This document shows, piece after piece, positions 1-7,931 of a DNA stretch of 7,931 bases. This stretch comes from a virus. Taxonomy: Duplodnaviria; Heunggongvirae; Uroviricota; Caudoviricetes. Location of the stretch: positions 1 to 7,931 of IMG/VR virus record IMGVR_UViG_2684622582_000001; one strand, written 5' to 3'. The notes beneath the pieces are model-generated. The model saw only the letters and a list, made by a program, of their open reading frames with translations. It was not told the origin of the DNA and did not search any database. The translations under genes were made by a program, and so were the position numbers. Every line of letters begins with the position of its first letter. Positions within the stretch are counted from its first letter, which is position 1.

Positions 1-40
1 TATTTTTTGATGTTTGACATCTATTCATATCCTCATAGAT

Positions 41-66
41 AAAAAATCGCCCTCACACTGGAGGGC
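41..66 (-). terminator. Candidate rho-independent terminator at the distal end of the leftward (pL) operon
   Basis: Inverted repeat GCCCTC(49-54)/GAGGGC(61-66) with a 6-nt loop; on the minus strand the stem is followed by GATTTTTT (plus-strand A-run 41-48). It lies about 135 nt downstream of the stop of the 201..824 gene. Confidence 0.5.
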
Positions 67-200
67 AAAGAAGATTTCCAATAATCAGAACAAGTCGGCT
101 CCTGTTTAGTTACGAGCGACATTGCTCCGTGTATTCACTCGTTGGAATGAATACACAGTGCAGTGTTTATTCTGTTGTTTATGCCAAAAATAAAGGACGA

Positions 201-824
201 TTATGCGACCTCGGAAGGAAGTCCAATCATCTTATTCAAATCTTCTACCCGTAAAGCAGGAAGTGCTGTACTTGCTTTATCTGCTTCTTTTGGTAGCAAC
301 TCTTTGCTTTCAGGCCAAACTTCAATAAGTCGCTTAACTGTTGTGACTGAGTTCAAAGCAGCCCATACATTTGATTCGATATCCTTTTTCTTGGCTTCAA
401 GTTTTTGTTGCAATGCGCAGATTTCATCAAACCTTTTTGTTATTTCGTGTTCTGCGCTAAACATGCATTTATCTTTGGTCGGAGTAGGGAGCAATATATC
501 TTCGCCGTTGCCGTCTTTCCCATATGAATACCAGCCAACCCTTCTGCCAGATACAGTCAGATAAATTGAAGTTGAACGGGCATCGCATGAGTAAAATGAA
601 CATCCCAGCTTTTCAAGTTCTTCGCTTATAGCCATTAACTTGGATGATAACTGATCCACTTCCTCAGTTTTCTTTTTACCGCCAAACGCAACAACTCTGG
701 CGTCAAGTGCAAGCTGGTTATTTAACTTTGTTACTTCTTTAAGTTCAGTGAAAACCCCAGACTTAATTAAAGCGTTACGAGCGATTATCTCTTTCATTCT
801 CGTTGTTAAGCGGATTGATGACAT
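201..824 (-). CDS. Hypothetical protein (207 aa), accessory gene distal to N in the leftward operon; function unknown
   Basis: Long minus-strand ORF (track 201..884). Start is chosen at the ATG at 822-824 (MSSIRLTTRMKE...), 11 nt after the N stop at 836-838, with a purine-rich GAGAGAA upstream; the track's upstream Met would overlap N by about 48 nt. No transmembrane segment or motif I can recognise. The coding region is visibly more AT-rich than the flanking N and repressor genes. Confidence 0.6.
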   Translation of the reverse strand: MSSIRLTTRMKEIIARNALIKSGVFTELKEVTKLNNQLALDARVVAFGGKKKTEEVDQLSSKLMAISEELEKLGCSFYSCDARSTSIYLTVSGRRVGWYSYGKDGNGEDILLPTPTKDKCMFSAEHEITKRFDEICALQQKLEAKKKDIESNVWAALNSVTTVKRLIEVWPESKELLPKEADKASTALPALRVEDLNKMIGLPSEVA

Positions 825-835
825 ATTAATTTCTC

Positions 836-1135
836 TCAAATAAGTGGTTTGCTGCCTAATTTCATTTTCTGGCGACCAACACAAGTCACACCCATTTCAC
901 TGCGTGGCTTGCGGTAGTAAATACGGTTCTGTTTACGCTCGACTTCATCTGCCTTCTTGCTGAGAAGGCTGCCAAGTGATGCTGCTTTGTCTGCTCTGAC
1001 GCAACCAGAGAGCTTTAGCGCAATCTTCCTCGCCAGTCGCTGTTCTTTCATTGCCTGTTCACGTTGAGCCTGTCTGCGTGCTCTGCGGCGATTTCTGGCG
1101 TTATCGTCAGCCAGATATGTAATGACTACTGTCAT
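836..1135 (-). CDS. N: N-family transcription antitermination protein
   Basis: 99-aa minus-strand ORF. The C-terminus (RKQNRIYYRKPRSEMGVTCVGRQKMKLGSKPLI) closely parallels the lambda N C-terminus as recalled (RKNQRTWYSKPGERGITCSGRQKIKGKSIPLI). An N-terminal arginine-rich motif (NARNRRRARRQAQREQ) is present. GGAGG RBS (revcomp of 1141-1145) sits about 5 nt upstream of the ATG. Position is immediately downstream of pL/nutL. Confidence 0.85.
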   Translation of the reverse strand: MTVVITYLADDNARNRRRARRQAQREQAMKEQRLARKIALKLSGCVRADKAASLGSLLSKKADEVERKQNRIYYRKPRSEMGVTCVGRQKMKLGSKPLI

Positions 1136-1248
1136 GTTGACCTCCGATGATTGACTTTAGCGGTGACGTGACGGGGGAGGGAGGTTAACTCCCTGATGCT
1201 GTCGCGCGGCTGCACTTCACATCACCCCAAAGCCAACTACTCTTTGGT

Positions 1249-1290
1249 TCCCGCATTTCGGCGGGACAATCCCATCAATGTTAAAGAGCC
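1249..1290 (-). promoter_or_regulatory. nutL: boxA-like element followed by boxB hairpin (read on the minus strand)
   Basis: Minus-strand boxA-like GGCTCTTTAA (revcomp of 1281-1290; consensus CGCTCTTTA). 14 nt further along the transcript is the hairpin TCCCGC-CGAAAT-GCGGGA (revcomp of 1249-1266), identical to the boxB of nutR at 2403-2420. It sits between the pL candidate and the N start. Confidence 0.7.
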
Positions 1291-1336
1291 TGCCAATCTG
1301 TTCCGTTTGGCTACCAGCGTCCTGCTGATGACTTAA

Positions 1337-1363
1337 ATTTAAGATTTCTTTAATTAGTGGTCA
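1337..1363 (-). promoter_or_regulatory. OL operator (P22 c2 type) with candidate pL promoter
   Basis: ATTTAAGATTTCTTTAAT at 1337-1354 fits the P22 operator pattern ANTNAAG-N4-CTTNANT and is near-identical to OR1 here. On the minus strand TTGACC (revcomp of 1358-1363) is a -35 candidate with TTAAAT (revcomp of 1336-1341) about 16 nt downstream as -10. Further degenerate operator-like TTAAG/CTTAA repeats occur at 1381-1420. Confidence 0.55.
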
Positions 1364-1427
1364 AGGGTATTTTTGAAGAAAACTTAAATTTTTATTGCGA
1401 GGCTTAAGTTTTGCTTTGATTTTTAAA

Positions 1428-1455
1428 GGAAAGAAAAAAGGGGCGAATGCCCCTT
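1428..1455 (-). terminator. Rho-independent terminator at the end of the repressor gene
   Basis: Stem GGGGC(1440-1444)/GCCCC(1449-1453) with loop GAAT, extendable by AA/TT pairs. On the minus strand it is followed by TTTTTTCTTTCC (plus A-run 1428-1437). The hairpin overlaps the repressor stop codon at 1454-1456. Confidence 0.6.
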
Positions 1456-2104
1456 ATGGAAGGTTTGCTATTTTTGCATCGACAACTACACCGATGATTT
1501 TGCAGTTCCCGTTGATCTCAATCATCGGATATTGTGGGTTAAGTGGTTTTAGAAACCTCCTGCCAGCATCAATAACTAACTTCTTGAAAGTTGCCTCGTT
1601 TTCTCCTTCGAGCTTTGCCACTACCAGCTTCCCATTACGAGGTTCTACTTCAGGATCGACGAGTATTATCATCCCTTCAGGGATGCTAAGACCGGCTGGA
1701 GCCGTCATCGAATCACCTTTTACGTCCAGCCAAAACGAATCTTCTGAACAATCTACGGTTGTATCGTACCAGTTATCTATTGCACGCTTATGATATGGCT
1801 CTACAGCTTCCATCCAACATCCTGCGCTTACCCAACTAATTAGAGGATACGAACCTCTTGGATCATGCCTGCTGTGATAGGCAATGTTTGAAAGACTATC
1901 TTCTCCTTTCAACAAGTAATCAGGGGAGCACTGCAAAGCCTTGGCTAAGGCCAATAGGTTTTCGCCATTGGGCTCAGTTTCAGAACGCTCCCATTGGGAA
2001 ATAGCAACATTAGACACGCCAACCATCTTGCCAAGGGCAGCCTGCCTAATCTTGAGTTCTTTTCTGCGAGCGCGAATACGCTCACCCATCAGTTGTGTAT
2101 TCAT
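1454..2104 (-). CDS. c2: Phage repressor, P22 c2 type (HTH N-terminal domain plus LexA-like S24 self-cleaving C-terminal domain)
   Basis: 216-aa ORF that is near-identical along its length to the P22 c2 repressor as I recall it (MNTQLMGERIRARRK...KIIGVVVDAKIANLP). HTH region (QAALGKMVGVSNVAISQWER) is present. C-terminal domain carries the S24 Ser/Lys dyad context (GDSM ... KLVVAKLEG). Divergent from cro across an operator region. Confidence 0.95.
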   Translation of the reverse strand: MNTQLMGERIRARRKELKIRQAALGKMVGVSNVAISQWERSETEPNGENLLALAKALQCSPDYLLKGEDSLSNIAYHSRHDPRGSYPLISWVSAGCWMEAVEPYHKRAIDNWYDTTVDCSEDSFWLDVKGDSMTAPAGLSIPEGMIILVDPEVEPRNGKLVVAKLEGENEATFKKLVIDAGRRFLKPLNPQYPMIEINGNCKIIGVVVDAKIANLP

Positions 2105-2170
2105 AGTTAAGATATCTTAAATAAACTTGACTTAAGATTCCTTTGATAGATAATTTAAGTGTTCTTTAAT
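2105..2170. promoter_or_regulatory. OR3-OR2-OR1 operators with pR (rightward) and the pRM region (leftward)
   Basis: Three 18-bp sites fit the P22 operator pattern ANTNAAG-N4-CTTNANT: AGTTAAGATATCTTAAAT (2105-2122), ACTTAAGATTCCTTTGAT (2130-2147) and ATTTAAGTGTTCTTTAAT (2153-2170). pR candidate is -35 TTGACT (2127-2132) and -10 GATAAT (2149-2154), 16-bp spacer, about 30 nt upstream of the cro ATG. OR3 abuts the repressor start codon. Confidence 0.8.
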
Positions 2171-2184
2171 TTCGGAGCGAGTCT

Positions 2185-2370
2185 ATGTACAAGAAAGATG
2201 TTATCGACCACTTCGGAACCCAGCGTGCGGTAGCTAAAGCGTTAGGCATTAGCGATGCAGCAGTCTCTCAGTGGAAGGAAGTCATCCCAGAGAAAGACGC
2301 CTATCGACTGGAAGTCGTTACAGCTGGCGCCCTGAAGTATCAAGAAAGTGCTTATCGCAAAGCGGCATAA
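2185..2370 (+). CDS. cro: Cro repressor, P22 type
   Basis: 61-aa ORF that is near-identical to P22 Cro as recalled (MYKKDVIDHFGTQRAVAKALGISDAAVSQWKEVIPEKDAYRLE...). Contains an HTH. GGAGCGAG RBS precedes the ATG at 2185. First gene rightward of OR. Confidence 0.95.
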   Translation: MYKKDVIDHFGTQRAVAKALGISDAAVSQWKEVIPEKDAYRLEVVTAGALKYQESAYRKAA

Positions 2371-2377
2371 GCAAATT

Positions 2378-2421
2378 GCTCTTTAACAGTCATGGTCATC
2401 ATTCCCGCCGAAATGCGGGAA
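2378..2421 (+). promoter_or_regulatory. nutR: boxA followed by boxB hairpin
   Basis: boxA-like GCTCTTTAA at 2378-2386 (consensus CGCTCTTTA). 15 nt downstream is the hairpin TTCCCGC-CGAAAT-GCGGGAA (2402-2421; 7-bp stem, 6-nt loop), whose 18-nt core equals the nutL boxB. It lies between the cro stop (2370) and the cII-like start (2479). Confidence 0.75.
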
Positions 2422-2427
2422 TACAAA

Positions 2428-2460
2428 GCGCATCAGTTGGTGCGCATAACTTCTTATTTG
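2428..2460 (+). terminator. Possible tR1-like terminator between nutR and the cII-like gene
   Basis: Short hairpin GCGCA(2428-2432)/TGCGC(2441-2445) with an 8-nt loop, followed by moderately T-rich sequence (ATAACTTCTTATTTGTT). The stem is weak; lambda tR1 is rho-dependent, so sequence evidence is intrinsically limited. Confidence 0.3.
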
Positions 2461-2478
2461 TTAAGGAAATACTTACAT

Positions 2479-2757
2479 ATGGAACTTACAAGTACTCGCA
2501 AGAAAGCGAATGCAATTACAAGCAACATCCTGAATCGAATTGCTGTACGTGGTCAGCGAAAGGTTGCTGATGCATTAGGGATCAATGAATCGCAAATTTC
2601 GCGATGGAAAGACAGCTTTATCCCAAAGATGGCCATGCTTCTGGCTGTGCTGGAGTGGGGTGTTGAAGACGAGGAATTAGCGGAGCTGGCAAAGAAAGTA
2701 GCCATGGTGCTGACAAAAGAAAAGCCTCAAGACTGCTGCAACAGTTTTGAGGCCTGA
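2479..2757 (+). CDS. cII: CII-family transcriptional activator (lambda cII / P22 c1 analog)
   Basis: 92-aa product from the ATG at 2479 (MELTSTRKKANAITSNILNRIA...). Aligns by eye with lambda CII (VDKSQISRWKRDWIPKFSMLLAVLEWGV versus INESQISRWKDSFIPKMAMLLAVLEWGV here). The upstream sequence AAGGAAATACTTACATATG matches the lambda cII ribosome-binding region as recalled. The track's start at 2392 would read through nutR and is rejected. Confidence 0.9.
   Translation: MELTSTRKKANAITSNILNRIAVRGQRKVADALGINESQISRWKDSFIPKMAMLLAVLEWGVEDEELAELAKKVAMVLTKEKPQDCCNSFEA
2512..2525 (-). promoter_or_regulatory. Candidate CII-binding TTGC-N6-TTGC repeat (pRE -35 region), leftward
   Basis: Minus strand reads TTGC-TTGTAA-TTGC (revcomp of 2512-2525), the spacing of the lambda pRE CII site (TTGC-N6-TTGC). 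It lies inside the 5' part of the cII-like gene, as in lambda. No convincing -10 hexamer was resolved by eye. Confidence 0.4.
2713..2753 (-). terminator. Leftward rho-independent terminator within the cII 3' end (oop-RNA-like terminator)
   Basis: Extended hairpin GCCTCAAGACTG-CTGCAA-CAGTTTTGAGGC (2724-2753, one G-U pair). On the minus strand it is followed by TTTTCTTTTGT (plus A-run 2713-2723). It ends 4 nt before the cII stop, mirroring lambda's oop terminator. Confidence 0.5.
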
Positions 2758-2791
2758 TGTAGAAAGACTGGATCAATCCACAGGAGTAATT

Positions 2792-2953
2792 ATGACAAAA
2801 CGTCGTAAGAAATACCAGGAAAAAGAAGAGATTCGACACCCTGATTCACCTGAGGGATTAGTGGTAGCCGCAGCAAATAACAGGGCGTTCGCAGAGCGCC
2901 TTGTTGGTGTTTACAGACTAGCCAAAGCAGGAGTGAAACATGGGCGTCGTTAA
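2792..2953 (+). CDS. Hypothetical small basic protein (53 aa) between the cII-like gene and the O-like gene
   Basis: In-frame ATG at 2792 preceded by CAGGAGTAATT (AGGAG RBS); product MTKRRKKYQEKEEIRHPDSPEGL.... It overlaps the O-like start by 14 nt. No recognised homolog; lambda has no gene at this position, so it could be spurious. Confidence 0.35.
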   Translation: MTKRRKKYQEKEEIRHPDSPEGLVVAAANNRAFAERLVGVYRLAKAGVKHGRR

Positions 2954-3761
2954 GTTAGCTGATTACAGGCCTCAACTGGAGGTCGTGGAGCATCGCGTGG
3001 CAGATACCGAAGATGGTTTCATGCGCGTTGCTAACGAGATTACCGACAGTCTGCTGATGGCTGATTTAACCGTCCGGCAGTTGAAGGTGATGCTCGCTAT
3101 CATGCGCAAGACATACGGATTCAATAAGCCGATGGATCGACTCACAAACACGCAGATAGCAGCCATGACAGGTATTCACCACACTCATGTTTGCGCTGCC
3201 AAGCGCCAGCTTATTGAGCGTAAATTCCTCATTGCTGATGGCGTGAAAATCGGAGTGAACAAGGTGGTTTCGCAGTGGATTAGCCAGGACAGCTTAACAT
3301 TAGCTAAAACAGCTAATAAAACATTAGCCGAGTCAGCTAATGGGTATAAGCCAAGTCAGCTAAACACAAAAGACAATATACAAAAGACAATAAATACAAA
3401 TACCCCCTTACCCCCTAACGGGGGCGGCGATGGGCAGGTTAAACCTGAACGTCGCAAGGCAGAACGCATCGACTACGAATCCTTCCTGAACGCCTACAAC
3501 ACCGAAGTCGGTGACAGACTTCCACATGCTGTTGCGGTCAACGAGAAACGCAAACGCCGCCTGAAGAAAATCATCCCGCAACTGAAAACGCCAAACGTGG
3601 ACGGTTTCAGAGCGTATGTCAGGGCGTTTGTACATCAGGCCAAGCCGTTTTACTTCGGAGACAACGACACGGGCTGGACGGCTGATTTTGATTACCTGCT
3701 GAGAGAAGACTCGTTAACGGGAGTTCGGGAAGGGAAGTTTGCAGACAGGGGGATTGCATGA
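2940..3761 (+). CDS. O: Replication initiator, lambda O-like (P22 gene 18 analog)
   Basis: 273-aa ORF with AGGAG RBS (2927-2931). N-terminal region ([38 protein letters not shown]) parallels the lambda O N-terminal domain (ADLTKRQFKVLLAILRKTYGWNKPMDRITDSQLSEIT as recalled). Iteron repeats lie inside the coding sequence. Stop overlaps the helicase start (ATGA at 3758-3761). Confidence 0.9.
3280..3424. other. Candidate replication origin inside the O-like gene: iterons, AT-rich tract, GC-rich inverted repeat
   Basis: About four tandem ~24-bp units sharing the core (T/C)AGC(T/C)AA, for example ACATTAGCTAAAACAGCTAATAAA (3297-3320) and ACATTAGCCGAGTCAGCTAATGGG (3321-3344). These are followed by an A-rich tract (3366-3405, ACAAAAGACAATATACAAAAGACAATAAATACAAATA) and the inverted repeat CCCCC-TAAC-GGGGG (3411-3424). 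Same architecture as lambdoid ori inside O. Confidence 0.6.
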
Positions 3762-5134
3762 GACAGGATATCGAAGCGAGCGTTATCGGTGGCCTGCTGA
3801 TTGGTGGATTAACTCCAACCGCCAGTGACGTTCTGGCAACGCTGGAGCCGGAAGCGTTTTCAATTCCGCTCTACAGAAAAGCCTTCGAGGTTATCCGCAA
3901 GCAGGCGCGAAACAGAAACCTAATCGACGCGCTGATGGTTGCTGAGGAATGCGGAGAGGAGCATTTCACGTCAATCCTGATGACCAGCAAAAACTGCCCG
4001 AGTGCCGCAAACCTGAAGGGATATGCCGGAATGGTCGCGGATAACTATCACCGCCGTCTGGTGCTGGAAATCATGGATGAAATGCGTGAACCAATTCAGA
4101 GCGGAACCATCGACGCATCGAGTCAGGCGATGGATGAGCTTGTAAAGCGTCTTTCAGCCATCAGAAAGCCCCGTGACGAGGTTAAACCTGTACGGTTAGG
4201 GGAAATCATTACTGACTACACTGACACGCTTGACAGGCGTCTGAGGAACGGAGAAGAGTCCGATACCCTGAAGACCGGAATCGAAGAACTTGATGCCATC
4301 ACCGGAGGGATGAACGCAGAAGACCTGGTGATAATCGCTGCTCGTCCTGGTATGGGGAAAACCGAACTGGCGCTGAAGATTGCCGAAGGCGTTGCAAGCC
4401 GCGTTATTCCTGGTTCTGACGTCCGGCGCGGGGTATTGATTTTCTCAATGGAAATGAGCGCATTGCAGATTGCAGAGCGAAGCATTGCCAACGCCGGGAG
4501 GATGTCGGTTAGTGTGCTGCGAAATCCTGCAGCGATGGATGACGAAGGCTGGGCGCGCGTTGCTAACGGCATGAGTCAGCTTGCAGATTTGGATGTATGG
4601 GTAGTCGATGCCTCGCGGTTATCGGTCGAAGAAATACGCTCAATCGCAGAACGGCACAAACAGGAAAATCCAAACCTGTCACTCATCATGGCGGATTATC
4701 TTGGCCTGATTGAGAAGCCGAAAGCAGACCGCAACGACCTCGCAATTGCTCACATCTCCGGAAGCCTGAAGGCGATGGCGAAAGACCTGAAAACGCCTGT
4801 TATCTCCCTGAGTCAGCTTTCGCGCGATGTTGAGAAGCGACCAAACAAACGCCCGACAAACGCAGATTTGCGTGATTCAGGAAGCATTGAGCAGGACGCA
4901 GACTCAATCATCATGCTCTATCGGGAAGCGGTATATGACGAGAACAGTAGCGCCGCACCATTTGCTGAAATCATCGTGACGAAAAACCGTTTTGGCTCGC
5001 TTGGTACGGTTTACCAGCGGTTCTGCAACGGGCACTTTGTTGCATGTGACCAGGATGAAGCCAGACAGATTTGCACAGCATCAAATGCACCTGCTGCGCG
5101 TGGCAGACGATATGCACAAGGGGCTGACGTATGA
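3758..5134 (+). CDS. Replicative DNA helicase, DnaB family (P22 gene 12 type)
   Basis: 458-aa ORF with DnaB-like N-terminal region. Walker A is [14 protein letters not shown] and Walker B-like is [11 protein letters not shown], with a RecA-fold C-terminal region ([10 protein letters not shown] ... [11 protein letters not shown]). Start is translationally coupled to the O-like gene. No lambda P-like loader gene is present, consistent with P22-type replication modules. Confidence 0.95.
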
Positions 5135-5214
5135 CCATCTACATCACTGAGCTAATAACAGGCCTGCTGGTAATCGCAGGCCTTTTTATTTGGGGGAGAG
5201 TAAATCGTGGTTGA
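5131..5214 (+). CDS. Possible 27-aa hydrophobic peptide (not in the supplied ORF track)
   Basis: ATG at 5131-5133 overlaps the helicase stop (ATGA), with AAGGGG 8 nt upstream. Product [27 protein letters not shown] has one predicted TM helix. Its TGA (5212-5214) overlaps the GTG start of the next ORF. Very short, so the call is speculative. Confidence 0.2.
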
Positions 5215-5413
5215 GTTGATTTTCTCTGCATTGAGGCTTCTCGGTGCTCTGTGGATGGTGGCGACGTTCATTGTGGTTGCTGGCTGTTTTGTCCGGTTGG
5301 TAGGCGAAGGTAAAGACCTGGTGGGTGTGATTTTCGGTAGCATTCTCCTGTGGGTGATTATCGGTGTTGCGCCTGTCGCTGTAGCAAAAATGGCGTGGCG
5401 TTTTGTGAGTTGA
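5207..5413 (+). CDS. Small predicted membrane protein (68 aa, two hydrophobic helices)
   Basis: GTG start at 5207 preceded by GGGGGAGAG (5192-5200). Product has two hydrophobic stretches (LIFSALRLLGALWMVATFIVVAGCFV and LVGVIFGSILLWVIIGVAPVAV). No homolog recognised. Confidence 0.55.
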   Translation: MVELIFSALRLLGALWMVATFIVVAGCFVRLVGEGKDLVGVIFGSILLWVIIGVAPVAVAKMAWRFVS

Positions 5414-5430
5414 ACTGAGGGTAAGTATCG

Positions 5431-5739
5431 ATGGACGAATCAAGAAAGCAGTTTGAGGAATACGTTGCCAAAAAATTGAAATTACCATTCGAGATGATAA
5501 CCGAGGCAAGAAATGGTGATAGGTACTTCGCATTTTCAAGCATGGATATTCGTCACTCCTTAAATGAGTGGTGGACTTTATGGCAGGCATCGCGAGCAGT
5601 TATCGAGATTGAGCTGCAAAAGCCAAAGAAAGGCCCACTTCCCGGTGATTATCACATTGGCTATGACTCAGGTGCAGAATCGCAATACGAAAGCGATGTA
5701 GAGGCTATCCGCGCCGCTGGAATCAAAGTGAAGGAGTGA
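5431..5739 (+). CDS. Hypothetical soluble protein (102 aa)
   Basis: ATG at 5431 with GAGGGTAAG upstream. Acidic and soluble-looking product (MDESRKQFEEYVAKKLKLPFEMITEARNGDRYF...). Stop (5737-5739) overlaps the RBS and start of the next gene. No homolog recognised. Confidence 0.7.
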   Translation: MDESRKQFEEYVAKKLKLPFEMITEARNGDRYFAFSSMDIRHSLNEWWTLWQASRAVIEIELQKPKKGPLPGDYHIGYDSGAESQYESDVEAIRAAGIKVKE

Positions 5740-5741
5740 GC

Positions 5742-5927
5742 ATGAGTCGACGAAGTAGATTTTTGGGGTTTGTAATATTCCTGTCCTGCACTGGTTACAT
5801 CGTAATCTGGTCAATTTCGAACATTGACCGTGGCGGGGAATATCTCATTGTAATGTTCTTTCCTTTGTTTCTTGGGTGGTACGCCGCAAGGTTGCTGGAA
5901 GAATGGGGTTACAGGCATAAAAAATAA
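5742..5927 (+). CDS. Small predicted membrane protein (61 aa, two hydrophobic helices)
   Basis: ATG at 5742 with AAGGAG RBS at 5731-5736; the track's GTG at 5736 sits inside the RBS and is less likely. Hydrophobic segments FLGFVIFLSCTGYIVIWSI and YLIVMFFPLFLGWYAA, with a basic C-terminus. Confidence 0.6.
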   Translation: MSRRSRFLGFVIFLSCTGYIVIWSISNIDRGGEYLIVMFFPLFLGWYAARLLEEWGYRHKK

Positions 5928-5938
5928 AGGAGTGTTCA

Positions 5939-6349
5939 GTGAAGCAAACAATATTCCTCCGAACTAAGCAACAACAGCAAGCCGCAATCAACGCCATCCT
6001 CGCAACACCACTCGATAAAGACAAGCCAGTCACCATCCGCATTATTGACTACAAGCGCAACCTTGATCAGAACGCAAAATTTCACGCGATGCTGGCGGAT
6101 ATCGCACGTCAGGTTCAATGGTGCGGCAAATGGTTAAAACCGGAACAATGGAAGGTTTTGTTGATTAGCGGTCATGCAGTGGCAACAAAACAGGAAGCTG
6201 ATGTTTTGCGCGGCCTTGAAGGCGAATTCGTCAACATTCGCGAAAGCAGCGCGCAGATGAGTGTGAATCGTATGGCAAGTCTGATTGAGTACACGACAGC
6301 ATGGGCTATTGGTCAGGGTGTCAGATTTACCGACAGGAGGTACGAATGA
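5939..6349 (+). CDS. ninB: NinB-family protein (recombination/Orf family)
   Basis: GTG start at 5939 with AAGGAG RBS (5927-5932). 136-aa product whose central region ([34 protein letters not shown]) parallels lambda NinB as recalled (LDQNRKLWACLGDVSRQVEWHGRWLDAESWKCVF). Position follows the replication genes. Confidence 0.85.
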
Positions 6350-6522
6350 GACGACAGCGACGAAGTTTCACCGACATCATCTGCGAAAACTGCAAATACC
6401 TTCCAACCAAACGCTCCAGAAATAAACGCAAGCCAATCCCAAAAGAATCTGACGTAAAAACCTTCAATTACACGGCTCACCTGTGGGATATCCGGTGGCT
6501 AAGACATCGTGCGAGGAAATGA
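6346..6522 (+). CDS. ninE: NinE-family protein
   Basis: ATG at 6346 overlaps the ninB stop (ATGA) with a strong AGGAGG RBS (6334-6339). 58-aa basic product [40 protein letters not shown]..., which I recognise as NinE-like. The track's start at 6301 lies inside ninB and is rejected. Confidence 0.8.
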
Positions 6523-6926
6523 CAATGCTTTTAATTCAACCTGGATTTGGCCTTAGCATCAAAAAATGGCACATGTTTGGCGAGAAAAAGTCTCAACGAA
6601 AAATGGTGCTTATCAAGTTGCCATTTATCAGTATTTGTTGGCTAAACAGGGAGTCAGCAAATTATTTGTCTACATGCGCCAGAGCAGCATTTAACGACCC
6701 TGAGTGGTTTGTAGAAAACCATCACGCTGTTCGTCAGGCAAAGAGAAAGGCCAAAACGACATACATGAAGGCGTATCGAAAAGCATGGAAAGAACACCGC
6801 GATCGATACCAACAAGACATGGAAAAGCTTGAATCAGAAAACATGGAATTAAGACGAAAGCTCGGTGAAGCAAAACGAGACATTGATGCTTACAAGCGAC
6901 TTTTTAATGGTGAAAGCCATGCCTAG
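6519..6926 (+). CDS. Hypothetical protein at the P22 ninX position (between ninE and ninF), C-terminal coiled-coil-like region
   Basis: ATG at 6519 overlaps the ninE stop (ATGA) with GAGGAA upstream. 135-aa product; the C-terminal half is strongly charged and heptad-like ([41 protein letters not shown]). Start is uncertain, and an alternative-frame 42-aa ORF (6566..6694) sits inside it. Confidence 0.5.
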
Positions 6927-7095
6927 CCCATCCCAAACCCTTCAATACCAGAAAGAAAGCGTCGAGCGGGCTTTAACGTGCGCTAACTGCGGTCAGAAGC
7001 TGCATGTGCTGGAAGTTCACGTGTGCTCCGATTGCTGCGCAGAACTGATGAGCGATCCGAATAGCTCAATGTACGAGGAAGAAGACGATGAATGA
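6919..7095 (+). CDS. ninF: NinF-family protein (Cys-rich, zinc-binding-like)
   Basis: 58-aa product [58 protein letters not shown], near-identical in pattern to lambda NinF as recalled. Start is chosen at the internal ATG at 6919, not the track's 6865. Confidence 0.85.
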   Translation: MPSPSQTLQYQKESVERALTCANCGQKLHVLEVHVCSDCCAELMSDPNSSMYEEEDDE

Positions 7096-7810
7096 GTTAA
7101 TAAATGGCAACGCCATCAAAATGACAAGCATTGAAATCGCTGAGTTGGTGGGAAGTCGTCCAGATAACGTAAAAATATCAATAGAGCGCCTGGCTAAATC
7201 TGGAGTTATTCAACTTCCTGCATTGCAGGTTTTCGAAAAAATCAATAACTTAGGACTGCGCCGTAGTGTCGAGGCTTACGTCTTCGAAGGCGAACAAGGT
7301 AAGCGCGACAGCATTATTGTCGTTGCCCAGTTGTCGCCGGAATTCACCGCTCGTCTTGTTGACCGTTGGCGAGAGCTTGAAGAAACTGCGGTTAATATCC
7401 CCAAAACACTACCAGAAGCGTTGCGCCTTGCTGCTGATCTTGCTGAGCAGAAAATGCAACTGGAAAACCAGCTCGCAATTGCCGCACCTAAAGTTGAGTT
7501 TGCCGATCGCGTTGGCGAGGCCAGCGGAATTTTGATTGGAAACTTTGCAAAGGTTGTTGGTATTGGTCCAAACAAACTGTTTGCGTGGATGCGCGATCAC
7601 AAAATCCTTATTGCTTCAGGTTCCCGGCGCAATGTGCCAATGCAGGAATATATGGATCGCGGCTATTTCACAGTGAAAGAAACAGCGGTCAACACAAATC
7701 ACGGAATACAGATATCGTTCACCACAAAAATCACCGGGCGTGGTCAACAGTGGCTGACCAGAAAGCTGCTCGATAACGGAATGCTGAAAGTAACAGGGGA
7801 GGCTGCTTAA
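7088..7810 (+). CDS. Rha-family regulator / antirepressor-like protein with C-terminal KilA-C (Ant) domain
   Basis: 240-aa ORF whose ATG at 7088 overlaps the ninF 3' end, with GAGGAAG RBS. The N-terminal pattern ([23 protein letters not shown]) resembles Rha-type phage regulators. The C-terminal region ([40 protein letters not shown]...[15 protein letters not shown]) resembles KilA-C/Ant domains. Domain assignment is by recalled pattern only. Confidence 0.7.
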
Positions 7811-7931
7811 TGGCTAAACCAGCGCGAAGGAAATGCAAAATATGCAAGGAATGGTTTCACCCGGCATTCTCAAATCAGTGGTGGTGCTGCCCGGAACACG
7901 GAACTCAGTTAGCACTCGAACTACAAAGTAA
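7810..7931 (+). CDS. ninG: NinG (Rap) family recombination-associated protein, 5' partial (runs off the window)
   Basis: ATG at 7810-7812 overlaps the preceding stop (TAATG). The 40 codons open to the window edge encode [40 protein letters not shown], matching the lambda NinG N-terminus as recalled. Absent from the ORF track because it is truncated. Confidence 0.8.

What the first reader, a model, noticed from the sequence alone, without database searches (positions are those of the whole stretch)
201..824. AT-rich 207-aa gene of unknown function immediately distal to N in the pL operon
The gene sits 11 nt after the N stop, so it is co-transcribed from pL under N antitermination and expressed immediately on infection or induction. 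Its base composition is visibly more AT-rich than the neighbouring N and repressor genes, which suggests horizontal acquisition. In lambda the equivalent slot carries Ral and SieB (restriction alleviation and superinfection exclusion), so this slot hosts host-interaction accessory genes. The protein has no TM segment and no motif I can place, so it is a candidate undescribed early-expressed defence, anti-defence or exclusion factor. Function is inference only.
Basis: partly seen in the sequence, partly recalled or inferred. Interest (0 to 1): 0.75.

Follow-up and report, generated by a model that had tools for sequence, protein, structure and literature searches.

The report
Nmad5-family early gene after N
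It is not undescribed, though: it belongs to the catalogued phage family Nmad5, whose function is still unknown and which is probably a non-enzymatic early accessory protein.

Summary
Window 201-824 (minus strand) is an intact 207-aa ORF starting 11 nt after the N stop. It has the lowest GC of any gene-sized stretch in the window (40.4% against 47.0%; GC3 35%).

It is not an orphan. It matches Pfam PF18757 (Nmad5) end to end (E 4.7e-70) and PHROG 1965. RefSeq already annotates it as an "Nmad5 family putative nucleotide modification protein" in 211 of 5,426 complete E. coli genomes, and it is present in phages HK542 and Kapi1.

It behaves as a single-gene mosaic cassette. In 80 lambdoid contigs it keeps at least 92% amino-acid identity while having 13 kinds of upstream and 17 kinds of downstream neighbour. 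Only 64 of the 292 genomes with this N allele carry it next to N. An insertion sequence (IS) truncates it in Stx2a phages.

The family is large: 2,427 clusters at 50% identity. In the 249 members listed by two searches it is a stand-alone protein of about 200 aa with no fused domains. It has no catalytic-looking invariant residues and no solved structural relative.

No nucleotide-modification genes accompany it here, so the family label is not supported in this context. My best guess (about 0.4) is an early, binding-type anti-host or counter-defence accessory protein. The main rival is a DNA replication/recombination accessory.

The parts
201..824 (-). Nmad5-family gene, 207 aa (ATG 824, stop TAA 203-201)
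   Evidence: ORF. Pfam PF18757, 236 bits, residues 4-203 against profile positions 1-206 of 206. PHROG 1965. AF2 model with pLDDT 86. dN/dS about 0.35.
825..835 (-). 11-nt N-to-Nmad5 spacer GAGAAATTAAT. Together with the N stop codon it reads TGAGAGAAATTAAT, which holds a weak GAGAG Shine-Dalgarno-like element.
   Evidence: Read directly from the sequence.
836..1135 (-). N-like antiterminator, 99 aa. Its last ~30-90 nt form the upstream edge of the shared Nmad5 homology block.
   Evidence: PHROG 271 'anti-termination protein N-like', E 6.8e-35. Weak match to Pfam N_peptide. Homology breakpoints fall at window ~844-931.
1249..1289 (-). nutL-like element: boxA-like GCTCTTTAACA (1279-1289) and a boxB-like 6-bp hairpin with loop CGAAAU (1249-1266)
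   Evidence: Sequence and fold. The assignment rests on resemblance to lambdoid nut sites, from my own knowledge.
1336..1364 (-). pL-like sigma-70 promoter, TTGACC-17-TAAATT
   Evidence: Consensus scan. It is the only promoter-like site in 1-1500.
1438..1455 (-). Terminator-like hairpin just after the repressor gene. It would stop pRM-type transcripts before pL.
   Evidence: Consensus scan.
123..162 (-). Strong RNA/DNA hairpin, about 40 nt after the Nmad5 stop, with no U-tract. Its 5' base is a mosaic junction.
   Evidence: dG -22.8 kcal/mol, z -7.6, 0 of 200 shuffles fold as well. Alternative cassettes are joined exactly at ...CACTGCACTG|.
47..68 (-). Intrinsic-terminator-like hairpin plus a T6 run (tL1-like). 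It is the usual downstream edge of the shared block.
1..20 (-). Start of the next pL gene (MSNIKK...), which runs off the window. The same gene is annotated as DUF2528 family in related prophages.

Best explanation
Shown. The gene encodes a stand-alone, soluble, mostly helical 23-kDa protein of the Nmad5 family (Pfam PF18757). It is carried on a single-gene mosaic cassette at the first position after N in the leftward early operon of a lambdoid E. coli phage or prophage.

Inferred (expression). It is transcribed from pL with N. It is therefore made within minutes of infection or induction and is silent in the lysogen.

Inferred (mechanism). It has no catalytic-type conserved residues, no fused domains and no constant partner gene. 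It therefore most likely works by binding, not catalysis. The likely binding surface is the family's best-conserved part, the C-terminal module T162-x-K-R-L-x3-W-P-E-x2-E-L-x-P ... L-P-A-L-x-V-x-D-L-N-x2-I-G-L-P. I propose that it binds a conserved host component, or phage DNA itself. This would either blunt a host nuclease or an NTPase-type defence, or otherwise favour early phage DNA metabolism.

In short, it would be a dispensable anti-host or counter-defence accessory. In this context it is not a DNA-modifying enzyme.
For: Family and fold:
- Full-length Nmad5 match.
- Its only structural relatives are other phage Nmad5 proteins.

Early expression:
- pL-like promoter, nutL-like site, an 11-nt gap to N, and no promoter-like site of its own.
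- In Klebsiella prophages (ORFs checked) it is the first gene leftward of the repressor, with no N at all. A Providencia prophage shows the same picture apart from one opposite-strand 85-aa ORF in the gap.

Accessory behaviour:
- AT-rich.
- 13 upstream and 17 downstream neighbour types around a cassette of at least 92% amino-acid identity.
- Next to N in 64 of the 292 genomes with this N allele.
- Truncated by an IS element in Stx2a phages.
- An opposite-strand insert among head genes in Dhillonvirus and Vibrio phage P23.
- Still under purifying selection, dN/dS about 0.35.

Non-enzymatic and stand-alone:
- Across 146 diverse members the positions conserved at 90% or more are I14, A18, R43, G48, G93, T162, L166, W170, P171, E172, L176, P178, L196, N197 and G201.
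- All 103 database hits carry the Nmad5 domain alone.
- Typical length is about 200 aa.

Link to host immunity:
- In Dhillonvirus the homologue is deletable and could not be cloned, apparently because it is toxic.
- A K-to-E change in it gives escape from the Tmn defence NTPase, whereas deleting it does not. That is a gain of function (PMC11846954).
- That lysine aligns with R165 of this protein, inside the conserved C-terminal module.
Against: - No experiment exists on this protein or on any close relative.
- The Tmn result comes from a homologue that is about 33% identical over the C-terminal half, and it is mechanistically ambiguous.
- There is no resemblance to any known anti-defence protein, PADLOC model or solved structure.
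- The family keeps one motif across phages of E. coli, Pseudomonas, Vibrio, Bordetella and Aeromonas. Known counter-defence proteins are usually narrower than that.
- In many phages it sits among polymerase, SSB, exonuclease and primase genes.
- It is almost absent from plasmids: 6 of 72,556 records, none mobilizable. Many anti-restriction genes, by contrast, are common on plasmids.
Confidence: 0.4

Rival explanations
1. It is a phage DNA replication/recombination accessory. It would be a structural adaptor or a DNA-binding or DNA-end-binding factor that assists phage-encoded exonuclease, annealase, SSB or polymerase functions. It would not act on host immunity.
For: - N4-like phages have the order Pol A, ThyX, Nmad5, PD-(D/E)XK exonuclease, primase, Sak4-like annealase, SSB.
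- A Providencia prophage has Nmad5, two small ORFs, DUF2800 nuclease, Enc34-type SSB, then (after one opposite-strand ORF) Pol A.
- Among neighbours of 37 subfamilies, Pol A, DUF2800, PDDEXK, Enc34 SSB, RecT, AAA_24, VapE and helicases recur.
- The pL operon of lambdoid phages is their recombination operon.
- The family is restricted to phages and widely conserved.
Against: - It is deletable in Dhillonvirus (PMC11846954) and IS-disrupted in Stx2a phages.
- It is present in only a minority of lambdoids with the same N allele.
- It co-occurs with Erf, RecT or Exo/Bet/Gam alike, so it is tied to no one recombination system.
- Lambdoid phages use the host replisome (established knowledge).
- It shows no fold similarity to known annealases, Gam, Ku or SSB proteins.
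Confidence: 0.25
2. It is what the family name says: an accessory of DNA base modification, for example a specificity or scaffolding subunit for thymidine hypermodification or methylation.
For: - In Yuavirus and Vojvodinavirus it lies between aGPT-Pplase1 and the dU hydroxymethylase, within the hypermodification cassette (PMC9476957).
- An Aeromonas prophage has Dam and C5 methylase genes two genes downstream.
- Three methylase families appear once each among downstream neighbours.
Against: - No hydroxymethylase, kinase, aGPT-Pplase or methylase is annotated in the window or in the left arms of the three related E. coli phages or prophages examined. The cassette itself is this one gene only.
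- There is no catalytic-type conservation.
- The modification cassettes are themselves embedded in replication modules, so the association may reflect co-location only.
Confidence: 0.08
3. It is a prophage-encoded defence or superinfection-exclusion factor that protects the lysogen, like SieB or Rex in the neighbouring slots.
For: The slot and the AT-rich, moron-like behaviour fit. SieB genes are neighbours in 2 of the 37 subfamilies.
Against: - No promoter-like site of its own was found, and the gene starts 11 nt after N.
- A terminator-like hairpin lies between the repressor gene and pL.
- No PADLOC hit and no transmembrane segment.
- The family is common in strictly virulent phages: Schitoviridae, Yuavirus and Dhillonvirus.
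Confidence: 0.05

Closest known systems
The same gene in sequenced lambdoid phages and E. coli prophages: HK542_033, HK244 orf01 (named in the HK542 note), Kapi1_018 and RefSeq WP_000095085.1
   Same: 92-99.8% identity, the same 207-aa length, and the same position at the head of the leftward early operon.
   Different: The upstream gene differs (lambda-type N, this N allele, Ral, Nun-like and others) and so does the downstream gene. None has been studied experimentally.
Dhillonvirus Nmad5 (phages SM_A8, SMS22, BF9 gp17), in which Tmn-escape mutations map
   Same: Same Pfam family. Both the N-terminal and the C-terminal modules align. The escape residue K216 corresponds to R165 in the conserved K-R/K-L-x3-WPE motif (PMC11846954).
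   Different: It is 254 aa or longer, with a large central insert. It is about 33% identical over the C-terminal 100 residues only. It is an opposite-strand gene among head genes of a virulent phage.
Nmad5 of Yuavirus / M6-like phages, within the thymidine hypermodification cassette
   Same: Same family; the C-terminal half aligns at 32-44% identity.
   Different: There it is embedded among aGPT-Pplase, kinase, radical-SAM, PLP and hydroxymethylase genes. None of these is present here.
Lambda Ral (and, from my own knowledge, P22 gene 17): small accessory genes in the slot after N
   Same: Same slot and the same early pL expression. Both are dispensable and variably present (established lambda biology).
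   Different: There is no sequence or fold relationship. Ral is a separate 66-aa gene that sits between N and Nmad5 in 9 of 80 contigs, so the two are not alternatives.

Membership tests
Pfam PF18757 Nmad5 / PHROG 1965 | Full-length profile match above the curated cut-off | tested here: met
   236.3 bits against a cut-off of 27; residues 4-203 against profile positions 1-206 of 206. PHROG 1965, E 1.4e-80.
Pfam PF18757 Nmad5 / PHROG 1965 | Conserved C-terminal motif (T..L...WPE..EL.P ... LP.. ..LN..GLP) plus the N-terminal R43/G48 positions | tested here: met
   All the positions conserved at 90% or more across 146 diverse members are present in the window protein.
Pfam PF18757 Nmad5 / PHROG 1965 | Stand-alone single-domain protein of about 200 aa | tested here: met
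   The best 150 of 2,427 representatives are mostly 190-220 aa. All 103 indexed hits carry the Nmad5 domain alone.
Pfam PF18757 Nmad5 / PHROG 1965 | Shared predicted fold with other members | tested here: met
   Foldseek against BFVD: the 11 hits with E <= 1e-3 are uncharacterised phage proteins of 181-253 aa. The four among them that carry a specific name are called Nmad5 or nucleotide-modification-associated. Top TM-score is 0.76.
Nucleotide-modification systems (the functional claim in the family name) | Co-location with base-modifying enzymes (hydroxymethylase, 5-hmdU kinase, aGPT-Pplase, methylase) | tested here: not met
   None is found in the window or in the three related E. coli phage or prophage left arms examined. 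The shared cassette holds this gene alone. The feature is met only in Yuavirus and Vojvodinavirus, and loosely in one Aeromonas prophage.
Nucleotide-modification systems (the functional claim in the family name) | Enzymatic activity on DNA or nucleotides | not testable with these tools
   There is only indirect evidence: no invariant Asp/His/Cys/Ser/Lys constellation and no enzyme fold.
Known anti-phage defence proteins (PADLOC-DB) | Match to a defence-system protein model | tested here: not met
   0 families at E <= 1.
SieB-type superinfection exclusion | Membrane protein expressed in the lysogen from its own promoter | tested here: not met
   No transmembrane segment. No promoter-like site other than pL in a consensus scan. 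No SieB Pfam hit.
Known anti-restriction / nuclease-inhibitor proteins with solved structures (Ocr, ArdA, lambda Gam, Mu Gam/Ku) | Sequence or fold similarity | tested here: not met
N-dependent delayed-early gene of the pL operon | Downstream of pL and nutL, on the same strand as N, with no intervening terminator | tested here: met
   pL-like site at 1336-1364, boxA/boxB-like element at 1249-1289, an 11-nt gap to N, and the first terminator-like site at 47-68 after the gene. The transcription itself has not been measured.

The most novel reading that the evidence does not exclude
Nmad5 proteins would be a very large, overlooked class of non-enzymatic early phage proteins. The 'nucleotide modification' label would be a misnomer that came from co-location. 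Their conserved basic-WPE C-terminal module would engage host immune or DNA-metabolism NTPases or nucleases, such as the KAP-type Tmn. This lambdoid copy would be a counter-defence factor whose specificity can be retuned by single substitutions, for example at R165.
Probability: 0.2. Interest if true: 0.6.

Novelty: already known. Interest (0 to 1): 0.3.

Why it matters
The gene itself is not a discovery. It is already named in RefSeq and Pfam.

What could matter is the family. It has more than 2,400 clusters at 50% identity in phages of many Proteobacteria. In temperate phages of several genera it takes the first transcribed position of the leftward operon. It has no known function, fold relative or partner.

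Its one experimental link is a gain-of-function escape from the Tmn defence, at a residue that is conserved here. The lambdoid copy sits in the best-understood phage genetic system, so it would be a convenient place to find out what Nmad5 does. It would also show whether the 'nucleotide modification' annotation now spreading through genome records is wrong for most members.

Tried and rejected
- PADLOC and NCBIfam scans gave no hit.
- PDB sequence searches with the single protein and with a 146-sequence profile returned only coiled-coil or designed-protein noise.
- Foldseek against PDB gave nothing below E 0.39.
- The afdb50 library was unavailable.
- A Pfam scan of 146 diverse members found no second family. 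The PHROG scan found only phrog_1965, plus a 'DNA polymerase' PHROG hit by 6 members, which is probably a mis-annotation from adjacency.
- A search for domain fusions in the 5.8-billion-protein index found none.
- Rfam on 1-1500 gave only sub-threshold chance hits.
- The DefensePredictor 'NMAD' defence domain turned out to be Nmad2, so it is irrelevant.
- The paper that defined the Nmad domains (Iyer et al. 2013, PMC3763556) is not held, so I could not read the original rationale for the name.
- Literature searches for PF18757, IPR040835, phrog_1965 and WP_000095085 found nothing.
- Plasmid search: 6 records, all non-mobilizable and of phage size. The gene is therefore not a leading-region anti-defence gene of conjugative plasmids.
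- Coliphage N4 itself did not appear among the listed hits; among N4-like phages only the Humphriesvirinae did.
- I considered and dropped a beta-clamp-binding or SAP/HeH reading of the C-terminal tail. The resemblance was by eye only and was not tested.

Full report
**What the window is.** The window is the immunity and early region of a mosaic lambdoid E. coli phage or prophage.
- A P22 C2-type repressor lies at 1454-2104 (-), with HTH_3 and Peptidase_S24 domains.
- A Cro-like gene lies at 2185-2370 (+).
- An N-like antiterminator lies at 836-1135 (-). It matches PHROG 271 at E 6.8e-35 and weakly matches Pfam N_peptide.
- O-like and DnaB-like replication genes and a nin region follow.
- No phage record covers 80% of the window. 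The best matches (Gally, Kapi1, HZ41, Stx phages) cover 54-75% in five to seven pieces at about 95-96% identity.

**Checking the observation.**
- The ORF finder lists 201..884 (-) with a TTG start.
- Homologues from other genera start at this position (alignment A1). RefSeq annotates the same start.
- The N stop (TGA) is separated from the ATG by exactly 11 nt, GAGAAATTAAT.
- The gene is 40.4% GC (GC3 35.1%). N is 49.0%, the repressor 45.5% and the window 47.0%. The lowest-GC 624-nt window (39.3%) starts at 219, inside the gene.
- There is no transmembrane segment. The maximum Kyte-Doolittle 19-residue mean is 0.61.
- The reading frame is real. In 65 gap-free related copies, 64 are intact, and pairwise dN/dS is about 0.33-0.39.

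**What it is.**
- The protein matches Pfam PF18757, 'Nucleotide modification associated domain 5' (Nmad5), end to end. The score is E 4.7e-70 and 236 bits against a cut-off of 27, with residues 4-203 on profile positions 1-206 of 206.
- It also matches PHROG 1965, of unknown function.
- The same gene at 92-98% amino-acid identity is present in phages Kapi1, HK542 and Stx1a-converting phages. The HK542 annotation note also names a homologue in HK244.
- It is present in 211 of 5,426 complete E. coli genomes, where PGAP calls it 'Nmad5 family putative nucleotide modification protein'. One copy is 99.8% identical at the DNA level.
- A profile search of 1.84 billion representative proteins finds 2,427 clusters (E <= 1e-3). 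The 150 listed are nearly all stand-alone proteins of about 190-220 aa.
- The 103 hits in the 5.8-billion-protein index all carry the Nmad5 domain alone, so there are no fusions.

**Structure.**
- AlphaFold2 with a 31-sequence alignment gives a confident model (mean pLDDT 86.4, pTM 0.71).
- It has three long helices (8-47, 50-72, 127-158), a small beta insert (about 86-122) and a small C-terminal helical module (163-199). The last about 25 residues are of low confidence.
- Foldseek against PDB gives nothing below E 0.39.
- Foldseek against viral models returns only uncharacterised phage proteins of similar size. Those that carry a specific name are called Nmad5.
- PDB sequence and profile searches, PADLOC and NCBIfam are all negative.

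**Conservation across the family.**
- Across 146 diverse members (25-57% identity to the window protein), the positions conserved at 90% or more are I14, A18, R43, G48, G93, T162, L166, W170, P171, E172, L176, P178, L196, N197 and G201.
- This is a hydrophobic, Gly and Pro pattern with one Arg, one Glu and one Asn. It does not look like an active site.
- The best-conserved segment is the C-terminal T-x-K-(K/R)-L-x3-W-P-E-x2-E-L-x-P ... L-P-A-x-x-V-x-D-L-N-x2-I-G-L-P.
- The protein is mildly basic (pI 8.25).

**It is a single-gene mosaic cassette.** I examined 80 lambdoid viral contigs that carry the gene at 92% amino-acid identity or more.
- DNA homology to the window begins within the last ~30-90 nt of N (window ~844-931).
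- It ends either about 45 nt past the stop (window ~156-171) or at the terminator (~41).
- The upstream neighbour falls into 13 clusters. These include lambda-type N (20 contigs), this window's N (9), other N alleles that share only the C-terminal tail, Ral (9) and a Nun-like protein (4).
- The downstream neighbour falls into 17 clusters.
- In complete E. coli genomes this N allele occurs in 292 genomes, but N and Nmad5 are contiguous in only 64. Nmad5 occurs in 209-211 genomes.
- In 48 Stx2a-converting phage records the match covers only residues ~34-207. In the one record examined this is because an IS3-family element has cut off the 5' end. The gene is therefore dispensable there.
- It is almost absent from plasmids: 6 of 72,556 records, all non-mobilizable and phage-sized.

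**Expression (inferred).**
- The only sigma-70-like site in 1-1500 is TTGACC-17-TAAATT at 1336-1364 (-), where pL should be.
- A terminator-like hairpin (1438-1455) follows the repressor gene.
- The first terminator-like site downstream of pL is at 47-68, after the Nmad5 gene (fold dG -12.9).
- Between pL and N there is a boxA-like GCTCTTTAACA and a 6-bp boxB-like hairpin.
- With an 11-nt gap to N and no promoter-like site of its own, the gene should be made with N immediately on infection or induction, and not in the lysogen. None of this has been measured.

**Context elsewhere in the family.**
- Klebsiella prophages: the homologue (58% identity) is the first gene leftward of the repressor, with no N-like ORF in the gap. 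It is followed by kil and, at the far end of the operon, the integrase gene.
- Providencia: it is again first after the repressor, apart from one opposite-strand 85-aa ORF in the gap. It is followed by two small ORFs, a DUF2800 nuclease, an Enc34-type SSB and, after one opposite-strand ORF, Pol A.
- Aeromonas: it is fourth after the repressor, with Dam and C5 methylase genes two genes downstream.
- N4-like Humphriesvirinae: the order is Pol A, ThyX, Nmad5, PD-(D/E)XK exonuclease, primase, Sak4-like protein, SSB.
- Yuavirus and Vojvodinavirus: it lies between aGPT-Pplase1 and the dU hydroxymethylase of the thymidine-hypermodification cassette, next to Pol I (PMC9476957).
- Dhillonvirus and Vibrio phage P23: it is an opposite-strand insert among head genes.

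I also tallied Pfam families among the three genes on each side, in one representative of each of 37 subfamilies.
- Upstream: cI-type repressors (7-8), N peptide (3), DUF2800 (3), Enc34 SSB (3), PDDEXK (3), VapE (2), DUF3799 (2), SieB (2) and Pol A (2).
- Downstream: Pol A (4), DUF2800 (2), AAA_24 (2), RecT (2), helicase (2) and three methylase families once each.
- The common thread is early or DNA-metabolism regions, not base modification.

**The only experimental handle.**
- In Dhillonvirus, escape from the Tmn defence (a KAP-type P-loop NTPase) maps to nmad5 (K216E in SM_A8, K296E in SMS22).
- Reverting the change restores sensitivity. Deleting nmad5 does not give escape. The gene could not be cloned, apparently because it is toxic (PMC11846954).
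- I aligned the SM_A8 protein (254 aa) to the family profile. It matches both the N-terminal (residues 1-58) and C-terminal (165-253) modules, around a large insert.
- K216 falls on R165 of the window protein, the second basic residue of T-T-V-K-R-L-I-E-V-W-P-E.
- The escape is therefore a charge reversal inside the family's most conserved module, and it is a gain of function. The authors' reading that Tmn senses 'DNA modifications made by Nmad5' is not demonstrated.

**How it most likely works.**
- Shown: family membership, stand-alone architecture, cassette behaviour, position, composition and purifying selection.
- Inferred: early pL/N-dependent expression.
- Inferred: action by binding, because there is no catalytic signature, no fusion and no constant partner gene.
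- Inferred: the target is a conserved host component or DNA, because the cassette moves alone and the motif is kept across phages of distant hosts.
- My preferred reading (about 0.4) is a dispensable early anti-host or counter-defence accessory that acts through the C-terminal module.
- The main rival (about 0.25) is an accessory of phage replication or recombination. The neighbourhoods in virulent phages and in Providencia-type prophages favour it. Dispensability, patchy presence and indifference to the type of recombination system weigh against it.
- The family-name hypothesis of nucleotide modification gets about 0.08 in this context. No modification enzyme was seen in the window or in the three related E. 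coli phage or prophage left arms examined.
- A lysogen-expressed defence or exclusion role gets about 0.05.

**Verdict.** The gene is an already catalogued Nmad5-family gene, so its novelty is 'already known'. The remaining interest lies in the family's unknown function and a possibly misleading name.

Noticed in passing
window 123-162 (-): A very stable hairpin lies about 40 nt after the Nmad5 stop: a stem of about 17 pairs (14 of them contiguous), dG -22.8 kcal/mol, z -7.6, with no U-tract. In related contigs alternative downstream cassettes are joined exactly at its 5' base (...CACTGCACTG|). It may be a recombination boundary sequence or an RNA processing or stability element.
   Followed up: partly
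L308 (Stx2a phage Stx2_EH1965) 238-2025; 48 Stx2a phage records: In the Stx2a-converting phage examined, the Nmad5 gene is cut off at its 5' end by an IS3-family insertion (orfA and orfB on the opposite strand), which leaves residues ~34-207. The other 47 records show the same partial match.
   Followed up: partly
window 836-931 (-): The last ~30 codons of N (...RIYYRKPRSEMGVTCVGRQKMKLGSKPLI) are shared by otherwise unrelated N alleles. They mark the upstream breakpoint of the Nmad5 cassette, so the 3' end of N acts as a mosaic boundary sequence.
   Followed up: partly
L307 (phage SM_A8) 1033-1797; window residue R165 (codon at window 330-332): The Tmn-escape substitution K216E of Dhillonvirus Nmad5 aligns with R165 of the window protein, in the conserved K-R-L-x3-WPE motif. 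The Dhillonvirus protein is a full family member with a central insert of about 100 residues, not a C-terminal fragment.
   Followed up: yes
L309-L311 (Klebsiella), L313 (Providencia): In prophages of other genera the Nmad5 homologue is the first gene leftward of the repressor, and no N-like ORF lies in the gap. Being the first gene of the early-left operon is therefore conserved beyond N-using lambdoids.
   Followed up: partly
window 1-20 (-) and L007, L003: The next pL gene (MSNIKKYIIDYDW...) is a DUF2528-family protein of unknown function. It is another variable accessory gene, present after Nmad5 in only 5 of the 80 contigs.
   Followed up: no
phage records MG197996.1 (APC_JM3.2), Pseudomonas phage PMBT3, phrog_15487: Some Nmad5 homologues are deposited under misleading names ('Smchd1', 'DNA polymerase A'). 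These are probably annotation artefacts.
   Followed up: no
window 5736-5927 (+) and 6483-6926 (+): Two other ORFs in the nin region are also below the window's mean GC (43.2% and 42.6%). I did not examine them.
   Followed up: no

Follow-up and report, generated by a model that had tools for sequence, protein, structure and literature searches.

Probable N-utilization sites of the HK620 class and a matching N protein in the early regulatory region of a P22-like lambdoid phage

The pair of inverted hairpins in the window (the whole 7,931-bp stretch of DNA analysed here) very probably represents nutL and nutR of a P22-like (Lederbergvirus-type) lambdoid prophage, belonging to the HK620 N/nut class and used by a matched N protein. 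This identification is supported because the geometry of the sites, their gene context and comparative data all fit it. The nut pair is not new, having been annotated in coliphage HK620 since 2001, and it is very common. As a textbook regulatory module the element carries little weight as a discovery; its practical uses lie in prophage annotation and possibly in the supply of an extra orthogonal peptide-RNA pair.

Gene setting and anatomy of the nut sites

The window represents the early control region of a P22-like lambdoid phage. An open reading frame map with Pfam and PHROG assignments gave the order pL, nutL and N to the left and pR, cro, nutR and cII to the right, with nutL between pL and N and nutR between cro and cII. 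On the minus strand, a consensus scan identified a pL-like promoter (TTGACC, 17 nt, TAAATT; 1336-1364, read from 1364 to 1336) that overlaps P22-like OL operator repeats, operator-like repeats having been found at 1335-1391. Downstream of it lie boxA (1281-1289) and boxB (1249-1266) of nutL, the former in the same context as in the annotated HK620 nutL, and then a long predicted hairpin in the N leader (1150-1237), between boxB of nutL and the N ribosome-binding site, that was seen in the minimum free energy fold of minus-strand positions 1125-1330 (z = -2.55). The gene for the 99-residue N antiterminator follows (836-1135, read from 1135 to 836), with GGAGG placed 6 nt before its ATG, and after it an Nmad5-family gene (824 to 201). 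Where the Nmad5 gene ends, still within the pL operon, a pattern scan detected a strong intrinsic terminator-like hairpin with a T-run (47-68, read from 68 to 47) that is a candidate target of N read-through. The minus strand also encodes the LexA-type repressor (2104 to 1454).

On the plus strand, a pR-like promoter (TTGACT, 16 nt, GATAAT; 2127-2154) lies inside OR operator repeats (2104-2171) and precedes cro (2185-2370), which was assigned by family match to P22_Cro. BoxA of nutR (2378-2386) lies 8 nt downstream of the stop codon of cro and is followed by boxB (2403-2420). Between nutR and cII (2479-2757), a hairpin GCGCATCAGTTGGTGCGC (2428-2445) occupies the position of tR1 in the HK620 annotation; by pattern scan and fold, it is weak and has no clear U-tract on the plus strand. 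The rightward genes continue with O (2940-3761) and a DnaB-like helicase (replication) gene (3758-5134). Directly after the latter, the pattern scan found an intrinsic terminator-like hairpin with TTTTATTT (5160-5183), a tR2-like candidate for read-through by N.

Identity to P22 c2-cro-c1 is 83.6% across the block of repressor, cro and cII, and the top matches to the whole region were the Lederbergvirus phages N7, IME10 and CUS-3, at ~92%. Complete E. coli genomes, searched with the whole window, returned mosaic matches only (~95%) and no full-length match of 99% or more. The lack of a full-length match may be counted in favor of the nut elements being relics in a defective prophage and out of use, and some relatives are visibly degraded, one of them (locus L100) having a nutR cut by an insertion and a frameshifted N. 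We nevertheless judge this very unlikely, since the open reading frames of N, cI, cro, cII, O and the DnaB-like gene are each uninterrupted and have strong family matches, both nut sites are perfect, and the same sites are present in the plaque-forming phages HK620, CUS-3, N7, IME10 and mEpX2.

Exactly two copies of the 18-mer TCCCGCCGAAATGCGGGA are present in the window, one on the minus strand (1249-1266) and one on the plus strand (2403-2420), and each is preceded by boxA GCTCTTTAA in its own transcript. No additional copy was present at up to two mismatches, and none was expected from 200 dinucleotide-preserving shuffles. A repeat finder showed that the inverted repeat is really 19 nt long (1248-1266 and 2403-2421) and revealed a second, imperfect inverted pair (1272-1289 and 2378-2395) that spans boxA and the first bases of the spacer. 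Because the boxA 9-mer alone is within chance expectation, the evidential weight resides in the combination of boxA and hairpin. The first-pass annotation had described an 18-nt element present once per strand, downstream of a boxA-like sequence in the geometry of N-utilization sites, and this description was borne out in the transcripts from both promoters, pL and pR. It had also put the spacers between boxA and boxB at 14-15 nt; read straight from the sequence, the spacer is 14 nt in nutL as claimed but 16 nt in nutR.

Folding of the 18-mer produced a 6-bp stem, UCCCGC/GCGGGA, capped by the loop CGAAAU (-9.7 kcal/mol, z = -2.9), and at nutR the stem is extendable to 8 bp (AUUCCCGC/GCGGGAAU). 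The hairpin differs from lambda boxB as given in NC_001416, as that annotation had noted for both stem and loop. The loop could be a hexaloop or, alternatively, a GAAA tetraloop with a C·U mismatch as its closing pair, an arrangement that may be compared with the C·C-closed P22 nutR. When the full window was scanned against Rfam at E <= 1, no nut or boxB family was detected and one chance sub-threshold match appeared; Rfam is without any nut family.

We also considered whether the hairpins belong to a larger duplicated segment, a possibility that the first-pass annotation had itself raised. This was rejected, as the likeness is limited to nut segments of ~45 nt composed of boxA, 'CAxTxATGG' and boxB.

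The mode of action proposed for the sites follows what is established for lambda, P22 and phage 21. The pL and pR transcripts would each carry boxA GCUCUUUAA and, 14 or 16 nt on, the boxB hairpin. The arginine-rich motif of N (approximately residues 9-30, core NARNRRRARR) would bind the boxB loop and upper stem, boxA would be bound by NusB/NusE, and the centre of N (common with phage 21) together with its C-terminus (lambda/phage 21-type) would bind NusA and RNA polymerase. Polymerase modified in this way would be predicted to pass downstream terminators, which may comprise the tR1 region (2428-2445) and the 5160-5183 hairpin to the right and the hairpin read from 68 to 47 to the left. By analogy with these systems we infer RNA binding, Nus dependence and read-through by N.

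Prior annotation and occurrence of the nut pair

In the RefSeq record of HK620 (NC_002730), precisely these segments, each running from boxA to the last base of boxB, bear the label "nutL / nutR; putative N-utilization" (Clark et al. 2001, J Mol Biol 311:657; NC_002730/AF335538; cited in PMC2629481). With UCCCGC-CGAAAU-GCGGGA at both of its nut sites, the window matches the boxB of the HK620-annotated sites exactly. Compared with the other catalogued variants, the hairpin differs from the boxB elements of lambda, P22 and phage 21. The same nutL is present in HK620, HK140, HK630, CUS-3 and N7, together with a nutR that agrees in boxA, boxB and spacing, and alignment with other N proteins revealed that residues 1-29 of N, including the motif ...LADDNARNRRRARRQAQREQAM..., are identical in these five phages.

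Searches with the 49-nt nutL illustrate how widespread the sites are. Matches were obtained in 26 phage records, 25 of them at 100% and the remaining one (JEP4) at 98%; the phages represented include HK620, HK630, HK140, mEpX2, CUS-3, IME10, ECP1, N7, HF4s, Gally and several Stx phages. At 95% identity or more, the segment was present in 492 of 5,426 complete E. coli genomes (~9%), and 485 of the 493 records reached at least 99%. IMG/VR contained at least 120 loci with the 18-mer and 563 relatives of N. Across 596 Gb of species-representative genomes (GTDB-wide), the 18-mer was found in 63 stretches. Fifty-eight of these were a lone 18-mer, without boxA and in unrelated taxa, which is the chance level for 596 Gb; a nut context was seen only in an Escherichia contig, a probably mis-binned 'Segatella' contig and Tatumella punctata. 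That the exact pair was already annotated in HK620, and is common, had been missed by the first-pass annotation.

In the searchable literature we found no biochemical or structural study of an HK620-type N peptide-boxB pair. A full-text search with boxB and motif strings gave no match, the literature on HK620 with boxB consisted of the epsilon34 genome paper only, and searches by mEp and HK phage names yielded nothing on N/nut.

The N protein and its association with boxB

Assignment of the 99-residue protein as N rests on its match to PHROG 271, 'anti-termination protein N-like' (E = 7e-35), and on direct alignments, the Pfam N_peptide match being below the cut-off (18.6 versus 27.9 bits). 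The protein is a mosaic in which residues 1-64 are HK620-type, with 92-94% identity to HK620-type N proteins, and residues 34-99 are phage 21/lambda-type, with 92% identity to phage 21 N. Its C-terminal 41 residues (59-99) align with residues 71-110 of lambda N (PDB 6GOV chain N, E = 1.5e-4) and form a putative RNA polymerase-binding segment homologous to that of lambda N, in agreement with the lambda-like C-terminus noted at first pass. The nearest relative of the centre and C-terminus of the protein is phage 21 N, not lambda N, which that annotation had overlooked.

The arginine-rich motif NARNRRRARRQAQREQA comprises residues 12-28. An alignment that took in the N proteins of the window, lambda, P22, phage 21 and HK620 plus one divergent relative identified four invariant motif positions, A13, R16, R20 and R21, which correspond to lambda A3, R6, R10 and R11 and define the core A-x-x-R-x-x-x-R-R. 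The motif had been called distinct; judged by this alignment, it does differ from lambda's, yet it belongs to the same motif family.

N/boxB classes are generally accepted to be co-evolved specificity pairs (PMC2629481, PMC8022706). Published genome analyses assign boxB specificity to the N-terminus of N and describe mosaic N proteins whose C-termini have been exchanged (PMC2629481, PMC8022706). We compared motif class with boxB class in two samples of loci. The first consisted of IMG/VR loci picked by the 18-mer alone (at least 120). Among the 18-mer matches listed, the downstream N carried the motif [DN][DN][NT][AT]RNRRRARR at 100 of 102 nutL-type copies with enough flank, and the two exceptions were close variants, NARNSRRARR and the divergent TAKNRRRERR. 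The second consisted of loci with the boxA-L context GGCAGGCTCTTTAACAT, which is common to the HK620 and phage 21 classes. Among the matches listed in this second tally, which pools earlier loci picked on boxB or N too and is not a purely boxB-independent sample, ~155 loci combined an HK620-type boxB with the HK620 motif, 27 combined a phage 21 boxB (loop CTAACC) with the phage 21 motif, and none was mixed. Wherever both sites were found, nutL and nutR were of the same class (155 HK620-type, 21 phage 21-type and 2 of a third class with GGGGAUGAUUCGUCCCC, among the matches listed). Moreover, boxB was constant in 74 loci picked on N alone (again among the matches listed), with spacers and flanks that vary.

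The HK620-type pair spans at least five cro 3' ends, and its nutL and nutR lie 1152-2990 bp apart, indicative of different immunity cassettes. It likewise spans at least three C-terminal modules of N, with 44 P22/HK620-type, 34 lambda/phage 21-type and 10 N7-type proteins among the matches listed. Motif class and boxB class appear, from this pattern, to be inherited together, independent of both the immunity cassette and the C-terminus of N. The loci constitute a clean case from natural variation in which the N-terminal arginine-rich motif is passed on jointly with boxB as a single specificity unit, separable from the immunity cassette and from the polymerase-binding end of N. The first-pass annotation had suggested a matched pair of N motif and boxB, and the co-segregation of classes, free of mixed cases among loci sharing the boxA-L context, supports that suggestion.

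A pair that travels together could still be real nut sites with an N/boxB specificity that is not private. N might cross-react with lambda or P22 boxB, in which case the term 'co-evolved orthogonal pair' would be overstated. The core A-x-x-R-R-R-x-R-R is common to the window N, lambda and P22, the four invariant residues are found in all the motif types compared (lambda, P22, phage 21 and HK620), and the loop of the hairpin contains GAAA. In addition, P22 nutR boxB CCGCCGACAACGCGG is like CCCGCCGAAATGCGGG in its stem and the start of its loop. Franklin in 2004 and Cocozaki et al. in 2008 are said to have reported that the requirements of lambda and P22 overlap, which we count in favor of cross-reaction. 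Co-segregation of motif and boxB classes is, however, perfect, with both nut sites of one class, and this argues for selection against mismatched combinations of N and boxB. Furthermore, lambda Trp18, the aromatic residue that stacks on the loop, aligns with Ala28 in the window N. On balance, we regard a shared specificity as rather unlikely and favor use of the two nut sites by a matched N.

Distant relatives of the sites were sought by a scan for boxA ahead of a CCGAAATG loop whose stem is not the canonical one, and a Tatumella punctata prophage and IMG/VR locus L019 were examined as well; the relatives also include loci L301-L364. Their N proteins are much diverged and still possess NARNRRRA(K/R)RAA..., with one variant, SRTRRKARR. 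The loop CGAAAU is kept at both nut sites, where it is carried on other stems such as UCUCCGC/GCGGGGA, CUCCCAC/GUCGGAG, CCCUAC/GUAGGG and GUCUCCAC/GUGGAGAU. In a set of 15 distinct hairpins, both sides had changed at 6 of 8 stem pairs (for example, the second pair from G-C to A-U in 5 sequences), and the loop and its closing C-G were invariant in all 15. The observed covariation score was reached by 0 of 500 shuffles, and slid registers scored far lower. Since this set was loop-anchored and pre-filtered for hairpin formation, its percentage of paired positions is inflated; the compensatory changes are still informative. A constant loop on covarying stems is an RNA-level signature, and the recognizable core of the class consists of the loop CGAAAU, the closing C-G and the motif NARNRRRA(K/R)R.

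These data bear on whether the inverted 18-mers might instead act as DNA, either as a protein-binding palindrome or as a recombination site flanking the immunity region, or as RNA processing or termination hairpins. The inverted repeat does bracket the immunity cassette, a cassette exchanged among phages, and at one locus (L155) the spacer of nutL is found in nutR, a sign that the two copies may have recombined. We give this explanation hardly any credence. In virtually every one of ~200 cases, each copy is oriented so that boxA precedes it in the transcript to which it belongs, the stems covary around a constant loop, and boxB class tracks the motif of N rather than the type of repressor or cro. 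A role as terminator was rejected for the boxB hairpins, as no T-run follows either copy.

Beyond their identification as nut sites, we raise tentatively, with somewhat less than even confidence, the proposal that the CGAAAU boxB and NARNRRRA(K/R)R constitute a fourth, structurally distinct and functionally orthogonal mode of N-peptide/RNA recognition that is conserved beyond HK620 in a broader set of enterobacterial phages, for example in the Tatumella prophage. Such a mode might possibly take the form of a true GAAA tetraloop with C·U mismatch closure and a peptide helix devoid of an aromatic stacking residue. If this proves true, the fourth mode could provide one more orthogonal pair for RNA tethering.

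Comparison with known N/nut systems

Lambda has the same layout as the window, with pL-nutL-N on one side and pR-cro-nutR-cII on the other, and its motif core A-x-x-R-R-R-x-R-R is the one found in the window N. The boxA of lambdoid N/nut systems has the consensus CGCTCTT(T)A; lambda boxA is CGCTCTTA, as opposed to GCTCTTTAA in the window. Lambda boxB (GCCCTGAAGAAGGGC and GCCCTGAAAAAGGGC; NC_001416) is GCCCU-GAAAA/GAAGA-AGGGC, a pentaloop hairpin unlike that of the window, and the centre of lambda N is unrelated to the centre of the window N.

P22 has boxA GCTCTTTA(A/C) in the same places as the window, whose own boxA is that of phage 21 and of P22 nutL. The P22 boxB hairpins are GCGCU-GACAA-AGCGC at nutL and CCGCC-GACAA-CGCGG at nutR, and the nutR stem resembles the stem in the window. 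By contrast, the loop is GACAA in P22 and CGAAAU in the window, the P22 motif is NAKTRRHERRRKLAIERD whereas the window has the HK620-type motif, and both the centre and the C-terminus of P22 N are unlike those of the window N.

Phage 21 shares with the window its boxA and the boxA-L context TTGGCAGGCTCTTTAACAT. Its boxB is also a hexaloop hairpin at a similar distance from boxA, but the loop is CUAACC and the stems are different. The phage 21 motif is TAKSRYKARRAELIAERR, compared with the HK620-type motif in the window, and the two classes were never mixed in the loci surveyed.

HK620 bears the closest resemblance in its nut sites. Its nutL is identical over 49 nt (boxA, 14-nt spacer and boxB), and its nutR has the same boxA, the same boxB and the same 16-nt spacing, with one difference in the spacer. 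The N proteins, identical to residue 29, share ~92% identity over residues 1-64 and differ at their C-termini: HK620 N ends in a P22/H-19B-type ...LPNVAIYAAGYRKSKQLTAR (90 aa), whereas the window N ends in a phage 21/lambda-type ...RKPRSEMGVTCVGRQKMKLGSKPLI (99 aa). Finally, the immunity cassette that lies between the nut sites is HK620-type in HK620 and P22-like in the window.

Nut-site variants among relatives of the phage

Several loci in our survey of nut sites and N genes depart from the HK620-type arrangement of the window. In one IMG/VR phage (L155), the nutR site at 4531-4583 on the minus strand carries the 14-nt spacer of nutL (CATTGATGGGATTG) within an otherwise nutR-like context, which suggests gene conversion or recombination of one inverted nut site with the other. 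In L226, both nut sites carry a third class of boxB, GGGGAU-GAUUC-GUCCCC (around 3576 on the plus strand; the partner copy lies 2.7 kb upstream on the opposite strand), preceded by the same boxA-L context, the stretch around boxA of nutL. This class is accompanied by an N protein, probably initiated at GTG, with a different N-terminus (...NHRRYPVKAREIRKLERARKHKE...) and a P22/HK620-type C-terminus. Degradation is seen in the relative L100, where foreign sequence interrupts boxB-R after TCCCGCCG (around 7690, plus strand), and the N reading frame is also broken. In the divergent prophages of Tatumella punctata JCM 8885 (L252) and the IMG/VR locus L019, the boxB loop is the same and the motif core is conserved; the nutR stems contain one internal mismatch, C·C or C·A, and boxA of the Tatumella nutL reads GCTATTTAA.

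Rightward transcript

Between nutR and cII, a hairpin at 2428-2445 (plus strand) occupies the position annotated as tR1 in HK620. It reads GCGCATAAGTTGATGCGC in relatives versus GCGCATCAGTTGGTGCGC, with the upper stem altered as a paired change. Read on the minus strand, this hairpin scores as terminator-like, with a T-run. Further downstream, the O gene contains four direct repeats of approximately 18 nt resembling ATTAGCCGAGTCAGCTAA (3279-3363, plus strand), spaced at 20-24 nt and presumably serving as origin iterons. The nin region includes ninB (5939-6349) and, 3' of it, an Ant/KilAC-type antirepressor gene (7088-7810, plus strand; PHROG 63).

N leader, pL operon and operators

Directly 3' of N within the pL operon lies a minus-strand gene of the Nmad5 family ('nucleotide modification associated domain 5'; 201-824; PHROG 1965, unknown function). 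Ral, sieB or other accessory genes occupy this post-N position in other lambdoid phages. Upstream, in the N leader, a long hairpin with an outer stem of roughly 21 bp is predicted to follow boxB-L and precede the ribosome-binding site of N (1150-1237, minus strand); the leader has a fold z-score of -2.55. This hairpin recalls the N-leader structure that RNase III processes in lambda. The OL (1335-1391) and OR (2104-2171) sets consist of P22-like operator repeats, TAGTTAAGATATCTTAAATA among them. The repressor-cro-cII block is just 83.6% identical to that of P22.

Follow-up and report, generated by a model that had tools for sequence, protein, structure and literature searches.

The roi gene of a lambdoid phage carries a candidate Roi operator and a candidate IHF site within its own coding sequence

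We identify the gene at 7088-7810 of the phage DNA analysed here (7,931 bp, hereafter the window) as roi, a known accessory nin-region gene of lambdoid phages. The best explanation overall, to which we assign a probability of roughly 0.75, is that roi holds an operator in its own coding sequence, which Roi would bind together with IHF at an adjacent site in an autoregulatory manner. The perfect palindrome at 7217-7229 is most likely this operator, a reading drawn from sequence comparison across the family.

The window comes from a lambdoid phage (P22/HK620-like) and represents its immunity-replication-nin segment. The repressor gene cI is followed by P22-type cro, cII, O, a DnaB-type helicase gene and three small ORFs, and these by ninB, ninE, a NinX-like ORF, ninF, roi and the start of ninG. 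The features that surround roi, and roi itself, are as follows.

201-884, minus strand: Nmad5 (nucleotide-modification-associated) gene, E=6.5e-70
836-1135, minus strand: 99-aa arginine-rich ORF, without a family, to the left of the repressor gene
1454-2104, minus strand: S24-type cI repressor
5207-5927, plus strand: three small ORFs (68, 102 and 63 aa) from the helicase gene to ninB, no Pfam family, two of them membrane-like
6525-6926, plus strand: NinX-like ORF of 133 aa between ninE and ninF, PHROG 1511, no Pfam family, coiled-coil-like
6919-7095, plus strand: ninF (58 aa), the upstream neighbour of roi, Pfam NinF 1.4e-13 and PHROG 672, real start at the ATG at 6919
7088-7810, plus strand: roi coding sequence, 240 aa and stop, from the ORF list, identity with HK022 and H-19B Roi, and Pfam and PHROG matches
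7810-7931, plus strand: 5' part of ninG, which runs off the window end, Pfam NinG 1.6e-10 and alignment with H-19B and lambda NinG

The pair formed by the Nmad5 gene and the arginine-rich ORF is also present in a related E. coli MS20659 prophage, and HK022 has close copies of the first two small ORFs (68 and 102 aa). The NinX-like ORF is also missing from lambda, where ninE adjoins ninF. Many Stx phages, for example PA28 (815-1489 of the examined locus), have an extra gene of about 675 bp annotated as antirepressor upstream of NinX/ninF, and these phages possess two KilAC/Ant-labelled proteins in the nin region.

The 240-aa ORF that the preliminary description had placed between ninF and ninG, with overlapping start and stop, is there in both the ORF list and the sequence. 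At its 5' end the overlap is ATGAATGA, in which the roi ATG (7088-7090) lies within ninF and the ninF TGA occupies 7093-7095; at its 3' end the overlap is TAATG, in which the final A of the roi TAA (7808-7810) is the first base of the ninG ATG (7810-7812). These overlaps are not special, because all nin genes of the window overlap their neighbours likewise (e.g., ninB/ninE and NinX/ninF). In lambda, ninF (42269-42439) directly adjoins ninG (42429-43043), as had been said, and alignment of the junction with lambda gives a precise, gene-exact difference of 722 bp with an ATG at either boundary. With slashes for the boundaries, lambda reads GAAGATGATG / GCTAAACC and the window GAAGACGATG / AATGAG...GCTTAATG / GCTAAACC.

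The window Roi is 91% identical in amino acids to HK022 Roi over 240/241 aa (91.9% for the DNA) and 86% identical to the Roi of H-19B (GenBank AF034975), where the annotation puts Roi between "nin orf-58-B" (ninF) and "nin orf-204" (ninG). Near-identical roi DNA was found by megablast in 975 of 5426 complete E. coli genomes, about one in six, and in 214 phage records at a coverage of at least 80%; the phages with a match include HK022, HK620, HK75, mEpX1/2, CUS-3, Gally and many Stx phages. The window Roi also has a listed 100% identical counterpart on seven IMG/VR contigs. A Roi listed as 100% identical to that of the window also occurs on JAEZCC010000011.1, a 3.9-kb contig labelled "MAG: Bacillota bacterium", which is most likely a mis-binned fragment of an enterobacterial phage.

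The gene is therefore not an unrecognised insertion, since roi was named in HK022 in 1996 and is annotated at the exact place in H-19B. Gene, position and domain make-up are already known from the literature and from GenBank annotations since 1996-1998, and the finding as first noted is ordinary, because roi was described in 1996 and is present in about one-sixth of complete E. coli genomes. A comparison of Stx phages has described roi and its conserved context (PMC3430580), and a study of the Gally prophage lists roi among the regulators (PMC9928086).

Across hundreds of phages a single slot houses the roi cassette, which is followed by ninG in some and by hkbD/rusA in others. The gene lies between P and Q, directly after ninF, in the window, HK022, H-19B and 77 of 80 related loci; the order is ninF-roi-hkbD(DUF1364/HNH)-rusA in 73 of the 80 nearest IMG/VR loci and ninF-roi-ninG in a few. 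Phage vB_EcoP-611R6 has an unrelated 89-aa ORF in the slot after ninF (junctions at 9390-9404 and 9660-9675 of the examined locus), and this cassette shares its junction motifs with roi, GACGATGA at the 5' end and TAATGGCTAA at the 3' end. Because alternative cassettes have common junction motifs, the slot after ninF is a mosaic junction with cassette exchange, and roi, as we read these alignments, is one common occupant of it. The two motifs resemble recombination boundary sequences, and the occupants of the slot are roi, the 89-aa ORF or, in lambda, nothing.

These features bear on the proposal that the gene is a moron-like insertion. Juhala et al. reportedly defined a moron as an extra gene with an autonomous promoter and terminator, often of atypical composition. 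No promoter-like site was found in 6300-7931 and no convincing terminator near roi, the terminator-like matches being inside the ORF and at background frequency; the search for a LexA box near roi gave none within one mismatch. The composition does not shift at roi, with a GC content of 0.45-0.52 vs 0.42-0.49 in the flanks. Translational coupling ties roi into the pR delayed-early operon, and the moron-like label does not hold for a gene that lacks its own promoter and terminator, matches its flanks in GC, is coupled to its neighbours and sits in a mosaic slot. A recent moron-type insertion into a lambda-like ninF-ninG junction, bringing an independently controlled function that benefits or takes over the host, is thus highly improbable. 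The precise, gene-sized block relative to lambda is consistent with it, but roi is coupled as tightly to its neighbours as every other nin gene in the window, the identical slot recurs in hundreds of phages, and the motifs that it shares with alternative cassettes point to modular exchange.

Roi is a two-domain protein, with the following parts.

7115-7393, plus strand: N-terminal winged helix-turn-helix domain, Rha-like, aa 10-102
7160-7201, plus strand: predicted recognition helix, aa 25-38, with the putative specificity residues N27, I30, S31 and R34 on one helical face, in both models
7409-7513, plus strand: long connecting helix, aa 108-142, in the full-length AF2 model
7463-7771, plus strand: KilAC/ANT domain, Pfam aa 126-228

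The KilA-C/Ant-like C-terminus that had been noticed from the letters is borne out by Pfam, where ANT/KilAC (PF03374) matches aa 126-228 with E=9.2e-33 and 113.3 bits vs a gathering score of 25.3, over model positions 1-106 of 108. The Rha-like N-terminus stands in part: Phage_pRha (PF09669) matches aa 12-99 of the window allele with E=5e-4 and 20.9 bits, below its gathering score of 29.9, but precomputed PF09669 matches exist for sister alleles at 93% identity and for all distant two-domain homologues. Together with the winged-helix fold, these matches lead us to call the N-domain Rha-like, though the window allele is sub-threshold. PHROG 63, "anti-repressor Ant", matches the window Roi at 2e-96; searches of NCBIfam, PADLOC and PDB (by sequence or profile) gave no match.

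AF2, with an alignment of 124 sequences, returned a two-domain model with pLDDT 77, and pLDDT 85 for the N-domain alone. The N-domain model consists of a strand (11-13), helices 14-21 and 25-38, a beta hairpin (45-67) and helices within 68-102; the KilAC model has an HTH-like helix pair (150-170), a hairpin (194-215) and a final helix, and resembles MerR-type DNA-binding folds. As modelled, both domains look like DNA-binding winged helices joined by the long helix, which is possibly a dimerisation element. A Foldseek search of PDB with the Roi model gave only E-values above 0.05.

Two short elements lie in the part of roi that encodes the N-domain.

7217-7229, no strand assigned: perfect 13-bp palindrome CCTGCA-T-TGCAGG inside roi, candidate Roi operator
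7240-7252, plus strand: IHF consensus AATCAATAACTTA with an A-tract in front, a match to WATCAANNNNTTR

The palindrome is 10 nt upstream of the IHF consensus, which is the only match to WATCAANNNNTTR in the 7931 bp of the window. All 72 alleles compared, those of HK022 and H-19B among them, have this consensus at one fixed place in roi despite differing flanks, and the position is kept in the Pantoea, Yersinia and Serratia homologues; by this match, roi contains a candidate IHF binding site. Clerget and Boccard, in 1996 (J Bacteriol 178:4077), in the only experimental work known on the orthologue, reportedly found that HK022 Roi is a DNA-binding protein whose site is within its own gene and closely linked to an IHF site; IHF is said to stabilise the binding of HK022 Roi, and Roi to block lytic growth in IHF mutants. 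Further copies of CCTGCA-T-TGCAGG were found neither in the window nor in 16.7 kb of a related prophage. At the place of the palindrome, H-19B-type alleles carry CCTCAA-A-TTGAGG, the HK022 allele carries CTGCA-T-TGCAG, and the commonest E. coli allele type carries an imperfect palindrome, CCCCCA-A-TGGTGG.

The palindrome was surveyed in 91 family genes, among them 80 diverse Rha-KilAC loci that are 42-61% identical to a Pseudomonas member, and perfect palindromes with arms of at least 5 and a spacer of 1 were counted. A first alignment-based scan of viral sequences gave almost only near-identical roi genes, a second used an alignment headed by a distant member, and a scan of genome contigs for family diversity gave only 12 loci. 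Of the 147 family palindromes, 42 have their centre at the codon that aligns with residue 46, and the runner-up position has 11, which all share a single sequence. Among non-redundant genes, 37 of 55 have a palindrome at this codon, whereas resampling synonymous codons according to the usage of each gene predicts 3.5. At least ten distinct symmetric sequences occur there, with bases compensated. Across the family, selection acts on synonymous sites to keep a palindrome at the residue-46 codon.

Other palindromes in the family were also recorded. The 36 family genes without a palindrome at the residue-46 codon include a subfamily whose helix reads HDNVLKTIRAL or HDNVLRDARSL. In 12 of the 36, a palindrome lies instead where the KilAC domain is encoded, at the codon aligned with Roi residue ~151, with compensatory variants (GCATC-NNN-GATGC and GCGTC-NNN-GACGC), which by its pattern may be a relocated site. 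Family peaks at positions 18, 91, 164 and 195 each consist of one core sequence that varies only in the spacer or arm ends, and were not taken as elements because descent or a conserved peptide motif explains them. The window roi has two more perfect palindromes, CAAACAAACTGTTTG and TTTCACAGTGAAA, at 7569-7583 and 7666-7678, which makes three in 723 nt vs ~0.66 expected; family-wide, these two are represented by one or two near-identical sequences, so they have no support from covariation.

Compensatory changes keep pairing whatever the sequence, and this would also suit an RNA or single-strand DNA hairpin (e.g., one for processing or pausing) or a site for another factor. In most variants whose spacer is 3 nt long, a G faces a T at the innermost position, which in RNA is a wobble pair, and TTTT follows the palindrome in E. 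coli alleles. However, the 71-nt region around the palindrome folds no better as RNA than its shuffles (z = -0.55), and a 1-nt spacer is too short to form a loop, although 43 of 55 palindrome-bearing genes have a complementary innermost pair. A hairpin would not be expected to have a one-to-one relation to four exposed helix residues, with the plausible pairings Lys-G, Asp-C and Arg-G, and published Roi binding falls within its own gene. We therefore consider it improbable that the palindrome is such an element and not a Roi operator.

Residues 27, 30, 31 and 34 share one face of helix 25-38, and there is a one-to-one correspondence between these residues and the palindrome half-site, as listed below.

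Half-site CTCA: residues 27/30/31/34 are NRTT, 16 genes
Half-site CTCC: residues NRTR, 5 genes
Half-site CACC: residues SRTR, 10 genes
Half-site CCCC: residues KQSR, 12 genes
Half-site CGCC: residues DRSR, 2 genes
Half-site CTGC: residues N[IV][SA]R, 4 genes (NISR in the window)

No pair of genes with different half-sites has these four residues in common, while 168 of 231 pairs with equal half-sites and less than 50% identity elsewhere do. The Yersinia and Buttiauxella homologues, which are outside the set from which the code was derived, obey it. A Pantoea protein (2479-3205 of the examined locus) has a Roi-type N-domain, the palindrome CGCCA-G-TGGCG and the same IHF consensus, and its N-domain is fused to a C-domain unrelated to KilAC. 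This fusion looks like domain shuffling around a constant DNA-binding module. The correspondence supports sequence-specific DNA binding by the Roi N-domain. In the code that we propose, residue 27 would read base 2 (Asn-T, Ser-A, Lys-C, Asp-G) and residue 34 would read base 4 (Thr-A, Arg-C).

Alleles of roi are near-identical in codons 1-20 and 91-240 and fall into discrete types in codons ~22-63, which encode the recognition helix and the wing. Synonymous and nonsynonymous divergence both concentrate in codons ~22-63, so roi is an intragenic mosaic; the per-codon synonymous diversity used here is not dN/dS, as codons with an amino acid change were counted as nonsynonymous only. There are at least four discrete block types in E. 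coli phages. In the window, the variable block at 7150-7360 (roi codons ~22-90) takes in the palindrome as well as the recognition helix and the wing. At somewhat better than even odds, Roi and many of its Rha-KilAC relatives would have an operator in their own wing codons, a residue-to-base code, and a specificity cassette of ~200 bp that recombines between otherwise identical roi genes. An intragenic operator with a recognition code may be new, no description having been found beyond the single binding experiment with HK022.

In the proposed autoregulation, infection or induction would lead to synthesis of Roi from the pR delayed-early transcript; Roi would then dimerise and use its N-terminal winged helix-turn-helix domain to bind the palindrome within roi. 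IHF would bend the neighbouring DNA and stabilise the Roi complex, and the complex of Roi and IHF might conceivably act as an autoregulatory roadblock that limits further roi expression. Such control would fail in hosts that lack IHF, where excess Roi would then block lytic growth, which is the published HK022 phenotype. Several points speak against an operator. The helix and the palindrome are ~50 nt apart and inherited together, and their correlation could partly be linkage. The half-site centres are just 7-8 bp apart, below most HTH dimers. In addition, the commonest E. coli allele type has only the imperfect palindrome, and 36 family genes have none at that codon.

The target of the KilAC domain could be a repressor, the SOS machinery or DNA. 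The first of these underlies the suggestion in the preliminary description of cross-talk between prophages; in the form considered here, the Roi KilAC domain would inactivate the CI-type repressor of its own or co-resident heteroimmune prophages and cause cross-induction. P1 Ant1/Ant2 and many proteins with an antirepressor annotation contain the KilAC/ANT domain, and trans-acting antirepressors are known in polylysogens (PMC3121763). For Roi itself, though, the role is argued from family names. Unlike SOS- or Mnt/Arc-controlled antirepressor genes, roi is without a promoter-like site or LexA box, and would therefore be expressed only once its own repressor is already gone. P22 Ant, P1 Ant1, Gifsy GfoA/GfhA and N15 AntC belong to the functional class of antirepressors. 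A regulated promoter of its own (LexA-, Mnt/Arc- or sRNA-controlled), which marks this class, is absent from roi, whose start overlaps ninF. Both Roi domains resemble DNA-binding winged helices, with an N-domain specificity that tracks a DNA palindrome, and many Stx phages have a separate "antirepressor" gene two genes upstream besides roi. An antirepressor function is accordingly unlikely, and automatic labels such as "anti-repressor Ant" on roi, which are without experimental backing, should not be taken as function.

A slightly less doubtful alternative, still one that we would not expect, is that the KilAC domain damps the host SOS response, probably via RecA, while the N-domain regulates phage genes, so that the induction of co-resident prophages would be tuned indirectly. 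The isolated KilAC domain of AriS blocked the induction of SOS genes, an activity kept in two homologues (PMC9043618), and Roi has the pRha-KilAC architecture. Against this, the evidence comes from distantly related Firmicutes proteins and was dependent on overexpression, and the Roi KilAC model resembles MerR-type DNA-binding folds. A modulating effect on SOS is compatible with autoregulation by Roi and IHF and does not exclude it.

If the operator and the code hold, they would account for the confinement of roi allele differences to a short internal block, and would provide specificity variants for experiments; the family would be a natural set of orthogonal, self-targeting DNA-binding modules. 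The gene is upstream of Q and hence, in Stx phages, of stx. Insertions of IS629 into roi have been noted and proposed to change toxin output (PMC4587872), an idea that a defined operator and IHF site would make testable.

Among known systems, HK022 Roi is very close to the window Roi. Residues 64-240 of the two differ at one position (T101/A), and HK022 roi follows ninF with the same ATGAATGA overlap, an equal position of the IHF consensus and the core CTGCA-T-TGCAG. The differences are residues 22-63 (recognition helix and wing), which belong to another allele block, and the downstream genes, hkbD (HNH/DUF1364) and then rusA, compared with ninG in the window. The Stx phage H-19B has the ninF-roi-ninG order with identical overlaps, but has the helix KRHDNVKRTIETL and the palindrome CCTCAA-A-TTGAGG, compared with CCTGCA-T-TGCAGG in the window.

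Rha of P22/phi80 has an N-terminal wHTH weakly similar to that of Roi (E=5e-4), and Henthorn and Friedman, in 1995, are said to have found that Rha blocks phage growth in IHF mutants, the same phenotype as for Roi. The P22-type Rha in a related prophage has no palindrome at the equivalent codon and no KilAC domain. P1 Ant1/Ant2 and KilA have the PF03374 C-terminal domain in common with Roi, while their N-domains are AntA/B or KilA-N, in contrast to the Rha-like one of Roi. AriS of the Listeria phage phi10403S likewise combines a variable N-terminal regulatory domain (pRha in some relatives) with a C-terminal KilAC (PMC9043618); it is distant in host and sequence, has an AntA/B N-domain, and is known to inhibit SOS. 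Finally, pSK1 Par and RacA, with winged-HTH domains that bind short palindromes or repeats, are among the closest known systems.
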